DNA of 64,000 nt. Source: an uncultured Candidatus Saccharibacteria bacterium. Lineage in GTDB: Bacteria > Patescibacteriota > Saccharimonadia > Saccharimonadales > UBA10212. Shown one piece after another: positions 1-64,000 of the stretch. Position 1 is the first letter of the stretch; the number at the start of each line of letters is the position of its first letter. The notes under the pieces were generated by a model. That model saw only the letters and a program-made list of their open reading frames with translations, had not been told where the DNA came from and searched no databases. The stretch is taken from NCBI GenBank assembly GCA_965231085.1, contig OZ246413.1:344971-408970 (forward strand), given 5' to 3'. The translations under genes were made by a program, and so were the position numbers.

Positions 1-1838
1 CGCTGCTGGTTAGAACCCATCAGTGAGCGAAGCACATAGTTCTTCTCGATAAACGGAATTAGGCCGGCACTAGAGCCGATAGTCTGGCTTAGTGAAGAGT
101 CGATATAACCAACTTCGTTAGCGTCAACCTCACCTGGTTCAAGTCGAATGCGAGCACTAACGCGCTCATTAACAAAATATCCGTCCTTGCCAACTTCGTT
201 ACCGGCACCTGCGATTGTTGACTGTTCCTCTTCAGCAGCGTCCAGGTAAACAATCTTGTCTGTAACCTTGGCTTTAACTGGCCAAGTGGCTTTAGTTTTT
301 ACTTCGGCTAGCTTTTTAGCAGCCGCCTCAGTAATAACTGCGCCTTTTTTAACAATTACTTTATCTTTGGCATCTGTTAGGTCGGCGCTAGCTATATGAC
401 CAACAGCCTCCTTAGCAGTTACAGCGTTAATAACTTTTCTATATGGGGTTTCGATAAAACCATATTCATTGATCCGAGCAAAACCGGCTAGGTTAAGCAC
501 CAGGCCAATGTTGGCGCCTTCTGGGGTTTCAACTGGGCAAATTCGCCCGTAGTGAGTGGCGTGGGCATCACGAACCTCAAAGCCAGCTCGTTCGCGGCTC
601 AAGCCTCCTGGCCCCATTGAGCTAAGACGTCGCTTGTGAGCAAGCTCAGATAGCGGGTTAATCTGATCCATGAACTGCGAAAGCTGAGAACTTGCAAAAA
701 ATTCACGAACAGCCGCTACAACTGGGCGAGCATTGATTAGCTGAGCCGGGGTGACTGTCTCGATTTCGCTCATACTCATTCGGTCTTTGGCGTTGCGCTC
801 CATTCTAAGCAAACCAATACGGAATTGACGCTGCACTAATTCACCAACGAGTTTAACTCGGCGATTAGCTAGTGAGTCAATCTCGTCAGCTGGATCTTGG
901 GTAACATTAAGACGAATGACCTCGGCGATAATAGCTACGAGGTCTTCGATGCGCATTGTTCGGTTTTCGATAGTGTTGGCAACATCAAGATTCAAACGCT
1001 TGTTGATCTTATAGCGACCTACGCGGCCAAAATCAAAGCGTTTGAAGTTGTAGAACATATTTTCTATTAGTCCACGGGCATTATCTACGGTAGCAAGGTC
1101 GCCTGGGCGTAGTCGGCGGTAAACTTCGATAAGTGCTTCGTTGGTGGTTTTGGTTGGATCCTTGGCAATTGTAGTATCAATGTAGCTAACCGGTCCTTGA
1201 TCAACGTGTTTAAAGGCCTCTTTAATCTGCTCGTTGCTCATACCAAGAGCTCGAAGCAAGGTGGTAACAGCAATTTTTCGCTTGCGATCAATCTTGACGT
1301 TTAGTACGCCAGCTGCCGAGGTTTCAAATTCTAACCAAGCGCCACGAACAGGGATAACTTTGGCACCGTAGATATTCCTACCACTGCTGTGCGGGTCGGC
1401 AGTAAAGAAAACGCCAGATGATCTAATCAACTGGCTTACTACAACGCGTTCTGCACCGTTAATAACAAAAGTACCGCGAGAAGTCATCCACGGGTAGTCA
1501 CCTAAATAAATTTCTTGATCTTTAACTTCGCCAGTTACTTTGTTGGTAAGCTCAACCGTTGCCTTTAACGGGGCTTCAAAGCTAACATTGTTTTCCCGAG
1601 CGTCGTTCTCGGACATTTTTGGGTCTTCAAAATGATACTTTTTGAACTTTATACTTAGCTTTGTGCCAGTGTAGTCATCGATTGGACTAATCTCTGATAA
1701 AAGCTCACCCAGCCCTTCTTCTACGAACCATTTAAAAGACTTATTTTGGTGATCTACTAGGTTTGGTGCCTCTAGTATATCGTCAGATTGTGTAAAGTAC
1801 GTTCGCGCTGAGCTAGCAGCAGCCGTGTTTTTTGCCAT
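1..1838 (-). CDS. rpoB: DNA-directed RNA polymerase beta subunit, N-terminal part (C-terminus beyond window start)
   Basis: Reverse-strand translation from the ATG (complement of 1836-1838) reads MAKNTAAASSARTYFTQSDDILEAPNLVDHQNKSFKWFVEEGL... and runs without a stop to position 1. Typical RpoB blocks are present (GLIPFIEKNYVLRSLMGSNQQR at the window edge). RBS AAGGGAGAG lies upstream. The ORF is absent from the supplied track because it is truncated by the window. Confidence 0.85.
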   Translation of the reverse strand, partial: MAKNTAAASSARTYFTQSDDILEAPNLVDHQNKSFKWFVEEGLGELLSEISPIDDYTGTKLSIKFKKYHFEDPKMSENDARENNVSFEAPLKATVELTNKVTGEVKDQEIYLGDYPWMTSRGTFVINGAERVVVSQLIRSSGVFFTADPHSSGRNIYGAKVIPVRGAWLEFETSAAGVLNVKIDRKRKIAVTTLLRALGMSNEQIKEAFKHVDQGPVSYIDTTIAKDPTKTTNEALIEVYRRLRPGDLATVDNARGLIENMFYNFKRFDFGRVGRYKINKRLNLDVANTIENRTMRIEDLVAIIAEVIRLNVTQDPADEIDSLANRRVKLVGELVQRQFRIGLLRMERNAKDRMSMSEIETVTPAQLINARPVVAAVREFFASSQLSQFMDQINPLSELAHKRRLSSMGPGGLSRERAGFEVRDAHATHYGRICPVETPEGANIGLVLNLAGFARINEYGFIETPYRKVINAVTAKEAVGHIASADLTDAKDKVIVKKGAVITEAAAKKLAEVKTKATWPVKAKVTDKIVYLDAAEEEQSTIAGAGNEVGKDGYFVNERVSARIRLEPGEVDANEVGYIDSSLSQTIGSSAGLIPFIEKNYVLRSLMGSNQQ

Positions 1839-1995
1839 TAAAAACAGCTCTCCCTTATATTTTTAATTGATATCGCTCTTGCCTAAGCGAAGCCCACTAC
1901 GTTCGGAGTTGCCAATATAATTAGTTATAATCACGCGCAATCACCAAAGTACACTACTTCTTAAGGTAAGATTGTGAGCCAAGAGAGTTAATGTG

Positions 1996-2613
1996 TCAAG
2001 ACTTTTTTCGAAGTCTCTTCATCAATGCAGCAGCCGAGTCAATATCATAGAAGGCCATAGGAATAACCACGCCTGAGACTTCTTGCTCTCCATAACCTGC
2101 AAAATTTAGTCCAACAGATTCATAGAAGGCTCTACCGGTTGGGTACCCAGCCGAAAGAGCTGCCTCAACCGGTACGTGCTCGTCGGCTAGCATAACCATT
2201 CGCCTTAAGACTGCCCGTCCGAGCCCAGCGCCTCTAAAACTTAAACCTGTATGTACTTCTAGTATACGCAGGACTTGGCCAGTCTCGGTTTCGCTTATCT
2301 GACCTTTTGCTAAAGCAACAACTCTAGTGATGGGTGTGCTGGTGGTCCCCAGAGCGGGAGTTTTAGCTGTGGCTACCACCGTCGGCTGCTCTGGGTCAGG
2401 GTTTGACTCAACTGCTCTGACTAACTTGAGCCGCTGAGTCTCGTTCCTCGGGCTAGCCAGTTGATCCAGCTGTTCTGTGTCCAATAGACCATCGTATATT
2501 TCACCGTTGCCCGCTCGCTCAAGAGATAACATCTGCCAGGCAACATCGGTCGGTCGCATATTGACATACTGAGGTGGAGCAACTTCGAGTTCTTCGATTT
2601 TACTGGCTGCCAT
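1996..2613 (-). CDS. GNAT family N-acetyltransferase
   Basis: 205 aa. The C-terminal half carries the acetyl-CoA binding signature (LRILEVHTGLSFRGAGLGRAVLRRM ... YESVGL) typical of GNAT enzymes. Confidence 0.55.
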   Translation of the reverse strand: MAASKIEELEVAPPQYVNMRPTDVAWQMLSLERAGNGEIYDGLLDTEQLDQLASPRNETQRLKLVRAVESNPDPEQPTVVATAKTPALGTTSTPITRVVALAKGQISETETGQVLRILEVHTGLSFRGAGLGRAVLRRMVMLADEHVPVEAALSAGYPTGRAFYESVGLNFAGYGEQEVSGVVIPMAFYDIDSAAALMKRLRKKS

Positions 2614-2627
2614 TTATACACCCGATA

Positions 2628-3221
2628 CTATCGGTGGGCGATGACCTTGTCAACCAGACCATATTCCTTGGCCTCTTTGGCGGTCATCCAGTAGTCACGC
2701 TCAACGTCTTTTTCTATCTTTGATAAGCTTTGCCCAGTGTTCTTGGCAAGTATTTCATTTAGGAGCTTCTTGATACGCAATCCTTCTTTAAGGTCTATCT
2801 CCATATCTGTAACTTTTCCTTGAGTACCAGCCGATGGTTGGTGGATCATAACGGTGGCATTTGGCAATAGCAAACGCTTGCCCTTAGTGCCTGAACTCAA
2901 TAAGAAGGCTGCAGCCGAAGCCTGCACGCCGATTCCAACTGTCTGGATATCGCACTTCACATATTGCATCGTGTCATAAATGGCTAAGGCATCATAGGCA
3001 CTACCGCCCGGACTGTTTATATAAAAAATGATGTCTTTCTTGGGATCCTGATTTTCCAAAAATAACATTTGGGCAACAACTAGGTTCGCAGTGTGCTCGT
3101 TTACCTGCTCGCCTAGAAAGATAACCCTATCTTTGAGTAAACGACTGTATATATCGTAGGCTCGCTCCATCCGACCGTCAGACTCGATCACAGTTGGCAC
3201 TAATGTTGAGAACTTATTCAT
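2628..3221 (-). CDS. clpP: ATP-dependent Clp protease proteolytic subunit
   Basis: 197 aa with strong ClpP similarity ([34 protein letters not shown] with catalytic Ser, MIHQP with His, later Asp). Confidence 0.9.
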
Positions 3222-3243
3222 ATATAAATATTGTATTTATTTA

Positions 3244-3267
3244 GCACTCGCTAGTCAAGAGTGCCAA
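3244..3267. repeat. Hairpin GCACTC-N9-GAGTGCCAA; copy 1 of a shared AGTCAAGAGTGCCAA element
   Basis: Inverted repeat GCACTC/GAGTGC sits downstream of tig and shares the 15-mer AGTCAAGAGTGCCAA with the hairpin at 26367-26393. Confidence 0.4.
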
Positions 3268-3312
3268 GTTGCTCACTTGCCCCTTACCAAAGATTTTATA
3301 ATAATGTCAATA

Positions 3313-4593
3313 CTATTTCGTGGCGTATTGTTTGAGCTTGGTTAAAGTCTTTTCTGTTAGAATCCGAGCTGCAATGTCCTGGCGATTCTCAGGCTTATCA
3401 AGCTCTTCGCGCATCTTTGAGTCAGTGTACTGTTGCTTTAGAGTATTGATTCGTTCTTCAAGCTCGGCCGGCGTGATTTCGACCTTTTCAATCTCAGAAA
3501 TCTCGCTAAGAATTAAACTTGCCTTTACGCGCTCCTGGGCATCTGGGCGATTACGCTCCCGATGCTGATTTTCAGTTACGCCTTCTTGTTTAAGATGCTC
3601 TTCCCACGTAATTCCCTTATACATTAGATTTCGCTTTTCTTCTTCTTCACCACGGCGTATTTGGTCTTCAATCAGAACTTCTGGTATGGCGACTTCGGAC
3701 TTATCAGAAATTTTTCTTACCAGCTGACTTTCATAATCACGTTCAGCCTGCCACTTTTTTTCTTCTAGAAGCTGTTTTTTAATGTCTGCCTTCATCTCCG
3801 CTACAGTTTTAAACGGCCCGGTTTTGGCCGCAAAAGCGTCATCAACTTTAGGTTCAATAAGTTCCCTAACCTGTTTTATATCAACCTTAAATTTAACCTT
3901 CTTGGACTGGAGCTCCTTGGCTTGATAGTCCGCTGGGAAGGTTATGGTGAACTCTTTAGTTTCTTTAGGTTTTAGGCCGATTAATTCCTCTTCAAAACCA
4001 GGTATAAAGGTCTTACTGCCAACTTTTAACTCGTAGTCTCTGCCCTCTGCTCCAGCAATCGGCTCGCCCTTAAGGTCACTGCCGTAAAAATCTATTACCG
4101 CCTCATCCCCTTTTTTTATGGCTCGGTTGACTTCTGTCTTTTCAGCCAGTCTAGCCTGCATCTTTTTTATAATGTCAGCAACTTCTGCCGCTGTAACCTC
4201 AACTTTAGGAATGGCTAATTTTATGGCCTTGTAGTTTGCTAGTTTAACCTTACCAACCACTTCTTGTTGTGACTCAAACTCTAAGTCCGTAAATGGTACA
4301 AATTTCTTAACAGATAAATTAGGGCTGCCGATTGGCCGTAAGTTTTCTTGATCGATGGCTTTTCTGTATAAATCGTTTATTGCATGATCTAAAAACTCGT
4401 CCAACAGGGCCCGCTGGTCAAGATGTTTCTCGACAAGGTTAATGGGCGCAGTACCAGGTCTAAAACCAGGAACCTTAACCGTCGCTGCAAAATGCTTTAA
4501 AACATGCCCCTTAATTGGAGCAAGGTCTTTAGCGTCTGCTTTAATATTAATAGTAAGTTTGGTCTGATTGATCTCTGTTAAAGTTATCTGCAT
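3313..4593 (-). CDS. tig: Trigger factor (ribosome-associated chaperone/PPIase)
   Basis: 426 aa showing N-terminal ribosome-binding, FKBP-like middle and C-terminal arm organisation (VKVPGFRPGTAP..., KVGSKTFIPGFEEELIGLK). Confidence 0.85.
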   Translation of the reverse strand: MQITLTEINQTKLTINIKADAKDLAPIKGHVLKHFAATVKVPGFRPGTAPINLVEKHLDQRALLDEFLDHAINDLYRKAIDQENLRPIGSPNLSVKKFVPFTDLEFESQQEVVGKVKLANYKAIKLAIPKVEVTAAEVADIIKKMQARLAEKTEVNRAIKKGDEAVIDFYGSDLKGEPIAGAEGRDYELKVGSKTFIPGFEEELIGLKPKETKEFTITFPADYQAKELQSKKVKFKVDIKQVRELIEPKVDDAFAAKTGPFKTVAEMKADIKKQLLEEKKWQAERDYESQLVRKISDKSEVAIPEVLIEDQIRRGEEEEKRNLMYKGITWEEHLKQEGVTENQHRERNRPDAQERVKASLILSEISEIEKVEITPAELEERINTLKQQYTDSKMREELDKPENRQDIAARILTEKTLTKLKQYATK

Positions 4594-4612
4594 ATCTGGA
4601 GGATTATAGTGC

Positions 4613-5908
4613 CTAAAGCGGCTTATGTACAGATAGCTTACTAATAATTTCGTCTATGCTTAATGTTTGCTCTTCGCCCTTATCGAGATCTCTCAATTTA
4701 ATTTTGCCCGAGTCAATCTCGGATTCACCCAAGAAAATTGCGTATCTTACACCACTTTTAACGGCACTTTTTATCTGGTGGTCAAGCTTGCGACCGGAGT
4801 TATCAACCGCAATCTTCAACCCAGCATCGCGAAGTTGACCAAGCTGTTTTTGCACCTTAGCGTATACGTCACCAATTAATATGGCCGTAATATGCGTCTC
4901 GGGTTTAAGCTTAGGCAAAAGTTTGTGAGTTTCTAAAAAGTTCTGCAGGGTAACATCGCCCATGCCAAAACCAACGGTCGCAACTGATTCAACCCCGAAC
5001 AAACCAACTAATCCATCGTAGCGGCCGCCACCAAACATAGATCTAATGTTCTCCGGGTTTGTATCAAAGACCTCGAAGACTATATCTGTGTAGTAATCCA
5101 TACCCCTGACAATTGAGGTGTCAAAAACGGCTTCAGTAATCCCGGATTCTTTGAGTAGATTGAACAATTTTTTCAAGTCGCTGACGGATGGGTGTGAGCT
5201 AACCGACGACGGTAAAGCCTCGACATTTGGACAATGTAAATATTCGATAAGCTGTGCAACATGATTAGCGTCTTTCAATAGATCTTGAGCCTCTTCTACA
5301 AAAGCCTCGCGAGGCATCTTATGTTTTCGGTCAATTAGCTTTTGAGCGGTAATAGAGTCCGCTTTTGATAACTTTAGGTGATCATTTAGAAAGTGATCTG
5401 TAAGTTTACGGCTACTAATTCTTATAACGTAACTGTCTTCTGGGGCCTTAAATGTCCTTAAAATTGAATTAGCAACGGCTATAATCTCATGATCTCCCTC
5501 CACACCCGATATACCAAATAGATCGACATTTAATTGCCAGTGTTCCCTGAGTCTGCCACGCTGCGGCCGCTCATAGCGCCAAAGATTAGGAATACTATAC
5601 CAGCGCAAGGGATATGATAATTCTTGACGGCGAGCAGCTACCATACGGCTAACAGAAGGAGTCATTTCAGGTCGAATCGCTACCTTGCGACCACCTCTAT
5701 CTTCAAACGAATATATTTGATCTCGTATAATCTCCTCGCCTGTCTTGGCTAGATAAATCTCCAGCGGCTCAATTATCGGCGCGTCGTACTCCTGGTAGCC
5801 ATAGCTCTCAACAACGTCGCGCAGTACTGAAAATATATATTTTTGAGCAGCTTTATCCTCGGGGTAAAAGTCGCGTGTGCCCTTATACGGTTGTTTATTT
5901 AAACTCAT
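4613..5908 (-). CDS. hisS: Histidyl-tRNA synthetase
   Basis: 431 aa with class II aaRS motifs and HisRS-specific blocks (KGTRDFYPED, RYERPQRGRLREHWQLNVDLFG, GGGRYDGL). Confidence 0.9.
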   Translation of the reverse strand: MSLNKQPYKGTRDFYPEDKAAQKYIFSVLRDVVESYGYQEYDAPIIEPLEIYLAKTGEEIIRDQIYSFEDRGGRKVAIRPEMTPSVSRMVAARRQELSYPLRWYSIPNLWRYERPQRGRLREHWQLNVDLFGISGVEGDHEIIAVANSILRTFKAPEDSYVIRISSRKLTDHFLNDHLKLSKADSITAQKLIDRKHKMPREAFVEEAQDLLKDANHVAQLIEYLHCPNVEALPSSVSSHPSVSDLKKLFNLLKESGITEAVFDTSIVRGMDYYTDIVFEVFDTNPENIRSMFGGGRYDGLVGLFGVESVATVGFGMGDVTLQNFLETHKLLPKLKPETHITAILIGDVYAKVQKQLGQLRDAGLKIAVDNSGRKLDHQIKSAVKSGVRYAIFLGESEIDSGKIKLRDLDKGEEQTLSIDEIISKLSVHKPL

Positions 5909-6100
5909 TATCAGTCAATTATATCTTAAGCCGTAAACAGTGAACAGCCACACCTTGTGCATTTAGCCTGTTGATTATATAATTTCGGCATCTTTGTTGA
6001 GGTAAATGTTTCACACCTGAAGTTCGCTTCCAAAGATGTACATTTTGGCAAGCAGACAAAGACCAGATCGCAATCCGACCACAAGATTGGAGGATCCGAA

Positions 6101-6349
6101 ATGGCAGTAGACGTATTAACCGACCTGGAAGCACTGAAGCACAGGCGCCTGGCGGACAGCTACCGGCTCGGCAGCTGCACGGCCATCGTCGAGCGCGGCG
6201 AGTTCTGCGGGCGGCCCAATGTCCGTACCAGTGGGCAGGGTCACACCTGCGTGTCGGAGCACGCCTGCCAGGCGTGTGGCCGCGAACCAAGCGCTGCCGG
6301 CCCGAGGTGCAAGATGTGCCCGGCTTACGGTGAAGATCATGGCGAGTGA
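6101..6349 (+). CDS. Hypothetical small Cys-rich protein (82 aa), high-GC island
   Basis: RBS GGAGGA lies 6 nt upstream of the ATG and third-codon positions are strongly GC-biased. Seven Cys include CQAC and CKMC pairs (zinc-ribbon-like). The stop overlaps the next start (ATCATGGCGAGTGA). Confidence 0.45.
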   Translation: MAVDVLTDLEALKHRRLADSYRLGSCTAIVERGEFCGRPNVRTSGQGHTCVSEHACQACGREPSAAGPRCKMCPAYGEDHGE

Positions 6350-6806
6350 CTCAGACGCTCTCGCACGGGGGTTCGATCTCGAGCTCTTCGGTGGCACCGG
6401 TGGGCCTCGCCCCTACGCCAGCCCGGCCTTGGACACGTCCAAGTGGATTCCATGGCCGGCCGGCCCCGGGCTGTGCGACCGCTGTGGCAAGCATGCCGAG
6501 CAGCGAGCCAAGTCGATCATCTTCCATGATGATCGGGAGGAAGAGTACGTCGGCTACTGCCAGGCGTGCTGTGACCGCTTCAAGTGGGAAAAGGCACTCA
6601 GCCAACTCCCGACTGGGCCGATCGTCGTCTTCCCGGGCGATCAGCTACAGCTAGCCACCCTGGTCACGCTCCACGAACTCTTCATCGAGTCGAGGGGCTG
6701 GAAGCGGGTCAACCCTCCCGGCTACTGGAAGAACCCTCGGAGGTTCAGGCCGCCGCTGAAGCTTCACGATGCGGTGCGCTATGAGATCGAGACCGAGTCA
6801 GCCTAG
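6339..6806 (+). CDS. Hypothetical zinc-ribbon-like protein (155 aa; alternative start at 6219 gives 195 aa)
   Basis: Its start is translationally coupled to the upstream ORF and third positions are GC-rich. It carries CDRCGKH...CQACCDRF (CxxC...CxxCC). A perfect 11-bp stem hairpin follows at 6828-6860. Confidence 0.45.
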   Translation: MASDSDALARGFDLELFGGTGGPRPYASPALDTSKWIPWPAGPGLCDRCGKHAEQRAKSIIFHDDREEEYVGYCQACCDRFKWEKALSQLPTGPIVVFPGDQLQLATLVTLHELFIESRGWKRVNPPGYWKNPRRFRPPLKLHDAVRYEIETESA

Positions 6807-6827
6807 CTACACCGCTGACCACCCGAC

Positions 6828-6868
6828 GTAGAGACGAGTGAACATATGCCTCGTCTCTACTGTTTGCG
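6828..6868 (+). terminator. Intrinsic-terminator-like hairpin after the island's small ORF pair
   Basis: GTAGAGACGAG-tgaacatatgc-CTCGTCTCTAC is followed by TGTTTG. Confidence 0.45.
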
Positions 6869-6937
6869 AGAATAAGTCTGCTTGCCATTAACCTAATTAT
6901 AAAAAGAAACTCTCCATGTTGAGAGTTCATATCCTGT

Positions 6938-7282
6938 ATGGTGGAACTAAACGGAACACTCTCGAACCCTGAAGTACGGGTTGAGGTTCTGGAGCTTTTT
7001 GGCTTGGTTGAGCTGATTCTGACCAGAGGGCCCAGTAGCTCAGAACGTCCTGATCCACCCAAGCGGGCTGGAGAGATCAAGCAAACGGTGATCCATGTGC
7101 TCCAGATGGCCGAGAAGCCAATGAGGGTCATGGACATCCATAGAGCCTGCGAGGAGTACCTAGACAGACCAGTCAACCGGTCTACAGTCTCGGACTGCCT
7201 GATCAAGCACTCAAAGGGACAGAGGCAGTTGTTTGTAGCTACAAGTCGAGGGCTCTACTCGAAAATTGAATTCATCGCCTAA
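6938..7282 (+). CDS. Hypothetical small protein, winged-helix-like (114 aa)
   Basis: Intermediate GC. The helix-turn-wing pattern (IHVLQMAEKPMRVMDIHRACEEYLDRPVNRSTVSDCLIKHSKGQRQLFVATSRGLY) suggests a DNA-binding fold. No confident family assignment. Confidence 0.35.
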   Translation: MVELNGTLSNPEVRVEVLELFGLVELILTRGPSSSERPDPPKRAGEIKQTVIHVLQMAEKPMRVMDIHRACEEYLDRPVNRSTVSDCLIKHSKGQRQLFVATSRGLYSKIEFIA

Positions 7283-7401
7283 AACCACGAACTTGTTCAT
7301 AGTCTTGGGTGAAGCCCCAGGATTAACGTACCTGGGTATTTAAGACCTTGGTGGTCTTACGGCTCTTGCGAGCAATGTTCGAACAGCCGATAACGGAGAG
7401 C

Positions 7402-8079
7402 TCAGGCGCGGCTGGCAGCCACGTACAGCTTGACCTCATCGGCCTTCTCACGGTCGATCTTGCCAGTCTCGATGTAGTGGTCGAGGAGCTGGGAGAGCGT
7501 GAATGCTGAGATGACTCGGATGCCCTCCTCGTCGGTGAGCCACTCCGAGCCTCCCTGCTCACGATCGACCAGCACCAGGAGGTCCCGAACCTCCATGCCA
7601 GCTAGCTCAAGGATCGACACAGCCTCGATCTTGCTGTCGGCCTGGGTGATCAGGTCGTCGACCAGCAGAACCTTGCCGGGCAGATCCCAATTTCCTTCCA
7701 GAAGACCGGCGATCCGTCGTAGGTCTGCGGACTCTTCCTTGTAGAGCCGGATCTGATTCACCGGTGACCACGAGACGAGGCGCTTCATCAGCGCGTCGGC
7801 AAGCGGTTCACCGGCATTCGGGATGCCCGCCACGTACCGAAAGTCGAGACCTTTGTTCAAGTGGATCATCCCATAGAGCAGGTCAGCGATCTGTTCGATC
7901 AGCTCAGGTGTCAGCGGGCCCGGTTTCGGGTTGTCGGGAGTCCGCAGGTTGAGGTAGATCGGCGACAGTGGTGCATCCGGCTGGATCTCATGGAGCTTCA
8001 GTCGGAAAGCGCCGAACTTGATCGCGCCGACCTCGAAAAGCTGGTCGGCGACCGTAGCAAATCTTCCTTCGAGCAACAA
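7402..8079 (-). CDS. pyrE: Orotate phosphoribosyltransferase (type-I PRTase fold)
   Basis: 225 aa. The PRPP-binding motif VLLVDDLITQADSKIEA corresponds to VMLVDDVITAGTAI of E. coli PyrE, and LVLVDREQGG matches LISLDRQERG. The N-terminal KFGAFRLK block is also present. It has a TTG start immediately after the pyrF stop (operon). High GC. Confidence 0.7.
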   Translation of the reverse strand: MLLEGRFATVADQLFEVGAIKFGAFRLKLHEIQPDAPLSPIYLNLRTPDNPKPGPLTPELIEQIADLLYGMIHLNKGLDFRYVAGIPNAGEPLADALMKRLVSWSPVNQIRLYKEESADLRRIAGLLEGNWDLPGKVLLVDDLITQADSKIEAVSILELAGMEVRDLLVLVDREQGGSEWLTDEEGIRVISAFTLSQLLDHYIETGKIDREKADEVKLYVAASRA

Positions 8080-8087
8080 TCCTCCTT

Positions 8088-9068
8088 TCAGATCTGAGCC
8101 AGCACGATCGAGATGTCGTTGTGCATGGCCGAGGTTGCAGACCTCGCGGCTTCGGCGAAGTCCTCGCCATCACTGGCGAAGATGATGCCGCGAGAGCCGT
8201 TGATGATCATGCCCTGGTCGTGGCTGTTGACGCCCGCTCTCACGGACGCTTCCAGCTCCCCGCCTTGAGCCCCGATCCCGGGGATCAAGATAGGCATGTC
8301 GCCGACGATCTTCCGAACCTCAGCCAGTTCGGCAGGGTATGTCGCGCCAACTACGACAGCGCAGTTGCCGTTGTAGTTCCAGCCGCGCGTGATGTTCCTG
8401 GCCACGATCTGATACAGCGGCACTTCGCGCTCTTCGTAGTCGTAGAGCTTGCCCGGGTCGCCTTGCTCAGTGATCCGCAGATCCTGGAACTCGCCGGCAC
8501 CGGGGTTGCTTGTCCGAACGAGGACGATGACACCCTTGTCCATCTGGTCGAGGAACGGCTTCATCGCCTCCATACCGAGGTATGGATGCACCGTCACGGC
8601 GTCAGCGGCCTGAGCCGCCGCAACGTAGCCGGCGTTTGTGTTGCCGATATCGCCCCGCTTGTAGTCGAGGATGACCGGGACCTCGGGCGCTACATTGTGG
8701 ATGTAGTCGATCGTGTCTTTCAGGGCCACCAACCCCGAGAAGCCGAGCGCCTCGTAGAACGCCGAGTTCGGCTTGTACGCGCAGACGAGGTGCTTGGTCG
8801 CGTCGATGATCGCTTCGTTGAAGTCGAGAATCGTGTCGCCGAGGATCTCTGCCATGTCGCCATAGCTCAGACCCTCCGGCAGATCCTCTCCTCGCTGAAG
8901 AACCGCGAAGGCGGCCTGGGCGATCAGCATCTCGTCCACGCTGTACGACCCGCGGCTCTTGATGTGCCGAACGGGCAGCTTCTGGATGTCGCTGTCGAGA
9001 CCGACGCAGACGAACTTGCCCTCAGCCCAACGGGCTTGAAGCAAGTCCATGAAGTTGCGTTGTGACAT
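8088..9068 (-). CDS. pyrF: Orotidine 5'-phosphate decarboxylase, long (type 2, actinobacterial-like) form
   Basis: 326 aa with VGLDSD, DYKRGDIGNT (the D-x-K-x-x-D OMPdecase signature) and ILIPGIGAQGG. RBS GAGGAGA precedes the ATG. High GC. The plus-strand 314-aa ORF over the same DNA is a shadow. Confidence 0.8.
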   Translation of the reverse strand: MSQRNFMDLLQARWAEGKFVCVGLDSDIQKLPVRHIKSRGSYSVDEMLIAQAAFAVLQRGEDLPEGLSYGDMAEILGDTILDFNEAIIDATKHLVCAYKPNSAFYEALGFSGLVALKDTIDYIHNVAPEVPVILDYKRGDIGNTNAGYVAAAQAADAVTVHPYLGMEAMKPFLDQMDKGVIVLVRTSNPGAGEFQDLRITEQGDPGKLYDYEEREVPLYQIVARNITRGWNYNGNCAVVVGATYPAELAEVRKIVGDMPILIPGIGAQGGELEASVRAGVNSHDQGMIINGSRGIIFASDGEDFAEAARSATSAMHNDISIVLAQI

Positions 9069-9101
9069 ATTTCCGCTTCTCCTCTCGTAGTAGTCTGGCT
9101 T

Positions 9102-9153
9102 TTCCAGACCGGATTACTGCCTTCCACGCAGCAAGCACTAATCCAGTCTGGAA
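9102..9153. repeat. Long-range inverted repeat (13-nt arms, 26-nt spacer) in the pyrF 5' leader, with an overlapping alternative local hairpin (9093-9109)
   Basis: TTCCAGACCGGAT ... ATCCAGTCTGGAA. GTCTGG-ctttt-CCAGAC overlaps arm 1, giving mutually exclusive structures. Confidence 0.45.
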
Positions 9154-9233
9154 GAACCCGAAGAGAACTAACAATAAGAACCTGCTTGTCAAAGAATCAT
9201 CAATGGAGCTAAGTGCTCAACAAAGATGACGAG

Positions 9234-9262
9234 ATTATACAATAATCGGCCGGAATACTCAA
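9234..9262 (-). promoter_or_regulatory. Candidate sigma70 promoter for pyrF-pyrE (extended -10)
   Basis: On the minus strand: TTGAGT, a 17-nt spacer, then TGTATAAT. Located about 160 nt upstream of the pyrF ATG. Sequence-only prediction. Confidence 0.35.
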
Positions 9263-9326
9263 CTATTGGTGGGTGTTGTAAGTAACGCTTTTCAGTAAAC
9301 TAACTGCGAATTCTCGAAGACATGAA

Positions 9327-9353
9327 AAATGACCTCGTCTACTGAGGTCATTT
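9327..9353 (-). terminator. Terminator hairpin downstream of tRNA-Leu
   Basis: Perfect 10-bp inverted repeat AAATGACCTC-gtctact-GAGGTCATTT. On the minus strand it is followed by UUUUUCAUGUCUU. Confidence 0.5.
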
Positions 9354-9383
9354 AACTTCTGATAACGATAACCATTACCATTA

Positions 9384-9468
9384 TGGTGGGGACGAAAGGA
9401 CTTGAACCTTCATGGGTTGCCCCGCTAGCTCCTAAGGCTAGTGCGTCTGCCAATTTCGCCACGTCCCC
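9384..9468 (-). tRNA. tRNA-Leu (anticodon UAG), CCA encoded
   Basis: Cloverleaf: acceptor GGGGACG/CGTCCCC, 3-bp D stem, anticodon stem CTAGC/GCTAG with loop CTTAGGA (anticodon TAG), long 13-nt variable arm, T loop TTCAAGT, 3' ACCA. Its 3' end faces the GC island. Confidence 0.85.
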
Positions 9469-9635
9469 TCGTTGAAGCAAAAGTTTCTACATTTCGCTTC
9501 CAGACACATCCGAAAGCTCAATCTTAATCTTTGCTTCTCCTCTCATTTTTGCAAAAACCTGCACAGGTGTTTTCACAAAAATGGTAATCGCACAGGGGTT
9601 ATTTTACCTTAAATCCTGCTATTTTTAAAGGGCCC

Positions 9636-12056
9636 TTATTGCTTATCTAGATTTAGCTTTAATTTGCCAACTGCCGCTTCAGCCATAAGCGCTAAGTTCC
9701 GTTTTACGTCTTCCATTTTGTTCAGCCCATAGCCTAGCGAATAGCCTGAATATTCGTCTAGGATTTCATCCATTATTTCAATTCTTTGTGCTAGATCGTA
9801 TTGACCAATAATCTGATGCATAATTATGCCCATTTGGGTTTCGTCAATAATTAGGTCAGCCTCCGAGTCTCGGGCGATATCTCTGCCGACGCGTCCTGCT
9901 AGCCGAAGCAATCTTAGATTGTAAATCGATTGATCTCTTTGCCACTCTTCCCAGCTATCAGCAGGATTTTCGTATTGTCTCGCCCGAGCAAGATAAGTCG
10001 CCGCTCTGTCTTTTGTGTAGGCTCTAGGTATTTTTGGCGCAATGAAGCCACCAGAATCGGAGGCTATATTCCTAAGCTGTGTAAGGCTACCAAGTCTAGC
10101 CAGGGCTTGAGATTCAAGCTGTCTGACTCTTTCTCTAGTTAGGTCCAGCTCATAACCGACCTGGTCGAGTGTATATGGTTCCTTGCCATCAAAACCAAAC
10201 CTTTGTCTTATAATTATCGCCTCTCTTTCAGGCAAGGAATCCACAACTGAGGCTATCTCTTGGGTTAACATCTCTTCTTCTGCTATTTCCTCGGTAGTCT
10301 GATGGTCAGGATTACGAGCATCTACAACCTGCAATCCCAGGCCCGATGGGTAGCCATCAAAACCCCATAATGCTAGTCTGGCCATGTCTTTAGCGCTACC
10401 ATGCCTGGCAAGATTTTTACGTTCAATAAAGTCTTCGATATCTTCTACCTCGGGGACGACTCGTTGCTCCCGAACGTACCGGCGCATAAAGCGGCCGATT
10501 TCCCGGGCGGTAGTGGCTGGAAAGCCTATTGAGCTTCCTGGTACTTCTGGTAGGTCCCACTCTTTTTCCAAAATTTGGTTATACCGCCTGATATCACGAC
10601 TATGAGTATCAGTGCGCTTAGAGTTGTATTTTACTCTAAGTTGTTTTAGTAAATAGGCATCATTGGCTAGAAGGTTAAGCCATAACTCGGAATTAATAAT
10701 CCGCTCAAGATTTGACCGCTTTGAAGTAGAGCCACCATTACCGACCCGCTCTGATCCAATTACCCGTCCGAGATGAACCGATTTTTCATCCATCACGTCC
10801 AGGCTAGTGTACTGATATTTGTTGGGTGAAACATCCATAAAATCAACGATAATCGACTCTAAGTTACCCGGTTTTTTACGAAGTACCCTACCTAGTTCTT
10901 GGGTCTTTCGAACACGCGAGGTAGTTGGGCACGTAGCGATTAAAAAGCTAGCTCGGCTGCTATCCCAGCCTTCGGCTATGGCTTTTACATATGTAAGAAC
11001 GTCAATTTGCCCGTTTTCAAAGGCCTGTAATATTCTTTGATTTTCTTCTTGGCTCAAGAAACTGCCGACCGCTCGGGCTCTAATAAATTTTTTAGTACCG
11101 TCTGCAAGCGTTATAAAACTGCCGTCCAGCTCATCGGCTAGAGACCGAGCGTGAACAGAATTCTCCCCCGGTACACAGCTAATAATTCCCTGGCGGCCAT
11201 CGGCTACAAAATTCCGGGCAAACTCTAGAGCACTGTCGTTTCGAGCCTTGAGGTCTATTAGTTTTTCAAGTTCCCGTTGCGTGTATTCGTCTGCATATTC
11301 GTCTAAGTCAGGGATTTCGGCATCGGTGGTATAAAGCAAGCATGTTACCGGCGCAACTAAATCGTTTTCGATAGCTTCTTTGAGTGATAATTCATGAATT
11401 GGTGTTTCAAAAATTTCGTTGACACTTTTTCCAACGCGATATTTTGGAGTGGCAGTAAAACCAATTTTTGTGGCTTTTGGAGATATGCTAATTAAATTAC
11501 GCTTTGTCACTGCCCCAAGACTCTTATGTGCCTCGTCAGCCAAAATAACGTCAAACTCTCCCAGCTCACCAGTCTGAACAAAGTTATTCATTCCAGCGTA
11601 GGTCGCAACGACTACCTTGTCGGTTTTTGTAGCTTTTGATCCACCATAATGCTTGCCTACGTCTGCTGGGCTAAGTCTTTGGGCAAATTTTGCCAAGCCT
11701 TTATCTTCAATATCGCCGGACAGCTGGCTAACCTGAGTTCGCATGTCTGCTAAAACCAAAACTCTTAAGCCGCTTCCGGCAAATATTTCGGCTAGTTTGG
11801 CAATTAGATATGTTTTTCCGGTTGATGTTGGTAGCTCAACATATCCCCGGTTATAACCCATAGCAAGGGCTTCTGAAATATCAAAAAAAACCTCCTGTTG
11901 ATGAGGGTATGCCTCGTCCTGATCATCAAGCCAATGTTCACTTCTGAAGTATTGGTCTAAGGCAAGAGCGGGGCCTTCTAGATTTTCTTCTTGCGAGAAA
12001 ACTCGTACGCCAGATTCAAACGGGGACGAGTTTGCTCGCTCTATAGCCGTATTCAC
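9636..12056 (-). CDS. SF2 (DEAH-type) helicase fused to a sigma-70 region 4 domain
   Basis: 806 aa. The N-terminus has helicase motifs I (PTSTGKTY), II (ILADEAHK), III (FTATP) and VI (QELGRVLR). Residues about 600-655 read LPEREAIIIRQRFGFDGKEPYTLDQVGYELDLTRERVRQLESQALARLG, closely matching sigma-70 region 4.2 (compare E. coli RpoD [48 protein letters not shown]). The C-terminal roughly 150 aa are unassigned. Confidence 0.75.
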   Translation of the reverse strand: MNTAIERANSSPFESGVRVFSQEENLEGPALALDQYFRSEHWLDDQDEAYPHQQEVFFDISEALAMGYNRGYVELPTSTGKTYLIAKLAEIFAGSGLRVLVLADMRTQVSQLSGDIEDKGLAKFAQRLSPADVGKHYGGSKATKTDKVVVATYAGMNNFVQTGELGEFDVILADEAHKSLGAVTKRNLISISPKATKIGFTATPKYRVGKSVNEIFETPIHELSLKEAIENDLVAPVTCLLYTTDAEIPDLDEYADEYTQRELEKLIDLKARNDSALEFARNFVADGRQGIISCVPGENSVHARSLADELDGSFITLADGTKKFIRARAVGSFLSQEENQRILQAFENGQIDVLTYVKAIAEGWDSSRASFLIATCPTTSRVRKTQELGRVLRKKPGNLESIIVDFMDVSPNKYQYTSLDVMDEKSVHLGRVIGSERVGNGGSTSKRSNLERIINSELWLNLLANDAYLLKQLRVKYNSKRTDTHSRDIRRYNQILEKEWDLPEVPGSSIGFPATTAREIGRFMRRYVREQRVVPEVEDIEDFIERKNLARHGSAKDMARLALWGFDGYPSGLGLQVVDARNPDHQTTEEIAEEEMLTQEIASVVDSLPEREAIIIRQRFGFDGKEPYTLDQVGYELDLTRERVRQLESQALARLGSLTQLRNIASDSGGFIAPKIPRAYTKDRAATYLARARQYENPADSWEEWQRDQSIYNLRLLRLAGRVGRDIARDSEADLIIDETQMGIIMHQIIGQYDLAQRIEIMDEILDEYSGYSLGYGLNKMEDVKRNLALMAEAAVGKLKLNLDKQ

Positions 12057-12105
12057 GAGACATATTTTAATATAATACTAACTTTCTGTCAATTTAAGCT
12101 AGGGG

Positions 12106-12660
12106 TCAGTCTCTATTTTTTCTATAAAACACCAGCTTAGCGTCGCCGTAGGTTTTTTCGGCAGCTATTTCGGTCTTTTCGTACTCTGGGGCTGCATACT
12201 TACCGGGGCACGACAATACTGCTAGACCTCCCTTTTTAACATGTCGCTTGATCAGGGTTTCTGTTATTGCCTCTTGCAAATCATCAAAAGGCGGGTCAAT
12301 CATCACAATATCAAATTTCTTATCAACGTTATGACTACTCCAGCCGCTAGTGTTTGCTCTAACTGCATCAATTTTCTTTTGCAAGTGATGCTCTATGATA
12401 TTTTTATCTAAAGTTGCATGGGCAGAGCGATCCTGGTCGATCGCTATTACATGTTTAGCGCCGCGGCTAACAGCTTCAATCGATAGGGCTCCGCTGCCAG
12501 CAAAGGCGTCTAAGAAAGTTAGCCCTTCTACGTCACCAAGAATGTTAAATAATGCTCCTCGAACTTTTTCACTCATGGGATGTGTTTTATGCCCATGATG
12601 CTGTGTAATGACCTGTCCACCTAAAGTCCCGGCGATAATTCTCATAATTCTATGATACAC
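12106..12660 (-). CDS. rsmD: 16S rRNA (guanine966-N2)-methyltransferase
   Basis: Contains the SAM-binding motif DAFAGSGALSIEAVSRGA and DPPF. The likely true start is the internal MRIIAG (about 12645). Confidence 0.7.
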   Translation of the reverse strand: MYHRIMRIIAGTLGGQVITQHHGHKTHPMSEKVRGALFNILGDVEGLTFLDAFAGSGALSIEAVSRGAKHVIAIDQDRSAHATLDKNIIEHHLQKKIDAVRANTSGWSSHNVDKKFDIVMIDPPFDDLQEAITETLIKRHVKKGGLAVLSCPGKYAAPEYEKTEIAAEKTYGDAKLVFYRKNRD

Positions 12661-12688
12661 CCTCGAATATATCCTGATAAATGAAGTA

Positions 12689-12714
12689 GGGGCGGCCCGT
12701 GTAGGACCGCCCCC
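12689..12714 (-). terminator. GC-rich hairpin downstream of the high-GC secreted-protein gene
   Basis: GGGGCGGCC-cgtgta-GGACCGCCCC. On the minus strand it is followed by UACUUCAUUUAUC. Confidence 0.45.
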
Positions 12715-12727
12715 GTGTTGTCCGCTC

Positions 12728-13117
12728 TTACGTCGAGCAGGACTCGTGCGCCGGCTTGCCCCACACCGTGGTTGCGTCCACGACGGTGACGTTCAGCCCC
12801 TTGATGAAGCACCTCACGTCCCAGTTGTAGACGATCACCGTGGCATGGTCGCTGGCGACCACAGTCGTGTGACCGTGCGCCGACACGACCGCATTGCCGG
12901 AGGCAATGGCAGTCGCACCCTTGTCGATGGACACGCAGCCGTTCTTGGAGACGACCACGACGACGCGCCCGGTGTAGGCCGACTGCTTGGTCGGGTCGGG
13001 GCAGGACGTCAGGTAGAGGTTGGTCGGCTTCGGCTTGTTGGCCGCGCTGGCCACGCCCGTGAGGGCGAGCATGGCGGCAACGCCGACGAGAACGAGACCG
13101 ATGAGCTGCTTACGCAT
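12728..13117 (-). CDS. Secreted small protein (signal peptide, 4 Cys), high-GC cassette
   Basis: 129 aa. Sec signal MRKQLIGLVLVGVAAMLALTGVASA with an AxA site. Repetitive V/A/T-rich beta-like segments and GC-rich third positions. RBS GGGGAAG. The surrounding DNA is low GC. Confidence 0.6.
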   Translation of the reverse strand: MRKQLIGLVLVGVAAMLALTGVASAANKPKPTNLYLTSCPDPTKQSAYTGRVVVVVSKNGCVSIDKGATAIASGNAVVSAHGHTTVVASDHATVIVYNWDVRCFIKGLNVTVVDATTVWGKPAHESCST

Positions 13118-13203
13118 GACTTCCCCTTTTCCGCGTTGTGCGGGTTGGTTGCGGGTGGAAGAGCGGTCCCCTTGACTATTGCTAGCCTTTGAGACTAAAA
13201 AAG

Positions 13204-13231
13204 ATTATATCAGATTGCTTCGATTTGTCAA
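13204..13231 (-). promoter_or_regulatory. Near-consensus sigma70 promoter driving the high-GC secreted-protein gene
   Basis: On the minus strand: TTGACA, a 16-nt spacer, then TATAAT (plus-strand tgtcaa 13226-13231 and attata 13204-13209). A roughly 90-nt leader reaches the ATG at 13117. Confidence 0.5.
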
Positions 13232-13233
13232 TA

Positions 13234-15270
13234 CTAGTTAAGGCTAGTTATTGCCCGGAGCTTACTTATCCGCTCAGCTAAATGCGGGTAATCAGTCAAC
13301 TTGTTTTTTCTATCTAGAAATTCTTGGGCCGCGCTTCGAGCCGATGCGATCAGTTTTGAATCGGTAAGCTTGGCAACTCGTAAATCTAATGCTCCGCTTT
13401 GAACCGTTCCATAGATAGCTCCTGGGCCCCGAAGCTCTAGGTCCAGCTCGGCCAGTTTAAAGCCGTCGCTCATAGTCTCTAGTGCCCTAAGCCGTTGACT
13501 CGGGGCTTTGCTATCGCTCATCTCTAAGTAACAATAGCTTTGATGCGCCCCCCGGCCCACCCGGCCCCTTAGCTGGTGGATTTGAGCCAGCCCGAACCGC
13601 TCGGCCCCAACTACTAGCATGACTGTTGCGTTTGGTACGTCCACTCCAACCTCTATAACCGTGGTGCTAACTAAAATATCGTACTTTTTAGCTATAAAAT
13701 CCTTCATAATTTTTTCTTTTTCTTCAGATTTCATCTTGCCATGAAGCATTGCCACCTTGCGGTGCTTAAAATCGTTATTTGCAAGTCGCCCGTAGGTTTC
13801 CTCGACTGATAAACCCTTGCTCAGATCGTTTTGGGTAATTAGAGGACAAACTACAAACATCTGACGACCCACTTTTAATTGGCTGTCTATCTTCTCATAT
13901 AAAGTTTTTCTTGAGTTTGGAGAAGTAACTTTTGTTTCTATTGTTTGACGACCAGGCGGTACTTCGTCCAGAACGGAAACATCTAGCTCGCCATATAAGG
14001 TAAGCGCTAGGCTCCTCGGGATTGGAGTGGCAGTTAGATGTAGTACGTGGGGCATGTGCCCAGCCTTGGCCTGAAGTTTTTTTCTTTGCTCAACCCCAAA
14101 ACGATGCTGCTCGTCAACAATAATCAAACCAAGACTATGCATATCAACCTTTTCACTAATGAGTGCGTGTGTGCCAACAATCATCTTTACTCTGCCTGAT
14201 TTTATTTTTTTATAAATCAGCGTCTTGGCAGCGGGCTTAAGGCTACCTACCAGTAGGGCAAGTTGGTCAGCGTGCCCGACACTGCTTAGTAATTTATGCA
14301 TTGTTTCTGCATGTTGACGGGCAAGTATTTCCGTTGGTGCCATGAAAGCAACTTGGTAACCCTGCTCCATGGCCATAAGGCCTGCCATAACCGCAACCAC
14401 TGTCTTCCCAGAGCCGACATCTCCCTCAACTAAACGGTTCATGGGATGTGGCTTCTCAAGATCTTGATATATTTGCCAGATTACTTTGCGCTGCGCTCCA
14501 GTTAATTTGAATGGGAGCTTGGCTACAAAGTCTTTTGCCAGATCTTGCTTAAACGGGATTAACACACTCTTTTCGTGAGATAATTCGTACTTATTAAGTA
14601 GAGCGGCAAGGGTTAGCTCAAAAACTTCTTCAAGCCCCAAACGTTTTTTAGCAAGCTCTAGTTCCGCAGCAGATGATGGAAAGTGCATTTCTGAGACTGC
14701 TTTTTTATAGTCGGTTAGCTTTTCCTTTTTTATCAGCCAAGCAGGCAAATGCTCGTTAAGTTCAAAATTATCTGTAAGTACTGTCCTGATTAACTTCCGT
14801 ATGGCCGATGACTTGAGCCCCTTTGTTTCACGATAAACCGGAATAATACGCGCGGTATTTACCGGGAAGTCGCTCACCAATTCCATCGACGGGTTTAATA
14901 TGCTAAACCGGTTTCTGCGCAGAGCATAGTCTCCGGAGATATAATATTTCACTCCAGGTTTTACTGCTGCTGAGCGATATGGCTGATTAAACCAAACCAG
15001 CCGAACGCTACCTGTAGCGTCAGAAGCAACTGCTTCGGTAATATGCATACCCCTGCGAACATACCGACCTTTTACTTCTTTTATAGTCACTTCAAGAGTT
15101 ACGGGGCCGGGATGCATACTAGCAATCGATGCAACGTTAGAATAATCATCGTACCGACGTGGATAGTAATCAACTAGATCACCAACTGTTCTTATGCCAA
15201 GAATGGTCAGTTTTTTTGCTAACTCATCACCCACCCCTTTTAGTTCGGTAATGTTTGCGCCAAGATTCAT
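13234..15270 (-). CDS. recG: ATP-dependent DNA helicase RecG
   Basis: 678 aa with an N-terminal wedge domain and helicase motifs (GDVGSGKT, DEQHRFGV, C-terminal QLRGRVGRG). Confidence 0.9.
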   Translation of the reverse strand: MNLGANITELKGVGDELAKKLTILGIRTVGDLVDYYPRRYDDYSNVASIASMHPGPVTLEVTIKEVKGRYVRRGMHITEAVASDATGSVRLVWFNQPYRSAAVKPGVKYYISGDYALRRNRFSILNPSMELVSDFPVNTARIIPVYRETKGLKSSAIRKLIRTVLTDNFELNEHLPAWLIKKEKLTDYKKAVSEMHFPSSAAELELAKKRLGLEEVFELTLAALLNKYELSHEKSVLIPFKQDLAKDFVAKLPFKLTGAQRKVIWQIYQDLEKPHPMNRLVEGDVGSGKTVVAVMAGLMAMEQGYQVAFMAPTEILARQHAETMHKLLSSVGHADQLALLVGSLKPAAKTLIYKKIKSGRVKMIVGTHALISEKVDMHSLGLIIVDEQHRFGVEQRKKLQAKAGHMPHVLHLTATPIPRSLALTLYGELDVSVLDEVPPGRQTIETKVTSPNSRKTLYEKIDSQLKVGRQMFVVCPLITQNDLSKGLSVEETYGRLANNDFKHRKVAMLHGKMKSEEKEKIMKDFIAKKYDILVSTTVIEVGVDVPNATVMLVVGAERFGLAQIHQLRGRVGRGAHQSYCYLEMSDSKAPSQRLRALETMSDGFKLAELDLELRGPGAIYGTVQSGALDLRVAKLTDSKLIASARSAAQEFLDRKNKLTDYPHLAERISKLRAITSLN

Positions 15271-15298
15271 CTAATAATTAGTGTAGCAATAGACCTCG

Positions 15299-16012
15299 CT
15301 AATACGAGCGCATATCGGCGTTGAGCCTGGCGAGTTCTGCCAACGAATCATCTATTTTTTTGGGAGCAAACTCGCCGTAAGCGTTAGCCGCTGCTAGGGC
15401 AATAAGACCATCGACAAATTTTGGATTGTTGGGCAACACAGGCCCGTGGGCATATGTACCAAAAACGTTCTTATACCGTGCCCCTTCACTCTTATCCTGA
15501 CCATTGTTCCCGCGGCCTCTTACGACCTTACCAAAAGCGGGCTGCCCTTTAGCAAGAGTAGTCATGCCGCTGTGGTTTTCAAAACCATAGATAATACCAA
15601 ATTCGGTTTCGAATTTAATATTACCTATCATTCGCTTCGAGCCTGCAATTGTTACAGCATCAAAAATGCCTATGCCCTTTATTTCTTCTTTTTTATCCGT
15701 TACAAATTTATGGCCAAACAGCTGATACGTACCGCAAACCATTAGCATCGGCACTCCCGCTTTGGCTAGCTCTCTTAGCTGCGACCCTATCCTTACAATA
15801 TCCGCCTGAACGGTACTTTGGGCCGAGTCTTGTCCGCCGCCGCCAACCACGACGTCGATTTTGGCAGGTAATTTGCCTCCGGGGTGATGGTAATGAACAA
15901 CTGGATCATAACCGTGCCATTCGCAGCGGCGAACCAGAGTCAAGACATTACCGTGATCACCATAGGTATTCATTTCGTTAGGATATAAGTGAAGAATATT
16001 AATAGTTTTCAT
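15299..16012 (-). CDS. gatD: Lipid II isoglutaminyl synthase, glutaminase subunit (CobB/CobQ-like GATase)
   Basis: 237 aa class-I glutamine amidotransferase-like (MVCGTYQLFGH, HGPVL). Positioned immediately after murT, with the murT stop overlapping the gatD start. Confidence 0.7.
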   Translation of the reverse strand: MKTINILHLYPNEMNTYGDHGNVLTLVRRCEWHGYDPVVHYHHPGGKLPAKIDVVVGGGGQDSAQSTVQADIVRIGSQLRELAKAGVPMLMVCGTYQLFGHKFVTDKKEEIKGIGIFDAVTIAGSKRMIGNIKFETEFGIIYGFENHSGMTTLAKGQPAFGKVVRGRGNNGQDKSEGARYKNVFGTYAHGPVLPNNPKFVDGLIALAAANAYGEFAPKKIDDSLAELARLNADMRSY

Positions 16013-17280
16013 GGTTTCTTACCTGAACGCTTACTTAAAATGGTGTGCAGCCTTAACATGGCGGTATAAGTTGCAAAAACCACCTTGTGGCCCGCCGAAT
16101 TGGCAAACTTGCTCAGTGCCAGTTCTAGGTTCGGCTCAATAGTCGATACTTTGATAGATTCATAACTTAACCTTAAAGCCATATCAGCTGCCCTGGTACC
16201 ACTAACTAGCTGTATCTGCTTGTCGGCTAAAGACGTAACATCAACATCCCAGAGCCACGAGGTGTCGCGACCATCAGCAACATTGTCGTTTATTGCAATC
16301 ATTAAGGGTTGCTGACCATGAACATATGAGGCCAAGGCCTGACGAAAACTGGCGGGATTCTTAACTAGTACCAACTCAACGACTGCGCCATTTGAGAGCC
16401 TATATGATTCACCTCGACCAAAGGCAATAGATACAGTTGCTGCTTTATCGACAAGTTTTTCGTCATCACAATTTGGTAGCAGTTGCTTAACCAAGGCTAT
16501 GGCGGCGGCCGCATTCAAAAAATTATGCTGACCAGTTAGTTTAAAATCTGCTTGGTAGATTTTGTCATCTATACGCAAGACTGCTTCTTGTTTCTTGAAA
16601 TCTAGCAATTCGACCAACGAATTATGTTTTTGGACTTGTTGAGTAGAATTAGGCCCGTCAACCGCGGCGAGCTCAAAGTCGGTGGGAAAATAGCTTTTAA
16701 TTTTATCGTTAACGCCAAAGTATTTTACCTCTTTTTTTAGGTTCTTGGTCAGTTTGGCCAACTGCGGATCATTAGCATTAGTAACAACGCCATCAGTTGC
16801 AGCCTGCATAGCTAGCCCAATTAATTGAGCAATCTTGTCGACTTCGCCATACCTGTCTAGCTGATCGCGACTAACATTCAGAGCTAGTACCCAGCGAGGC
16901 GATACCTGTTTTATAAATGACGGTATTGAAGCTTCGTCCAGTTCAAAAACTGCTGTGTCATAATCTAGTCGGCCAGTGATTTTAGCATGTTTTATAACTC
17001 CACTAGCAATCCCACGAGTCATATTGCTGCCGGTCGAGTTAGTTAAAACTTTTTTACCCTGTGAGCGAAGTAGCTCAACAACTAATCTGGTGGTTGTGGT
17101 TTTACCATTCGTGCCCGTAATAATCACCACGCCGCCCGGTACTGTTTTTAACATCCTGGCCAGATAGTTAGGCAGAGCCTTTTCAACAATTAATCCTGGT
17201 AGCGCTTGGCCGCCGGTTCCTTTAACTTTAGTTGATAACCGGACTAACTTGCCCAAAGCTGTTCCAGTAATTTTTTGCAT
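16009..17280 (-). CDS. murT: Lipid II isoglutaminyl synthase, Mur-ligase-like subunit
   Basis: 423 aa with the Mur ligase P-loop ITGTNGKTTTT and the C-terminal DUF1727-like block DGRDTSWLWDVD. Confidence 0.8.
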   Translation of the reverse strand: MQKITGTALGKLVRLSTKVKGTGGQALPGLIVEKALPNYLARMLKTVPGGVVIITGTNGKTTTTRLVVELLRSQGKKVLTNSTGSNMTRGIASGVIKHAKITGRLDYDTAVFELDEASIPSFIKQVSPRWVLALNVSRDQLDRYGEVDKIAQLIGLAMQAATDGVVTNANDPQLAKLTKNLKKEVKYFGVNDKIKSYFPTDFELAAVDGPNSTQQVQKHNSLVELLDFKKQEAVLRIDDKIYQADFKLTGQHNFLNAAAAIALVKQLLPNCDDEKLVDKAATVSIAFGRGESYRLSNGAVVELVLVKNPASFRQALASYVHGQQPLMIAINDNVADGRDTSWLWDVDVTSLADKQIQLVSGTRAADMALRLSYESIKVSTIEPNLELALSKFANSAGHKVVFATYTAMLRLHTILSKRSGKKP

Positions 17281-17285
17281 GATCG

Positions 17286-18557
17286 TTATTCTAACTCTAT
17301 TAGGGCTGAGTCTTTAAAGGCCTTGCCTCGCCGAATAAGTAAGCGCCCGTTTTTAAAATCATCAATCTCAATCGTCTGCTTAGCGGCCTTTTCGCCGTTA
17401 ATATAGATTGCTCCGGCCTCGACCAGGCGACGTGCCTCGGTATTAGACGATGCCAGCCCACTAGCAACCAGCAACTGGACCAACTTTGTACCGGGGTGAG
17501 CAGGCGCGGATTTAATTTGCTGTCTAACTTCATCTACTTCTTTATCTGAGGCATTGGCAATAGATGCTTGACCTGTTAAGTATTTTGTAACACCTGAAGC
17601 CGAGCCTGTTTCCTGTGTGCCATGAACAATTTTTGTGACTTCTTCGGCCAAGACTTTCTGAGCCTTGCGTTTTGATAGGTCGGTTATGTGTTCCTTCATC
17701 AAACTGTCTATTTCTTCCCTGCTCAGGAAAGTATATATTTTTAAATATTCTTCGACGTCTTCATCGCTAGAATTCACCCAAAACTGATAGAACTGCGTTG
17801 AGCTTGTTTTTGCGGGGTCTAACCAGACGGCCCCGTCTTCGCTTTTGCCGAACTTCTTGCCAGTAACCTTATTTACAACCAGGGGCATACTCATGGCATG
17901 CACTTCCTGGCCTTCTTTTTTTCTCACAAGCGGCACACCCGAGAGCATATTACCCCACTGATCGGAGGCGCCAATCTGCAAAACTACACCCTTGTTCTTA
18001 AATAACCACCAAAAATCATAGCCCTGAAGTAGCGAATAGCTAAACTCTGCGTAACTTATACCACTGCCACCCTCGCCAATTCTTGCCGACACAAAGTCTC
18101 TCTGCAATAGCTCAGTCATAGAGTAGTTTTTACCCACATCACGTAAAAAGTCCAGGTATTTCATTTCGCCCATCCAATCGAGGTTATTGACTGTTTCGTG
18201 AGGTGAGTCGCCTAAGATCGTCTCAATTTGGGCCTTAACTGCGGCTACATTATTTTGAATTTCCTCTTTTGGCTTAAGATTTCTTTCTTCTTCCTTACCG
18301 CCTGGATCGCCAACTAGACTCGTGGCCCCACCTGCCAGCATCACGGCCTTCCAACCAGCATCGATGAATCTTTTAGCTAGTAGTATTACCGCTAGATTGC
18401 CGACCGTCATACTGTCGCTGGACGCATCAATTCCAAGATAAAAAGCTTTTGGGTCATCCAGCCATGAGTTATCACTGAATGTCTTATCTTTTATAAGCCC
18501 ACGCCACTTAAGGTCTTCACTCAATTTAGTCATATCTTTAGAATTAGTATAACCCAT
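17286..18557 (-). CDS. tyrS: Tyrosyl-tRNA synthetase (HIGH motif reads TVGN; KMSKS reads KFGKS)
   Basis: 423 aa. Conserved TyrRS blocks GGATSLVGDP, EFSYSLLQGYDF, QIGASDQWGN, KFGKSE and a C-terminal S4 domain. The segment aligned to the HIGH region is DSMTVGNL. Confidence 0.8.
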   Translation of the reverse strand: MGYTNSKDMTKLSEDLKWRGLIKDKTFSDNSWLDDPKAFYLGIDASSDSMTVGNLAVILLAKRFIDAGWKAVMLAGGATSLVGDPGGKEEERNLKPKEEIQNNVAAVKAQIETILGDSPHETVNNLDWMGEMKYLDFLRDVGKNYSMTELLQRDFVSARIGEGGSGISYAEFSYSLLQGYDFWWLFKNKGVVLQIGASDQWGNMLSGVPLVRKKEGQEVHAMSMPLVVNKVTGKKFGKSEDGAVWLDPAKTSSTQFYQFWVNSSDEDVEEYLKIYTFLSREEIDSLMKEHITDLSKRKAQKVLAEEVTKIVHGTQETGSASGVTKYLTGQASIANASDKEVDEVRQQIKSAPAHPGTKLVQLLVASGLASSNTEARRLVEAGAIYINGEKAAKQTIEIDDFKNGRLLIRRGKAFKDSALIELE

Positions 18558-18648
18558 CCTCTTATCTAATAAACTTTAATTTAATACCACTACTAAAGAC
18601 AACCATTTTGGTATAATTAGTTCTTATAGGGGAATGTGAAGCTTAAAG

Positions 18649-21486
18649 ATGGCTAAAAAAATCAGACGACCAAACGTTTCTATAAAAACACGCAGCGGCA
18701 AAACTCTCAAAGTTAATCGAACATTGTTCGACCGCTGGAAGAATATGAAATTATCTAAAGCCAAACGCCGAGCCGAGCGCTTGAGGGGCTTACCCAAATC
18801 GCGCCTAAAACGAATGGTTTGGCGCATAAGTCCAAGACATTTAAAAGAATATTGGTTTAGCCGAGACGGAGCCATAATGGCTTTGAAACTCCTTGGGATT
18901 GGTATTCTGCTGATGTTCATCCTAACCCTTGCCGTTTTTGCTTATTTTAGAAAAGATTTACCGAAACTTAACGATATTTCAGGCGATAATCTAGGTGGAA
19001 GCATCAGTTATTACGATCGAACTGGCCAGACTCTTCTGTGGCAGGATTATAGCGCCGTCAAACGCGTTCCCGTGAAAAGCGAGGATATATCGCCATTCAT
19101 GAAGGAGGCGACGGTTGCAATAGAAGATAGAGATTTCTACAATCACCGTGGGTTTGATATAAAAGGTATTTTTAGAGCTGCTTTTACGGACGCTGTAAAG
19201 CGCAGTAGCGCTCAAGGTGGTTCAACCATAACCCAGCAGCTAGTTAAGCTAACTCAGGACTTTAATCAAAACCGGAACCTGGCCATCAAGGTTAAGGAAT
19301 TAATTTTGGCGGTTGAGGTTGAGAGAACCTATACCAAGGATCAGATACTAACTGGGTATTTGAACGCTGCACCATATGGGGGAGTTGATTATGGAGTTCA
19401 GGCAGCGGCTTCTGACTATTTTCACAAGAATGCTAAGGATCTAACCTTAGCCGAAGCGGCAATGTTGGCCTCGATACCCAAATCACCCACTTATTATTCG
19501 CCATATAATAAAGTCTACTTTGATAAGCAGCTATTCTTAAATCGCCAACACTATGTGCTTGATGTAATGGTCCAGACCGGAAAAATTACCAAGGCCCAGG
19601 CCGAGGCAGCAAAGAGTGTGGACATTCTGGCAGAGGTTCAGCCACAATCTACAAAATACGCTGGGATTCACGCCCCCTACTTTGTCTTGGCGGCTAAGGA
19701 CCAGCTTCAAAAGCAATTTGTGCCAAGTGAAGGCAACGGCTCGGCAAAAATTGGCGGATGGAAGGTCATTACCACTCTTGATTTAAATCTTCAGAACAAG
19801 GCCGAGGAATTGGTATCCAGCAATTACAGCAATGTCTCCAGATATGGTGCAGACGAAGAGGCTTTAGTAGCTGAGGATGTTAAAACTGGGCAGATGATGG
19901 CTCTAGTTGGTGGTACCGACTTTAACAACGAGGATCATGGCAACATTAACTATGCTCAGTGGTATATATCCCCTGGTTCTAGTTTTAAACCATACGACTA
20001 CGTAAGTTTGATTGAGAATACAACAAATGCTGGTGCTGGCTCGGTACTATACGATGTTCAACAGGCTCTACCCGGTTACAGCTGTACCATCAAAGGCCTT
20101 CCGCCACCAAAAGGCAACAGCAACTGTCTTCAGGACTACGACTTTAATTACCCGGGCCCACTGACTTTGCGTTATGCACTAGGCGGATCTAGAAACGTAC
20201 CAGCTGTAAAAGCTATGTTGACTGTCGGGACAGATAAGGTAATTAGCACGGCTAACGCCCTGATGAATGCCGATGGCGCCTACAAATGTTTTAATCCGGG
20301 CGTTGACGTTAATACCGCCACAGCCAGTGACGAGGCTCAGTGTTATGGAGCATCGGCTATTGGCGACGGTGCCTATCTGCACCTTGACCAACACGTTAAT
20401 GGCCTAGCCAGTCTTGCCCGTATGGGCCTGAGTATTCCTCAAACGTACATTCTAAGTATTCAGGATTCTGCCAACAAATCCGTCTATCAGTGGAAGCAGC
20501 CAAAAGTCGGTGATTCGAATGTTAAGCAGGTGGTACGACCAGAAGCAGCCTACATAGTTAACAATATGGCCTCCGATCCCAAAGCCAGTTACTTACCATC
20601 TAATAATAAGTGGCAGACTTATAAGGGGTGGCAAACCGCTGTTAAGACTGGTACTACTAACAATGGTTTCGACGGATTGATGACCGGTTGGAATACTCAA
20701 TATGCAGTTGCTAGCTGGGTTGGCTACCATACTAGAAATAAAGCTTTAACCACCTTCATGGAAAATCTAACTACACCGCTAACCAAGGGTTTAATGGAGT
20801 ATGCTCTGGATAGTCTGAACACCAAGCCAGTCAACTGGACTGAGCCAAGTGGTATTCAACACCTGCCCGCTTTTGTAGTAACTACCCATGTAGGAGTTGG
20901 ATCTATCGAGCCCAGCCCCTCTACAGACATATTCCCTTCTTGGTACAAGCCCAAGTCTGGCTCCGCTAAGAGTTCAACTATTGATAGAATTTCAAATAAG
21001 ATTGCTACCAACTGTACCCCCGAGCTGGCCAAACAAAATCTTTCTGGCAACTCTACCGATAATTACTACTCGGCCGACGTATTTTATCCTCCTGGAGGAT
21101 CAGCTAGCTCTGCTACTGCATCATCCGCGTCCGATGATGTACATAGCTGTAGCGATACATTACCTACCGTCGCATCAGTCTTTGTTAATGGCACTAATAT
21201 AACAACCGGCGGATCGGCAACCTGTACAACTGGATCAGCTTGCACAATTACGGCAACGATTGCTGCTGGCACACACCCACTTAATGATTCTCAGTACCCG
21301 CAATCACCAGGCACGGCCATTCTTCTAATTGATGGTCAGTCGGTTGCATCACAAGCCCTGGGAGATTCACCAAGCACCGTAACCTTTGACTATACTGCTA
21401 CTGGCTCGCATACCGTGGCAATCGAAGCAATCGACAGTGTTCTGTACACCACTACGACTCCTAACGCCACCCTAACAGTTAATTAG
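18649..21486 (+). CDS. Class A penicillin-binding protein (transglycosylase/transpeptidase), with a basic N-terminal tail and a C-terminal Ser/Thr-rich Ig-like extension
   Basis: 945 aa. GT51 motifs EDRDFYNHRGFD and GGSTITQQ. Transpeptidase SPGSSFKP (SxxK) and KTGTT. The first roughly 60 aa are highly K/R-rich and precede the TM segment. Confidence 0.85.
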   Translation: MAKKIRRPNVSIKTRSGKTLKVNRTLFDRWKNMKLSKAKRRAERLRGLPKSRLKRMVWRISPRHLKEYWFSRDGAIMALKLLGIGILLMFILTLAVFAYFRKDLPKLNDISGDNLGGSISYYDRTGQTLLWQDYSAVKRVPVKSEDISPFMKEATVAIEDRDFYNHRGFDIKGIFRAAFTDAVKRSSAQGGSTITQQLVKLTQDFNQNRNLAIKVKELILAVEVERTYTKDQILTGYLNAAPYGGVDYGVQAAASDYFHKNAKDLTLAEAAMLASIPKSPTYYSPYNKVYFDKQLFLNRQHYVLDVMVQTGKITKAQAEAAKSVDILAEVQPQSTKYAGIHAPYFVLAAKDQLQKQFVPSEGNGSAKIGGWKVITTLDLNLQNKAEELVSSNYSNVSRYGADEEALVAEDVKTGQMMALVGGTDFNNEDHGNINYAQWYISPGSSFKPYDYVSLIENTTNAGAGSVLYDVQQALPGYSCTIKGLPPPKGNSNCLQDYDFNYPGPLTLRYALGGSRNVPAVKAMLTVGTDKVISTANALMNADGAYKCFNPGVDVNTATASDEAQCYGASAIGDGAYLHLDQHVNGLASLARMGLSIPQTYILSIQDSANKSVYQWKQPKVGDSNVKQVVRPEAAYIVNNMASDPKASYLPSNNKWQTYKGWQTAVKTGTTNNGFDGLMTGWNTQYAVASWVGYHTRNKALTTFMENLTTPLTKGLMEYALDSLNTKPVNWTEPSGIQHLPAFVVTTHVGVGSIEPSPSTDIFPSWYKPKSGSAKSSTIDRISNKIATNCTPELAKQNLSGNSTDNYYSADVFYPPGGSASSATASSASDDVHSCSDTLPTVASVFVNGTNITTGGSATCTTGSACTITATIAAGTHPLNDSQYPQSPGTAILLIDGQSVASQALGDSPSTVTFDYTATGSHTVAIEAIDSVLYTTTTPNATLTVN

Positions 21487-22828
21487 ATTTTTCTAAGAAC
21501 ATATTGAGCGCTGACCTAAGATCGCTAACGGGCGTTAAAAAGGCTGGCTTTTTGCCAGAAATAACTCTGGGTCCGATGACGGTCTCGAATCCTAATTTCT
21601 GGGCCTCTGATATTCGTTTGTCCAAAAATGGCACATGTCTGACTTCACCAGATAAACCAACTTCACCAAAAACTACCGCATTCTTTTTTAGCTGCATACC
21701 TTTGGCCGCACTCGCAATCGCCATGCAGACAGCCAGATCCGCCGCCGGCTCATTGAGTTTGATCCCACCGACTATGTTAATAAATATATCGTTATCTGCT
21801 AGTTTAAGCTTGGTTCGTTTCTCAATAACTGCCACCAACAGATTGACTCTATTAAGATCTATGCCGCTGGCAGTCCGTTTGGGGTAGCCATAACTCGTTG
21901 GGTTTACTAAGGCTTGCACCTCCACCAGAAGAGGTCTGGTTCCCTCCATGGTAGCTAAAACTATCGATCCATCGCTGGCCTGCCTTTCCGAGAGCAGGGC
22001 CGCCGATGGATTAGGGACCGACATCAGCCCCTGCTCCGTCATCTCAAAGATACCTGCTTCGTTGGTTGAGCCAAATCTATTCTTTACCCCTCGAAGGATC
22101 TTGAACCCGCCGTAGCGGTCCCCCTCCAGCTGCAACACTACATCGACAACATGTTCTAATATTTTGGGCCCAGCGATCGAACCCTCCTTAGTGACGTGCC
22201 CAACGATAATAAGCGCTGTGTTTGTGGCTTTAGCAGAAAGGGTCAGTAAATGCGCACTATTGGTTATCTGGCTCACCGAGCCCGTGCTTGAACCAACTTC
22301 GTTAACCGATATCGCTTGAATTGAGTCCACTATTACCAGGTCATAACCCCCGCTATTAATAGTTGTAGCTATGTCATTAGTAATATTGGAGACTGCTAGT
22401 TCTAGCCTTGCGTTCTTTGCATTCAAACGTTGGGCTCTTAGAGCTATTTGTTGAGCTGATTCCTCGCCGCTAACATAAAGAACTTTATACTTTTTTGAAA
22501 CATTATTTGCTAACTGAAGCAATAGAGTGCTCTTACCTATACCCGGCTGGCCAGCGACAAGATTTACGCTACCCGGAACAAGTCCTCCTCCTAAAACAAT
22601 GTCAACTTCTTCGATATCGGTGGTTATTCTTTTGGTCTTTGCGGCTGAGGCACTAGTAATTGATTCAGTCTTTAATTTCAGGCCAGCCAATCCTTTGCTG
22701 CTAGCAATAACGTCTATCTGCTCTTCTAGCGTGTTCCATTCACCACAGTTGCTGCATCTACCAACCCAAGACGAATATGTTTCACCGCAATTCGAACAAA
22801 CAAATTTTGCACCCTTATTTTTAGCCAT
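21479..22828 (-). CDS. radA: DNA repair protein RadA/Sms
   Basis: 449 aa with zinc finger CSNCGETYSSWVGRCSNCGEW, RecA-like GQPGIGKSTLLLQ and a Lon-like C-terminus. Confidence 0.9.
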   Translation of the reverse strand: MAKNKGAKFVCSNCGETYSSWVGRCSNCGEWNTLEEQIDVIASSKGLAGLKLKTESITSASAAKTKRITTDIEEVDIVLGGGLVPGSVNLVAGQPGIGKSTLLLQLANNVSKKYKVLYVSGEESAQQIALRAQRLNAKNARLELAVSNITNDIATTINSGGYDLVIVDSIQAISVNEVGSSTGSVSQITNSAHLLTLSAKATNTALIIVGHVTKEGSIAGPKILEHVVDVVLQLEGDRYGGFKILRGVKNRFGSTNEAGIFEMTEQGLMSVPNPSAALLSERQASDGSIVLATMEGTRPLLVEVQALVNPTSYGYPKRTASGIDLNRVNLLVAVIEKRTKLKLADNDIFINIVGGIKLNEPAADLAVCMAIASAAKGMQLKKNAVVFGEVGLSGEVRHVPFLDKRISEAQKLGFETVIGPRVISGKKPAFLTPVSDLRSALNMFLEKSN

Positions 22829-22843
22829 ATTTACAGTTTATCA

Positions 22844-23824
22844 CTACTGAGCGGGCTGTGTGCTGACCCTGGTATCTAAAGCTTTATATAGGCTGTTTTG
22901 AGTGTGAGCTAAATTATTATAGCTAGTGACCAAGTCATTAATCTCAGCCACCTGCGCATTATACTTGGCAACTAATGCCTTATAAGCCGCGACCCTGTTA
23001 TTAAATGGGTCTACGCCCTCATTATAGGTATTTATGTCTCCGGAGTTTTTTAGAGCTTGGAGTCTGTCAGATTCGGATTTCAAAGAGGTTTCCTGGCTAG
23101 CAATAATGGATTGCTCATCTGAGAGTTGAGATTTTAGGTCAGATATTTTTTGATTTATATCTGCTAGTTGCTGTCGATTTTGAGTAAAAACAGACTGGTA
23201 TTGATTAGCTAGTGCTACAACAGCCGAACGATTAACAAAGTATTTTTTATAGTAGCTCTCTAAACTTGGTGGTAAACTTGTGACCTCGGTACCAAAGATT
23301 GAGTGCATCTCGTTTAATAAACCATTGGGCTCAGTCTTTTTATATAAATTGATGATATCGATTAACCTCTGATCGTGGAGATCGTTATCGTAATAATTTT
23401 GCAATAGATTGTTGATATTCTTTTTGTCCGCTCGACTTAGGCGATCATAGGCCGCATGCAGCATTTCATGAGCAGCTGTAACCTGCTGGACTCCAGCCAG
23501 GCGCGGATCCTGGACGTCATATATGGCAATACCGCTTTCGCCCGCCATGTAACAACCAAGGACTATTGTTTGTTCGTCCTCTGGGCAATCCTGACGAAAA
23601 TTCTGAGTGTTAGAATCAAGTTTTGGATGGTTCACGTAAAAAAGATGCTTGGCATAGTCTGTCATAGTAACCTGCGAAGCAATACTTGCAACAGGTGCTG
23701 GAGCTGTATAGTTCAGTAATTTTACCCAGTCCTCTATGGCACTGGCCTTCCACCAAACAAGCGGCAAAATTGATAGCATCGCTGCCCACAACGCGATCCT
23801 TGTTAGTGATCTAACTGAGCTCAT
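22844..23824 (-). CDS. Membrane-anchored hypothetical protein with an HExxH motif and a C-terminal coiled coil
   Basis: 326 aa. N-terminal TM (IALWAAMLSILPLVWW), AAHEMLHAAYDR (HExxH), then a long Q/N/S-rich heptad-like segment. Sits between clpC and radA, 24 nt downstream of clpC. Confidence 0.5.
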   Translation of the reverse strand: MSSVRSLTRIALWAAMLSILPLVWWKASAIEDWVKLLNYTAPAPVASIASQVTMTDYAKHLFYVNHPKLDSNTQNFRQDCPEDEQTIVLGCYMAGESGIAIYDVQDPRLAGVQQVTAAHEMLHAAYDRLSRADKKNINNLLQNYYDNDLHDQRLIDIINLYKKTEPNGLLNEMHSIFGTEVTSLPPSLESYYKKYFVNRSAVVALANQYQSVFTQNRQQLADINQKISDLKSQLSDEQSIIASQETSLKSESDRLQALKNSGDINTYNEGVDPFNNRVAAYKALVAKYNAQVAEINDLVTSYNNLAHTQNSLYKALDTRVSTQPAQ

Positions 23825-23848
23825 TGATTAACAGTATAGCAATATCTA

Positions 23849-26344
23849 CTATTCAGCGACAGTTGAGTAAGTTAGTTCTGCACTCTTAGTTTTTTGCCCC
23901 CTGCCGATACCGACACTGACAACATCCCCTTTGGAGTAAGTGTCTTCCAAAAGGCCCGCGGCAATGGCGTCCTCTAGTGTTTCTTGCAATAACCTACGCA
24001 TCGGTCTGGCTCCGTTATGAGCATCGTAGCCTTCTTTTAGAAGGTGCTCTTTTGCGGCTTTACTAACCTCTAGACCGATACCCTTCTTAACTAGTCGACT
24101 GCGCAGATCATCAATTTGTATATCAAGGATCTGCAAGGCATCTTTTTTGGTGAGGGCTCTAAAGACTATGGTCTTATCAATTCGGTTCAATAATTCCGGA
24201 CGCATCATTTTCTTTAGATCTTCTAAGACTTTTTCCTTGTTGGCGGCATGCAACTCATCGAGATTCTCGAAGTCTGAGGTTTTTATCGCACTAAAACCAA
24301 AGCTAGCCTCCTTCTGAAGTTTCTCGGCTCCAATATTGCTAGTCATAATAACTATGGTATTTGTAAAATCCACCTTTCGGCCTTTGGCGTCGGTGAGAGC
24401 CCCGTCTTCTAGAATTTGGAGTAACATATTAAACACTTCCGGGTGAGCTTTCTCGATTTCGTCAAAGAGCACAACACTATATGGCTGACGGCGGATCTTA
24501 TCGGTTAACTGACCCCCATCGTCGTAGCCAACGTAGCCGGCCGGAGCACCTACCAGTCTTGAGACTGTATGGTGCTCACCAAATTCACTCATATCTATCT
24601 TAATGAGTGATTCTTCACTACCAAAAAACTCTCGGGCTAAAACTCTGGCCAGTTCCGTCTTGCCGACCCCAGTAGGACCGAGGAATATAAATGAACCTAT
24701 CGGCCGTTTCCCGCTTGATATCCCCGAACGTGACCGACGAACGGCTTTAGCCACGGTCGTAACGGCTTCATCCTGACCAATGATATATTTACCTAGATTT
24801 TTTTCTAAGTTAATCAGGTACTTGGCTTCGCTCTTAATAACCTTGGATACGGGGACTCCTGTCATCCTGGCAACTGTCTCGGCAATATCGTCACTATTAA
24901 GATTAATTGGGCGACCAGTTTTGTGAGTCTCTTCAAGTTTATTAATTTTTTGGTTAACCTGGCTAGCTTTTTGTTTTTCTCGGGCTGCCCTCTCGTAATC
25001 CTCATTATCGACAGCATCTTCGATTCGACTGTTGATTAGTTTTAATTCTTTTTGAAGCTGGCGAAGTTGCGGCGGCGTTTTACCCTTATTAACTCTTAGA
25101 TGAGCGGCTGTTTCATCAAGTAAGTCTATGGCTTTATCTGGCATAAACCGATCATTGATATACCTTGCAGCAAACTGGACTGTGTCCTCTAGCGCTTCGT
25201 CGCTAACTTTTACGTTATGAAATTCTTCGTAGCGGCGTTTAAGACCCTTTAAGATTGCCAATGTTTCAACTTTTGTGGTTTCTGGTACTTGGATTGGCTG
25301 AAAACGACGCTCTAGTGCAGCATCTTTTTCAACATATCTAGTGTACTCATCGGTTGTGGTTGCACCAATTAAGTGAATTTTTCCGCGGGCTAGTGATGGC
25401 TTAAGAATATTGCCAGCGTCCATTGAGCCTTCAGCAGAACCAGCCCCAACAATTAAATGAAGCTCATCAATAAAAACTATGGCGTTTTTATCTTGCTCTA
25501 ATTCGGCAATTACTTTTTTTAGTCTTTCTTCAAACTCACCACGGTATTTGGTGCCAGCAATCATACCGGCCAAGTCTAAGGTAATAATTTTTTTATCAAG
25601 TAAACTGTCTGGTACTTCTTCGTTGACTATTCTTTGGGCAATCCCTTCAACAATTGCTGTTTTGCCAACGCCCGGCTCGCCAATAAGCACAGGGTTATTC
25701 TTAGTTCGTCGATTAAGAATTGTTATGACTCTTTTTATCTGAGCTTCGCGGCCAACAACTGGATCAAGTTTATTATCCTTAGCAAGCTGAGTTAGGTCAG
25801 TACCGAAGTGTTCAAGAGCTGTTTTTTTACCCACTCGAGAGCGGCGCCTAGAGCTAGTATCGGTCTGATCGCCATCGTACTGTTGACGATTTAAGAACTG
25901 CTCAACCTCGCTAGAGAGAGTGTCTACATCGACACTCATATCTCTTAGAAGCACTGTTGCTCTAGCGTTTTTTTGGCTCAGAATGCTGTATAAAATATGT
26001 TCTGTTCCGCAGTAGTCCTGGTTGAATTCCTGGGCAATTTCCCATGCCATTTTAAGCGTCAACTTGGCAGTTTCAGAAAGACCCTTGCTCCCCATATTAA
26101 TAACGATAGTTTTGGGCGTTAGATTCAATGCTAGACGCGCTCGGTCCAGCGTTACACCAACTCCCTCAAGTATCTTAGACGCTATCGATCCTTCCTGAGC
26201 CAAAACACCCAATAATAGGTGTTCTGTGCCAATATAGGCACTGCCTGAGGCCCTGGCAATTGCATCCGCGTGCTTCAGGCTATGAAGCGCGTTACTAGTC
26301 ATGTGCGCCAAAAAGTCTTGAAAGTCTGGTGAACTTGGAAACAT
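23849..26344 (-). CDS. clpC: ATP-dependent Clp protease ATP-binding subunit ClpC
   Basis: 831 aa with Clp_N repeats, two AAA+ modules (GEPGVGKT; GPTGVGKT) and a UVR-like linker. Confidence 0.85.
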   Translation of the reverse strand: MFPSSPDFQDFLAHMTSNALHSLKHADAIARASGSAYIGTEHLLLGVLAQEGSIASKILEGVGVTLDRARLALNLTPKTIVINMGSKGLSETAKLTLKMAWEIAQEFNQDYCGTEHILYSILSQKNARATVLLRDMSVDVDTLSSEVEQFLNRQQYDGDQTDTSSRRRSRVGKKTALEHFGTDLTQLAKDNKLDPVVGREAQIKRVITILNRRTKNNPVLIGEPGVGKTAIVEGIAQRIVNEEVPDSLLDKKIITLDLAGMIAGTKYRGEFEERLKKVIAELEQDKNAIVFIDELHLIVGAGSAEGSMDAGNILKPSLARGKIHLIGATTTDEYTRYVEKDAALERRFQPIQVPETTKVETLAILKGLKRRYEEFHNVKVSDEALEDTVQFAARYINDRFMPDKAIDLLDETAAHLRVNKGKTPPQLRQLQKELKLINSRIEDAVDNEDYERAAREKQKASQVNQKINKLEETHKTGRPINLNSDDIAETVARMTGVPVSKVIKSEAKYLINLEKNLGKYIIGQDEAVTTVAKAVRRSRSGISSGKRPIGSFIFLGPTGVGKTELARVLAREFFGSEESLIKIDMSEFGEHHTVSRLVGAPAGYVGYDDGGQLTDKIRRQPYSVVLFDEIEKAHPEVFNMLLQILEDGALTDAKGRKVDFTNTIVIMTSNIGAEKLQKEASFGFSAIKTSDFENLDELHAANKEKVLEDLKKMMRPELLNRIDKTIVFRALTKKDALQILDIQIDDLRSRLVKKGIGLEVSKAAKEHLLKEGYDAHNGARPMRRLLQETLEDAIAAGLLEDTYSKGDVVSVGIGRGQKTKSAELTYSTVAE

Positions 26345-26366
26345 AGTACTTAAATAATATCACAAG

Positions 26367-26393
26367 TTGGCACTCTCAAGTCAAGAGTGCCAA
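26367..26393 (-). terminator. Hairpin terminator after nusA; copy 2 of the shared AGTCAAGAGTGCCAA element
   Basis: Perfect 10-bp inverted repeat TTGGCACTCT-caagtca-AGAGTGCCAA. On the minus strand it is followed by a U-rich tract. Confidence 0.5.
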
Positions 26394-26438
26394 TTGAGTC
26401 TGAATTTAGTAAAAATATCCCTGTTCTAAAAACTAAAT

Positions 26439-27599
26439 CTACTCGCCGTGTTCTTCTATGGCTTCCAGTAGAGAGTTTTCGAGTTCTGTTTTTTTCTTTA
26501 ACTTCTGGACTACAGGTTTTGACTCGGTAGCCGTTTCACTAACAACTTCGTCTTTACCGCCAGCACGATCTGATGTTACGTCAAGCTCGTACCCGGTAAG
26601 CTTGCCGGCTAATCTTACATTCTGACCAGCTTTACCAATTGCGATGCTTAATTGATCCTCGGCAACTACGACCGTGGCTTTATTTTCTTTACCAAGCTCA
26701 ACCTTTATGACGTTGGCTGGTTTCATAGCGTTAGCTATAAACGTTTTTATATCATCGTCGTAAACGACGATATCGATCATCTCTTGATTACCAATTTCAT
26801 CCCTTACGGCATTAATTCTGGTACCATGGCCACCTACAAAAGTCCCTACTGGGTCAACTCCAGGTGTGTTGCTAGCTACGGCTATTTTAGATCTTACTCC
26901 AGCTTCTCGAGAGACAGCTTTAATCTCGACCGCATTATTCTCCATTTCTGGCACTTCGGCTCTGAACAATTGCTCGACAAATTCTTTGCAACCACGACTA
27001 ACAATTAGCTGTGGTCCTCGGAAACTCTTTTCGACGTCTTTCAGGAATAGCTTTAGACGCTGGCCAGGGTAATACCGTTCTCCTTGGATTTGTTCGCTAG
27101 CTGGTAATAGGCCTTGGGCTCGACCTAGTTCGATTCGTACAACCCGACCCTCAACCCTAGTAACGACACCGTTTACAATACTGCCGATTTTATCTTCGTA
27201 TTCAGCTAGAACGATTTCTCTCTCAGCTTCGCGCAAACGTTGCATGATTACTTGTTTGGCAGTCTGAGCAGCTACTCGGCCAAAATCTTCTACCTTTTGA
27301 ACGATTTCGATTGTTTCGCCAACCTTCACGTTCTTTTTCATTACTTGAGCGTCACCAAGACTAATTTGAAGCTCTGGATCCTCAACAGTCTCAACAATCT
27401 CCTTTGTTACAAAGGCGGTAACCTCGCCAGTATTTAGATTCATGGTTACGCGCACTTCTTGGTCTCGGTTACCATAATCACGACGCCACGCCGCAGCCAG
27501 AGCTTGCTCAACAATCTCTTGCACTTGTTCTTCCGGCAGATTCTTTTCCTCGGCAATTGCTCTAATTGCGATTGCTAGTTGTTTGAAATCCATTTCCAT
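26439..27599 (-). CDS. nusA: Transcription termination/antitermination factor NusA
   Basis: 386 aa with an N-terminal RNAP-binding domain, an S1 domain and KH domains (GRVVRIELG..., IGKAGQNVRLAG). Confidence 0.9.
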   Translation of the reverse strand: MEMDFKQLAIAIRAIAEEKNLPEEQVQEIVEQALAAAWRRDYGNRDQEVRVTMNLNTGEVTAFVTKEIVETVEDPELQISLGDAQVMKKNVKVGETIEIVQKVEDFGRVAAQTAKQVIMQRLREAEREIVLAEYEDKIGSIVNGVVTRVEGRVVRIELGRAQGLLPASEQIQGERYYPGQRLKLFLKDVEKSFRGPQLIVSRGCKEFVEQLFRAEVPEMENNAVEIKAVSREAGVRSKIAVASNTPGVDPVGTFVGGHGTRINAVRDEIGNQEMIDIVVYDDDIKTFIANAMKPANVIKVELGKENKATVVVAEDQLSIAIGKAGQNVRLAGKLTGYELDVTSDRAGGKDEVVSETATESKPVVQKLKKKTELENSLLEAIEEHGE

Positions 27600-27640
27600 A
27601 TTTTTTCTCCTTAAACTTTCAATTTCTAAATTGTGGTACT

Positions 27641-27664
27641 AAAAAATCCGACCTTTCGGCCGGA
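27641..27664 (-). promoter_or_regulatory. Terminator-like hairpin plus U6 in the nusA 5' leader (possible attenuator)
   Basis: On the minus strand: UCCGGCC-gaaa-GGUCGGA followed by UUUUUU, about 40 nt upstream of the nusA ATG. A candidate promoter lies just upstream on the same strand (plus coordinates 27678-27707): TTTACA, 18 nt, TATCAT. Confidence 0.35.
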
Positions 27665-27761
27665 CATCACTAAACACATGATAGCACATGCGCACTACTA
27701 GTGTAAACATTCCATCTATTGTATTGTACGATTGGCGTAATTGTTTTATAATAGCCATTCA

Positions 27762-28655
27762 ATGACATCAACCGAAGTACCAATCCCCACATATGCTCAG
27801 TACCCACACTACGCCCAAACAGTCGCTTCGTTTAGGTCTATTGATAGACGGCTACTTAACGAGATGGTGGTCACTGGTACAGATAATATACCTGGTCAAT
27901 TTATAGGCTTCTCTAATCATCATAGCCCTAGAGGACTAATTTGGGCCGATATCGTAAATACAGCTATAGCCTATGATATAGCGCAAGAACAAGCTGAAGT
28001 TCCAGTTGAGGAACGAAAAGTAATTAGGTTTGTAGGTAAATCCACTTTATTTAATCCCAACTTATCTATGGCCGACTTGCTGGCAAAAAGGCTTGGATCC
28101 GCAGCCCCAAAAGCTGGTGAAATTGCAACTAAGGCCGCTCTAGGCGCCGTAAAACACATCACCGGAATGGAATTGGATAAGCTAGACTTTGCGCATATAT
28201 TAGGTGATGGCTTAGCTGCCCTGGCCCTAGATAGACCCAGAGATACTAAAGACGGGTCTGCTCCGGATACAGAAAAAATTAAAGCCATATACCGCACAGC
28301 CCAGCACAACAGCCTTCATCTCTTTGCCGAGGGTACAGTTTCTCACCCAAGCGATGGTCAGTTATTACCATTTGAGGAAGGTTCTTTTAGAATTGCCAAG
28401 GCTTCAAAACAACCCTTGCTACCAATATCGTTAGTCTATGGCAATACTGGCCCTTCTGGAGTTGTAGGCCAGGACTTACTGGTATCATATGATGCACCGT
28501 TTGAGATTGACAGATCAGTGAGAGATTTCGAGATAATACAAAAAGAAATGCAGAAAAAACTGCATGCAGACTATGAACGTTTTCGCGAAATTTTTGGCTA
28601 CAAACCAGGCCAACAACCTAAGAGTCGGGTTTTGAAAAAAATAATTCTTAATTAG
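27762..28655 (+). CDS. Acyltransferase, lysophospholipid acyltransferase (PlsC/LPLAT)-like with a divergent motif I
   Basis: Motif III FAEGTVSH (FxEGTR-like) and an N-terminal NHHSPRG region. The track start (TTG at 27741) contains a TATAAT at 27747-27752, preceded by TTGTAC at 17-nt spacing. The internal ATG at 27762 is therefore the likelier start, giving a near-leaderless mRNA. Confidence 0.5.
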   Translation: MTSTEVPIPTYAQYPHYAQTVASFRSIDRRLLNEMVVTGTDNIPGQFIGFSNHHSPRGLIWADIVNTAIAYDIAQEQAEVPVEERKVIRFVGKSTLFNPNLSMADLLAKRLGSAAPKAGEIATKAALGAVKHITGMELDKLDFAHILGDGLAALALDRPRDTKDGSAPDTEKIKAIYRTAQHNSLHLFAEGTVSHPSDGQLLPFEEGSFRIAKASKQPLLPISLVYGNTGPSGVVGQDLLVSYDAPFEIDRSVRDFEIIQKEMQKKLHADYERFREIFGYKPGQQPKSRVLKKIILN

Positions 28656-28714
28656 TGGCTGACTAAGTGGTGGCTAAAAGCAGACAAAGAGATATCTTGT
28701 TACAATAAGACCCA

Positions 28715-29113
28715 ATGTCATCTAACAATTTTACAGCTAGCAGCTACCGACTCAGTCTAGGCAACCCCTTAACGGTTCTCATAACTGGTAATAAGGTAGG
28801 CAAACCCAACTTTCGTGTGATCTTGTACCAGAAAGGATTAAGGATTATAACTGCTCAGATTACGTACTACTCTCGTGGAACGACAAAAAATATCGAAGTT
28901 AAACGAATAAATCGCATCAACCGGCTTAACGAACTTCGGCTTCACACAACGGAAATACTCTATCCAGGAAAATACGTAATAAATATTACTTTTGAGGCTT
29001 TATCGAAAATAGATTACTCTAAATTAGACAAAGATACGGGCGACTTAAAAGCCTACTTACCCGTCGCCGACATAAGCGAACAAGCTAACAAACTGGAGAT
29101 TGTTGCCCGATAA
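28715..29113 (+). CDS. Hypothetical protein (132 aa), translationally coupled to pepF
   Basis: ORF with no recognisable motif. Its stop overlaps the pepF start (TAATGA). Confidence 0.4.
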   Translation: MSSNNFTASSYRLSLGNPLTVLITGNKVGKPNFRVILYQKGLRIITAQITYYSRGTTKNIEVKRINRINRLNELRLHTTEILYPGKYVINITFEALSKIDYSKLDKDTGDLKAYLPVADISEQANKLEIVAR

Positions 29114-30813
29114 TGACTAAGACAACTTATATTCACTACCCCGATAGGCCAAAAAGTTTAACCGCTAGTTTTGTAGCTAAAGAATATGCAAAACTACTAT
29201 CTCGGCTCGAGACTGCCGAGGCTGCAACAACAGCAGACTTATGGATAAAGTTGTTTGGCGACTGGAATAGTCTTGCCTCCTACATAGGTAGCGAGGCAAG
29301 CCGAGTAAGCTATGCTTACGCCAAAGACGTTACTAATAAGTCCTTGGAGTCCAAGGATGAGTACTTTCGAAATAAGATTGTGCCCGTTATTACTAAGCCA
29401 GAACATGAATTAACCTCTGCCTTTTTAAAAAGCAAGCATCGCCAGGCTTTGGCTAGTCGCTATGGTGAACAATTAATACCGGTTTATGAGACAGCTCTTA
29501 AACCGATGGACCCAATCAACACTAAACTCGGAATAGAAGCCAGCAACCTGACTAATAAATACGACAAGATCATCGCTAAAGGCAATGTAAAAATTCAGGG
29601 TAAAGAAGTTAATCTATACACTGCGCGTTCTTTCTTATTTTCCGATAATGCAGATACTCGTCGTGAGGCCTATATTGCCTCTAGTGAATGGTTTTTGAAA
29701 AATCACGACCAGTTAGCCGAAATTTACGATAAGCTCGTTGGTATTAGAACTCAGATGGGCAAGAATCTTGGTTTTACAAACTATGTACCACTGGCTTACC
29801 AGATACGTGGTCGTCAGGGTTATGGAGAAAATGAAGTTACAAAGTTTAGAAAGGCAGTTCAAAAATATTTAACCCCATTGGTTAAGGATGTTCTGGATAA
29901 GAGAGCCAGCCAGCTAGGGACTAACGGCCTCAAGCCTTGGGATATTTTTTATGACCCAGCGCTTACTATTCCTCTCGGAATTGTCCCGGTCGCAACCCAG
30001 CTAGACTCTGCCCAGCGGCTTTTTGACAAACTATCGCCCGTTCTTGGTAACCACTTCAAACAGATGCGCCGCGAAGGATTAATTGACCTGGAAACCAGGC
30101 CCAATAAGAGAGCTGGGGCTTTTTGCACCGAATTCAGCGACGAACAAAAAGTTGCCATCTTATGCAACTCAACGAACGACGCTGACGATGTTAGAACCCT
30201 GACCCACGAAATGGGTCATGCTTTCCAGGGGTTAGAAAGTCTGCATATTGAAGCGGTTGATTTGCAGTGGGGTTCATTCGAGCTTGCTGAAGTCTACTCA
30301 ATGGGTATGGAATTTTTGTCCTTACCATATATGACAGAATTTTTTGATAAAACAAATGCTGATAAATTCGCAAAATATAAATGGATAGATAGTGTTTTTA
30401 CGACTTGCTATGTATGTGTGGTTGATGAGTTCCAGCATTATGTTTATAAGCACCCAGAAGCCACAAAAAAGGAACGTGACAGCCAATGGATAAAAATATA
30501 CGACAAGTACTTACCTTCTATTAACTTCGAGGGTTATGAAAAGTTTCAAGCCACCAGGTGGTATGGCCAGGGCCACATTTTCAATGCTCCTTTTTATTAC
30601 ATTGATTATGGGTTAGCCGAGATTTGCGCCATGCAATTTGGGATTTTAAATACCAAAAATCATAGAAAAACCGTAAATTTGTATCTTAAAATGTGCAGAC
30701 TCGGTGGGACCATGAGCTTTATTGATACTTTAAAGTACAGCGGCTTTGCTCCACCATTTAATGATAAAACCATTCGGCATGTAGCCGACTACATAAGAGA
30801 ACAGTTAATCTAA
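29113..30813 (+). CDS. pepF: Oligoendopeptidase F (peptidase family M3B)
   Basis: 566 aa with the zinc motif HEMGHAFQG and overall M3B architecture. Confidence 0.8.
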   Translation: MTKTTYIHYPDRPKSLTASFVAKEYAKLLSRLETAEAATTADLWIKLFGDWNSLASYIGSEASRVSYAYAKDVTNKSLESKDEYFRNKIVPVITKPEHELTSAFLKSKHRQALASRYGEQLIPVYETALKPMDPINTKLGIEASNLTNKYDKIIAKGNVKIQGKEVNLYTARSFLFSDNADTRREAYIASSEWFLKNHDQLAEIYDKLVGIRTQMGKNLGFTNYVPLAYQIRGRQGYGENEVTKFRKAVQKYLTPLVKDVLDKRASQLGTNGLKPWDIFYDPALTIPLGIVPVATQLDSAQRLFDKLSPVLGNHFKQMRREGLIDLETRPNKRAGAFCTEFSDEQKVAILCNSTNDADDVRTLTHEMGHAFQGLESLHIEAVDLQWGSFELAEVYSMGMEFLSLPYMTEFFDKTNADKFAKYKWIDSVFTTCYVCVVDEFQHYVYKHPEATKKERDSQWIKIYDKYLPSINFEGYEKFQATRWYGQGHIFNAPFYYIDYGLAEICAMQFGILNTKNHRKTVNLYLKMCRLGGTMSFIDTLKYSGFAPPFNDKTIRHVADYIREQLI

Positions 30814-31146
30814 CTCAAGAATTTCTAAGGCTTCACAATTAGCGCCGCTGACACTGGCAGCTAGTAATCTTATATCGCCATCCCAATCGTTGACACTAAC
30901 CCAAATCTTGGATGCAAGAATTATTTGATCAAGTTTTTTAGAAGTTATATACGAAAAACCATCACCCTGGCTGTCGCTTGCCCTGTACTTAACTTCTACT
31001 AAATATATGACGTCCCGTTTTTTAGCCACTAAATCGATCTCGCACAATCTATGGCGCCAGTTGAGGTCTAGAATTGTATAACCATGGCCCTTTAGATATT
31101 TAGCCACTTTTCTTTCCGCAAGTTGACCTTGCTGCGTTGATTTCAT
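30805..31146 (-). CDS. yraN: YraN family (UPF0102) endonuclease-like protein
   Basis: 113 aa with the characteristic ERKVAKYLKGHGYTILDLNWR...EIDLVA...VEVK block. Confidence 0.7.
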   Translation of the reverse strand: MKSTQQGQLAERKVAKYLKGHGYTILDLNWRHRLCEIDLVAKKRDVIYLVEVKYRASDSQGDGFSYITSKKLDQIILASKIWVSVNDWDGDIRLLAASVSGANCEALEILELD

Positions 31147-31712
31147 ACCAGCTCCGCCACGGGCTTAAAGCTAAATCTGTGGATACCACTTATCGCCCCA
31201 TGGCTTTTTAGTGCCTCCAGATGCGCTTTTGTACCGTAACCTACATGCCTGTCAAAGCCATAGAGACAGTATTTCTCGGCCAGTTTAAGCATGAAATTAT
31301 CTCTTGAGACTTTTGCATAAATACTGGCAGCCGAAACTATTGGCTCCAAGTTATCGGCTTTTGGGAAATTAGTTACATTTATAAAATTAATTGGCAAATA
31401 GTTATGCGACCCATCCAAAATTATTGGTATAGAGTGGTTTGCCCTTAGGCTGGTTAGTGCTCGCTCGGCTCCGAGACTCAGAGCTTTAGTTAAGCCAATT
31501 TTATCAATCTCCACTGGAGTAACCCAACCTTCACCAAAATCACAAACCTTCACTAGCGAGTCATAGTGTTTTTGCCGTTGGATTTTTGAGAGTAGCTTAG
31601 AATCCCTGAGTCCTGGAGGAAGAGAGTCTTTAGCTCGTGCTGCAACAACCAGCAGCGGGCCAGCCCAGCAGCCCCTGCCGACTTCGTCGATTCCAACTAT
31701 ATCTAGCCCCAT
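31143..31712 (-). CDS. rnhB: Ribonuclease HII
   Basis: 189 aa with GIDEVGRGCWAGPLVV (active-site DE) and DSK motifs. Confidence 0.85.
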   Translation of the reverse strand: MGLDIVGIDEVGRGCWAGPLLVVAARAKDSLPPGLRDSKLLSKIQRQKHYDSLVKVCDFGEGWVTPVEIDKIGLTKALSLGAERALTSLRANHSIPIILDGSHNYLPINFINVTNFPKADNLEPIVSAASIYAKVSRDNFMLKLAEKYCLYGFDRHVGYGTKAHLEALKSHGAISGIHRFSFKPVAELV

Positions 31713-31762
31713 AAGACCATGCTAAAGGTTTTGAATACTGTGGTCTAGTTTTTAGTGAAGAT

Positions 31763-32266
31763 CTATTCAGTTTTTGCAGCGGCGGCTGCTTCTGCTTTTT
31801 CAGCAGCTTTTTCTTTTTTGGCAGCTTCAGGGTCGTAGCTAGCAGCAGCCTCTTCTTGGATTTTTGCCTCTTCGGCTTCTGCGGCCTCATCGTGCACTTC
31901 GTTAACTGATTGCTTATCAAATTCAACACTAGAAAGTCGGGCGCTCTTGCCAGTAAGCTCGCGCATGTATGTCAGGTAGCCACGGCGAACCTTGCTTCGT
32001 TTAGTAACTTCAACCTTTAGGATGCTTGGGGAATGAATAAGAAAAGATTTTTCAACTCCCACACCGCTGGCAATTCTTCGCACTGTAAACGTGCTGGTTA
32101 AACTTTTTTCGCGATTAACCTTCATTACTAAACCTTCGAAAATCTGAATACGCTCTTTATTACCTTCTTTGATTTTCTGGTGTACGCGAACACTGTCGCC
32201 GCTTTGTATGACCACAACGGCGCTTTTTTTGTACTTATCGCTAATTTTTTGTGCCAAACTTTGCAT
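31763..32266 (-). CDS. rplS: 50S ribosomal protein L19 with a roughly 50-aa Ala/Glu/Lys-rich C-terminal extension
   Basis: The N-terminal roughly 115 aa match L19 (VRVHQKIKEGNKERIQIFEGLVMKV...RRGYLTYMREL). The tail is low-complexity (AAEAEEAKIQEEAAA...KAEAAAAAKTE). Confidence 0.85.
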   Translation of the reverse strand: MQSLAQKISDKYKKSAVVVIQSGDSVRVHQKIKEGNKERIQIFEGLVMKVNREKSLTSTFTVRRIASGVGVEKSFLIHSPSILKVEVTKRSKVRRGYLTYMRELTGKSARLSSVEFDKQSVNEVHDEAAEAEEAKIQEEAAASYDPEAAKKEKAAEKAEAAAAAKTE

Positions 32267-32343
32267 AATTCCCGTTAATCTTACACTAATCTGTTAAATT
32301 AATCAATTCCCTCTGTGGCGACTTTTAAAGATATTTAGAGTTT

Positions 32344-33948
32344 TTAGTCTACAACCCTGTAAACTTCTTCGATACTAGTTAGCCCGGCAATAGCTTTGAG
32401 TATCCCATCTTGCAGCATGGTTCGCATACCTTCGGTAACAGCTTGTTTTTGGAGGTCTTCGGTTGTAATAACGTTAGGCGGTAACTTTAATAATCTTTGC
32501 ACACCTGGTGTCATAACCATTTGCTCCCGAATTGCTAACTGCCCATTATAGCCAAACGGATTTGCTTCACTCTTACCTGGTTTGTATAAGGTTAAGTTGT
32601 TTAGATCCGGTTTTTGAACGGTGTCAGGCAGAGTGTCTATGACTTTTTTGATCTGCATCTTCATAGCCTCGTCGGGTTGATAAGCCTGTTTTGTTTCATC
32701 GTCTAGTCTGCGGACTAGGCGCTGGGCCATAACAAGGTGCATAGCACTCGCAAATAGTGGGTTAATACCAACCATGTCGAGCATTCTAGTTAGGGCAGCG
32801 GCAGCTGATGAGGCGTGAAACGTGCTAAGAACCAAGTGGCCTGTTAGTGCTGCCTGTAGAGCGGTTTTGGCTGTATCTTGATCACGAATTTCACCGACCA
32901 TCACAACGTCGGGATCAAGCCTTAGCACAGCCCTCAAATTCTCAGCAAAGCTTTGCTTACCAAGTTGACCTTCCACTGGTATCTGAATTACTCCGGGCAT
33001 ATTGTATTCAACTGGATCTTCAAGTGTAACTATTTTGCGCTCTTCGGAGTTGAGTGTATTAATTAAAGAATATAGAGTTGTTGTTTTACCGGAGCCAGTC
33101 GGCCCTACAACCAGCACCATCCCCGTAGGGTGGCTAATAACGTCGTCAACTCTAGCCGCTTCATCCTTGCTAAGACCCAGGTTATCTAACTTAAAAAACT
33201 CTAATTTCAGATTAAATAGGCGCATTACAACATCTAATCCAAAAACGGTGGTAACAGCCTCAACTCTTAAATTAAGCGTGACTTCCTCGCCGGTTGCCAG
33301 CTGGTATTGACGACTTATGTGCCCAGACTGGGGTTGCTTCTCGCCGGTTGAAATGTTGGCAGCACTGGCCACCGAAGATACCAGATGACGATATTTATCT
33401 TGCGTAATATCAGCTACGTGGTGCAAAACGCCGTCGATTCTAAATCGGACCCGGACTTTTTCCTTCTGAGTCTCTAGATGTATATCACTGGCTTTTAGGC
33501 TATATGCTTGCTGAACTAAGTAGGCCAAAATGTCGTCCGGCTTAACTTGATCAAGAGCAGCACTGACTCGTGAGACCATGTCTGTGGTTGTCGTTGAGTT
33601 GTCGGCTATGGCTATGTCTTCATAGTGAACCTCTTTAGGAGGATCATAAAGCTTCATGTAATCATCAAATGTTTGGTCGGAGATAAGAGTGAAATCTAAT
33701 CGTTGATCGCTAAATCTTGTTCTTAAACTATTAATAGTCTGCTGCGCCGTCGTTGTCGTTACTCCAAAATTTATATAGTGCTCATCGGCTACTAGCGGCA
33801 CAACGCGCATTTTATATAATTCTGCGTTGCTTAAAATATTTCTAAATAATTGCTTCTGGATTTTAGTTCCATCAACATAAGGCATATTAAGGACTCCAGC
33901 TCGTTTCTGGGTGGCTTGCTCAGCTGTCAATCTCACATCCTGTGGCAT
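32344..33948 (-). CDS. pilB: Type IV pilus assembly ATPase (PilB/GspE family)
   Basis: 534 aa with Walker A VVGPTGSGKTTTLYS, Asp box, Walker B and His box as in secretion ATPases. Confidence 0.8.
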   Translation of the reverse strand: MPQDVRLTAEQATQKRAGVLNMPYVDGTKIQKQLFRNILSNAELYKMRVVPLVADEHYINFGVTTTTAQQTINSLRTRFSDQRLDFTLISDQTFDDYMKLYDPPKEVHYEDIAIADNSTTTTDMVSRVSAALDQVKPDDILAYLVQQAYSLKASDIHLETQKEKVRVRFRIDGVLHHVADITQDKYRHLVSSVASAANISTGEKQPQSGHISRQYQLATGEEVTLNLRVEAVTTVFGLDVVMRLFNLKLEFFKLDNLGLSKDEAARVDDVISHPTGMVLVVGPTGSGKTTTLYSLINTLNSEERKIVTLEDPVEYNMPGVIQIPVEGQLGKQSFAENLRAVLRLDPDVVMVGEIRDQDTAKTALQAALTGHLVLSTFHASSAAAALTRMLDMVGINPLFASAMHLVMAQRLVRRLDDETKQAYQPDEAMKMQIKKVIDTLPDTVQKPDLNNLTLYKPGKSEANPFGYNGQLAIREQMVMTPGVQRLLKLPPNVITTEDLQKQAVTEGMRTMLQDGILKAIAGLTSIEEVYRVVD

Positions 33949-34009
33949 ATGACTTCCATTATAAACGTTAGCGTCTTAAAGTGTAAGCTCTCAGGCTATA
34001 ATTAGACCT

Positions 34010-34522
34010 ATGCAGAAGATAGTTTTAGTAATCTACAACGTCCGATCCACCCACAATGTCGGGAGCATGCTTCGAACTGCTGATGGGCTGGGCGTCGAAA
34101 AGGTTATTTTTAGTGGCTATACGCCCTATCCCCAAACCGATAACGATGAACGCTTACCTCATGAATCTAGAAAAATAGCAGCCAGTATCAATAAAACAGC
34201 CTTGGGAGCCGAAAAAACCGTAGACTGGGAACACCAAGCCGACATCTATAAAGTGATTGATGAGCTACGAAGCAAGCATTATCAAATATGCGCACTGGAA
34301 CAAGACAGTCAATCGGTAGACCTTAGCAGCTATAGACCTCTTAGTAAGGTGGCGATTATAGTTGGAGCTGAAGTTAACGGGCTACCTAGAGCCATTCTAG
34401 ACAAAGTTGATAAGATTCTCGAGATAAAAATGATCGGCAAGAAAGAATCCTTTAACGTATCGGTGGCTGCGGCTATTTGTCTTTACCACCTTAGGCAATC
34501 TGGACAAATAAACATTAGCTAG
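34010..34522 (+). CDS. SPOUT (TrmH/TrmL family) RNA 2'-O-methyltransferase
   Basis: 170 aa with SpoU motifs (NVGSMLRTADGLGVEKV, IVGAEVNGL, ESFNVSVAAAI). Confidence 0.7.
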   Translation: MQKIVLVIYNVRSTHNVGSMLRTADGLGVEKVIFSGYTPYPQTDNDERLPHESRKIAASINKTALGAEKTVDWEHQADIYKVIDELRSKHYQICALEQDSQSVDLSSYRPLSKVAIIVGAEVNGLPRAILDKVDKILEIKMIGKKESFNVSVAAAICLYHLRQSGQINIS

Positions 34523-34541
34523 ATAAACTACTTAATTAGTT

Positions 34542-35489
34542 ATGGCTGCCAAAATAAAAGACAAAAATCCGTATGCATCGAATATCCACCGCCACAAGCC
34601 TCGTGGAGTAAAGGATAAGGAATTTGAAAAAGTTTACTGGCCGTTTTTGCCAATTGTCTTAGCCGCTACCCTAATCCTTGGGTTATCAGTTCATAGTGGT
34701 TCATTGGCCAGCTACCTTAAGCACCCAACCGGTAAGGTTCTGTCTTACGAAACTAGTCAGAGCCCAGACAGTTTATTGAAATTGACCAATCAGGCAAGAC
34801 AAGCATTCCAAGCTGGGAGCCTTGCAATTAATCAAGAGCTGTCCTCGGCAGCACAAGCTAAAGCTAAGGATATGGCAACTCGTAATTATTGGAGTCATGT
34901 GACCCCCGATGGCAACGAACCGTGGATCTTTGTGGCAAATACTGGATATCAATACCAAAAACTTGGTGAAAATCTTGCAGTTGGTTTTGCAGATGAACAG
35001 TCAGTTATTAACGGTTGGATGGCCAGCGCGGCTCACAAAGAAAACCTAATCGACCCGGCCTATACTGATGTTGGCTTTGGATTTGCCAATGCTGAAAATT
35101 ACACTGCGACTGGCGGGGGACAAATGACAATTGTCGTAGCTTTTTACGGTCGTCCAATGAGTCTTTCGGCCCCGGCTCCATCAAGTATTTCAACCTCTAA
35201 AGCTCCTTCAACCGATAACACACTAGATTCCAAAGTGTTGTCAGACACCTTAGTTAGATCCCAAGTTGGGCTTTACAAACTGGGAGCCAATTCGTGGGGG
35301 CCTGCCATGGTAATAGTTTGTATAGGCGGCCTGGCTGGAATGATTCTCAGCAAACATGTTCGACAACTCAAGCGATCAATTCGAAAAGGCGAGCGCTACG
35401 TATGGCGACATCCGCTGGTCGACCTACTGGTTTTGGTCGCTATTGGACTGCTCGTAGTTCTTACCCAAACAGCCGGCTACATTCAGTAA
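34542..35489 (+). CDS. Membrane-anchored CAP (SCP/PR-1-like) domain protein
   Basis: 315 aa. N-terminal TM, a CAP-domain block (ATRNYWSHVTPDGNEPW...GENLAVGF...GWMASAAHKENLIDPAYTDVGFGFA), a Ser-rich linker and C-terminal TM segments. Confidence 0.6.
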   Translation: MAAKIKDKNPYASNIHRHKPRGVKDKEFEKVYWPFLPIVLAATLILGLSVHSGSLASYLKHPTGKVLSYETSQSPDSLLKLTNQARQAFQAGSLAINQELSSAAQAKAKDMATRNYWSHVTPDGNEPWIFVANTGYQYQKLGENLAVGFADEQSVINGWMASAAHKENLIDPAYTDVGFGFANAENYTATGGGQMTIVVAFYGRPMSLSAPAPSSISTSKAPSTDNTLDSKVLSDTLVRSQVGLYKLGANSWGPAMVIVCIGGLAGMILSKHVRQLKRSIRKGERYVWRHPLVDLLVLVAIGLLVVLTQTAGYIQ

Positions 35490-35493
35490 GCTC

Positions 35494-38400
35494 TTATTTG
35501 ACTACAACGTTTGTTGAGCCAAAAATGTCAGCAAGCTCCCTGAGACTTGTTTCGTTAACAGCCACAGTTTGAGGCAATTTAATTATTTGCTTGTTGTCGC
35601 TTGGCCCAGTAACTAGAACCACCTCTGTGTCGCCGCTAAATGAATCGATTTTTTCCTTTAAGGCAAGTAGCTGTGATTGGTCGCTACTATCTTCAAGACG
35701 GATGAATATCTTGGGTTTAGCGCTAGCTGCTGCTCTTGCAGAGTTTGTGTTAACACCATACTGTGACAGTTTGTTCTCAAATGTTTTATGATTTTTTGCA
35801 TAAGCCCTGGCCTGCTCTAGCGAAATTGGCTGGGCTGAATCAACCAAGATTTTTAATTCGCTATCTTGATTTGAGCCACGGCCATCACCGATCTTGCCCA
35901 AGGCCAATACTACACTGTCTCTCATAAAAAAGTCTTTGGCATTAAGGTAAGCTTTGGGGAATAGAACTAGTTCAATATCGCCGCTCATGTCTTCAATTCG
36001 AATAAAGGCCATTTTGTCGCCTTTTTTGGTGGTTATTTCGCGCACATCATTAACAACTCCGCCAACTATTAGTGACTTATCCCTGTGGGAAGCGCTTAAG
36101 GTATTTATAGGTACGGTTAATTCGCTAAGGATCTTTTCATATGCGGACAGAGGGTTTTGACTCAAATAAAGCCCCAGCAGTTCTCTTTCCCAAATAAGCT
36201 GCTCGTGTGCAGATATATTAACGGCTGCCTCGCTCAACTTAAATTTAACTACCGCGCCAGAGTCACCTTCGGATGATCCGAACAAGCCAACCTGGCCACT
36301 ATTTTCGTCTTTTTGAACGCGTGCGGCAAAGTTTAGGATATTTTCTAAGTTAGCATAGATTAGGTTACGTTCTCCGAACGCATCTAAAGCCCCAGCCCGA
36401 ATTAAACTATCTAGGGCTTTCTTATTTACAATGCGCGGGTTTACGTGTCGGCAATAATCCTCTAGCGTATCTAGCCGGCCACCACTCGCCTCACGAGCCC
36501 TAATTATTTCTTCTACCACTCCGTACCCCACGTTTTTTATAGCATCCATACCGAATCGTATCTGTCTTTTACCCGGGACTACGGCAAATTCATGGAAGGA
36601 TTCATTGACATCAGGTGGCAAGACTTCAATTTTCATGTGCTTGCATTCCGTTATCTCAATGGCCAGCCGATCTATGTCATCGTAGTCACTAGTCATAAGA
36701 GCCGCCATGAAGGCCGCTGGATAGTGAGCCTTCAAATATGCCGTTTGGTAGGCGATTAAACCATAACAGGCAGCATGGCTCTTGTTAAATGCATAGTCAG
36801 CAAAACCCTCAAGATCTACCCAAAACTTTTCGGCGACCTGCTTCGGTACGTTTTTGGCCAAAGCTCCTTTTATAATTTGATCTTTCATTTTGCGCATTAA
36901 GTCTCGCTTTTTCTTACCGACAGCCTTGCGTAGTGTGTCAGCCTCACCGCCAGTAAAACCGCACATATCTTTAACGATTTGCATAAACTGTTCTTGGTAA
37001 ACCATTACACCGTAGGTATTTTTTAACGCTGGTTTCATCAGTTCGTGATCAAAGCTGACTTTTTCTAAACCATTTTTTCTGGCTATATATTTATCGGTTA
37101 GGCCGGCTGTTAGTGGGCCGGGTCGATACAGAGCAACCATTGCAACTATGTCTTCAAAAGTGCTAGGTTTAAGCTCTTTTAGATACCGACGCATGCCAGA
37201 AGACTCTAGTTGGAATATGCCTTTGCTCTCGCCCTTGGCTAGTAGCTGAAAGGTTTTTTTGTCGTCAAGAGGGATGGTAGAAATATCAATTTCTTTGTCG
37301 TGAACCTTTTTTATAATTCTTAGGGAGTTTTTAATTATTGTCAGGTTAGACAAGCCTAAAAAGTCCATTTTAAGAAGACCAAGCTCCTCAACAGGCCCCA
37401 TCGAATACTGAGTAGCAATTACACCCTTTTGAGCCATCTCGAGCGGTGTATACTCGACTATGTCACCCGGAGCTATAACGACCCCTGCAGCATGCACCCC
37501 GTGGCTTCTAATCGTCCCCTCTAGTTTGGTTGCGAGGTCAAAGACCCTTCTTGATGATTGATTTTCATTTTCGGTTCTTAATTCGGCGTTTTCCTTGAGA
37601 GAGACAGCTAAAGGTATATGTCGGCCTTGCACCGGCGGCGGTATCATCTTAGCAATTCTGTCGGCCTCAGAGTACGGAACCTGCAAGACTCTGGCTACAT
37701 CTCGTACAGAGTTTCTGGCTGCCATCCGGCCAAATGTTACGATATTCGCCACTCGGTCGCGACCATATTTTTCGATACAATAGTTTATAACTTCGTCACG
37801 CCTTGAATCCTGAATATCAATATCCATATCGGGCATACTTATTCGATCTGGATTCAAAAATCTTTCAAATAGCAAATCATAGCGTAAAGGGTCAAGTTCC
37901 GTAATGCGCATAGCGTAGGCCATAATTGATCCCGCCGCCGAACCCCGCCCTGGGCCAAAAACTATGCCCCTGTCTTTACCCCAGTTGATAAAGTCGCTAA
38001 CAATTAAAAAGTAGCCGTTGAAGCCCATATTGTCTACTACTTGCATTTCGTAGCTGGCTCGCTCAATAACTTTTTGATCAAGCAATTTTTGAGCCTCTTT
38101 TGCAGTCAGTTTACTGGCAGCCTCACGTTTTTTCCCTCCATAACGCCAAGCCAAGCCTTGCCAAACCTCTTCTTCAAGTACTTCCTTTTCTGTTTTTTTG
38201 TCCCTTGTAGGAAACTTTGGGATTAGTATTTTACCAAGTTCAATCGTAACCTCGCAGCGCTCTGCTATAGACGATGTATTAGTTATCAATTCCGGGTGGT
38301 CCGGACCCCAGCGCTTAATAATATCCTGAGGGTCAGCAACGTGTAGCTCGAATTCCTTGAGACTAAATCGGTTTTCGTCTGTTAAAAACGCGCCAGTCTG

Positions 38401-39114
38401 CACACATAAAAGAATCTCGTGGGCCTCTTGGTCCTCGTGATTCAAATAGTGAGCATCACAGGTTACAACTGCCGGCACACTCAGCTCCTTGGATAGTCTT
38501 AGAAGCTGCTTATTCACCTCGGTTTGTTCTGCCCATACTGTTGGATGGCTAGGATGACCGTGATCCATTAATTCTATGTAGTATCGATCGTCAAATACTC
38601 CTTTATACCATGCGGCTACCTCTTTGGCTTGCTCGTATTGATCCTGTCTTAGCAGATCGCTGACTTCTCCCCCTATACAGCCGCTAAGGATAATCAGGCC
38701 CTCGTTATATTTTTCCAGCAAAACACGGTCTATCCTCGGACGGTAGTAGAAGCCATCCAGATTGGCAATCGTCGATAGCCGCATTAAATTTTTGTAGCCT
38801 TGATTGTTCATAGCCAGCATAGTTAGGTGGAAGTACTGCCTATCCTTATCTGGGGTCTTGTCCAGGTAAGTTCTTGGGGCAATATAGGCTTCCATACCAA
38901 TGATTGGTTTGAGGCTCTTTTCCTTGGCGGCTTTATAAAATTCAATAACTCCACTCATGGTTCCATGGTCGGTCATGGCTACCGAATGCATCCCCATTTC
39001 TTTTACCCTATCCATTAGAGCTGGGACTTTGGTTAAGCCATCAAGCAGAGAGTATTGAGTGTGGTTGTGCAGATGAACATAATCTGCAAGTTTTAATGAA
39101 GAGGTTTTTCCCAT
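35494..39114 (-). CDS. dnaE: DNA polymerase III alpha subunit
   Basis: 1206 aa with the N-terminal PHP domain (HLHNHTQYSLLDG), polymerase core, OB fold and tau-binding regions. Confidence 0.9.
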   Translation of the reverse strand: MGKTSSLKLADYVHLHNHTQYSLLDGLTKVPALMDRVKEMGMHSVAMTDHGTMSGVIEFYKAAKEKSLKPIIGMEAYIAPRTYLDKTPDKDRQYFHLTMLAMNNQGYKNLMRLSTIANLDGFYYRPRIDRVLLEKYNEGLIILSGCIGGEVSDLLRQDQYEQAKEVAAWYKGVFDDRYYIELMDHGHPSHPTVWAEQTEVNKQLLRLSKELSVPAVVTCDAHYLNHEDQEAHEILLCVQTGAFLTDENRFSLKEFELHVADPQDIIKRWGPDHPELITNTSSIAERCEVTIELGKILIPKFPTRDKKTEKEVLEEEVWQGLAWRYGGKKREAASKLTAKEAQKLLDQKVIERASYEMQVVDNMGFNGYFLIVSDFINWGKDRGIVFGPGRGSAAGSIMAYAMRITELDPLRYDLLFERFLNPDRISMPDMDIDIQDSRRDEVINYCIEKYGRDRVANIVTFGRMAARNSVRDVARVLQVPYSEADRIAKMIPPPVQGRHIPLAVSLKENAELRTENENQSSRRVFDLATKLEGTIRSHGVHAAGVVIAPGDIVEYTPLEMAQKGVIATQYSMGPVEELGLLKMDFLGLSNLTIIKNSLRIIKKVHDKEIDISTIPLDDKKTFQLLAKGESKGIFQLESSGMRRYLKELKPSTFEDIVAMVALYRPGPLTAGLTDKYIARKNGLEKVSFDHELMKPALKNTYGVMVYQEQFMQIVKDMCGFTGGEADTLRKAVGKKKRDLMRKMKDQIIKGALAKNVPKQVAEKFWVDLEGFADYAFNKSHAACYGLIAYQTAYLKAHYPAAFMAALMTSDYDDIDRLAIEITECKHMKIEVLPPDVNESFHEFAVVPGKRQIRFGMDAIKNVGYGVVEEIIRAREASGGRLDTLEDYCRHVNPRIVNKKALDSLIRAGALDAFGERNLIYANLENILNFAARVQKDENSGQVGLFGSSEGDSGAVVKFKLSEAAVNISAHEQLIWERELLGLYLSQNPLSAYEKILSELTVPINTLSASHRDKSLIVGGVVNDVREITTKKGDKMAFIRIEDMSGDIELVLFPKAYLNAKDFFMRDSVVLALGKIGDGRGSNQDSELKILVDSAQPISLEQARAYAKNHKTFENKLSQYGVNTNSARAAASAKPKIFIRLEDSSDQSQLLALKEKIDSFSGDTEVVLVTGPSDNKQIIKLPQTVAVNETSLRELADIFGSTNVVVK

Positions 39115-39183
39115 TCCTTACAGTATATAAAATAAGTCTCCTAACCAGGCTTAGCCAAGCCTCATTTTACAACGCTAAATATT

Positions 39184-39588
39184 TTAATTTTTTAGATATT
39201 TTTTAAGGTTTTTTACTGCTTCTTGGCCCTGCTTGATAGCCGCATCGAGGTCGGAATTATCAGCTTTACCGTTTTTTACAGCTTTTATAATTGATTTGGT
39301 TTTATCCTGAGCGATACGAGCCTTAGCGGCAGCTTCGTCAAATTCAGCTCTAGCAGGAGCCGTTAGTTTGGCGGCTTTTGACCTAGTTTCAGCTATAACC
39401 CTCGCTAGTTCAGATTCAACTTCTTTTAATTTTTCTAGGCTTGCTGACTTAATATCACCAGCCTTATCAGCAATATCCTGCCTGGTTTCTTTGCCACTTT
39501 TCGGGGCTGTTAGTATACCGGCTATAAATCCAATGATACCTGTTATTAATGCAAAAACTACGAATTTCTTCTTATTACTCTCAGCCAT
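39184..39588 (-). CDS. YtxH-like membrane protein
   Basis: 134 aa: N-terminal TM followed by APKSGKETR, the YtxH signature, then a coiled region. Confidence 0.55.
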   Translation of the reverse strand: MAESNKKKFVVFALITGIIGFIAGILTAPKSGKETRQDIADKAGDIKSASLEKLKEVESELARVIAETRSKAAKLTAPARAEFDEAAAKARIAQDKTKSIIKAVKNGKADNSDLDAAIKQGQEAVKNLKKYLKN

Positions 39589-39589
39589 A

Positions 39590-39853
39590 TTAATTCTCCC
39601 TTTTCTTTTTAAGCTTAGCTACACTTTCAACTATATTAGCTACTACTTTTAATGCCGCAATTGGAGTTGCAGTTTTTTCAAAGGCGCTAGCGGCTGACTC
39701 AACACTAGTTGCAACGTTCTCAGCTTTTTCAACAATTTTCCTGACCTGCCTAACAAGACAGACTAGGTTATACAGCATTAAGCTAAAGAGTATTAAAAAT
39801 ATTGTTAAGGCGGCACTTACTACTATCAGTGTTATTACTGCTGTATCATTCAT
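39590..39853 (-). CDS. Small membrane protein (DUF948-like), partner of the YtxH-like gene
   Basis: 87 aa: one TM plus an amphipathic helix. Adjacent to and co-oriented with the YtxH-like gene. Confidence 0.45.
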   Translation of the reverse strand: MNDTAVITLIVVSAALTIFLILFSLMLYNLVCLVRQVRKIVEKAENVATSVESAASAFEKTATPIAALKVVANIVESVAKLKKKREN

Positions 39854-39868
39854 AATCTAATTATAGTC

Positions 39869-40762
39869 CTATAAACTAAGCTGTCGCAAATATGACTTAA
39901 AGTCTTCACCTATATCTTTTCTAGCTAGGGCGAAATCGACTACCGTTTTTAAATAGCCGAGCTTGTCGCCTGCGTCGTAGAACTTTCCGTCCGCAATTTT
40001 TAAGGCTATGACCTTACCCGAGTCATTAATAAGACGTTGAATCGCCGCCTGGATTTGAGTGTTGACTCCTTGATTGTTTTGTTCGATTTCCTGGTTCATG
40101 TACTTGATAATCTCGTTAGTGAATAAGAAACCGCTGACGCTTGCTAGGTTGGAGGGTGCTTTATCCTTACCAGGCTTTTCAACAATGGTAGTCACATTAA
40201 GAACATCGGTCTCTAGTTCTTGCCCGGCAACGATACCGTACTTGTCATATTCCTTGTCGGATGTAACTTCAACGCAAGACAAAACAGATGCATCGTACTT
40301 CTCGTAGGCACTTATCATTTGCTTGAACCTGAGCGGTGAAGAGAGGATAAAATCATCACTCCACGTATAAATAAACGGTTCGTCACCGACCCAGTCTTGG
40401 GCATAATATAAAGGCCCTAGGTTACCGAGAGCCTCTTTTTGACGAACGTACGCTATATTGGCAAGATCCGATATTTTTTTAATGTCATCCAGATAACTCA
40501 GCTTGCCGCCTTGCTCCAGCAGACTTGCTAGCTCGGCATTTGGAGAGTCAAAGTGATCTTCAATGACCCGCTTATGATAGTTAGTCACTATTACAATGTC
40601 AGTTATCCCCGAGTCAACAAGCTCTTCGACAACGTACTGAATTATTGGCTTATCAACCAGAGGTAGCATTTCCTTGGGCATAGCTTTGGTCTGTGGCAAA
40701 AATCGAGTTCCAAAGCCTGCCGCGGCTATAACGGCCTTTCTGACTTTTTTAGGATTATGCAT
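39869..40762 (-). CDS. galU: UTP--glucose-1-phosphate uridylyltransferase
   Basis: 297 aa with AAGFGTRFLP and LPLVDKP motifs. Confidence 0.85.
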   Translation of the reverse strand: MHNPKKVRKAVIAAAGFGTRFLPQTKAMPKEMLPLVDKPIIQYVVEELVDSGITDIVIVTNYHKRVIEDHFDSPNAELASLLEQGGKLSYLDDIKKISDLANIAYVRQKEALGNLGPLYYAQDWVGDEPFIYTWSDDFILSSPLRFKQMISAYEKYDASVLSCVEVTSDKEYDKYGIVAGQELETDVLNVTTIVEKPGKDKAPSNLASVSGFLFTNEIIKYMNQEIEQNNQGVNTQIQAAIQRLINDSGKVIALKIADGKFYDAGDKLGYLKTVVDFALARKDIGEDFKSYLRQLSL

Positions 40763-42166
40763 TTAGACCTCCAGTTGTTTTTTTATTATTTGTTGAGCTA
40801 GCTCAGGATTTGCCTTGCCCTTGCTCCTGGCCATTACCTGGCCAACTAGGAAGCCGATGGCCTTCAGCTCTCCGTTCTTAACATCATTTGCCGCTTTCTG
40901 GTTGTTCGCCAGAACGTCAGCCACTATTTTCTCAATTTCGTTTTTGTCGGAAACTTGCTGGTTCTGACTTATTAGTTCATCTACGCTATCAGTAGAACCG
41001 GCTACCATTGCCCCTAGAACAAGATTAGCCGATGACGAGCTTAATGTCCTCGATATTACTGCGTTAGCTACTTTTATATGGTCTTTTGGATCGAGTTTTA
41101 GAGAATCGGGCTTTTCTAGTGAGTCGTATGCTATGCGACGAATAACGTCACTAGAGTCAGTTAATTTCGAAACTTTGGATATTTTTTCATAAACTTCAAC
41201 ATTATCTAAAACTTCTTCAATAAGAGTATCGTTAACATCTAAACCAGATAGTTTGCGACGTATGTCCTTTGGTAGTTCTGGAGTGGTGGCTTGTATCTTA
41301 AGTAATTCTTCGTCGCTAAGAACAATCGGTGGAATATCCGGTTCGGGCATATACCGATAGTCATGGGCCTCCTCTTTGCCCCGCTGACTGGTTGTTTTTT
41401 GTTTTGCTTCGTCCCAGCCACGAGTTTCTTGCTGTACCTTTTCGCCTTTTTCTAGAAGCGCAGCTTGACGCTCAATTTCATAATTAATGGCGTTTTCGAC
41501 GCTCTTAAAACTATTTAGGTTTTTAATTTCAGCCCTGGTGCCTAGCTTGCTCGGATCAGTACTCAAACTAACGTTAACATCAAATCGCATATGACCCAGA
41601 TAAAGGTCGCAGTCGCTAATACCAGCGTATTTCATAATTAAGTAAAGCTCGCGTACGTAAGCCTTAGCTTCGGCTGCCGAGTGGATTTGGGGCTCACTAA
41701 CAATTTCTAGCAGCGGTGTACCGGCTCGGTTAAGGTCTACTAAGGAATAATCTGCTCCATCGGGATGAGTATTTTTGCCGGCATCTTCTTCGAGATGGGC
41801 TCTTACGATCCCAATCTTCTTGATCTGCGAACCAACCCTAATCTCCACATGGCCGCCAAGAATTATTGGTTGGTCGTACTGACTAATTTGATAACCTTTT
41901 GGAAGGTCAGGATAAAAATAATGTTTTCTGTCGAACTTACTGAATTTCTGTGGCTTAGTGTTGAGTGCATAGGCCGCTTGGACACACAGCTCAACAGCTT
42001 TGCTGTTTAGAACGGGCAAAGCTCCCGGCATACCAACGCAAATATGGCTTATGAGTGTGTTGGGCGGGGCGTTTTTGGCGTCATTATCAACGGCCGCAAA
42101 TAGTTTGGTTTTCGTTTTAAGCTGAACGTGCGTTTCTATACCAATTGTCGGAATATATTTACTCAT
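40763..42166 (-). CDS. gatB: Asp/Glu-tRNA(Asn/Gln) amidotransferase subunit B
   Basis: 467 aa with GIETHVQL and a GatB/YqeY C-terminal domain. Confidence 0.9.
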   Translation of the reverse strand: MSKYIPTIGIETHVQLKTKTKLFAAVDNDAKNAPPNTLISHICVGMPGALPVLNSKAVELCVQAAYALNTKPQKFSKFDRKHYFYPDLPKGYQISQYDQPIILGGHVEIRVGSQIKKIGIVRAHLEEDAGKNTHPDGADYSLVDLNRAGTPLLEIVSEPQIHSAAEAKAYVRELYLIMKYAGISDCDLYLGHMRFDVNVSLSTDPSKLGTRAEIKNLNSFKSVENAINYEIERQAALLEKGEKVQQETRGWDEAKQKTTSQRGKEEAHDYRYMPEPDIPPIVLSDEELLKIQATTPELPKDIRRKLSGLDVNDTLIEEVLDNVEVYEKISKVSKLTDSSDVIRRIAYDSLEKPDSLKLDPKDHIKVANAVISRTLSSSSANLVLGAMVAGSTDSVDELISQNQQVSDKNEIEKIVADVLANNQKAANDVKNGELKAIGFLVGQVMARSKGKANPELAQQIIKKQLEV

Positions 42167-42571
42167 CTATAAGGCCCCTAGATCTTTCAAAGCCTGCCTA
42201 AAACCAGCCAGCGCATTTTGGGCTTCGTTCTTTTTTAGGTTGGCACCAGTATTGTGCACTAGTCGGTTACGCAGCTTATGCGCATACCAGACGGCATCGT
42301 TATCTGACAACTCGCGTTGGGCGGCCACTAATCTCTCGCCCATAGTCTTACCTTTAAAATGTTGCTTTTTAAGACATTCGTCCAAGAGTTTATCGGCATC
42401 TATAACAGCCAATACCATGCCATCAGCCGTTTTTACTCTAGCCAGTAAATCCATCCACCTTTTTTGAAAATATTCCTGATCAAGTTTGTGGCCTGGGCGT
42501 TTAACAAATTTGGTAAGAATTATAAGTACTAAAATACCAAACAGGATTATTGCAACTAAAAATTCTATCAT
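42167..42571 (-). CDS. Hypothetical membrane-anchored protein inserted between gatA and gatB
   Basis: 134 aa with an N-terminal TM (IEFLVAIILFGILVLIIL) and a helical cytoplasmic part containing RNRLVH. It overlaps the gatA stop by 4 nt and abuts the gatB start. Confidence 0.5.
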   Translation of the reverse strand: MIEFLVAIILFGILVLIILTKFVKRPGHKLDQEYFQKRWMDLLARVKTADGMVLAVIDADKLLDECLKKQHFKGKTMGERLVAAQRELSDNDAVWYAHKLRNRLVHNTGANLKKNEAQNALAGFRQALKDLGAL

Positions 42572-43986
42572 TCGACTACCTCAAAAGCCTTGGCCGCTGC
42601 TAAAACTTTACGGTCGTCCGACTGTTTACCAATTATTTGTAAACCTACGGGGAGCCCATTATCTAGGCCGGCAGGCACACTAATCGCCGGCATACCAGTG
42701 ATATTAGCCGCCACTGTTATTACGTCGGTGAGATACATCTGTAATGGATCTTTAATTTTCTCGCCAATCTTAAAGGCTGTCATGGGTGCTGTTGGTCCAA
42801 TCAGCAGGTCATACTTTTCGAAGGCTTGGCTCATCTCCTTAATAATCTTGGTTCTCACGGTTTGTGCTTTTTTATAATAAGCATCGTAATACCCGCTGGA
42901 AAGAACATAGGTCCCAATCATTATGCGACGTTTAGCTTCAGCACCAAACCCCTCTTCTCTAGACAGCTCATAACTTTCGTTGAGATTTTTTGCTTGTTTT
43001 GAGCTGTGACCGTAGCGTTGACCATCGTAACGAGCCAGATTGCTGCTTACTTCTGCAGGGCAAATTATGTAGTAGACGGCTAAGGCCAGATCGACACTGG
43101 GCAGACTTACCTCTTCAACACTTGCCCCAGCTTTAGTGAGCTTATCAACAGCAGCTTTTATGACCTTCTTGGTTCCTGGCTCTAAGTCGTCAGTAAAGTA
43201 CTCCTTTACTAGACCAATCTTTTTACCAGAAAAGTCATAGTTAAGATCAGTATAGGCAGATTCATCTCGGTTTATAGTGGTGCTGTCTAACTCATCTTTA
43301 CCGGCTAGTACATCAATTATCAACGCCGCATCATCAACGGTTTTTGTGATTGGGCCAATAACGTCTGTGCTGCTGGCCATGGCTATAACACCGCTACGAC
43401 TAACTAGGCCATATGTTGGCTTATAGCCAACTGCGCCGCAGAAACTGGCTGGCAAGCGAATCGAGCCACCAGTATCCGTACCAAGCGCAAACGGAGCCAT
43501 ATTTAGCATGACTGCCGCAGCAGAACCACCAGAACTGCCACCAGGCACCCGGGTTACATCGTGTGGGTTTTTGGTAGTAAAAAAATCACTGTTTTCGGTG
43601 CTAGAACCGTGAGCAAAAGCGTCAAGATTGGCCTTCGCGACACAAATAGCACCTTCGGCTTCTAGACGGTTAATGGCTGTTGCCTGATATGGGGCTTCAA
43701 AATTCTTTAAGATATTACTTGCCGCGGTTGTCTTGCCACCAATGGTTAGAAAGTTGTCTTTTGTGATAAAAGGAACGCCAGCCAACCTGCCAGGATTTTT
43801 GCCAGAAGCAACAGCCGCATCTATTTGTTTAGCTCTAGAGATTGCTTGATCACTCAGGGTTGAGATAATTGCTGAGTATTCATTTCCTCTGTCGATGGCG
43901 TCTAGGGCTTTTTGAACCAGTTCCGTGGCTGTCGTTTTGCCACTTCTGACAGACTCAGCAAGACCATCTATTGGTAGCCAGTTCAT
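42568..43986 (-). CDS. gatA: Glu-tRNA(Gln) amidotransferase subunit A
   Basis: 472 aa with the amidase signature GGSSGGSAAAV. Confidence 0.9.
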   Translation of the reverse strand: MNWLPIDGLAESVRSGKTTATELVQKALDAIDRGNEYSAIISTLSDQAISRAKQIDAAVASGKNPGRLAGVPFITKDNFLTIGGKTTAASNILKNFEAPYQATAINRLEAEGAICVAKANLDAFAHGSSTENSDFFTTKNPHDVTRVPGGSSGGSAAAVMLNMAPFALGTDTGGSIRLPASFCGAVGYKPTYGLVSRSGVIAMASSTDVIGPITKTVDDAALIIDVLAGKDELDSTTINRDESAYTDLNYDFSGKKIGLVKEYFTDDLEPGTKKVIKAAVDKLTKAGASVEEVSLPSVDLALAVYYIICPAEVSSNLARYDGQRYGHSSKQAKNLNESYELSREEGFGAEAKRRIMIGTYVLSSGYYDAYYKKAQTVRTKIIKEMSQAFEKYDLLIGPTAPMTAFKIGEKIKDPLQMYLTDVITVAANITGMPAISVPAGLDNGLPVGLQIIGKQSDDRKVLAAAKAFEVVE

Positions 43987-43988
43987 AC

Positions 43989-44279
43989 CTATAGCACCCT
44001 CTTTACTTGATATTGGCCATCTTTTACAGCTGGTGCCGATTTTAATAACTCTTCTGGTTTGGCCTGATAATCCTTGACTTTGTCTTCACGCGTGACCGTA
44101 ATTAAGCCCGACACCTGATATGTTGGCTCCTCGTCTGCAGTATCAACAGTGTCTAGCATCTCTACATAGCCGAGTATTTCTGATAATTCAGTCTGAAATT
44201 TTGCAATTTCCTGCTCAGAAAGCTTAAGCTTGCTTAAACCAGCCAACTTCAAGATATCTTCCCGGGTAAGTTTACTCAT
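43989..44279 (-). CDS. gatC: Glu-tRNA(Gln) amidotransferase subunit C
   Basis: 96 aa of GatC size and pattern, directly upstream of gatA. Confidence 0.8.
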   Translation of the reverse strand: MSKLTREDILKLAGLSKLKLSEQEIAKFQTELSEILGYVEMLDTVDTADEEPTYQVSGLITVTREDKVKDYQAKPEELLKSAPAVKDGQYQVKRVL

Positions 44280-44322
44280 CTTCTTAGGCTTAATTATACC
44301 AAAGAAGTTAATTTGTCTGGTG

Positions 44323-46293
44323 TCATAATTTGGCTTTTATTTCGGCGATTAAATCACGTAGGTCAGCAGCTTTTTCAAATTCTAAGTTAGCGGCGGCCAA
44401 ATCCATCTGGGCCGTCAAATCGTGCATCAAATGTTTGTATTCGTCTTTTGGTATTTTCTTAAGATCAATATTGCGTCTTTGGGCTGCCGTTTGTTCCTTT
44501 GATTCATGGGGCAGCATATCACCAACCACTCGGCTGATGCTGGTAGGAGTTATGCCGTTATCCTCATTGTATTTTGCCTGGATTTTACGACGTCGGTTTG
44601 TCTCATCAATTGTCTGCTTCATACTACCGGTAATATTATCGGCATACATTATGACTCGACCCTCTTGGTGGCGAGCTGCCCGGCCTACTGTCTGGATCAG
44701 TGCCTGTGAGCTTCTTAGGAATCCTTCTTTATCAGCGTCCATAATAGCTACTAAGCTAACTTCTGGCAGGTCTAGCCCCTCGCGCAGTAAGTTAATACCT
44801 ACTAGGACGTCGTAAACGCCTAGTCTGAGGTCTCTTAAAATATCAACCCTATCAAGCGTATCTACTTCGGAGTGAATATAAGATACTTTAATGCCGAGTT
44901 CTTTAAGGTACTCACTCAGATCTTCGGCCATGCGCTTTGTTAAAGTCGTAACTAAAACTCGTTGTTTCTTAGATGTGGTATGCCTAATTTCAGCAATCAG
45001 GTCATCGATTTGACCCTCGGTTTTACGAATTTCTATTACCGGATCAAGCAAGCCTGTCGGGCGTATAATCTGCTGAATCGGCTCAGGGCTTCTTGATAGC
45101 TCATACTCAGCCGGGGTAGCACTAACATATACAACTTGGTTGATATGTTTTTCAAACTCGCTAAAAGTTAATGGTCTATTATCTAGAGCGCTAGGTAGTC
45201 GAAAACCATAATCTACTAAAACTTCTTTCCTGGCTCGATCGCCATGATACATCCCACGGACCTGCGGAATACTCATATGGGATTCATCAATTATCATTAG
45301 GTAATCGTCTGGAAAATAATCTAGTAGCGTAGCCGGTTGCTCGCCCGGCTCACGGTTTGTTAGGTAGCGACTATAGTTCTCAATGCCTTTTACAAAGCCG
45401 GTAGTTTCGAGCATTTCCAGATCAAACTTCACTCGCTGCTCTAATCGCTGGGCCTCTACAAGTTTGTCGTGAGATTTGAACCATTTGATACGCTCATCGG
45501 CCTCTTCGCGAATTTTAACCATGGCTAACTTTAACTTTTGCTCAGGCGTTACATAGTGCGAGCCAGGAAAAATCGTAACCTCCGTAAGCTCGGCTTCAAT
45601 TTCACCAGTCAGTGGATTAACCTTTGTAATTCGATCTACTTCTTCGCCAAATAATTCTACTCTGTAAGCCGATTCCTCGCCGGCTGGATATATATCAATC
45701 ACATCGCCCCGAACCCTGAATGTACTGCGATGGAAATCTATATCATTACGTCGATACTGAATATCTGTAAGTTGGCGCAGTAACTTATCCCGAACTCGCC
45801 TTTCACCTTTTTTTAATCTAATAGCCAGACTGTCATAATCTTCAACCGATCCGATGCCGTATATACATGAAACACTGGCCACAATAATCACGTCACGGCG
45901 AGACAATAAGGCGGCGGTTGCAGCATGACGCAACCGATCAATTTCTTCATTAATGGCGCTGTCCTTTTCTATATAAACATCGCTACGAGCTATATAGGCC
46001 TCTGGCTGGTAGTAATCAAAATAGCTTACAAAATAATGCACCGCATTATCTGGGAAGAACAGTCTAAATTCGTTATAAAGTTGAGCAGCCAAAGTTTTGT
46101 TATGAGATAAAACCAGGGTTGGTTTACCGGTATTGGCGATAAGATTGGCCATAGTAAAAGTTTTACCACTACCGGTTACACCTAACAGCGTTTGCTCCTT
46201 AACAGCTTGGTTGAGTCCATCGGTCAATGCAGCAATAGCCGCAGGCTGATCGCCCTGCGGTTGATAGTCACTAACTAACTTGAAGTCACTCAC
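44323..46293 (-). CDS. uvrB: Excinuclease ABC subunit B
   Basis: 656 aa with [10 protein letters not shown], helicase motifs and a C-terminal UVR domain. Confidence 0.9.
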
Positions 46294-46311
46294 CTGTTAA
46301 TTGTAGCAACT

Positions 46312-46911
46312 TTAACTGTAGAGATCCTTATACGGCTTATGAATCGTGTCGAGAAGGCTAGTTAACTTTGCTACTAATTTTTCTGGGTCGTCATCAAACA
46401 TTACATAATCTGGATTAGCGTTAGGCAGCAACTTCATAAGTTCGGGTATTTGATCACCTATACCACCGGCACCATCCAAAATCCCGATAGGTGTATGGGT
46501 TTCGGCAGCAATCGTAAATTCATGTAAAGTCCCCAGCCTGCCACCAATACTGATTACAGCGTCGGCCGAATTAATGAGCAGGGCGTCACGTCCTCCGTAA
46601 TGCAGACCGGTGTAAAGAATGGCGTCATAACTTGCTGTAGGCAATCGGTATTTCAGCATATGCTCAACTTTGGTCGAGGCTGGACTAAGGCCCAAACTCA
46701 TGGCCCCGCCAGCCTTTTTATAACCGATGGCCGCCTCATTGGGTAATCCCGTAGTAGCTCCAGTCATTAAACTATGGCCAGCCTTGGCAATAGCTGCACC
46801 AACCGCCAAGGCAAGTCTTTTGCCCTGGTCGGCACTGTGGCCTTTAGCTGCACCCGACACGCATATTTGGTATTTACCCATTATTATCAATACCCTCCAT
46901 CTCTGTAGCAA
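46312..46911 (-). CDS. LOG family (TIGR00725-like) Rossmann-fold nucleotide-binding protein
   Basis: GGxGTxxE-like motif (IGGRLGTLHE) and GGRD. The likely start is the internal MGKYQ (about 46881). Confidence 0.55.
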   Translation of the reverse strand: MLQRWRVLIIMGKYQICVSGAAKGHSADQGKRLALAVGAAIAKAGHSLMTGATTGLPNEAAIGYKKAGGAMSLGLSPASTKVEHMLKYRLPTASYDAILYTGLHYGGRDALLINSADAVISIGGRLGTLHEFTIAAETHTPIGILDGAGGIGDQIPELMKLLPNANPDYVMFDDDPEKLVAKLTSLLDTIHKPYKDLYS

Positions 46912-47926
46912 ATTCCTTGGCCGGATTTAGTAGTTCTCCGGTTTTTTCCTCGGCCATCTCTTCTGCAGCCACGATATCAGCTGGCAGAGCTTCCAATTTA
47001 TCTTTGTAGCGGCTAACAAGTTCATTCCAAAAAGCCATCTTGGCTTTTTCTTTCGAACGATCCTCATAAGAAGCCCCGTTGATGTGTGCCTGGGCGATAT
47101 CTTTATAGTTTAACGAAATCGGCTGACCATCGTTCCAGGCCATTAAATGTTCGGCATCTTCCCACCAGGCTAGTGTTGGATTAAGATGAGATAATTTTTT
47201 GGCGGGTTTGACAGTAGCCATTTGGCTAATTTGATCATGAAGCGCCAGGGTCAACGACAGAACCGATATTCTATTAGCCACGGTTGATTCCGCTATGGCT
47301 GCAACTCCGAGCCTCGAACTATTATTAGCGGTATTAGCCACCCCCCATTTTTTACGTTCTAAAACTACCAGCTGGACTGGCCGAAGTTCAAAGTCAGCAC
47401 TTGTATATTTTGCTAGCTTCGAGTTGAAATTCCTCAACCAAGTCGGCGATTCTAATAAGGTAGCCCCGTAGGCCAACTCAAAAGTGTCCTCACGCTTTAG
47501 CATAGAATCTAACGATCTGTAGTGAAGCCGCCTTAGAGTCTTTGGCACCCCGAGAGAAATTAATGTTTTACGAAGCTGCCCCTTTTTAAGGGCCCAGACC
47601 TGTCCGATGCCCTCCATATGCTCTAAAAAGCTTTTGGCCTTTTCAAGCTTATCCGTAAGAGAAGCTTCCTTGCTGACACCCAGAGCTCTATCAATAATCG
47701 CACCGTCTCTTTCAAAACGAGCTAGTAGGGCATGGTAAAGTTCCTCGCCTGTGGTGTCATTTGGGTCCAGACCAAGATCTCGTATTTTAGCCTTAACTTT
47801 TTGGGCAGACTCAGCCAGCAACCGAACATCCTCGCTTTTATATCCAACCTTTTGTTCAAGCTTGTTGATAACACCCGCAATATGCGTCTCAGGTTTATCA
47901 AGCAAAGTTGCTAAAACCCTTGACAT
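46874..47926 (-). CDS. Hypothetical protein (about 350 aa), no recognisable family
   Basis: Long ORF of consistent composition. The track start at 47968 overlaps pfkB by 41 nt, whereas the internal Met (MSRVLATL) sits 1 nt after the pfkB stop, so that start is preferred. Confidence 0.45.
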   Translation of the reverse strand: MSRVLATLLDKPETHIAGVINKLEQKVGYKSEDVRLLAESAQKVKAKIRDLGLDPNDTTGEELYHALLARFERDGAIIDRALGVSKEASLTDKLEKAKSFLEHMEGIGQVWALKKGQLRKTLISLGVPKTLRRLHYRSLDSMLKREDTFELAYGATLLESPTWLRNFNSKLAKYTSADFELRPVQLVVLERKKWGVANTANNSSRLGVAAIAESTVANRISVLSLTLALHDQISQMATVKPAKKLSHLNPTLAWWEDAEHLMAWNDGQPISLNYKDIAQAHINGASYEDRSKEKAKMAFWNELVSRYKDKLEALPADIVAAEEMAEEKTGELLNPAKEFATEMEGIDNNG

Positions 47927-47927
47927 G

Positions 47928-48935
47928 TTAAGCAATCCTTTCGGGATGGTACCACTTAGGCGCTTCACGCAATAAATGTTCTACTTCCCGAACATTAAGC
48001 AACCCAGCCTGCGCCCCAACCTTTTGAACTACACTCATGGCGTTAATTGGAGCCCAAAGTAGCGCTCCCTCTATGTCCGCACCATGCATAATGGCCGCTA
48101 CAAAGGTTGAAGTAAAGGCATCGCCTGCCCCGGTTCGCTCAAAAGGTGGCTTAGGGTCAGGGTAGATAGGCATTTTAAACCTTTTTTCGCCGTCACTAGC
48201 ATAAGCACCGTCATGACCGTCGCTTATAACTACAATCTTGGGCCCAAGGGCATGCAGCTTATCGAAAAGGTCATGGATGTCATTATGCTTTCCGCCGGAA
48301 ATTTGTGCCGCCTCTTCACGATTGACTGTCAGTATCTCTGAGCGTTCGTAAATTCTCTTTAGTCTTTTTGCCCCGGCCTTGATCTGAAAGGTACCCGGCT
48401 GAAAGGCTAGTTTAACTGGTAAATGACCGTCTAACCAACTCGCCAACTGGTCGTGATAATCAAGGGCATGCTCGCTTACGGAGCTGAAGTAAATCCATTT
48501 AGGAATATCGCTAATTCTAAAATGAGGCCAATGATATTCATAGTCTTCATGCTTGATTAAAATAGTTCGTTCTTCCTTATACCAAAGCACGTAGTGGTAG
48601 TTGCTTTGTTTATCGTGGTTTATGTGCACAAATCGAGCGTCGACTCCGGCTTTATGTAGAGCAGCCAGAATTTCACGCCCCTGTTCATCCGAGCCGATAT
48701 TTGCAACTAGCCCGGACTTGAGGCCGAGTCTGCTAAAAGCGACTGAGGCATTAGAAGCATTGCCAACAGCTGGGATGATCTCCTTATGGTCAAACGGTAC
48801 CTTAGTTCCAAAGGGAATAGCCAGCCAGTTACCATCGGCTCGATGCTCAACCCGCTCTTCTTCATCAAACAACTTTATAAAAGCGTCGGTTACTACGTCG
48901 CCAACTGCTAGAACATCTAGATTAGACTGGGCCAT
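47928..48935 (-). CDS. PfkB-family carbohydrate/nucleoside kinase
   Basis: 335 aa with an N-terminal GD dyad and the C-terminal TGAGDAFTS anion-hole motif. Confidence 0.75.
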   Translation of the reverse strand: MAQSNLDVLAVGDVVTDAFIKLFDEEERVEHRADGNWLAIPFGTKVPFDHKEIIPAVGNASNASVAFSRLGLKSGLVANIGSDEQGREILAALHKAGVDARFVHINHDKQSNYHYVLWYKEERTILIKHEDYEYHWPHFRISDIPKWIYFSSVSEHALDYHDQLASWLDGHLPVKLAFQPGTFQIKAGAKRLKRIYERSEILTVNREEAAQISGGKHNDIHDLFDKLHALGPKIVVISDGHDGAYASDGEKRFKMPIYPDPKPPFERTGAGDAFTSTFVAAIMHGADIEGALLWAPINAMSVVQKVGAQAGLLNVREVEHLLREAPKWYHPERIA

Positions 48936-49004
48936 CTGTTATTTATACCTTATACCGCTCGTGTTTACAGCTTAAATTGTAGCATAAACCATGAGCAAAA
49001 TAAC

Positions 49005-49033
49005 TTGACCTAGAGGGGTTTGTGTTGTATAAT
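49005..49033 (+). promoter_or_regulatory. Consensus sigma70 promoter for the intergenic small RNA
   Basis: TTGACC (49005-49010), a 17-nt spacer, then TATAAT (49028-49033). It points away from pfkB toward fba. Confidence 0.55.
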
Positions 49034-49039
49034 ATTCGA

Positions 49040-49293
49040 ACATCATGCGTCTGTACCCACCCTACGGTAGCATGGTCTCTTGATCAATCCTCTGGCCCCG
49101 ACGCTGCGCCGAGGTGAGACCAAGAGCGGAGCAGTCGTTCGACTCCGGGCAGCGGCATGCGAACCCGCGCCTCCCGTCGCAAGTTCGAAGCGATGCTATC
49201 GACGACTCGAACAGCTGGGAGGGGTGCGCGCCCGCGCTCCCCTCCCACACTCAACTTATAAAAGTCTTAGGACCCAACAAGAGGTCTTTTTTT
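49040..49293 (+). ncRNA. Candidate structured small RNA (about 250 nt, GC-rich), identity unknown
   Basis: Bounded by the promoter above and a hairpin/U7 terminator (AGGACC-caacaaga-GGUCUU-UUUUUUU, 49269-49293). Multiple nested perfect helices, for example GGUCUC...GAGACC, GUUCGA...UCGAAC and GGGAGGGG...CCCCUCCC. No ORF is compatible with the terminator. Confidence 0.4.
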
Positions 49294-50233
49294 ATACCTT
49301 GGCCTTACCGGCCGAGTTAAAGTTATCAATCTTGGATTCGACAACTTTTTGTACTTGATCTATGACTTCACCCATAAGCTTAACCACTGCATATTCTTCC
49401 TTGTTTTCTTTTAAGACCTTCTCCAGAGTTTCACGATAAGCAATCCTCATATCACTATTGATATTTATTTTCGTAACGCCAATCTTTACAGCTTCCACAA
49501 AATAGTGGCCTGGCGTGCCGCTACCACCATGCAGTGAAATATTACAGTCGATTGCAGCGCGTATTTTCCGTAACAAATCTAGGTCTAGTTTTTTTGGTAC
49601 CGGGTAATGTCCGTGTAAATTGCCAACTGCTGCCGCGAAAGTATCGATACCGGTAGCCGTAACAAAAGCCTTTGCCCCAGCCGGAGTGGTAAAAGTCTTC
49701 TTAATTTCGGCGTAATCAATTTTTTCTTTATGCAAATTACTCGAACCACCAAAATAATGCGGCTCAGCCTCTACCATAGCGCCGGTTAGCTTAGCAGCCT
49801 GCACCACCCGAACGGTTTTTTCTATTATCTCTTCGTCGGTGGCGTCATGGTTGGCTTGTGAGATATCGATGTGTATGCATTCAAACCCAGCCGTGATTCC
49901 AGCAATAGCGTCCTCAACCGATGGGCTGTGGTCGAGGTTAATATACATTTCAATTTTGTAGTCCTTTTTGTAATTATCAACCATGTCTCGAATATTATCT
50001 AAGCCCATGGCATCGACTTCGCCCTGGCTGACCTCCACTAGAACCGGAGCCTTCATTTTGGCTGCTGCTTTTGCTACGGCAATTAATGTTTCTTGGTTGT
50101 CTAGGTTAAAAGCTCCTAAGGCAAAATGCTCTCTTCGGGCCCGCTCAAAGCAAGCTCGCGCTTCTTGGCAGTTTTTCCGGATTTCGGTCATGGTGTGACT
50201 CATGCCTACAATTGTAAATGCTTGTGGTTGCAA
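49292..50233 (-). CDS. fba: Class II fructose-bisphosphate aldolase
   Basis: LGAFN..., INLDHS and LHGGSG motifs. The start is uncertain (TTG at 50233 or ATG at about 50203). Confidence 0.8.
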   Translation of the reverse strand: MQPQAFTIVGMSHTMTEIRKNCQEARACFERARREHFALGAFNLDNQETLIAVAKAAAKMKAPVLVEVSQGEVDAMGLDNIRDMVDNYKKDYKIEMYINLDHSPSVEDAIAGITAGFECIHIDISQANHDATDEEIIEKTVRVVQAAKLTGAMVEAEPHYFGGSSNLHKEKIDYAEIKKTFTTPAGAKAFVTATGIDTFAAAVGNLHGHYPVPKKLDLDLLRKIRAAIDCNISLHGGSGTPGHYFVEAVKIGVTKININSDMRIAYRETLEKVLKENKEEYAVVKLMGEVIDQVQKVVESKIDNFNSAGKAKV

Positions 50234-50265
50234 TTGGAATCTAATAATAAGATAATCCCATTAAC

Positions 50266-50637
50266 ATGAGCGAAAAGAAATTGGCCCATTTTGAAGATAG
50301 AGAAGATGTCCGAAAAGTGATTGGAATACACCTCGAGTCCATGGGACACTCAGTTGTGGCAGTAGCAACCAATCTACGCGAGGCCCTGGAGACTATCGAT
50401 CAAATTGCCAGTGGCGGTATTGAGGTTGACGCTATCATTCTTGACGGAAATCTTAAACAGGGTGCAAATGATAATCAAGACGCGAGAGACATTGTTGCCT
50501 ACGCCAAATCAAAGGGAGTAACAGTCCCAATAATTGGTTTTGCAAGCGAATCTTTAACAAAGCGAGGTATTGCAGTTGATCACGACCCAACAAAACAAGA
50601 TATACCTGGGTTACTAAAAATTATCGGCGATCTTTAG
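50266..50637 (+). CDS. Stand-alone receiver-like (CheY-fold) domain protein, atypical
   Basis: 123 aa with a beta-alpha pattern and a conserved Asp in AIILDGNL, but the acidic pocket DD is replaced (FEDRED). Tentative. Confidence 0.35.
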   Translation: MSEKKLAHFEDREDVRKVIGIHLESMGHSVVAVATNLREALETIDQIASGGIEVDAIILDGNLKQGANDNQDARDIVAYAKSKGVTVPIIGFASESLTKRGIAVDHDPTKQDIPGLLKIIGDL

Positions 50638-51611
50638 TGTTTATGGCCTTTATGATCGCTAAGTAGATTATGGGCAGTTTTGGCAATGTGCTCAGCTGTT
50701 AAACCAAAGTGCTTCAGTAATTCCTCTGGCTTGCCAGACTCACCAAACCTATCTTGCATACCGATTCTTAACATTGGGGTTGGTAAATTTTCTCCTAGCA
50801 GCTCAGCCACAGCACTGCCAAGACCGCCGTTAATTTGAGCCTCTTCTGCCGTAATTACATGTCTTGTTTTGGCGGCACTCTTTATAATTGTCGCGGAATC
50901 TAGCGGCTTAATAGTTGGGACATGTATAACCTCGGCACTGATTTTATGTCTCGCTAGCTCTTCAGCGGCAGCTAGTGCCTGATAGGTCATGGTGCCAGTT
51001 GCCGCTATTGTAATATCTTTGCCTTCTCGGAAAACATAGGCCTTGCCGATTTCAAAAGGCGTATGTAGCGTGGTTACAATTGGTGTCGCCTCTCGAGCTA
51101 CGCGCATATAGTTAGGCCGCTCGTCGCTTGCCATGGCTAGCGTGGCTTTCTCGGCTTCCAGGCTGTCACAAGGCGCAATTACGACCATGTTTGGCATGGC
51201 CCTCATTAGAGCAAGATCTTCTAGCATTTGGTGCGTCGCGCCGTCCGGACCGACGCTAATTCCTGCATGTGAGCCAATGATTTTAACTGGTCTGTCGTTT
51301 AAGGCTATAGTGGTTCTAATTTGTTCCCAATTGCGACCCGGGCTAAAAGCCGCATAGCTGCTCACAAACGGAATTTTGCCAACGGCCGAGAGACCGGAGG
51401 CAACAGTAACCAAGTTTTGCTCGGCCACGCCAACATCTATAAACCGGTCTGGATAGGCTTCGGCAAAGAAATGCATTTGAGTTGATTCTGTGAGATCAGC
51501 ACAAATTGCCACTATTTTACTATTCTGACGTCCAGCTTCAAGCAGCCCTCGCCCAAAGCCTTTTCGAATCGGTTCTTCTTGCAGCTGATTAGTCGCTAAA
51601 CGCAGATCCAT
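50634..51611 (-). CDS. Transketolase, C-terminal (pyrimidine-binding) subunit of a split enzyme
   Basis: 325 aa with Pyr- and C-domain motifs. Overlaps the N-terminal subunit gene by 1 nt. Confidence 0.85.
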   Translation of the reverse strand: MDLRLATNQLQEEPIRKGFGRGLLEAGRQNSKIVAICADLTESTQMHFFAEAYPDRFIDVGVAEQNLVTVASGLSAVGKIPFVSSYAAFSPGRNWEQIRTTIALNDRPVKIIGSHAGISVGPDGATHQMLEDLALMRAMPNMVVIAPCDSLEAEKATLAMASDERPNYMRVAREATPIVTTLHTPFEIGKAYVFREGKDITIAATGTMTYQALAAAEELARHKISAEVIHVPTIKPLDSATIIKSAAKTRHVITAEEAQINGGLGSAVAELLGENLPTPMLRIGMQDRFGESGKPEELLKHFGLTAEHIAKTAHNLLSDHKGHKH

Positions 51612-52477
51612 TACTGATGCTCCGATCTAATCTTGCCGCCCAGTGTCCTGAGTTCATGTAGTGCTTTCTTGGCTTGTTCGTGGTTCGGTGGTGTGCCGTG
51701 CCATTTATAGTCATACTCCATGAAGTCGACGCCCTTACCGGGCACAGTATGAGCAATAATAACTACCGGCTTTTCAGTAATAGCCTTAGCCATATCACAA
51801 GCATTGATAAACTGTTCGATATTGTTGCCATCAGTTTCTATAGCATGCCAACCAAAAGCCTCCCATTTGGCTTTTAAATTCTCCAGCGGCATAACATGCT
51901 CAGTTGTTCCATCAATCTGAATATTATTACGGTCAACTACACCTATGATGTTGCTGAGCTTATATTTACTGGCAAACATGGCGGCTTCCCAAACGTTGCC
52001 CTCGTCTAGCTCACCGTCGCTCATAACCACGTAAACCCATCGGTGAACTACTTTGTCCATTTTTAAACCCAGGGCCATACCAGCAGCCTGGCTAAGCCCA
52101 CAACCCAAGGGGCCGCTTGTAGTCTCCATGCCAGGTAGTCTTAGCCGCTCCGGGTGACCCTGCAAACGAGAACCGAACTGTCTTAAAGTCATTAGCTCGG
52201 CCCTATCGAAGTAGCCAGCGTGAGCCATTGTAGCGTAGCGAACCGGAACGCAGTGACCGTTGCTTAGGACCAGTATATCTCTCTCATCCCAGTCGGGGCG
52301 CTTTGGGTCATTTTTTAAAACATCAAAATACAGTGCGGTAAAAATATCGGCTAGTCCTAAAGGCCCGGCCGAGTGGCCGCTACCAGCGTGCTCTAACATT
52401 TTAATAATGTCGATGCGAATATCGTTAGCTATTGCTTGAAGTTCAACTACCGATTTCTTGCTGGAGTCTGCGATCAT
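51611..52477 (-). CDS. Transketolase, N-terminal (TPP-binding) subunit of a split enzyme
   Basis: 288 aa with GHSAGPLG and GDGELDEGNVWEAA thiamine-PP motifs. Confidence 0.85.
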   Translation of the reverse strand: MIADSSKKSVVELQAIANDIRIDIIKMLEHAGSGHSAGPLGLADIFTALYFDVLKNDPKRPDWDERDILVLSNGHCVPVRYATMAHAGYFDRAELMTLRQFGSRLQGHPERLRLPGMETTSGPLGCGLSQAAGMALGLKMDKVVHRWVYVVMSDGELDEGNVWEAAMFASKYKLSNIIGVVDRNNIQIDGTTEHVMPLENLKAKWEAFGWHAIETDGNNIEQFINACDMAKAITEKPVVIIAHTVPGKGVDFMEYDYKWHGTPPNHEQAKKALHELRTLGGKIRSEHQ

Positions 52478-53127
52478 TATGCGCTCCCCGTTTCTGCAGC
52501 AATCCGTTGTAGGGTTTTATACCCTTTTTCTGGAGTTTCGGCTTTTTGCAAAAATCCACCAACCCCGACATTTAGCACATCTATTCCACCGTGAACGAGT
52601 CGAGATACATTCTGATCGTTTACTCCACCGTCCCAGCCTACTTCTAGGCTATGCTTACCCGCCTTTAATATTTTTACCTTTTCTAGTAAGTCAAGGTCGG
52701 CCTGGCCGCCATATTTGCCAAGCTCACCACTAAAAATTAGTACATGATCTATAATCGGCAAAGCACCAGCGATAACCAATGGGGATGTCCCTGGCAGTAA
52801 GGCGACGCCTACTTTAACTCCGTGCTTCTTGCAAAGCTCGGCAAATTCGCTAAAATCGCCGCGACATTCAGCATGCACAATAATAAGATGTGGTTTATGT
52901 TCGATTATGGCCTTGGCAGCGCTTATCGGCTGATTATACATTAAGTGTATGTCGGCCCTTACCCCGACCGGCCACCAAGCCTCCTTGGGGCTGACCGTCT
53001 TGGGTTTTGCAAACTCACCGTCCGTTAAATCAACTTGTATTCTGTGAGCAAAGCGAGCTACTTTTTCCATTGTATCGTGATATTTCTCAAGACTTTCCTC
53101 AAGCACTGCCGGACATACAATTGCCAT
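52477..53127 (-). CDS. rpe: Ribulose-phosphate 3-epimerase family protein
   Basis: 216 aa TIM-barrel, phosphate-binding family (VDLTDGEF, LLPGTSP). Confidence 0.65.
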   Translation of the reverse strand: MAIVCPAVLEESLEKYHDTMEKVARFAHRIQVDLTDGEFAKPKTVSPKEAWWPVGVRADIHLMYNQPISAAKAIIEHKPHLIIVHAECRGDFSEFAELCKKHGVKVGVALLPGTSPLVIAGALPIIDHVLIFSGELGKYGGQADLDLLEKVKILKAGKHSLEVGWDGGVNDQNVSRLVHGGIDVLNVGVGGFLQKAETPEKGYKTLQRIAAETGSA

Positions 53128-53625
53128 CTAGCTAACCTCCCTGTCTAGCTTGGCTATACGCCGTGAGTGCCTGGCGTTGCCACTAAAATCGGTAGCCAGC
53201 CAAATTTTTATGGCTTGGTTGATTTCGTCCGGGCTTAAAAATCTAGCAGCTAGACTCAACATGTTTGCATCGTTGTGCTCACGAGTAAGTTTAATAATCT
53301 CGTAGGGATCGTGACTAGTTTTGCCCTCAGCGTCAACCGCACGCCTGGCTACTGCTGTGCTATAAAATACTGCACAGCGAATACCGCCTATTCGATTAGC
53401 CCCCATAGCTTCACCTTGACCACTTCCTCCTAAAATAATACCTCTGTCGCAACGACCGGCAGCCACTGCTTTGGCAGCCGGTAAAACAAAATCCGGATAA
53501 TCATCCGCCGGGTTAAGAGCACTTGGTCCAAAACTAACGCATTCGTGACCCAACGATTCCAAGAACAATCTTACCTCGCGCAGATTGTTATAGCCTGTAT
53601 GGTCGGAAGTTAATGCGACTTTCAT
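53128..53625 (-). CDS. rpiB: Ribose-5-phosphate isomerase B
   Basis: 165 aa with RpiB/LacAB motifs (GSDHTGY-like SDHTGY, ILGGSGQGEAMGANR). Confidence 0.85.
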   Translation of the reverse strand: MKVALTSDHTGYNNLREVRLFLESLGHECVSFGPSALNPADDYPDFVLPAAKAVAAGRCDRGIILGGSGQGEAMGANRIGGIRCAVFYSTAVARRAVDAEGKTSHDPYEIIKLTREHNDANMLSLAARFLSPDEINQAIKIWLATDFSGNARHSRRIAKLDREVS

Positions 53626-54749
53626 CCCTTTTGCGCAATCTCCCCTTGGTTTGCTGGTGCAGTCAGTAATTCCTCTTTGGCCGATTCTGGTGCTTCGAGT
53701 AAAGCCTCTTTCACAGCAACCGCAGGTTCAGCTGAAGAGCCTGTGATTAGCTTTCCGGTGTCGGCGGTTATCTCTACTAATCGGTTGCTATAACCCCACT
53801 CGTTGTCATACCAAGCTACAACCTTTAGCAGGTTACCTCCAACTACGTTAGTTAGTGCGAGATCAATAATTGCCGAATGGCTATTGCCAATAAAGTCACT
53901 ACTAACTAACGGTTCTTCTGTGACAGCTAGAATCCCCTGATAATATGGCTCGGCTGCAGCTTTTTTGAATACTTCATTAACTTCTTCAGCGGTTACCTCG
54001 CGCTTGGTTACTATGGCAAAGTCACTCAGCGAAACAACTGGGGTAGGAACCCTAATACTTAAACCACCAAACATGCCCTTTAAGGTTGGTAGGGCTTCTG
54101 TGGCGGCTATGGTCGCCCCTGTGCTAGTCGGAACAATGTTCTCAGCAGCGTTGCGGGCTCGGCGTAGATCTTTGTGGGGGGCGTCCTGCAAACGTTGATC
54201 GGCCGTATAGCTGTGAATGGTTGTCATCATGGCTTTTTCAATACCAAATGCTTCTTCGATTACCGCCATCACTGGTGTTATGCAGTTAGTAGTGCAAGAA
54301 GCATTGCTGATAACTTCGCCAGAAGTTTCAAGTTCGGTCTCATTTACTCCAAGGACCACCGTACTCGCACCCTCACCTTTGGCCGGTGCGCTTAAGATTA
54401 CTTTCTTTGCTCCGGCACTAACGTGAGCCTTGGCTTTTTCTGGTTCGTCAAAAACACCGGTCGATTCTATAACGACTTCAACCCCAAGATCTTTCCATGG
54501 TAATTTAGCCGGATCTTTTTCGGCTAAGACTTTTGTTTTTTGACCATTAACGATAATGTTCTGCTCATCAAAAGTGACTTCGTGCTCATAGGTTCCGTAG
54601 TTACTGTCGTGTTTTAGTAGATGTGCCAAAGTTTTTGTATCTGTTAGGTCATTAACAGCTACTATTTCAAGGTCAGATCTTTCGAAAGCAATCTTAAAAG
54701 CGTTGCGCCCAATTCTTCCGAACCCATTTATAGCAATTTTGGTTTTCAC
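53622..54749 (-). CDS. gap: Glyceraldehyde-3-phosphate dehydrogenase
   Basis: 375 aa with NGFGRIGR and the active site SNASCTTNC. It carries a roughly 40-aa C-terminal extension. Confidence 0.9.
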   Translation of the reverse strand: MKTKIAINGFGRIGRNAFKIAFERSDLEIVAVNDLTDTKTLAHLLKHDSNYGTYEHEVTFDEQNIIVNGQKTKVLAEKDPAKLPWKDLGVEVVIESTGVFDEPEKAKAHVSAGAKKVILSAPAKGEGASTVVLGVNETELETSGEVISNASCTTNCITPVMAVIEEAFGIEKAMMTTIHSYTADQRLQDAPHKDLRRARNAAENIVPTSTGATIAATEALPTLKGMFGGLSIRVPTPVVSLSDFAIVTKREVTAEEVNEVFKKAAAEPYYQGILAVTEEPLVSSDFIGNSHSAIIDLALTNVVGGNLLKVVAWYDNEWGYSNRLVEITADTGKLITGSSAEPAVAVKEALLEAPESAKEELLTAPANQGEIAQKG

Positions 54750-54824
54750 TTAACAACTCCCTCCCTAGTTAGCATAAGCCTTATGCTAATATTGTAAGCT
54801 TTTTACAGTCTTGCGCGCAACAGA

Positions 54825-55355
54825 TTACTTTGAGTAGTTGGCAATTGCCTCAGATATAACTTTTTTGGCTGCTTCAGCGTTGCCCCAACCTTTAAACTCA
54901 ACTTTTACACCCTGCCAGTTGTTCTTCCAGTCTTTGTAGTGGGTGTAAAAATGTTCTACCCGTTGCTTAAAAGCGGGATCTAGATCTTCAACTTCTTTTA
55001 CTGAGTCTTTACTAATATCTTTAGCCGGTACGCAGATCAACTTTTCATCGCCCTCACCATCATCAATCATATAAAGCACACCAATTGGTCTGGCTGGCAC
55101 GACTGCACCGTGAACTACCGGCTCATCAATTACCAGCAGAACATCCAGTGGGTCGCCATCATCACATAGGGTTCCAGGCACATAGCCGTAGTCTGCCGGG
55201 TACGTTGCAGTTGTGGCATTAACTCTATCTAATGTCAGTCGCCCAGTACCTTTATCAATTTCATATTTGTTACGGCCACCGCCTTTTTGAATTTCAATAA
55301 TAACATTCACTTCATCAGGTGCATTTTTACCAGTGGGAACAGGTTGGTTTGACAT
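54825..55355 (-). CDS. ppa: Inorganic pyrophosphatase
   Basis: 176 aa with DGDPLDVLV and YGYV motifs. Confidence 0.85.
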   Translation of the reverse strand: MSNQPVPTGKNAPDEVNVIIEIQKGGGRNKYEIDKGTGRLTLDRVNATTATYPADYGYVPGTLCDDGDPLDVLLVIDEPVVHGAVVPARPIGVLYMIDDGEGDEKLICVPAKDISKDSVKEVEDLDPAFKQRVEHFYTHYKDWKNNWQGVKVEFKGWGNAEAAKKVISEAIANYSK

Positions 55356-55499
55356 CTTGGCCTCCTAAACTTTCTAGTACAAAATCGTACTCTTGTTAAT
55401 TAGTATTTCCCGCTCAACAACTCCCTACAACGAAAGTTTGGCGGCTGAATCTCCTTATTCTGGTTTTATTTTACAGTATAGACTGGCCTTATAAAAGAA

Positions 55500-55535
55500 A
55501 AGAGGGCCGATCCGTGCCGAAGCACGAACCGACCC
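55500..55535 (-). terminator. Strong intrinsic terminator ending the tRNA operon
   Basis: On the minus strand: GGGUCGGUUCGUGC-UUCG-GCACGGAUCGGCCC followed by UCUUUUCUUUUAU. Confidence 0.65.
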
Positions 55536-55542
55536 TGTAGAA

Positions 55543-55615
55543 CTGCGCGCGCGGGGTTCGAACCCGCGTTACCTGCACCGTTGGCAGGGGTTCTAGGCCA
55601 CTGAACTAGCGCGCA
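55543..55615 (-). tRNA. tRNA-Arg (anticodon ACG) with atypical A33 and G37
   Basis: Acceptor TGCGCGC/GCGCGCA, D arm GTTC...GAAC, anticodon stem CCTGC/GCAGG with loop CAACGGT, T loop TTCGAAC. No CCA is encoded. It directly abuts the upstream tRNA. Confidence 0.65.
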
Positions 55616-55688
55616 AGCGGCTGAGAGGGCTCGAACCTCCGACCTCCCTCGATCATGAGGGCGCTCTAGCCTACTGAGCTACAGCCGC
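55616..55688 (-). tRNA. tRNA with an abnormal 6-nt anticodon loop (CAU or GAU family; Met/Ile-like body)
   Basis: The body closely resembles tRNA-Ile(GAU) (D arm TAGCTCAGTAGGCTAGAGC; AGGTCGGAGGTTCGAGCCCTCTC). The anticodon region CCCTC-ATGATC-GAGGG is one nt short of the canonical 5-7-5 arrangement. Confidence 0.5.
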
Positions 55689-55740
55689 GGGCAAATCTTG
55701 GTGCATATGCTGCAACTACAATTTCTACCCAGAACTACTA

Positions 55741-55814
55741 AGTCGGTGATGGGGCTCGAACCCACGACCTCCTGCATGGCAAGCAGGCGCTCTAGCCAAC
55801 TGAGCTACACCGAC
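55741..55814 (-). tRNA. tRNA-Gly (anticodon GCC)
   Basis: Acceptor GTCGGTG/CACCGAC, anticodon stem CCTGC/GCAGG with loop TTGCCAT, T loop TTCGAGC. No CCA is encoded. Confidence 0.8.
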
Positions 55815-55865
55815 CGGCAAATCTTTTGGAGCTACTACTAGCTACGACAAATTGTTGCCACTTAA

Positions 55866-56030
55866 TGGGCGTGGGAGGAATCGAACCTCCGACCTCTAGT
55901 TTCTCTATCTGACGTTTCAATTTGATGTCTTGAAACTTCCCCGAGCGTCCCCGGGACTCTCAATCATCTTTACTTTATCAGCAAAACAGAGAAAAACAAC
56001 TAGCACTCTAACCAACTGAGCTACACACCC
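55866..56030 (-). tRNA. tRNA gene interrupted by a roughly 90-nt insertion in the anticodon arm (putative intron or disrupted tRNA); identity undetermined
   Basis: The 5' half GGGTGTGTAGCTCAGTTGGTTAGAGTG-CTAGT and the 3' half ACTAG-AGGTC-GGAGGTTCGATTCCTCC-CACGCCC-A form a canonical acceptor/D/T/anticodon-stem cloverleaf. Between them lie 98 nt that fold into helices of their own (UUCUCUG...UAGAGAA; GUUUCAA-9nt-UUGAAAC; CCCG...CGGG). Confidence 0.55.
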
Positions 56031-56082
56031 TTAAACCAAAAATTATTCTACACCCAAATAGCCTATATCGCAACTATGTTTT

Positions 56083-57063
56083 CTAGTCGCCGTAAAGAGT
56101 TTGGACGGCCTTGTTGCTAGTCTTTTGGTGATTCTCAATATATTCACGGATCATAAGCGCCGCTGTCGCACCTTCGCCAACCGCACTAGCTATCTGCAAG
56201 GTTGCTCCACTGCGCACATCGCCAGCAGCAAAGATCCCTGGAACCTTGGTCATTAGGTGTTGATCGGTCTTAATAAAATTACGCTCATCAAGCTCCACGC
56301 CGCTTCCAGCCAAGAACTTAGTGTTTGGGTCTAGGCCCACAAATACAAACACACCGTCAGTTACAAAATCTACTTTTTTACCGGTAGTCTTATCTGTGCC
56401 GACAACTTTTATCACTTTCTTACCGTCGCCAACAATCTCGTCAGTTGTAGTGTTCATATGTACGGTAATTTTATCAGCATGTTTTTTTAAGTCTTCTTGC
56501 AGTACATCGCTGGCTCGCAAGCTGTCGCCACGAACCAGTATATCTATATGCTTAGCAAATTTGGTTAAGAATATGCCTTCTTGAATTGCCGAATTGCCGC
56601 CACCCACCACCACAATTTTTTTATCTCTATAAAATGCACCATCGCAGGTTGCACAGTAATGTACCCCTCGAGCGTAATATTCTTGCTCGCCGGGCACACC
56701 AATTTTGCGGTACTCGCTACCAGTTGCCACCAGCACGGCTTTAGCCAGATAATCTCCGCTAGTAGTATCAAGCCTGATAAGTTCGCCCTCGCTCTTTACG
56801 CCCATAACTTCACCCAGCTCGATCTTGGCTCCAAAACGTTCAGCTTGCTTACGCATAGCCTCAGCTAGTTCTAAGCCAGCAATCCCTTTTTCAAAGCCCG
56901 GGTAGTTATCTACCCAGTCAGTCACCGCGGCTAGACCGCCAATTGCCGCTTTTTCAAATAATGTAGTATCGATATCCTCCCGGCAAGTATAAATAGACGC
57001 GCTCAGGGCAGCTGGCCCCGCCCCCACAATGACTAGGTCATGAATCTTTTTTTCTTCCGCCAC
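56083..57063 (-). CDS. trxB: Thioredoxin reductase
   Basis: 326 aa with FAD/NADPH GxGxxG motifs and the redox-active CATC. Confidence 0.85.
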   Translation of the reverse strand: MAEEKKIHDLVIVGAGPAALSASIYTCREDIDTTLFEKAAIGGLAAVTDWVDNYPGFEKGIAGLELAEAMRKQAERFGAKIELGEVMGVKSEGELIRLDTTSGDYLAKAVLVATGSEYRKIGVPGEQEYYARGVHYCATCDGAFYRDKKIVVVGGGNSAIQEGIFLTKFAKHIDILVRGDSLRASDVLQEDLKKHADKITVHMNTTTDEIVGDGKKVIKVVGTDKTTGKKVDFVTDGVFVFVGLDPNTKFLAGSGVELDERNFIKTDQHLMTKVPGIFAAGDVRSGATLQIASAVGEGATAALMIREYIENHQKTSNKAVQTLYGD

Positions 57064-57299
57064 AAAAACTCCTCTTCTTTACCACCATTATAAATTACGG
57101 GCTGCGTTTGCACTACACAAGTAACTGTTTTCGTGAGTTTAGTACAAGGCGAAACCGAGCACCGCAACCGTTATTTTAGATAAAGTAATATTTGCTTGAG
57201 TGCAATGCAAGGAACGGCCGAATTTAGAGCGAGTTGTATTTCTTTAATACTACGAGCGATAAATTTTAGGTCGTGACAAAGCAGTGTGCCAAGCAAATA

Positions 57300-57548
57300 T
57301 TACGCTAGTGCTGGGGCGAGTTGCTGTAGGTTATAGCCTACTACCACCTGCTGCGTGTCGTCGGTCTTGGTTATGAGAGTAACTGGAACGGTCATAGCGC
57401 CACTCATCTGAAAAACTTCTGCCTGACGATCAGGGTGTTCTTCAAGATTTACCTCGTCATAAGCCAGACCCTTGCTTTGTAAATAGCGCTTGACCATGGG
57501 GCAGTAGGAGCAAGTGCTAGTCGTAAATACGGTGATGTTTTTAGTCAT
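57300..57548 (-). CDS. Glutaredoxin-like (NrdH/Grx-fold) small redox protein
   Basis: 82 aa thioredoxin fold with a CSYC active site. Confidence 0.6.
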   Translation of the reverse strand: MTKNITVFTTSTCSYCPMVKRYLQSKGLAYDEVNLEEHPDRQAEVFQMSGAMTVPVTLITKTDDTQQVVVGYNLQQLAPALA

Positions 57549-57706
57549 CTTTTCGTTACCCTCTCTAAAAATATTTTTAATGTTTGTTTAATTTTATTAA
57601 ACTAATTTAAGTTTAAACCTGGCCTATACGGGCGTCAACACGCTATATATTGTGTTTTTTACTGGAAATGACACACTAATCTGTTAATCGGTGGATAACT
57701 AGAATT

Positions 57707-58246
57707 TTAGTTAATTGCCAACAGCGTAACATCAAAAACCAAGTCGGAGTTGGGTGGTATGCCGTTAACTCCCTGGCTACCGTAGCCATATTGGGCTGGT
57801 ATAAATAAGCGTCTAAAACCACCAACCTTCATGCCTTGCAAGCCGTCGCTCCAACCCGGAATCACCTGAGACAACCCAAACGTAGCCGGCTGACCAGTAT
57901 CTAGAGAGCTATCAAAAATCGTGCCATCAGAAGCAAGAGCTCCAACATATTGCACCGTTACCGTCGAGCTCGCTGTAACAGCAGCTCCGGTACCAACTTT
58001 AAAGTCATTGCACTTTACATATGTAAACTTCTGGGGGGCTTTAAAATCAGCTAGTTTTGCCCCTTTTACGCTACCGTTAGCTGGTTGCTGGTTAGGAATA
58101 TTGCCTGTCTTGCTACATGCTATAACGTCTGTGCTATTAGTCTTGTGTGTATTGACCCAAAATGCATAAATACCAACCCCAACACTGGTCAAAACAAAGA
58201 GAATCACTAAGGTTAGCCACACCGCCCGGTGCATTTTCTCGCTCAC
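57707..58246 (-). CDS. Membrane-anchored FKBP-type peptidyl-prolyl cis-trans isomerase
   Basis: 179 aa with an N-terminal TM and an FKBP domain (VTVQYVGALASDGTIFDSS...FGLSQVIPGWSDGLQGMKVGGFRRLFIPAQYGYG). Confidence 0.75.
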   Translation of the reverse strand: MSEKMHRAVWLTLVILFVLTSVGVGIYAFWVNTHKTNSTDVIACSKTGNIPNQQPANGSVKGAKLADFKAPQKFTYVKCNDFKVGTGAAVTASSTVTVQYVGALASDGTIFDSSLDTGQPATFGLSQVIPGWSDGLQGMKVGGFRRLFIPAQYGYGSQGVNGIPPNSDLVFDVTLLAIN

Positions 58247-58250
58247 TTTA

Positions 58251-60761
58251 TTAAATCCTTTCAGCTTTAAGTTTTAGTTTAGCTTGAGCCGCAACGTCAT
58301 CCAGGAGCTTATTAGTCTCTGTAGTTGTTAGAGTCCTGCTTGGGTGCGCTAGGCTAATACGCCAGGTCGTCTGCTTGTCTTTACCGCCGGCCTCTTTTTG
58401 ATAAATATCAACCGCTGACAACGTATATTGATAGCCGTGATTTTTACTAAGGCTAGCTATGGTCTTAGCTACGAACGCACTCAGTTCACCGTAGCTTACA
58501 CTAGCTTCTGTTTTAAGGCATAAGTCCTGCTCTGTACTCGGGAAACGGTTTAAAGATTTATAGATTATTGGTCGGCTTAGGGCTTCCAGTTGTGCTAGAT
58601 CAACCTCAAACATTGCAGTTGCGGCTGGGAGTTTGAGCCTTGTGACTAAAGCTTGGTTTGGCTCACCCAACACGCCAATTATTTGGCCACCGGCACTTAC
58701 ATATGAGCTCCTGTTTGTTTCATAAAAGCTTACAGAATGACGCTGACTTTTTTGTGATCCAACTGGCATAAATTCTAGATCAAAAATATTTAACCTCGAT
58801 AGTAAAAACTCCAGATAGTGTTTGGCCCAATAGTACGGAGCGCCGGCAATTTTGTTCTTTGTGATTACAAACGCTAAGTTGCTTAGCTCCTGTGGAAGCT
58901 GTTCCTTGTCTACGATATTTCTATTATGTACTGCTCCCATCTCAAAAATGCCAAATTCTTTGTAGCCTTGTTTTATGTTAGCGTGAACCTTCTCTAGCAA
59001 ACTGGGAACTACTGACATCCTATAATATTGGACCTCTGGGCTTAGGGCATTTTTTATGTGATATGTATTTCTGGCGCTTTGGCCGCTAGCTTCAAGTAGC
59101 GCACCCGGGATAAAGCTGTAGGTCAGAACTTCGTTAGCTCCAGCCGAAGCCAAAATATTTCTAATCTTTGTTTTTATTTCAAGATTTGGGTTGGCTGGAG
59201 CCGGATCAATTGCTTTAACTGGTAAAGCCAAAGGCAGTTGGCTGTATCCATATAGTCGCCCGACTTCTTCAACAATGTCTTCTACAATCTCGATATCAGT
59301 TCTCCAAAAAGGAGCTTCAACCATTAGGCCCCTACTGCTCTCGCTAAGCGTGAACTCGACATTCTTCAATAAATGTTTGATAGCTGGCAGCGTTAGACCA
59401 GGTAGACCGAGAAGACCACCAACAACCTTAGCATCGCTAATTAAGACTTGCTTGGGGTCAAATTTACGAGCTTTAAGGTCTATGGTTTTGCCTGCAACCT
59501 GACCGCCTGCATATTTTTTAATCTCGCCGACGGCGTAAGCCAAAACGGCCATGTTCTGACGAGGTGATTGCCCCTTGGTGAACCTGGTTGAGGCGTCCGT
59601 AAATAAACCATAGGTCATAGATGTTTTGCGGATCAGATTCATATCAAAATTACCGCACTCAATAATAATGTTCTTTGTACTGTCATCGACTTCCGTCTCC
59701 GCACCGCCCATAATACCGGCTAGGCCGATGGGTTTAGTGCCATCGGTTATCACAATGGCCCCATCTTCAAGTTTTAGTTTCTTGCCACCCAACAATGTTA
59801 GTTCCTCGCCTTTTTTGCTAAGTCGGACGGCTATTTCAGCTGACTCTTTACTGCCCTTTACTTTATCGTAATCATAGGCATGAATTGGCTGGCCAGTTAA
59901 ATGCATGACAAAATTAGTGACATCAACAATATTGTTAATCGGTTTAATGCCAACTCGCGCTAGCGCCGATTGCATAAAGTAAGGGCTGGCTTTTACTTGT
60001 ACGCCCGCCACTGCACTTAGGCAAAATCTGGGCACTTGTTTATCGGACCAGTTTTTTACAAGCAGCGGCAAGGGTTTGGTTTCGGATTCAATTTGAGCAA
60101 ACTCGTCGTACCAATCAGGGCTTTTAAAACTAAGGTGATTAATCCCCGCCAGTTCACGAGCCAAACCTAATATTCCAAAGCAGTCTGGACGATGTGTGAA
60201 CATCTTGTTTTCTATATCTACGATTGTGTCGTCCAAACCGTAGAGGTTCTTAAAAGGGGTACCGCGTTTAATATTTTTATCACCAACCTCGGCTGGATCA
60301 ATAACTAAAATACCGCTGTGATCATTGCTTATTCCAAGCTCTGAAGCACTGGCCAACATTCCATTGCTCAGCACCCCTCTTAGCTCTCTGGCGTCTAGTA
60401 CCAGCGGGTCTTTATCAAAAGTAGTTGGCACGGTCGCGCCCGGCGGTATCCAGGCGACCAATTGCCCGGCAGCTACATTGGGTGCGCCGCAAACCACTTG
60501 GACTAAACCATTCTTATCACGTTTAACTTTTTCAACCACACCACCGTCATCAATCAGACAAATACTTAATTTATCAGCGTTTTCGTGTTTTTCGCAGGAT
60601 ATCACTTTAGCAACTACGATACCGTCAAATTTTTGCCCCCACTCGACAACCTCATCAATTCCACCAAGCTGTTCACCAATTTTACTTAACAGTGTTTGTT
60701 TATCTATGTTTTTAATATCAACATTGGAATAATACTGCGCCCAATTAAGACTTAACTTCAT
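58251..60761 (-). CDS. pheT: Phenylalanyl-tRNA synthetase beta subunit
   Basis: 836 aa with tRNA-binding, B3/B4, B5 and FDX-ACB domains. Its start overlaps the pheS stop. Confidence 0.9.
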   Translation of the reverse strand: MKLSLNWAQYYSNVDIKNIDKQTLLSKIGEQLGGIDEVVEWGQKFDGIVVAKVISCEKHENADKLSICLIDDGGVVEKVKRDKNGLVQVVCGAPNVAAGQLVAWIPPGATVPTTFDKDPLVLDARELRGVLSNGMLASASELGISNDHSGILVIDPAEVGDKNIKRGTPFKNLYGLDDTIVDIENKMFTHRPDCFGILGLARELAGINHLSFKSPDWYDEFAQIESETKPLPLLVKNWSDKQVPRFCLSAVAGVQVKASPYFMQSALARVGIKPINNIVDVTNFVMHLTGQPIHAYDYDKVKGSKESAEIAVRLSKKGEELTLLGGKKLKLEDGAIVITDGTKPIGLAGIMGGAETEVDDSTKNIIIECGNFDMNLIRKTSMTYGLFTDASTRFTKGQSPRQNMAVLAYAVGEIKKYAGGQVAGKTIDLKARKFDPKQVLISDAKVVGGLLGLPGLTLPAIKHLLKNVEFTLSESSRGLMVEAPFWRTDIEIVEDIVEEVGRLYGYSQLPLALPVKAIDPAPANPNLEIKTKIRNILASAGANEVLTYSFIPGALLEASGQSARNTYHIKNALSPEVQYYRMSVVPSLLEKVHANIKQGYKEFGIFEMGAVHNRNIVDKEQLPQELSNLAFVITKNKIAGAPYYWAKHYLEFLLSRLNIFDLEFMPVGSQKSQRHSVSFYETNRSSYVSAGGQIIGVLGEPNQALVTRLKLPAATAMFEVDLAQLEALSRPIIYKSLNRFPSTEQDLCLKTEASVSYGELSAFVAKTIASLSKNHGYQYTLSAVDIYQKEAGGKDKQTTWRISLAHPSRTLTTTETNKLLDDVAAQAKLKLKAERI

Positions 60762-61792
60762 GAAAATTGCCTCAAGAATTTAAGATTACCTGATTCAAAA
60801 TGGCGAATATCTTCAATTCCATACTTAAGCATTACTAGTCTCTCGATCCCAAAACCCCACGCAAAGCCCGAGAATTCTTCGCTGCTAATCCCCGCTTCTT
60901 TTAGAACGTTGGGGTGGATCATGCCGCACCCACCTAACTCAATCCAGCCAGTGTAACTACAGACATTACAGCCCTTTTCGTCACAAAATGGGCAACTTGC
61001 AGCAAATTCGAAACTGGGTTCAGTAAAAGGAAAATAAAATGGTTGGATCTTAATTTTTACATCTTTACCAAAGTAGTTAGATAGCCAGGTTTTAATTGTG
61101 GCAGCTAGCATTCCGGTATGTACGTTTCTGTCTACATACACCCCCTCTATTTGATAAAAAGTATGCTCATGTCGAGCATCGAGATCCTCGTTGCGAAAGA
61201 CTCTGCCGGGTATAACTGCAGCTATCGGCTTACCGGATTTTAGGTTAGCCTTATTCTCTTTCAGAACCCGGTTTTGCATAGTACTAGTATGAGCTGGGGC
61301 AACTAAGCCCTCGTCCGTTACAAAAGTGTCATATTCGTCCCTGGCTGGATGGTCTAGTGGAAAGTTTAAGCTAGTAAACATATGGTAATCGTCGTCTATC
61401 TCGCGAGACTCATAGGCCATAAAACCCATTTTGGCGAAAATATCGACGACCATTTCAAGCTCAGTCATCAGAGGGTGCTTGCTGCCAGCGTCCGCATCAA
61501 ACAAGTTTGGTCTGTCCGTTTCTTTTACGTTGATATCAAACGGAGCTGTTATGTCTATTGGGGTTATCTCTATTTTAGATTCCTGGCTTGCTAGAGCCTC
61601 TAAATCTTGTTTTAACTTATTGACTTCCTTACCAAACTCAGCTCGCTGGGCCCCTGCCGGTAAGGTTTTGATGTGATCGTACAAAGCAGCAAGCTCTGGT
61701 GAGCGCAAAACAGATCTTCTGTCCTCTAGCGAGTCAACCTTGGCTAGAAGTTTTTTGGCAATCGCCGCCACTTGTTCGTTTTTATAATCCAT
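60758..61792 (-). CDS. pheS: Phenylalanyl-tRNA synthetase alpha subunit
   Basis: 344 aa class II core (FRNEDLDARHEHTFYQIEG, GWIELGGCGMIHPNVL). Confidence 0.9.
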   Translation of the reverse strand: MDYKNEQVAAIAKKLLAKVDSLEDRRSVLRSPELAALYDHIKTLPAGAQRAEFGKEVNKLKQDLEALASQESKIEITPIDITAPFDINVKETDRPNLFDADAGSKHPLMTELEMVVDIFAKMGFMAYESREIDDDYHMFTSLNFPLDHPARDEYDTFVTDEGLVAPAHTSTMQNRVLKENKANLKSGKPIAAVIPGRVFRNEDLDARHEHTFYQIEGVYVDRNVHTGMLAATIKTWLSNYFGKDVKIKIQPFYFPFTEPSFEFAASCPFCDEKGCNVCSYTGWIELGGCGMIHPNVLKEAGISSEEFSGFAWGFGIERLVMLKYGIEDIRHFESGNLKFLRQFS

Positions 61793-61842
61793 AGGTTATA
61801 AGTAATTATACCAATCTTTAGCATCTGTTTACTATCTTATAG

Positions 61843-63174
61843 TTGCTATACTTAAGCGTGATGAACACTGACGTTTTAGACCAAGCAAAACAGGTACTTA
61901 TAGATAACGACCACGGCAGCTTCACTGTGCCCGCCGGTGACCTATACCCCCACCAATGGCTTTGGGACAGCTGCTTTATTGCTATTGGTTTGCGTAATCT
62001 CAACGTTGAGAGAGCCATGACCGAGCTTGAAAGTCTTGTTAGCGGTCAGTGGGCTAATGGCATGATTCCGCACATCATTTTTTCTGACGATAGGCGCCAC
62101 CGCCGCGAACACAATTTGTGGCAAAGTTGGTTGAGCCCCCATGCTCCAAATGGGACTATCACAAGTGGCCTAACTCAGCCGCCAATGCTAGCCGAAGCTG
62201 TAGTAAGAGTTGGCGAAAAACTTAGTAGAGCCGACAGAAAAGCTTGGTATAAAAAAATGTACCCTTATTTGGTTAAGCACCACGTTTGGCTTTATAAAGA
62301 ACGGGATGTTTTTGGCGAGGGACTAATAACCTTAATTCACCCCTATGAATCAGGGCAAGATAATTCCCCACCCTGGGCGAAAGAAATGCAAACTAATGCT
62401 TGGCCGCTCTGGCTAAAGGCTGTAGGCCGGTTAAAGGGCGAGGTTGTTGCTGATTTATTCCGCCGCGATACAAAGCATGTACTACCTGGTCAGCGGATAT
62501 CTAACCTTGAAGCAATTGCCGACTGGGCGCTTCTGCGTAATTTAAGGGCCAAAGCATATGATAGTAAGCAAATTTTGACGAAGCCCAAAATTGCTGTCGA
62601 AGATTTGACCTTTAACTGCATTTTTATTCGAGCCAACAATCATCTGAGAACAATAGCTACTTATATTGGAGAATCTATTCCTGGTGAAGTAATAGCTAAG
62701 ATGAAGAAGTCAGAAGAGGCGCTAGAACTACTATGGGATGAGAATACGGGAGAATATTTTAGCTGCAGTCTAATCAACCATGATTTAATACGGGAACCCT
62801 CGATTGCGACTCTTTTACCCCTGTATGCAGGCTGCATCAGTAAAAAAAGAGCCGAACATTTAGTTGGTTTTTTGAAAAAGCGCAGCCAGTTTAAGGCCAG
62901 CTATCCCGTGCCAAGCGTACCTTTAAGCTCGACTAGCTTTAACGACCTCAAATATTGGCAAGGGCCCACTTGGATCAACATGAACTGGCTCATTATAGAT
63001 GGCCTGGAGAACTATGGTTTCAGTAACGAAGCTGAGAAACTAAAAGATCAGACTATTAAGCTGGTTGATAAAAGTGGCCTAAGCGAATATTTTAGCCCGA
63101 TTAGTGGCGAACCAGCCGGAGCCGAACACTTCAGCTGGACCGCCGCCTTAGTTGTTGATCTTATAGAGAATTAA
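61843..63174 (+). CDS. (alpha/alpha)6-barrel glycoside hydrolase, GH63/GDE_C-like (putative glucosyl-/mannosylglycerate hydrolase or amylo-alpha-1,6-glucosidase)
   Basis: 443 aa with LWDSCFIAIGL, YWQGPTWINMNWLIIDGL and HFSWTAALV blocks typical of GH63/GH37/GDE C-terminal catalytic barrels. Confidence 0.55.
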   Translation: MLYLSVMNTDVLDQAKQVLIDNDHGSFTVPAGDLYPHQWLWDSCFIAIGLRNLNVERAMTELESLVSGQWANGMIPHIIFSDDRRHRREHNLWQSWLSPHAPNGTITSGLTQPPMLAEAVVRVGEKLSRADRKAWYKKMYPYLVKHHVWLYKERDVFGEGLITLIHPYESGQDNSPPWAKEMQTNAWPLWLKAVGRLKGEVVADLFRRDTKHVLPGQRISNLEAIADWALLRNLRAKAYDSKQILTKPKIAVEDLTFNCIFIRANNHLRTIATYIGESIPGEVIAKMKKSEEALELLWDENTGEYFSCSLINHDLIREPSIATLLPLYAGCISKKRAEHLVGFLKKRSQFKASYPVPSVPLSSTSFNDLKYWQGPTWINMNWLIIDGLENYGFSNEAEKLKDQTIKLVDKSGLSEYFSPISGEPAGAEHFSWTAALVVDLIEN

Positions 63175-64000
63175 TCATCGTCAAGAGTTGGCTTATCGAG
63201 CGCCAGTGTATCTATAACCGCTTCTGTGCCGGCTATTTTGACTACGTCTTTATCAATTTTGCCCAGTTCCTTATAGGTAGCGTTGTAGTGGCCAACGGTC
63301 GTACCCAAACTATTGCCTAGTTTTTGCATGTAGGCATTGTGGGAAATTAGATGTTTGCCCAGCTGCTCTACATTTTTTCTAATGCTTTCGGTGTCGCGCT
63401 GAATATCAATTGAGCGCAGCCCCTGAACGATAATTTGCAGCATGGCTGCTAAGGTGCTAGGTCCAACAATCGTAACTTTTTTCTCGGCAGCGGCGTACTG
63501 CATCAAGTTTCGCCCACTCACGCCAGCCAAGCCAACCTTGTTGGCTAATAAATCGTAATAAATACCCTCGCTAGGTATAAACATAAAAGCCTGGTCGAGC
63601 GTACCCTTGCTTGGCTTTATGTATTTGGCTGTTTCATCAATGCGTTTTTTAAGGTCTTCTTTAAAAGCTTTTTCTAGAGCAGGACGGTCTTCGGCCTTTG
63701 CCTCAACCAAACGGTTATAATTTTCCAGGCTAAACTTGCTGTCTATTGGCAGCAGTTTGCCTTCCAGCATAATAACCGCATCAACCACCATGCCTTCGCC
63801 CAACTTGTGCTGCAACTTAAACGACTCAGGCGGTAATATGTTTTTTAAAATCTGTTCTAAATAGTATTCGCCCAGCACGCCGCGCTGCTTTGGGTTCTGT
63901 AAAACATTCTGCAAGCTCTTAAGTTCGCTAGCTATGTCGCCAACGTTTTTATTGGTTCTATCCAGTTCAGTTAGTTTTTGGGTAACATTTTCGATAATTT
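63171..64000 (-). CDS. rmuC: DNA recombination protein RmuC (C-terminal two thirds; N-terminus beyond window end)
   Basis: The reading frame stays open to the window edge, with RmuC-like coiled-coil and nuclease-like C-terminal blocks (FMFIPSEGIYYDL). Confidence 0.65.
   Translation of the reverse strand, partial: IIENVTQKLTELDRTNKNVGDIASELKSLQNVLQNPKQRGVLGEYYLEQILKNILPPESFKLQHKLGEGMVVDAVIMLEGKLLPIDSKFSLENYNRLVEAKAEDRPALEKAFKEDLKKRIDETAKYIKPSKGTLDQAFMFIPSEGIYYDLLANKVGLAGVSGRNLMQYAAAEKKVTIVGPSTLAAMLQIIVQGLRSIDIQRDTESIRKNVEQLGKHLISHNAYMQKLGNSLGTTVGHYNATYKELGKIDKDVVKIAGTEAVIDTLALDKPTLDDD

Follow-up and report, generated by a model that had tools for sequence, protein, structure and literature searches.

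The 64,000-nucleotide stretch of DNA analysed here (the window) contains a GC-rich block that is compositionally foreign to its surroundings. It adjoins tRNA-Leu(UAG) and holds pyrF, pyrE, a pair of Cys-rich ORFs that appear to be coupled, and one ORF of winged-helix type. We read this block, with a probability of about 0.68, as horizontally acquired DNA of at least two modules, lying in a tRNA-Leu/hisS gene-flux hot spot of a soil or environmental Saccharibacterium. The original prediction treated the block as a single unit; it is instead composite, because a congener (contig L169, from another project) lacks the Cys-rich and winged-helix part. Here we call the pyrF-pyrE part (about 7283-9262) module A and the remainder (5955-7282, with the genes cys82, cys155, and wh114) module B.

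At positions 6050-9100 the GC content is 55-68%, against 45% for the window overall (mean 0.453), and sliding 300-nt windows reproduce the abrupt jump that had been predicted—0.60-0.68 at 6001-6750, 0.50-0.52 at 6750-7500, and 0.58-0.62 at 7350-9150, with 0.39-0.48 in both flanks. The tetranucleotide distance to the rest of the window is highest at 6001-9000, where it reaches 0.58 (median 0.18; 95th percentile 0.31). The third codon positions are GC-rich, again as predicted: GC3 is 0.82 in pyrF, 0.76 in pyrE, 0.76 in cys82, 0.79 in cys155, and 0.61 in wh114, versus a mean of 0.42±0.03 (maximum 0.505) for the 43 native ORFs of the window, which places the island genes at z = 6-12.5. A second, unrelated gene within the window, orf129, has a GC3 of 0.90.

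The pyrF gene (8088-9068, minus strand) encodes an OMP decarboxylase of subfamily 2 (Pfam OMPdecase, 5.8e-28), which clears the curated cut-offs of TIGR02127 pyrF_sub2 (224.8 bits vs. 110.6) and PF00215 (98.7 bits vs. 27). Residues D25, K99, D135, K137, D140, and P263-G270 are invariant in an alignment of 24 sequences; in this family the D-x-K-x-x-D array (D135, K137, D140) is regarded as catalytic and the PGIGAQGG loop as phosphate-binding. Around residues 33-70 the protein carries an inserted stretch of some 37 aa that close relatives lack. The motifs named beforehand are all present: DYKRGDIGNT and PGIGAQGG in PyrF, VLLVDDLIT in PyrE, and CxxC...CxxCC in the cys155 product.

The pyrE gene (7402-8079, minus strand) encodes a PRTase-like protein, a putative orotate phosphoribosyltransferase (OPRT) of a eukaryote-UMPS-like subtype. 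The protein falls below all curated cut-offs (NF010382, 73 bits vs. 208; TIGR00336, 50.5 vs. 106.8; PF00156, 24.5 vs. 26.3); it aligns end to end with the human OPRT domain 2wns (4.3e-22, residues 12-221), and full-length OPRT homology, an acidic PRPP-binding motif, and linkage to pyrF were all found. The subfamily keeps SPIYLNLR, VLLVDDLITQADSK, and DREQGG, and the flexible-loop lysine (the second K of human RKETKDYG in the alignment) is Ser. A Shine-Dalgarno sequence, AAGGAGG, lies between the pyrF stop (TGA, 8090-8088) and the pyrE TTG start at 8079 or 8076, giving a spacing of 8-11 nt where 1-4 nt had been claimed. Across the relatives, pyrE adjoins pyrF in five loci, and the two are fused in contig L174 (543 aa). 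By homology, PyrF and PyrE would turn orotate and PRPP into OMP and then UMP, so the cassette would supply or replace the final two steps of pyrimidine synthesis. Neither further pyr genes nor a PRPP synthase were found within the 64 kb; complete de novo nucleotide pathways have been reported for one Saccharimonadia genus (bioRxiv 10.64898/2026.09.16.751625).

All best hisS loci belong to Saccharimonadales MAGs, in agreement with the Saccharibacteria identity first proposed, and these relatives are environmental rather than oral. The tRNA-Leu(UAG) gene (9384-9468, minus strand) points its 3' end toward the island, the GC step being roughly 284 nt away (about 280 nt had been estimated), and is the conserved anchor of a variable gap: the same tRNA sits between rsmD and hisS in L004, L005, L006, L034, and L062, and the distance between rsmD and hisS varies from 136 bp up to 8.1 kb across 80 Saccharibacteria relatives; neither pyrF nor pyrE occurs within 10 kb in any of these loci. 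The congener L169, 87-89% identical in DNA over window positions 7275-9404, has the order tRNA-Leu, promoter, leader, pyrF, pyrE, UPF0259, hisS; a UPF0259-like gene (about 240 aa) adjoining hisS is the usual state in relatives. Domain and repeat searches of the window agree with the original prediction that integrase, transposase, and a duplicated tRNA 3' end are lacking: no island ORF matches a recombinase in Pfam, PHROG, or NCBIfam, the tRNA 3' end occurs once in the window (as a 25-mer with up to 3 mismatches or a 15-mer with up to 2), and the repeat scan gave no such direct repeat. Nothing that would account for the insertion was found in the window, be it an integrase, a transposase, a direct repeat, or a duplicated target site.

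Module A would be a self-contained cassette—a sigma-70-type promoter, a structured leader RNA, pyrF, pyrE, and a terminator region. The candidate pyrFE promoter (9216-9262, minus strand) consists of TTGAGT-17 nt-TATAAT followed by CATCTTTGTTGAG, a 10/12 promoter match, and is conserved in L169 at 274-297. A second sigma-70-like promoter (5955-6001, plus strand), TTGTGC-17 nt-TATAAT followed by the same box, aims inward at cys82. The hexamers were read straight from the sequence, and CATCTTTGTTGAG is the putative start-of-transcript box common to both sites. Together the two sites form the arms of a 47-nt inverted repeat, complementary at 36 of 47 positions; the core (25/28) scores 41 against 17.5±2.3 (maximum 32) in shuffles, and the 24-nt pattern occurs in the window at these two sites only (expected 0). 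Since L169 carries the pyrF-side arm only, the repeat appears to have arisen by promoter duplication rather than as transposon ends, and module B is apparently driven by the duplicated copy of the pyrF promoter. A search for the marks of an IS element or transposon likewise gave no transposase, and the flanks CAGCCACACC and CTATTGGTGG differ. Both promoter and leader are AT-rich, with canonical TATAAT boxes, which is more in keeping with a low-GC host than with a donor of 65% GC.

The leader RNA motif (9086-9178, minus strand) lies some 20 nt upstream of the pyrF start and consists of a box plus a hairpin of 20 bp; the box reads GGTGTTCTTTAACAA in relatives and has diverged in the window copy. 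The window leader scores 91.7 bits with model R1 and has a fold z-score of -4.15. In the leader alignment 96.4% of cells are paired, four pairs show compensatory changes, and the covariation exceeds that of 500 of 500 shuffles. The motif is present in seven of eight cases of the clade described below and was found solely upstream of clade pyr operons, including a non-seed hit upstream of pyrD in L088; 1.33 Mb of sequence from other Saccharibacteria loci gave no hit. No cis-regulatory family of Rfam, the PyrR-binding attenuator RF00515 included, matches the window at the gathering threshold; at E-values up to 10, only chance matches to miRNA hairpins appear in the leaders of the window and L084. 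The leader would most likely regulate expression of the cassette, and because no U-run follows its hairpin it is not an intrinsic terminator. At the other end of the cassette, where wh114 and pyrE converge, their stops are separated by a non-coding element without assigned strand (7283-7380, about 96 nt) with hairpins CCCAGG..CCTGGG and AGACC..GGTCT and variable loops. It is also present in L169 and is 82% identical to positions 2354-2448 of L062, a distant Saccharibacterium (hisS 58% identical in amino acids); it is better conserved than the adjacent gene. It has no Rfam match and probably serves either as a terminator in both directions or as a small RNA.

The two plus-strand Cys-rich ORFs of module B were found as predicted. 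The first, cys82 (6101-6349; 82 aa, CxxC...CxxC), has GGAGG 7 nt 5' of its ATG and is predicted as a gene in Logan contigs too; its GC at codon positions 1, 2, and 3 is 0.65/0.57/0.76, so that codon-phase GC favours the annotated frame. Translational coupling is suggested by an 11-nt overlap between the cys82 stop and the ATG of cys155 (6339-6806; 155 aa), whose frame is likewise backed by codon-phase GC. The cys82 product has no match in Pfam, PHROG, or NCBIfam, and cys155 is an orphan that matches only itself among 5.8 billion proteins, with repeat proteins as the remaining matches of a HMMER scan of 1.84 billion representatives and a poor AlphaFold model (mean pLDDT 46). The third ORF, wh114 (6938-7282, plus strand; 114 aa), belongs to a family of nine proteins and has a predicted C-terminal winged-helix domain, as had been proposed. 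Its AlphaFold2 model exceeds a pLDDT of 90 over residues 43-110, with helices at 43-57, 64-75, and 81-90 and strands at 99-101 and 106-109—a modelled three-helix bundle and beta-hairpin wing of the kind seen in winged-helix DNA-binding proteins. The top Foldseek matches are the Rok, Zur, and Fur DNA-binding domains and Z-alpha domains, all weak (TM about 0.5, E 3e-3 to 1e-1), and no sequence family in Pfam, PHROG, or NCBIfam matches. Homologues of wh114 occur in high-GC contigs (56-66% GC), among them L172 (66% GC) and L173 (80% DNA identity).

The evidence for mobility comes from other genomes. When 86 PyrF sequences were placed in a neighbour-joining tree, the window copy grouped with those of L169, L088, L170, L084, L174, and L087; an eighth case, L175 (60% identity), is not in the tree and is placed in the clade by identity and the shared leader only. 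All eight cases are GC3-rich islands (0.67-0.89) in lower-GC contigs (0.31-0.56), with pyrF/flank GC3 pairs of 0.82/0.42, 0.75/0.43, 0.89/0.47, 0.83/0.56, 0.83/0.55, 0.67-0.69/0.47, and 0.70/0.31-0.36, and they lie at different chromosomal loci. At least three of the contigs are Saccharibacteria, this being established for L084, L169, and L170 (an NCBI Saccharimonadales MAG) only. L084 is syntenic with window positions 46.3-55.4 kb (58-81% amino-acid identity), yet has pyrFE between tktC and fba. Because the same gene pair and leader recur as a GC-rich island at different sites of related genomes, we regard module A as a travelling metabolic cassette. Its companions vary: pyrD lies beside it in L088 and L174, joined in L174 by pyrB. 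Clade members share the codon signature C3 > G3 >> T3 > A3, the usage of a high-GC genome; a pyrimidine-sparing explanation of the GC3 does not hold, given that C is the most frequent base at third positions. Between the window and L084, PyrF and PyrE are 62% and 64% identical, within the 58-81% range of housekeeping proteins, which would also fit long residence in Saccharibacteria with relocation.

Under the reading we prefer, module A belongs to this single pyrF(-pyrE) cassette clade, found at differing sites in low-GC genomes, and module B would be a later addition in the window lineage that took the place of an ancestral UPF0259-like gene beside hisS. Module B would be transcribed from the duplicated pyrF promoter and transcript start, creating the inverted repeat that flanks the island on both sides. 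How many transfers took place, and in which direction, is something we infer. The donor is more likely an unsampled high-GC lineage within or near Patescibacteria than a member of the Actinomycetota; no donor genome was found among the relatives searched, and since every clade member with an examinable context is itself an island, the high-GC reservoir is one we infer and have not seen.

The alternative that survives best, though we consider it improbable, involves no recent transfer: an old, Saccharibacteria-resident cassette would have moved within and between these genomes while its GC-rich synonymous sites were maintained by mRNA selection or biased gene conversion. High GC3 in all eight cases would suit such upkeep, as the proteins are only 58-72% identical and synonymous sites must therefore be saturated; so would the housekeeping-like divergence from L084, the AT-rich promoter and highly conserved leader that move with the genes, and L174, where only the fused pyrF-pyrE is GC-rich amid native pyrB, pyrD, and a 395-aa ORF (GC3 0.34-0.41). 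However, unrelated ORFs share the signature in four islands—orf144 of L084 (GC3 0.88), orf193 of L175 (0.93), cys82 and cys155 in the window, and the pyrD and amidohydrolase-like genes of L088 (0.72 and 0.67)—which points to donor composition, and the unrelated orf129 is similarly GC3-rich. To our knowledge, no mechanism keeps a single gene at a GC3 of 0.8 in a 0.42 genome. A bolder version, equally doubtful, makes the cassette a mobile unit that regulates itself and has long resided in Saccharibacteria, with a coding GC3 of about 0.8 actively held in genomes of about 0.4 and with a leader that is a new, co-moving, pyrimidine-responsive riboregulator; if true, the cassette GC3 would represent gene-specific compositional homeostasis.

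Transfer from a high-GC actinobacterial host (Actinomyces, Schaalia, or other Actinomycetota) to its epibiont, the source first suggested, seems to us more doubtful still. The codon signature and GC3 of about 0.8 resemble actinobacterial usage, and the wh114 homologues in high-GC contigs also agree with a host source. Cultivated Saccharibacteria live on Actinobacteria and are naturally competent (PMC10633639), and a preprint reports transfer from Actinomycetota to Saccharimonadia beside tRNA genes (bioRxiv 10.64898/2026.09.16.751625). However, wherever the best 120 PyrF matches (54-72% identity) have a named source, it is patescibacterial (Uhrbacteria, Saccharimonadales, Parcubacteria, Paceibacterota), with no Actinomycetales or other actinobacterial protein named, and the PyrF clade nests among CPR-type sequences in the tree. 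The nearest PyrF relatives themselves sit in GC-rich islands of other Saccharibacteria-like contigs whose GC is otherwise low, which also counts against an Actinomyces or Schaalia donor. PyrF scores only 71.6 bits against the solved chain 3v75, which we take to be the Streptomyces avermitilis OMP decarboxylase, versus 148 bits against the Leishmania OMPDC-OPRT. The lack of a cys155 homologue in about 15 billion proteins would be unusual for a gene from the well-sampled Actinomycetota, and the environmental relatives of the organism do not suit an oral host. An assembly chimera or bin contamination, joining a high-GC fragment of another organism to a Saccharibacteria contig, would explain the abrupt step and missing mobility genes but is effectively refuted by three contigs from two sequencing runs that are 100% identical to the window (L001-L003; L002, 4,071 bp from the second run, covers 5378-9448 and both junctions), by the same PyrF on contigs up to 669 kb, by the diverged L169 with the same tRNA-side and hisS-side neighbours, and by a low-GC promoter and leader, continuous with the flanks, that would drive the GC-rich genes.

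The horizontally acquired block resembles several known systems in part. The top solved-structure match of PyrF (2.5e-42) is the bifunctional OMPDC-OPRT of kinetoplastids and some bacteria (PDB 3qw3/3qw4; NF004034), a UMP synthase of reversed order; the cassette shares the pyrF-then-pyrE order, includes a true fusion in L174, and has a PyrE resembling the OPRT domain of eukaryotic UMPS. In contrast, the window genes are separate, NF004034 scores are 121 and 54 bits, far under the 656 cut-off, and the window PyrE has an insertion ahead of SPIYLNLR and TQADS where the human OPRT domain and the Leishmania enzyme align TSGSS and STGET.

Like the pyrimidine-operon leader regulators—PyrR-binding attenuators and the UTP-sensitive attenuation or reiterative transcription of enterobacterial pyrBI, pyrE, and carAB—the cassette has a conserved structured leader right upstream of pyrimidine biosynthetic genes, and its T-rich start-of-transcript box (CATCTTTG) recalls UTP-sensitive promoters; however, no Rfam model fits and no pyrR gene lies nearby. 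An imperfect inverted repeat brackets the island as in composite transposons and MITE-like elements, but its arms would be inward-facing promoters, with neither transposase nor target duplication. Finally, the block is like horizontally transferred, tRNA-adjacent metabolic islands in its compositional step, its accessory metabolic cargo, its place beside a tRNA 3' end, and its absence from this locus in relatives. It differs from them in having no integrase, duplicated tRNA 3' end, or direct repeats, in the small size of its cargo (only about 3.3 kb), and in the recurrence of that cargo as an island at non-tRNA sites of related genomes.

Third-codon-position GC (GC3), tetranucleotide distance and GC in 300-nt windows all set 6001-9150 apart, as expected from the claim of an abrupt compositional step. 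The 300-nt windows there have a GC of 0.50-0.68 against a window mean of 45.3%; elsewhere, 0.54 is exceeded only in a bump at 12.5-13.0 kb and in a tRNA cluster at 55.5-56 kb. The proposed tetranucleotide comparison, now run, reaches its maximum distance from the remaining sequence (0.58; median 0.18, 95th percentile 0.31) in the 3-kb window starting at 6001. The 43 native ORFs—those outside the island with host-like composition—have a GC3 of 0.42±0.03 (maximum 0.505); the island genes reach 0.82 (pyrF), 0.76 (pyrE), 0.76 (cys82), 0.79 (cys155) and 0.61 (wh114). The compositional signal of the island resides in synonymous sites, and third-position base usage in such islands, C > G >> T > A, is the signature of a high-GC genome. 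The gene calls of the original prediction hold for pyrF (8088-9068, minus strand), pyrE (7402-8079, minus), cys82 (6101-6349, plus), cys155 (6339-6806, plus), wh114 (6938-7282, plus) and tRNA-Leu(UAG) (9384-9468, minus), and every motif it cited is found in the window sequence; the pyrF-pyrE gap, put at 1-4 nt, is 8-11 nt long and contains AAGGAGG. Within the tRNA cluster (55542-56030, minus), the tRNA called by ARAGORN at 55616-55688 has an undetermined, two-base anticodon, and an Rfam tRNA match (full model, 1-71) is spread across 165 nt at 55866-56030 and missed by ARAGORN, a pattern suggestive of a tRNA gene interrupted by about 90 nt of inserted or intronic sequence.

The island is not an assembly artefact, and the chimera held out as the main alternative can be set aside. 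The exact PyrF is recorded on five contigs; the loci from SRR13076588 (L001 and L003, on one 103-kb contig) and SRR13076587 (L002) are 100% identical to the window, and L002, 4,071 bp long and matching window 5378-9448, covers both island junctions. A congener's locus from another project (L169, SRR22388098) is 87-89% identical to window 7275-9404 and has the order tRNA-Leu 3' end, promoter, leader, pyrF, pyrE, UPF0259-like gene, hisS. Upstream of pyrF, L169 1-130 holds a tRNA-Leu-like 3' end (AAGTCCTTTTCCGCCTACCA) and, about 100 nt before it, an inverted T-arm copy (AAGGACTTGAACC), with no intact tRNA called there by ARAGORN; possible explanations are an artefact of the assembly end and the rearranged remnant of a tRNA at the site of insertion.

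The best hisS relatives in a one-genome-per-species GTDB set are all Saccharimonadales or Saccharibacteria MAGs (55-67% identity), and the remaining window gene set is ordinary Saccharibacteria core: trigger factor, ClpP, RecG, MurT/GatD-like genes, a PBP-type transglycosylase, NusA, DnaE, GatA/B, UvrB, pentose-phosphate and glycolytic genes, and PheS/T. In 80 hisS loci of relatives, hisS is followed by tig and clpP wherever the contig extends that far. In the 58 loci whose contigs extend far enough the other way, recG and rsmD come before hisS. Neither pyrF nor pyrE occurs within 10 kb in any of the 80. The rsmD-hisS gap ranges from 136 bp to 8.1 kb and usually contains tRNA-Leu(UAG) plus a roughly 240-aa gene on the other strand from hisS, which in L169 has a weak Pfam UPF0259 match. 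This variability in size and content places the island in a hot spot of gene flux and, with the absence of pyrFE from all 80 loci, supports horizontal acquisition; the recG to hisS region is a chromosomal hot spot into which high-GC DNA has entered on more than one occasion.

Two further genes of this region can be described. A second high-GC gene, orf129 (12728-13117, minus), lies 3.6 kb from the island in the recG-rsmD gap, with a GC3 of 0.90 (z = 15); its product has a signal-peptide-like N-terminus (MRKQLIGLVLVGVAAMLALTGVASA) and several Cys residues, and the Logan gene caller annotated an antisense 148-aa ORF in its place. That gap holds an ORF of at least 80 aa in 45 relatives, and in most of 25 listed relatives this is a conserved gene of about 274 aa (MYSGTTLT...) with native composition. 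Between rsmD and tRNA-Leu, at 9636-12056 (minus), is inserted a gene of native composition (GC3 0.39) for an 806-aa fusion of a ResIII/SWI2-SNF2/Helicase_C ATPase with sigma-70 region 4 (residues 606-655); the corresponding gap lacks such a gene in 80 of 80 related loci.

An actinobacterial host had been named as donor, an idea left without sequence support by the matches of both enzymes. PyrF is a subfamily-2 OMP decarboxylase (TIGR02127, 224.8 bits) whose best matches are metagenome proteins at 60-72% identity; among the best 120, every named protein is from Patescibacteria. Against solved structures its top match is the Leishmania OMPDC-OPRT (2.5e-42; chain 4mjz, 1.9e-40), and chain 3v75, which we take to be the Streptomyces avermitilis enzyme, scores 5.5e-19. 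PyrE falls below every curated bacterial family cut-off and resembles eukaryotic OPRT, aligning over its whole length to the human OPRT domain (4.3e-22). Compared with its closest relatives, PyrF of the window is longer (326 versus 289 aa) by an insertion of about 37 aa at residues about 33-70. Between the window and L169, differences at the amino-acid level (54) match synonymous codon differences (50) in number, giving a rough dN/dS of ~0.3, a high value for a housekeeping enzyme.

What is new is a pattern that extends across the PyrF clade. The DNA around each of the closest PyrF relatives is a GC-rich island in a lower-GC contig, each at a different locus: pyrF, pyrE and the orphan ORF orf144 in L084 (GC3 0.75, 0.71 and 0.88; flanks 0.43); pyrF and a different PRTase in L087 (0.89 and 0.78; flanks 0.47); pyrD, an amidohydrolase-like gene, pyrF and pyrE in L088 (0.72, 0.67, 0.82 and 0.81; flanks 0.56); pyrF alone in L170, an NCBI Saccharimonadales MAG (0.83; flanks 0.55); a fused pyrF-pyrE in L174 (0.69; flanks about 0.47), adjoining native pyrB, an unassigned 395-aa ORF and pyrD at 0.34-0.41; and pyrF, a PRTase and the orphan ORF orf193 in L175 (0.70, 0.74 and 0.93; flanks 0.31-0.36). 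A neighbour-joining tree of 86 PyrF sequences unites the window, L169, L084, L087, L088, L170 and L174 in one clade; L175, fetched after the tree was built, is grouped by 60% identity and the common leader. All eight cases, with proteins 58-72% identical, are GC3-rich. More distant relatives (46-57% identity) have mostly native composition, with a GC3 excess of -0.09 to +0.21; over 47 loci including the clade, the excess is above +0.1 in 17 and below -0.1 in none.

The gene following pyrF in L087 (4837-5487) and L175 (2720-3424) encodes a PRTase that bears a Cys motif and is only 21-23% identical to the window's PyrE, so that the partner of pyrF has been swapped within the clade. L084 is syntenic with window 46.3-55.4 kb (58-81% amino-acid identity) and has its pyrFE between tktC and fba. 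This gap is a second variable site: the window has there only a 123-aa ORF (50266-50637, plus) with a weak response-regulator-receiver match, and L084 (6867-11437) a 294-aa ORF, a cupin gene, a CAP-domain gene and the pyrF-pyrE-orf144 island.

The eight-of-eight pattern points either to a high-GC donor lineage as yet unsampled or, as a hint, to maintained GC-richness. We prefer the reading in which low-GC Saccharibacteria have received the cassette repeatedly from such a donor lineage, itself diverse, because unrelated passenger genes, the neighbouring ORFs of the islands, carry the same C > G >> T > A signature. It is possible that these genes are instead held at high GC inside low-GC genomes, as the AT-rich, strongly conserved promoter and leader would fit, together with a divergence between the window and L084 like that of housekeeping genes. 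Polarised GC3 changes between the window and L169 are S-to-W at 15 of 159 sites and W-to-S at 3 of 8, counts that come with saturated outgroups and only 8 W sites. Pyrimidine-sparing mRNA, in which genes for UMP synthesis would be poor in U and C, is out, as C is the commonest third base (0.36-0.53). A phage or plasmid vector is also out, given no PyrF relatives in IMG/VR, no tblastn match for wh114 among 50,697 phage records and 72,556 plasmids, none for cys155 among those phage records, and absent or insignificant PHROG matches. Uptake and recombination would be a plausible route of insertion, given that Saccharibacteria are naturally competent (PMC10633639).

A further new result is that the island is composite. 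The window and L169 share the stretch from the tRNA through the wh114 stop codon (window 7275); beyond it L169 has the ancestral UPF0259-like gene where the window has wh114, cys155 and cys82 (module B, 5955-7282). Module B would be a later change in the window's lineage, or else a loss in L169; the relatives' ancestral state, with the UPF0259-like gene, favours gain. A 47-nt inverted repeat flanks the island (5955-6001 and 9216-9262; 77% identical overall, 25/28 in the core), with an alignment score of 41 against 17.5±2.3 for shuffles and a 24-nt core pattern found at these two window sites only. Each arm resembles a sigma-70 promoter whose boxes are 17 nt apart, and both continue with one identical 13-nt stretch (CATCTTTGTTGAG); the arms point inward, one toward cys82 and the other toward pyrF, with two predicted transcript start sites at CATCTTTG. 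Because the arms read as inward promoters and L169 has the pyrF-side arm only, the repeat appears to be a duplicated promoter and transcript start, a duplication that is likewise new. Transposon ends are rejected, there being no transposase and no target duplication. The common start region suggests that the cys82 and pyrF operons may be co-regulated. Both predicted transcripts would also start with a 5'-terminal stem-loop (5985-6040; 9190-9232, minus), formed by the CAUCUUUG box common to them and a complement downstream of it.

Two large protein searches found no cys155 homologue besides itself, and its single-sequence structure model (pLDDT 46) is unusable. For wh114 a winged-helix C-terminal domain is confidently predicted; its family has nine members, some in high-GC contigs, one gene being 80% identical at the DNA level, and two such contigs (L172 and L173) gave no informative match to the other loci. 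The orphan ORFs orf144 and orf193 are rejected as distant wh114 relatives, and so as a shared regulator (hhalign probabilities 2% and 0.6%). Between wh114 and pyrE lies a two-hairpin non-coding element of about 96 nt (7283-7380), 82% identical at the same locus in a distant Saccharibacterium (L062, 2354-2448) and shared with L169; the wh114-like gene beside it is far less conserved (43% amino-acid identity).

Like other CPR bacteria, Saccharibacteria are presumed to rely on hosts for their nucleotides. By homology, PyrE would convert orotate and PRPP to OMP, and PyrF would decarboxylate OMP to UMP; intact catalytic motifs support the decarboxylase, and the role of the pair is supported by adjacency, fusion in L174 and purifying selection (the rough dN/dS of ~0.3). 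Across the window's 64 kb there is no pyr gene besides pyrF and pyrE, and no PRPP synthase. The cassette may be the orotate-salvage shortcut originally proposed or the last part of a full pathway: in a curated soil Saccharibacterium, PRPP synthesis and every step to UMP are missing (PMC6031116), and near-complete de novo pathways are reported for Ca. Lutisaccharimonas (bioRxiv 10.64898/2026.09.16.751625). A compact pyrF-pyrE cassette with its promoter, at various sites and in various lineages, shows how gene transfer can patch or replace the final pyrimidine steps in such reduced genomes. Saccharibacteria are now genetically tractable, and pyrE and pyrF are classic 5-fluoroorotate counter-selection markers, a status relevant to Saccharibacteria genetics.

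The cassette brings its own regulatory region, in a phylum where, to our knowledge, almost nothing is known of gene regulation. Regions upstream of pyrF align among the window, L169, L170, L084, L087 and L175, in the order -10 box (TTTTATAAT in L084, L087 and L175; TATAAT in the others), short variable 5' hairpin, box GGTGTTCTTTAACAA and 20-bp hairpin. Four loci with PyrF proteins only about 58-65% identical share this box unchanged; in the window and L169 it has diverged. Across seven sequences, 96.4% of hairpin cells pair (slid controls, only 26-56%), with compensatory changes at four pairs (6 cells) and covariation above 500 of 500 shuffles; many G-U pairs and the strand asymmetry of the covariance model (92 versus 37 bits) indicate that the structure forms in the sense transcript. 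That model, built from six sequences, found a non-seed instance in L088 (156-248, 71 bits, E 3e-14) directly upstream of pyrD, the first gene of the operon ending in pyrF-pyrE, and none in 80 more distant pyrF loci, L174 or 1.33 Mb of Saccharibacteria hisS loci. An intrinsic terminator is out, as an A-rich run and not a U-run follows the hairpin; nor do we propose a leader peptide from the conserved box (GTG TTC TTT AAC, M-F-F-N, judged by eye), because in L084 and L088 the reading frame is placed differently against the hairpin and the Shine-Dalgarno-like GAGG lies directly against the GTG. No Rfam family, PyrR sites included, matches either leader or the 96-nt element; the conserved leader hairpin is a new, undescribed candidate for an RNA that regulates pyrimidine genes. 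For its part, the run of T close to the predicted transcript start resembles the UTP-sensitive initiation regions of enterobacterial pyr promoters.

Follow-up and report, generated by a model that had tools for sequence, protein, structure and literature searches.

A conserved Saccharibacteria protein in which an ATP-driven helicase motor replaces the front half of the main sigma factor

Results

A single gene carries a helicase motor and sigma-factor domains

The window analysed here is a 64-kb stretch (64,000 nucleotides) of a chromosome from an uncultured Saccharibacteria (TM7) bacterium. A single stop-free frame of 806 codons spans positions 9636-12056 on the minus strand; the plus-strand frame of the same interval is riddled with stops and was rejected as the coding frame. 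The gene, its domains and a promoter-like site upstream are as follows.

12064..12092, minus strand: promoter-like site, TTGACA-17-TAAAAT, assigned by an 11/12 consensus match only
9636..12056, minus strand: whole CDS, 806 aa plus stop codon, GTG start
10812..11912, minus strand: SF2 motor core, aa 49-415, two RecA-like lobes, HsdR/XPB/RadD type
10542..10739, minus strand: family-specific helical region, aa 440-505, with the motif YLxxILxxxL...YExxLxKEGLPxE
10362..10541, minus strand: probable sigma region 3.0/3.1-like three-helix unit, aa 506-565
10296..10361, minus strand: disordered linker at the position of sigma region 3.2, aa 566-587 (pLDDT, consensus and alignment register)
10077..10295, minus strand: sigma region 4 (4.1 and 4.2), aa 588-660 (Pfam, PDB matches, pLDDT and residue conservation)
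9639..10076, minus strand: variable C-terminal helical tail, aa 661-806 (homologue alignment and a low-confidence model)

The predicted promoter-like site falls within the 49-nt gap after rsmD and ends 8 nt upstream of the GTG start; canonical TTGACA/TATAAT-like sites are present in the host organism. The neighbouring genes are rsmD, recG, pyrF, a tRNA-Leu gene and uvrB, a chromosomal, housekeeping context. We found no defence island around the gene and no genuine sigma factor elsewhere within the 64-kb window.

The chance that a frameshift, faulty assembly or faulty gene calling has joined two genes here is practically nil: we found no point in favour of such an artefact, and it is ruled out by the one uninterrupted frame, by the identical copies of the protein (P0001) on contigs of two separate sequencing runs and in an NCBI assembly, and by the recurrence of the architecture in 89 distinct proteins, down to ~30% identity. 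Related genomes likewise carry one gene rather than two, as seen in the 36 aligned homologues and the 89 proteins.

The motor is an intact SF2 ATPase

The helicase motifs named in an earlier, sequence-only reading of this DNA (PTSTGKTY, DEAH, FTATP and QELGRVLR) are all located in the open reading frame, within the strings ELPTSTGKTY (Walker A), ILADEAH, GFTATP and TQELGRVLR. The Pfam scan likewise returned the three domains which that reading expected: ResIII (residues 49-205, 7e-22), Helicase_C (residues 324-394, 6e-8) and Sigma70_r4, which is described below. Over 36 aligned sequences of 28-85% identity, the active-site residues are invariant, namely G80-K81 of Walker A, DEAH 174-177, T203 of motif III, and Q386, G389, R390 and R393 of motif VI. 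The ATPase site is intact, and the protein has the Walker A, DExH and motif III elements, the motif VI arginines and the two RecA-like lobes that define SF2 helicases and translocases.

The structures closest to the motor core are dsDNA translocases (HsdR, Rad25/XPB, RadD and SauUSI), and the motor is most likely a dsDNA translocase of the HsdR/XPB/RadD type of SF2 ATPases. It does not match XPB, RadD or HsdR at family level. The XPB model ERCC3_RAD25_C reached 16 bits where 27 are required, the NCBIfam RadD equivalog heli_RadD_YejH 44.3 against 720 and over the core only, and the HsdR model TIGR00348 32.5 against 284.6. Neither the damage-recognition and thumb elements of XPB nor the zinc-finger and SSB-binding tail of RadD came up in the family-level scans; a sigma-derived C-terminal half stands in place of the RadD one. 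No SNF2-rel_dom, Mfd or RapA family match was found in the protein with Pfam or NCBIfam.

The C-terminal half resembles that of a primary sigma factor

Residues 608-656 read LPEREAIIIRQRFGFDGKEPYTLDQVGYELDLTRERVRQLESQALARLG, with the recognition helix at T640-R-E-R-V-R-Q-L-E648. Pfam places Sigma70_r4 at residues 606-655 (E 3.9e-14, 52.3 bits against a gathering cutoff of 24.1), and the NCBIfam models of the RpoD C-terminus match residues 584-658. Among the best 60 of 69 PDB sequence matches of residues 587-671, all are sigma factors and most are primary ones, the top match being M. tuberculosis SigA 455-515 (E 1.3e-13). A profile search with the sigma module returned only fragments labelled 'primary sigma factor'. 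The identity as sigma region 4 is far past chance and, as the sequence-only reading had held, specific rather than that of a generic HTH. That reading had limited the sigma part to region 4.2, which is present; the assignment was too small, as 4.1 is clearly there too and regions 3.0/3.1 and a 3.2-like linker probably are.

The sigma4 fold and the -35 recognition helix are intact. The domain is modelled at a pLDDT of 83-91 (AF2 monomer), and the helix, TRERVRQ.E, is kept across the family. At positions contacting the -35 element or DNA backbone or packing against the flap (L551, R554, E555, R562, F563, G564, T583, R584, E585, R586, R588, Q589, E591 and L598, in E. coli sigma70 numbering), the E. 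coli residue is retained in 19-34 of 36 members. Within the recognition helix the counts are 20 for R584, 24 for E585, 31 for R586, 27 for R588 and 30 for Q589. Since these residues are solvent-exposed, their retention argues for a kept ligand.

Residues ~505-660 line up in order with regions 3.0-4.2 of primary (group 1) sigma-70 factors (RpoD/SigA), tentatively so in the region 3 part. The family shares with these factors the TRERVRQIE recognition helix and the RFG motif of 4.1, and many members also have LRHPSR, the tail of primary sigmas. In the probable region 3.0/3.1-like unit, 'SIGFPattareigrfmrryvreqrvvPEvEDIedfi' lines up with 'IRIPVHMVETINKL..LGREPTPEEIAEDM'. The following linker is predicted to be disordered (pLDDT <50 over 569-586 in the monomer structure) and closes with a conserved D-P motif just ahead of helix 4.1. 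The region 3-like part of the fusion family has diverged strongly from region 3 of primary sigmas, and the residues by which region 3.0 recognises the extended -10 element show no conservation in the family consensus. The ~200-aa linker and ~150-aa tail described earlier as unassigned do exist, at 416-587 and 661-806. About half of the linker is probably sigma-derived, because regions 3.0/3.1 and the 3.2-like linker align there, and it is to that extent assigned. Residues 440-505 matched no known family, and an HMM built from them picks up family members only. The tail is missing from the ~655-aa relatives P0003-P0008 and P0010 and differs in others.

Unlike RpoD/SigA, the protein lacks regions 1.1, 1.2 and 2, and with them -10 recognition and melting and the main core-binding element. 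No Sigma70_r2 match was found in the full protein with Pfam at E<=1, and a profile of residues 440-590 found no sigma2 in PDB or Pfam. Instead, the SF2 motor stands where regions 1.1-2 of a primary sigma would be, with a bundle resembling region 3, then a 3.2-like linker and finally region 4 behind it. The absence of region 2 makes a conventional sigma factor role impossible, and the database label 'RNA polymerase sigma factor' carried by family proteins is misleading.

The fusion is a lineage-specific family

Local HMM searches (167 proteins examined) recovered the helicase-sigma4 arrangement in the 89 distinct proteins, mostly from Saccharibacteria MAGs, which gives the spread of the fusion that the earlier reading had left to a homologue search. 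In a tree of the helicase core, one split leaves 92 of the 94 fusion proteins on one side and every one of the 58 non-fusion relatives on the other, a pattern consistent with one ancient fusion that has since been maintained. The protein is lineage-specific, mainly to Saccharibacteria. Sister helicases carry ordinary HTH arrays, IF2_N-like repeats or dsRNA-binding domains at the same position. Peribacteria helicases adjoining rpoD were considered and set aside as distant relatives only, having neither the family middle domain nor sigma4.

The gene order TyrRS..RecG-RsmD-gene..HisRS is retained at 44-48% identity; the recG-rsmD synteny belongs to closer relatives only and is lost in more distant members. 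No conserved operon partner was found among the family loci compared. In the supplements of PMC10633639, the gene appears absent from cultured S. epibionticum ML1 by annotation and by syntenic slot, a call for which two of the three PF04545 entries in the Tn-seq supplement were inspected; on that showing it is no universal part of the Saccharibacteria transcription machinery.

No paper on a helicase-sigma4 architecture turned up in the literature searched, and database names for the family are generic and automatic. Both agree with the earlier impression that this architecture is undescribed.

Discussion

Sigma-70-type bacterial initiation is regarded as ATP-independent, and the known polymerase-associated motors RapA, Mfd and HelD each dock through dedicated domains of their own. 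In the fusion protein, the motor is instead attached covalently to that part of the housekeeping sigma which binds the beta-flap and the -35 element. We know of almost nothing established experimentally about transcription control in Saccharibacteria and the CPR, and the fusion offers a concrete, testable entry into it. Saccharibacteria are amenable to natural transformation (PMC10633639).

We infer that the protein is a promoter- or RNA-polymerase-targeted ATP motor. Tentatively, and with a probability of roughly 0.4, we favour a lineage-specific dsDNA translocase that is aimed by sigma3-sigma4 at promoters or RNA polymerase and remodels complexes there. The sigma3-sigma4 module would be the targeting device, bringing the motor to the beta-flap tip, where sigma4 docks on core RNA polymerase, to -35-type promoter DNA, or to both. 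The earlier reading had suggested recruitment to promoters or RNAP, or competition with sigma, and the conserved -35 recognition helix agrees with that suggestion. ATP-driven translocation might then act on promoter or RNA polymerase complexes and remodel them; stalled or sigma-free polymerase, for instance, might be freed or recycled. The retention of helix 4.1, of an ordered and correctly spaced region 3-like unit and often of LRHPSR is what would be expected if contacts with the polymerase core still matter. If the sigma half does still dock on polymerase, the fusion would represent a new way to tether a remodeller to RNA polymerase, and a natural experiment showing what sigma3-sigma4 is capable of when sigma2 is gone.

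In function the protein would then be an analogue of RapA, HelD or Mfd, ATPases that attach to the RNA polymerase of bacteria to displace or recycle it. RapA is tethered by its own N-terminal domains and Mfd by an RNAP-interacting domain that contacts the beta subunit, while HelD is an SF1 enzyme; to our knowledge, none of the three has sigma domains. Their tethering modules are not homologous to that of the fusion protein, so any likeness would be one of function.

Doubtful, though with several findings behind it, is the idea of a DNA translocase that finds its targets by sequence and needs no RNA polymerase, in which the sigma4 and sigma3-like HTHs only read -35-like (TTGACA-type) DNA and anchor or load the motor, perhaps for clearing proteins off promoters, resolving R-loops or repair near transcription units. 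Sigma4 alone binds -35 DNA, and solved sigma4-DNA structures, 1ku7 for one, are among the PDB sequence matches of our domain; the recognition helix is conserved, and the motor's relatives RadD, XPB and HsdR work in DNA repair or translocation. The HTH arrays, IF2_N-like repeats and dsRNA-binding domains that sister helicases bear in the tail position suggest that the tail may be a swappable nucleic-acid-binding module, with no need for polymerase. The proximity of the repair genes recG and uvrB points weakly the same way, but the recG synteny vanishes in more distant members. Moreover, a plain HTH would suffice for DNA reading, yet 4.1, the region 3-like unit, the linker at the 3.2 position and often LRHPSR have been kept. 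Were DNA reading the whole function, the DNA-reading head of a sigma factor would have been turned into a label that addresses a DNA motor to promoters.

We consider it unlikely that the protein is an ATP-driven sigma or initiation factor, in which the motor replaces region 2 and melts the -10 region with ATP while sigma3-sigma4 grip polymerase and the -35 element, a bacterial arrangement akin to XPB within TFIIH or to sigma54 with its AAA+ activator. The motor does lie N-terminal to region 3, in the exact sigma2 slot of the sigma domain order, every ATPase motif is conserved, and the nearest structures include XPB/Rad25 in pre-initiation complexes. However, in structure the core resembles XPB no more closely than it does HsdR or RadD (the HsdR structural score equals or exceeds both), and the XPB-specific Pfam and NCBIfam models stay below threshold. 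Also absent is a core-binding element like sigma2, which gives sigma factors most of their affinity for the beta-prime clamp helices, and the gene seems dispensable or absent in S. epibionticum, as far as the inspected supplement entries go. If this reading held, an ultrasmall episymbiotic lineage would have a bacterial counterpart of TFIIH-dependent promoter opening.

It is very unlikely that the protein acts as a sigma competitor or anti-sigma-like regulator, with sigma3-sigma4 filling the flap and protrusion sites of core polymerase and blocking SigA, and the ATPase controlling release. Such a role would suit the retention of the beta-flap-binding parts of sigma and the loss of the initiation part, but it leaves a large motor with invariant catalytic residues unexplained, and known anti-sigma factors target sigma rather than core polymerase.

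A defence or restriction-type enzyme akin to type I/IV restriction motors, PbeA or the MZA anti-phage system is highly improbable. MzaA, like the fusion protein, is a large non-canonical protein with a terminal sigma region 4 and tops the NCBIfam matches; PADLOC matched PbeA, type IV and type I restriction motors and MzaA, and HsdR and SauUSI are among the nearest structures. These PADLOC and NCBIfam matches are partial: MzaA scored 63.6 bits against a cutoff of 800 and only over residues 586-655 (the last 70), PbeA 65.7 bits over the motor core only, and dnd_restrict_1 53.8 against 600. Partner genes are absent, with no MzaB-E found by PADLOC among 9 neighbouring ORFs and no Pbe or Dnd partners near the gene by PADLOC or among its neighbours, and we rejected membership of a defence system. 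Unlike HsdR and SauUSI, the protein has no nuclease domain (no HSDR_N Pfam match), no HsdM or HsdS, a housekeeping context and a sigma-derived tail.

A precedent of a kind exists in split or partial sigma systems, namely T4 gp55 and gp33 with the gp45 clamp, and Bacillus SigO-RsoA. Compared by description, their components are separate small proteins with no fused ATPase, unlike the fusion protein; they illustrate that sigma functions can be divided among modules and that a DNA-tracking protein can be coupled to a flap-binding module.

Domain composition of the helicase-sigma protein

The open reading frame at window 9636-12056, proposed in the sequence-only reading, proved to lie on the minus strand, with 806 codons from a GTG start and the stop codon included; the plus strand has stops throughout this interval. 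All sequence strings quoted in that reading are present in the minus-strand translation, and the profile scan it had proposed yielded helicase domains as well as a significant Sigma70_r4 match. We also computed an AlphaFold2 model from a 36-sequence alignment (mean pLDDT 75.8).

Pfam matches and modelled regions of the 806-aa product
aa ~30-415, two-lobe motor, confident in the model
aa 49-205, ResIII (Pfam E 7e-22)
SWI2_SNF2 (PF18766), Pfam match
aa 324-394, Helicase_C, Pfam match
aa 443-565, helical middle region in the model
aa 569-586, disordered stretch in the model
aa 588-660, sigma-70 region 4 (sigma4) domain, confident (pLDDT 83-91)
aa 606-655, Sigma70_r4 (Pfam E 3.9e-14; 52.3 bits vs gathering cutoff 24.1)
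aa 661-806, helical tail, low confidence in the model

None of the 36 sequences departs from the motor's signature at Walker A, DEAH, motif III or the arginines of motif VI, so the ATPase is under selection. The tail (aa 661-806) varies across the family and is missing from relatives of ~655 residues.

In NCBIfam, aa 584-658 match the C-terminal part of the RpoD, RpoS and SigA models. The best 60 of 69 matches of aa 587-671 to PDB sequences are all sigma factors, mostly primary, led by M. tuberculosis SigA 455-515 (E 1.3e-13). Because these are all sigma factors, the similarity is specific to sigma region 4 and not that of a generic helix-turn-helix, as first claimed.

The sigma-derived part extends further. 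With a profile of aa 505-662, primary sigma factors aligned collinearly in one piece, from region 3.0 ('TIRIPVHMVETINKL..LGREPTPEEIAEDM') through 3.2 and 4.1 to 4.2; an example is B. subtilis SigA 208-362 (E 1.6e-29). The spacing from the conserved proline of 'REPTPEE' to helix 4.1 'L..RE' is nearly that of sigma factors. Profile-profile comparison of family aa 505-588 with four SigA region 3 segments, drawn from the output of the aa 505-662 search, gave P 8.2e-5 and 61% probability in the expected register. Together with the collinear alignments, this makes homology to region 3 (sigma3) probable. The linker previously left unassigned thus divides: aa ~440-505, the family middle domain, still match nothing known and are family-specific, whereas the stretch from aa 505 to the sigma4 domain is probably sigma-derived, and the sigma part is larger than noted. 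Neither Pfam nor profile searches found a sigma region 2 (sigma2), so that in functional terms the name 'RNA polymerase sigma factor', given by JGI, is mistaken.

A probable single fusion within a helicase family

The protein recurs unchanged on contigs from two separate sequencing runs, and an NCBI assembly that includes a 669-kb contig also encodes it. An initial search returned 37 relatives at 33-85% identity, the majority of which have helicase as well as Sigma70_r4 domains in Pfam; 36 align across motor, middle region and sigma4 domain. When 1.84 billion cluster representatives were searched exhaustively with a profile, 1108 proteins matched at E<=1e-30. We examined 167 family-level proteins locally: motor and sigma4 occur together in 89, nine have the middle domain and a sigma4 that has decayed, and the other 69 have neither. 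The independent contigs and the 89 motor-sigma4 proteins bear out a single fused gene; an artefact of merged genes is excluded, since the protein recurs identically on independent contigs and many homologues share its architecture. Of 94 proteins that have sigma or the middle domain, 92 fall on one side of a single split in a neighbour-joining tree of motor cores alone, and all 58 others fall on the opposite side; an ancient fusion that happened once and was then inherited vertically would predict this.

One Saccharimonadales MAG encodes, directly downstream of its fusion gene (L008:7413-10502), a 567-aa ORF (L008:10562-12265, plus strand) with a low-complexity N-terminus, the middle-domain motif (FEKKLSQEGMPEELPDN) and Sigma70_r4 but without the helicase; this ORF resembles a tandem paralogue of the full-length gene that has lost or never had the motor.

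Two Peribacteria MAGs have a distant ResIII-type helicase head-to-head with a full-length rpoD-like sigma factor, ~20-30 bp apart:
L025:5888-7600 (minus) / 7632-10778 (plus)
L030:6077-7639 (minus) / 7659-11024 (plus)
These helicases have 23-24% identity to the core and lack both middle domain and sigma4. The arrangement was not found at four other Peribacteria loci, so the adjacency may be coincidence.

Conservation of sigma4 and promoter-like sites

We mapped the family alignment to E. coli sigma70 numbering with a 57-residue offset from the aligned ranges of the sequence matches; the numbering and the roles of the residues are those established for E. coli. Residues kept in most of 36 members are T583 (26/36), R584 (20/36), E585 (24/36), R586 (31/36), R588 (27/36), Q589 (30/36), E591 (29/36), R554 (28/36), E555 (28/36), R562 (30/36), F563 (F or Y, 30/36), G564 (31/36) and L598 (31/36). 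The recognition-helix residues among them are those that read the -35 hexamer. Exposed and unneeded for folding, they are nevertheless kept, which argues that the family would still bind the sigma4-type ligand, -35-like DNA. Many members also have the primary-sigma tail LRHPSR, and a profile search with the sigma module returned only proteins named 'primary sigma factor'.

The genome contains canonical TTGACA/TATAAT-like sites, one directly upstream of the helicase-sigma gene:
12064-12092, minus, near-consensus TTGACA-17-TAAAAT, ending 8 nt before the GTG
13204-13231, minus, perfect 12/12 site with TG extension, just downstream of recG
If the first is used, its position so close to the GTG would make the mRNA leaderless or nearly so.

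Possible functions

These comparisons show that a conserved HsdR/XPB/RadD-type motor, by its motifs catalytically intact, is permanently linked to a probable sigma3 and a sigma4 that is intact. The parts follow the domain order of sigma factors, and the motor takes the place of sigma2. We infer that the sigma half is a targeting device. Our preferred reading, at a probability of about 0.4, is a remodeller tethered to polymerase or promoter and docked via sigma's own contacts; it would resemble RapA, Mfd and HelD functionally but differ from them in this docking.

The main rival, a polymerase-independent DNA translocase addressed to -35 sequences, is possible though somewhat doubtful. It draws on the sister helicases, which at the position of the sigma part carry repeated HTH_17-like units, winged-helix HTH arrays, IF2_N-like repeats or a dsRNA-binding motif. 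These closest helicases without the fusion, all with other C-terminal nucleic-acid-binding modules, are L015:1028-3400, L016:1409-3691 and L017:7701-10214 (34-39% core identity) together with P0112, P0115, P0116, P0119, P0134 and P0140. From this diversity, the clade seems to swap targeting tails. An ATP-driven initiation factor is improbable, and a sigma competitor rather more so. A defence enzyme is the least credible, and PADLOC found no defence partners around the gene.

Full-text literature searches turned up no account of a helicase fused to sigma, and source databases give generic names only, in keeping with the initial impression of an undescribed architecture. Both component domains are familiar, and SF2 motors that associate with polymerase have been described before; should the motor substitute for sigma2 in promoter opening, an unlikely prospect, this would be categorically new.

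Occurrence and genomic context

The phyletic spread, which the sequence-only reading had left to a homologue search, centres on Saccharibacteria. In the genome scan, source MAGs are mostly labelled Saccharibacteria, Saccharimonadia or Saccharimonadales, and a few Patescibacteria, Parcubacteria or Nomurabacteria; two members under non-CPR labels may reflect binning errors.

The gene content of the window is that of an unremarkable chromosomal region (HisRS, pyrE/pyrF, rsmD, recG, MurT/GatD, TyrRS, PBP, RadA, ClpB/C, DnaE, GatA/B, UvrB, PheT). The order TyrRS..RecG-RsmD-gene..HisRS-trigger factor is conserved in relatives at 44-48% identity; at ~39% synteny is lost, with no recurring partner gene. 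A tRNA-Leu(TAG) (9384-9468, minus) lies downstream of the gene. G+C reaches 0.58 at 6001-8000 and 0.53 at 8001-10000, vs ~0.44 elsewhere; here the pyrE-like and pyrF genes are surrounded by long overlapping ORFs in both orientations, with unassigned ORFs at 5919-7282. A tRNA cluster (55542-56030, minus) has odd calls: an ARAGORN tRNA with an undetermined, two-base anticodon (55616-55688) and a 165-nt Rfam tRNA match without an ARAGORN call (55866-56030), possibly an intron-containing tRNA.

In the cultured S. epibionticum ML1, the PMC10633639 supplements place lnt in the slot between rsmD and tRNA-Leu, and the two genes there named 'DEAD/DEAH box helicase' are RecD-like and AddA/UvrD-like; the family thus seems absent from ML1 and hence not universal in the phylum. 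The same supplementary material lists SEML1_0294, annotated 'RpoS', with an N-terminal Sigma70_r4 (27-72) and a HARE-type HTH, as essential by Tn-seq score. Here too a protein from Saccharibacteria carries sigma4 in a non-canonical setting.

Follow-up and report, generated by a model that had tools for sequence, protein, structure and literature searches.

A GC-rich gene for a small exported protein between recG and rsmD is probably a long-standing resident of Saccharibacteria

A compositional step confined to one gene

Why does a single GC-rich gene lie between recG and rsmD in a Saccharibacteria genome of 45% GC, and was it brought in from another organism? We addressed this question in the window, that is, the whole 64,000-nt stretch of DNA that was analysed. 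A first-pass annotation had described a GC-rich patch with a 129-aa open reading frame (ORF) between the two genes and explained it as a host-derived, actinobacterial single-gene insertion. ORF coordinates and GC profiles agree with the description of the patch. The gene and its neighbors are as follows:

12106..12660, minus strand: rsmD-type methyltransferase gene, the conserved downstream neighbor (PF03602, E 1.5e-40)
12728..13117, minus strand: coding sequence of the exported protein, 129 aa plus stop, GC 0.65, GC3 0.90
13234..15270, minus strand: recG, the conserved upstream neighbor (Pfam RecG_wedge, DEAD, Helicase_C, RecG_dom3_C)

The GC content of 200-nt segments is 0.62-0.68 over 12700-13199 and 0.41-0.47 in most flanking segments. 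By codon position, the 129-aa ORF has GC values of 0.57/0.49/0.90, with C more frequent than G at third positions (C3 > G3). Whole-gene GC3 is 0.38 for rsmD and 0.42 for recG, and that of 49 long ORFs outside an island at 6.2-9.1 kb is 0.28-0.50. A GC3 gradient toward the slot was sought in 40-codon bins of both neighbors and no rise was found, with values of 0.45 in the two recG bins adjoining the slot (0.20-0.62 along the gene) and 0.30-0.45 in rsmD. The step in GC3 is sharp, and GC-richness is a property of the gene, not of the surrounding DNA. Independent assemblies of several other samples show the same arrangement, so it is not a misassembly.

General translational selection was considered as the cause of the high GC3 and ruled out, because tig, clpP and a GAPDH-like gene in the window, all presumably highly expressed, have ordinary GC3. 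A second GC-rich island is present in the window, at 6.2-9.1 kb.

The coding strand

The patch had been said to contain only one ORF. The 129-aa gene is real, but there are antisense ORFs as well, the longest of 148 aa:

12746..13192, plus strand: antisense shadow ORF, 148 aa, not a gene; GC by codon position 0.84/0.49/0.59

Could this plus-strand ORF be the real gene? It is the longer of the two, and exact look-up in a protein collection retrieved its product for this genome (P0142; NCBI and Logan; 669,327-bp contig) as the sole product of the stretch, the 129-aa product being absent for this genome from the same collection. Its GC values by codon position, however, form no coding pattern, and it has neither a promoter nor a Shine-Dalgarno (SD) sequence. 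In the homologous loci L013, L014, L019 and L021 no antisense stretch free of stops is as long as the gene, and all homologues were called on the opposite strand, with common invariant cysteines and signal peptides. The chance that the 148-aa ORF is the gene is practically negligible.

That the minus strand is coding follows from the GC3 pattern, from the location of promoter, SD and terminator on this strand, from the 16 homologues with four invariant cysteines and an AHG motif, and from the pLDDT of the AF2 core; the antisense ORFs in the patch are shadows of the high-GC3 gene. Gene callers can choose the wrong strand, as in this collection, which has the antisense ORF only for this genome, and the family is therefore probably under-counted in protein databases.

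Signals for expression

The gene had further been described as a unit with its own consensus promoter, a ribosome-binding site (RBS) and a GC hairpin after the ORF. Each element was found, and the near-consensus promoter, the SD-like site and the terminator-like hairpin support in silico a candidate single-gene unit:

13204..13231, minus strand: sigma-70-type promoter, TTGACA-16 nt-(TG)TATAAT, 12/12 matches, TG before the -10 box
13118..13197, minus strand: predicted 5' UTR of ~80 nt, with transcription expected to start near 13197 from the -10 box
13166..13195, minus strand: predicted 5' stem-loop of the transcript, in both MFE and centroid folds
13120..13128, minus strand: Shine-Dalgarno-like AAGGGGAAG, 2 nt before the ATG
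12688..12714, minus strand: GC-rich hairpin, likely intrinsic terminator, 11 pairs (9 G-C), loop of 5

The promoter begins 3 nt past the recG stop codon and is the only perfect match within 12000-14000, a region with 4 promoter-like sites against 2.0 expected from shuffles. TTGACA or TTGACT with a -10 box also precedes the homologues in L001, L012, L013, L016, L018, L019 and L021, and the -10 box lies 60-90 nt from the start codon in all homologous loci with enough upstream DNA. Both promoter and 5' UTR are low in GC. Relatives retain a stem of the CTCTGGGAG/CTCCTGGAG type at this position, with changes on both sides in at least one sequence for 5/8 pairs; the window and L001 versions of this region align poorly to the others, and the window 5' UTR aligns poorly with most relatives.

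The RBS GGGGAAG can be read directly at 13126..13120, and the homologues have AAGGAGG or GGAGG at the SD position. Past the hairpin the T-run is weak (ACTTCATTTA). Similar hairpins, mostly followed by proper T-runs, stand after the stop codon in the 10 homologous loci with downstream DNA (L021 included). Judged by consensus matches, the layout of promoter, long 5' UTR with a 5' stem, SD and hairpin recurs across loci.

An Rfam scan of 12600-13300 returned noise only. The window mRNA has a structure z-score of -3.95, and the scores of family genes (about -1 to -3.8) do not differ clearly from those of control genes (about -1.1 to -3.1). Once the control genes gave similar scores, a specific conserved RNA structure within the ORF was dropped as a candidate; there is no sign in the ORF RNA of anything other than the generic stability that comes with GC.

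A small exported protein with a repeat core

A Sec signal peptide and four cysteines had been reported for the product, and both hold. Two parts of the protein can be placed on the sequence:

13043..13117, minus strand: signal peptide, residues 1-25, MRKQLIGLVLVGVAAMLALTGVASA-A (the hyphen marks the cleavage site predicted by the AXA rule)
12773..12940, minus strand: core of ~7 8-residue repeats, residues 60-115, from periodicity and AF2 strands

The signal peptide, read solely by the -3/-1 rule, consists of a charged n-region (MRKQ), the hydrophobic core LIGLVLVGVAAMLALTGV and the AXA motif at ASA-ANKP (hyphen at the cut), which would leave a mature chain of about 104 aa. AF2 places a helix at residues 7-16, followed by a low-confidence linker. 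The N-termini of relatives carry a signal of this type or else a lipobox (L-A-G-C-G-G). The cysteines, at positions 39, 61, 103 and 127, are invariant in the alignment of 16 family members, and the AHG motif is common to the family. A Sec-type exported protein with four cysteines is thus supported in silico.

The repeats read GCVSIDKG, ATAIASGN, AVVSAHGH, TTVVASDH, ATVIVYNW, DVRCFIKG and LNVTVVDA. In the family alignment, hydropathy has autocorrelation peaks at lags of 8 (0.49) and 16 (0.55), and from residue 61 onward short strands follow one another at intervals of ~8 residues in the AF2 model. The model, built from 16 sequences, has a mean pLDDT of 81.4 with block means of 88-97 over residues 31-110 (an earlier run with 3 sequences was poor, pLDDT 53). 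A Foldseek search with it gave nothing significant, the best E values being 2.6 in the PDB and 0.74 in BFVD (viral); among the non-significant matches were FapC, ice-binding proteins, bactofilin, CAP and TBCC beta-helices. Based on the repeat pattern and these weak beta-helix matches, the core most likely stacks as a small beta-solenoid or beta-roll, and two cysteine pairs, predicted as Cys39-Cys61 and Cys103-Cys127, probably tie on the N- and C-terminal caps.

Searching PDB sequences with the family profile returned only a chance WD40 match (E 0.92). The window protein matched no Pfam-A family at E <= 1, contrary to the earlier suggestion of a DUF3060-like protein, and its Pfam, NCBIfam and PHROGs scans gave nothing usable.

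A rare family at a conserved position

Relatives were sought in a 5.8-billion-protein word index, with HMMER over the full set of 1.84 billion representative proteins, and in phage, plasmid, IMG/VR, GTDB-representative and JGI scans. The HMMER scan found ~14 relatives of 130-160 aa, all metagenomic, and the relatives amount to about 14 clusters in 15 billion proteins. No true relatives were found by pattern scans with the family in GTDB representatives, JGI contigs and IMG/VR (the single match, L020, was rejected as a tandem-repeat protein that is no family member), nor was there a tblastn match in phage and plasmid records. The gene is one of a rare family, so far undescribed, that encodes small exported proteins and has no Pfam or NCBIfam model, and because this family is so rare, "conserved" refers here to one clade only.

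Contigs were read for 11 relatives, those apart from P0005 (for which no contig is recorded), P0004, P0008 and P0011. All 11 are DNA of 43-53% GC; nine have the gene beside recG and/or rsmD, and in two (L002 and L017) it adjoins ruvB. The order recG-[gene]-rsmD was found in L001, L013, L014, L018, L019 (68.7-kb contig) and L021 (290-kb contig), whereas in L015 the gene was read upstream of rsmD and in L016 downstream of recG. None of the related contigs showed an empty recG-rsmD junction; in more distant Saccharibacteria the slot holds an unrelated 278-aa cytoplasmic gene. The nearest GTDB representatives of the window RsmD are Candidatus Saccharibacteria MAGs, and among the family clusters looked up a single organism name is on record, that of an NCBI "Patescibacteria group bacterium" MAG (L012). 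All the relatives are listed as "hypothetical" proteins. Family members occur only in low-GC contigs whose gene neighborhoods are of the Saccharibacteria type.

The compositional anomaly recurs as well. GC3 of the family gene is 0.60-0.90 in 12/12 loci, compared to 0.38-0.63 for adjacent genes, where the single neighbor at 0.63 is a 69-codon recG fragment in L014. Homologues in the recG-rsmD interval thus have elevated GC3 in every case, which by the first-pass annotation's own reasoning contradicts an insertion from the host.

The capture itself would have been recent, of a single gene from a high-GC actinobacterial host, placed between recG and rsmD and not yet ameliorated. The GC of 0.65, GC3 of 0.90 and C3 > G3 do resemble high-GC Actinobacteria, and the second island could be taken as a further trace of such transfer. 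But none of the related contigs (0/11) has high-GC surroundings, the one named organism is a Patescibacteria MAG, and the same slot and anomaly occur in contigs with RecG only 64-78% identical to that of the window. A scan of 12400-13500 found no direct or inverted repeats flanking the gene, there is no integrase among the neighbors and no adjacent tRNA, the nearest being tRNA-Leu at 9384..9468, and even the pyrF-like gene of the other island has Patescibacteria, not Actinobacteria, as its closest named relatives. A literature search on Saccharibacteria host-to-epibiont transfer returned nothing on this locus. We regard recent capture from the host as highly unlikely.

Composition kept or renewed over divergence

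The window and L001 are 78% identical in RecG, 80% in RsmD and 75% in the family protein. Fourfold sites in their flanks have an identity of 0.34, compared to 0.25 by chance, which corresponds to a retained signal of 0.12, so they are nearly randomised. Under neutral decay from 0.9-1.0, GC4 of the gene should by now be about 0.65-0.68, whereas the observed values for the pair are 0.90 and 0.85 (binomial sd about 0.06). With flank sites nearly randomised and GC4 kept at 0.85-0.90, the composition has been either actively maintained or repeatedly renewed. Fourfold identity within the gene is 0.66, against 0.40 by chance, and is thus higher than in the flanks, which recent common origin could explain as well as synonymous constraint.

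Across loci, the Spearman correlation of family identity is 0.30 with RsmD and 0.06 with RecG, and L013 and L019, 78% identical in RecG, share only 37% in the family protein. Measured in this way, family identity does not track flank identity.

Given GC-richness in every lineage examined, we favor a long-resident Saccharibacteria gene, not a recent import, with its composition held up by selection that acts on the transcript or by some process specific to the locus, and not as the trace of an un-ameliorated transfer. We put the probability of this reading at roughly 0.6.

Renewal from outside is the main other way to read the same numbers. The position would then be a slot for swappable alleles, refilled by repeated homologous recombination through the recG/rsmD arms, or beside ruvB, from an unsampled high-GC pool, e.g., high-GC Patescibacteria or their mobile elements, so that each copy is young and still GC-rich. 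The incongruence of alleles and flanks also fits repeated replacement from outside, and two allele classes, Sec-secreted and lipoprotein, occupy the same slot. The sharp compositional boundaries, the higher synonymous identity of the window-L001 pair in the gene than in its flanks, and an rve integrase gene adjoining the family gene in L012 alone point the same way, as do contig breaks within about 110 nt of the gene in 4/12 contigs (L002, L012, L015, L016), as seen at strain-variable loci. On the other hand, no high-GC donor context was seen among the 12 loci, and phage, plasmid and IMG/VR searches found no relatives. Conservation of the low-GC promoter and 5' UTR follows the slot and not the allele, and the gene identity of the window-L001 pair (75%) matches that of the flanks (78-80%). 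Allele swapping is therefore possible but, in our judgment, unlikely as the source of the composition.

The incongruence could also be a sign of recombination, with GC-biased gene conversion acting at a hot spot in a fast-evolving surface-protein locus. PMC4450053 reports higher GC3 for bacterial genes that recombine. Conversion tracts should, however, bleed into the flanks, and recG and rsmD have no GC3 gradient up to the slot. The rise needed, from 0.4 to 0.9, also exceeds the effects reported for gene conversion in bacteria, which are a few per cent of GC3. We consider this origin improbable.

A proposed resident gene for an abundant surface protein

For the favored long-resident gene, the following account can be proposed. 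The gene would be transcribed alone from a strong sigma-70 promoter directly after recG, into an mRNA that has a stem-loop at its 5' end and a strong ribosome-binding site and that ends in a hairpin; from this layout high expression and an abundant protein are predicted. The product would be exported by Sec, or lipid-anchored in sister lineages, which suggests a location in the cell envelope or at the surface. The family protein diverges much faster than its neighbors, and its alleles do not track them, as might be expected if selection diversified a surface protein and its alleles were exchanged to some extent. The role at the host interface that was proposed earlier would agree with the export signals and with the speed of divergence. 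As the cause of GC-richness, we would prefer selection for a GC-rich, nuclease-resistant and long-lived mRNA.

A stronger version holds that the host-like codon usage is itself adaptive, since the DNA or mRNA must function in, or pass for, high-GC host nucleic acid, for example during expression in the host cell or in escape from host factors that target AT-rich nucleic acid. We think this very doubtful. Its milder form, in which selection maintains a "compositional island" that mimics horizontal transfer, seems to us evenly balanced between true and false.

Implications

The locus is a warning for the calling of genomic islands, as a one-gene step in GC3 resembled a textbook host-to-epibiont transfer and comparison pointed instead to a resident gene with a composition kept high, or kept renewed, in many lineages. 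It also adds a fast-evolving family of exported proteins and lipoproteins with strong expression signals in environmental Saccharibacteria. These features make the family a fair candidate for an abundant protein of the envelope or of host contact, in bacteria whose surface biology has hardly been described. If the constraint on synonymous sites is real, the gene would offer a clean natural test, in a minimal genome, of selection on mRNA composition or of GC-biased processes.

Comparison with known systems

With horizontally transferred genes and islands, the 129-aa gene shares a sharp one-gene step in GC and GC3 against a 45% GC genome. Lawrence and Ochman reportedly modeled such compositionally atypical genes by amelioration. 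Unlike in that model, the anomaly here is common to a gene at the same position in contigs with saturated flanking synonymous sites, and searches and a border scan detected neither a donor lineage nor signatures of mobility.

DUF3060 and the BLB8/JUQZ-1 family (NF053514) are, like the window protein, small secreted bacterial proteins. The NCBIfam match to NF053514 is weak (E 0.031; 14.5 bits against a cut-off of 40 bits), and an identity as "JUQZ_fam_ocin" was dropped on the basis of this score and the absence of any resemblance to the JUQZ-1 peptides printed in PMC11747845.

A closer likeness is to proteins built of tandem octapeptides (xGNATVxA) that form beta-helices, such as the C-terminal beta-helix of T4 gp5 in the phage baseplate hub (PF22178, phrog_430) and the YdcK beta-solenoid repeat (PF18836). 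The family shares with them the period of 8, the positions for small residues, Gly, Asn, Asp and His, and the alternating Val/Ala positions. Several repeat stretches give its profile matches to tandem GNATVxAx octapeptide proteins (E 1e-6 to 7e-4), and these proteins in turn match PF22178, PF18836, FapA and phrog_430, none of which is matched by the window protein itself. The octapeptide proteins matched are 170-350 aa long, belong to the cytoplasm or the virion and have near-perfect repeats, whereas the window protein has ~7 degenerate repeats and four conserved cysteines, is exported, and is ~104 aa when mature. As the gp5 helix is an intertwined trimer, its likeness covers the repeat period and not the oligomeric state of the window protein.

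Curli CsgA, Pseudomonas FapC and capped beta-solenoids such as ice-binding proteins are likewise small, secreted, all-beta repeat proteins, and the CsgA repeat also contains G-N-x-A. The CsgA repeat is about 19-23 residues long, unlike the 8 or 16 of the window protein, and no csg- or fap-type partner gene was among the neighbors read beside the family gene. Compared to CsgA and FapC, the cysteine-tied termini of the window protein suggest a capped monomer rather than a polymerising subunit.

Locus and expression signals of the recG-rsmD family gene

The first-pass annotation described a GC-rich patch with a 129-aa ORF between recG and rsmD, and this was confirmed: GC reaches 0.62–0.68 across ~12700–13199, in a window with an overall GC of 45%. 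The ORF is the window's only copy of what we term the family gene, and its neighborhood contains the following features.

12106..12660, minus strand, rsmD (PF03602, E 1.5e-40)
12714..12688, minus strand, hairpin of 11 bp with 9 G-C pairs, followed by a weak T-run
12728..13117, minus strand, family-gene ORF (129 aa), inside the GC-rich stretch
ahead of its ATG, minus strand, GGGGAAG, read from sequence
13231..13204, minus strand, promoter with perfect TTGACA and TATAAT boxes spaced 16 nt and TG before the -10 box, 3 bases past the recG stop codon
13234..15270, minus strand, recG (RecG_wedge, DEAD, Helicase_C, RecG_dom3_C)

The promoter, GGGGAAG and hairpin noted earlier are thus all present, and in silico evidence supports the proposal that the protein is secreted and has a strong promoter of its own. 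The codon-position GC of the ORF is 0.57/0.49/0.90. Third-position GC (GC3) is 0.38 in rsmD, 0.42 in recG and 0.28–0.50 in the 49 long ORFs of the window outside a second GC-rich island (6.2–9.1 kb), and presumably highly expressed genes have ordinary GC3. The GC3 of recG and rsmD does not rise toward the slot between them, indicating that the compositional step is sharp. No flanking repeats, tRNA or integrase were found at the borders of the gene in the window. Elsewhere, GC rises locally to 0.546 (500-nt window) at 55501–56000, where the long ORFs leave a gap (55355..56083).

An exact look-up in the protein collection retrieved the antisense product (P0142) and not the 129-aa protein.

12746..13192, plus strand, antisense ORF of 148 aa, a shadow of the family gene

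The antisense ORF was rejected as a gene: its codon-position GC (0.84/0.49/0.59) is a non-coding pattern, and its frame closes before the full gene length in four related contigs (L013, L014, L019 and L021). Therefore, the gene calls behind the collection picked the wrong strand, which is why the first word-index search did not return the query itself. Such mis-calling may be systematic for high-GC3 genes of low-GC genomes.

The family gene recurs beside recG and rsmD in relatives

The contigs of eleven relatives, read for gene neighborhood, gave the decisive result. The gene lies between recG and rsmD in six of them (L001, L013, L014, L018, L019 and L021), with an additional DUF1861 gene at the locus in L018; it precedes rsmD in L015 and follows recG in L016. 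The order is tyrS-recG-x-gene-rsmD-murT-gatD in L019 (68.7 kb) and PBP-tyrS-recG-gene-rsmD-UPF0259-hisS-tig-clpP-rpoB in L021 (290 kb), the latter syntenic with the window. The gene adjoins ruvB in L002 and L017; in L012, which NCBI lists as a 'Patescibacteria group bacterium' MAG, it adjoins an rve integrase. The window RsmD has Candidatus Saccharibacteria MAGs as its nearest GTDB representatives. Searches of phage/plasmid records and pattern scans of IMG/VR, GTDB representatives and JGI contigs did not reveal a family relative, and all family clusters looked up are metagenomic 'hypothetical protein' or unnamed. Family-gene contigs are mostly just 1–3 kb long, and 4 of 12 (L002, L012, L015, L016) end within ~110 nt of the gene, which may reflect strain-level variability breaking assemblies. 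Just downstream of the gene in L002, still in GC-rich DNA, a small ORF (573..745, plus strand) reads as an Arg/Lys-rich segment and then one hydrophobic helix (…RRNRKKREAKRRRQRR…LLGITVIGLILATFIVVPFF).

In more distant Saccharibacteria (RecG 58–66% identical) the slot holds an unrelated, conserved cytoplasmic 278-aa protein, whose match to zinc-dependent phospholipase C (PF00882, E 5e-5) falls below threshold.

L003 3168..4004, L004 3171..4004 and L005 3171..4007, gene for the 278-aa slot protein

GC-richness is probably maintained or renewed rather than a transfer scar

All eleven relatives' contigs have an overall GC of about 45–53%, and GC3 of the family gene is raised in every one (0.83–0.90 in Sec-type alleles, 0.60–0.75 in lipoprotein alleles); adjoining genes have GC3 of 0.38–0.63, the maximum being a 69-codon recG fragment in L014. 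The suggestion of a host-derived, actinobacterial cassette is not supported: homologues in the same slot with the same local GC are what the first-pass annotation itself named as refuting it.

Between the window and L001, identity is 78% for RecG, 80% for RsmD and 75% for the family protein. Turnover at fourfold sites of both flanking genes is almost complete: identity is 0.34 vs 0.25 by chance, a retained signal of 0.12 (bootstrap interval -0.01 to 0.25). Under a rough, unfitted relaxation model, GC at fourfold sites (GC4) that evolved neutrally from 0.9–1.0 should now be ~0.65–0.68, whereas 0.90 (window) and 0.85 (L001) were observed (binomial sd ~0.06). The direction of this difference is clear and speaks against an un-ameliorated transfer scar.

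Fourfold identity within the family gene is 0.66 vs 0.40 by chance, above the flanks. Family identity correlates little with flank identity (Spearman 0.30 for RsmD, 0.06 for RecG): L013 and L019 share 78% in RecG, 72% in RsmD and just 37% in the family protein, and for L013 and L014 the values are 60% (family protein) and 57% (RsmD). This incongruence and the higher fourfold identity fit either old allele classes with synonymous constraint or allele exchange and replacement. The main rival explanation is that the allele is repeatedly replaced from a high-GC source that has not been sampled. A third candidate, biased gene conversion, is less likely given the sharp boundaries and the effect size.

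The whole-transcript fold of the window gene has z = -3.95, and control genes scored identically gave similar z-scores. Fold energy per 400 nt is about -150 to -190 kcal/mol for the family mRNA vs -98 to -127 for flanking genes; generic stability accompanying GC content is the sole distinction from controls. The predicted start of the transcript carries a conserved 5' stem in which some changes are compensatory; L013, L015, L018, L019 and L021 share a leader, G(T/A)CTCT(G/A)G(G)AG ... CTC(C/T)T(C/T)C(T/C)(G/A)GAGC ... ACCTC ... AAGGAGG, that folds as this stem. An Rfam search of the window region alone gave no match. We prefer the explanation that selection would favor a monocistronic mRNA that is GC-rich, long-lived and highly expressed, and that would encode a fast-evolving envelope protein.

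Other features of the window

6000–9100, second GC-rich island (GC 0.54–0.63, ORF GC3 0.61–0.82)
6219..6806 and 6938..7282, plus strand, two island ORFs
7402..8079, minus strand, pyrE-like gene in the island
8088..9068, minus strand, pyrF-like gene in the island
9384..9468, minus strand, tRNA-Leu, ~300 nt past the island's right edge
9636..12056, minus strand, 806-aa protein gene between rsmD and the island

The syntenic L021 has rsmD-UPF0259-hisS without this island. Among named proteins, those closest to the pyrF-like product come from Patescibacteria (Uhrbacteria, Saccharimonadales, Paceibacterota; 54–58% identity), with no actinobacterium among the named matches, and unnamed metagenomic matches reach 72%. 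The pyrF-like protein itself is matched at 100% on a public 669,327-bp contig (NCBI and Logan). The 806-aa protein has an unusual architecture, an N-terminal ResIII/SWI2-SNF2-type helicase (residues ~49–400) and Sigma-70 region 4 (606–655, E 3.9e-14).

A family of small octapeptide-repeat proteins

The signal peptide and four Cys of the first-pass annotation are present: by rule, the N-terminus (MRKQ, hydrophobic core, ASA|A) fits a Sec signal. No Pfam family matched at E <= 1, and the protein belongs to no curated family. Word-index search of 5.8 billion proteins gave two relatives, a full HMMER pass with a three-sequence profile over 1.84 billion representatives eleven more (130–161 aa), and a second word-index search two further proteins. 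In the 16-sequence alignment, Cys 39, 61, 103 and 127 and an A-H-G motif are invariant, and the N-terminus is of two types, one with a cleavable signal peptide and the other with a lipobox (L-A-G-C-G-G). Residues 60–115 form a core of about seven 8-residue repeats (GCVSIDKG / ATAIASGN / AVVSAHGH / TTVVASDH / ATVIVYNW / DVRCFIKG / LNVTVVDA), with hydropathy autocorrelation peaks at lags 8 (0.49) and 16 (0.55). These are undescribed small exported or lipid-anchored octapeptide-repeat proteins, a modestly interesting Saccharibacteria family whose conserved compositional anomaly mimics horizontal transfer.

The AlphaFold2 model (16 sequences; mean pLDDT 81.4, block means 88–97 over residues 31–110) shows, from residue 61 on, short strands at intervals of ~8 residues, and the predicted fold is probably a capped beta-solenoid. 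Foldseek found no significant neighbor of the model in PDB or BFVD; its non-significant matches are beta-helices/beta-solenoids (ice-binding proteins, CAP, TBCC, FapC, bactofilin). Weaker matches to the family profile are long proteins of near-perfect GNATVxAx octapeptides. The models that these proteins hit are the T4 gp5 C-terminal beta-helix, the YdcK beta-solenoid repeat, FapA and phage baseplate-hub families.
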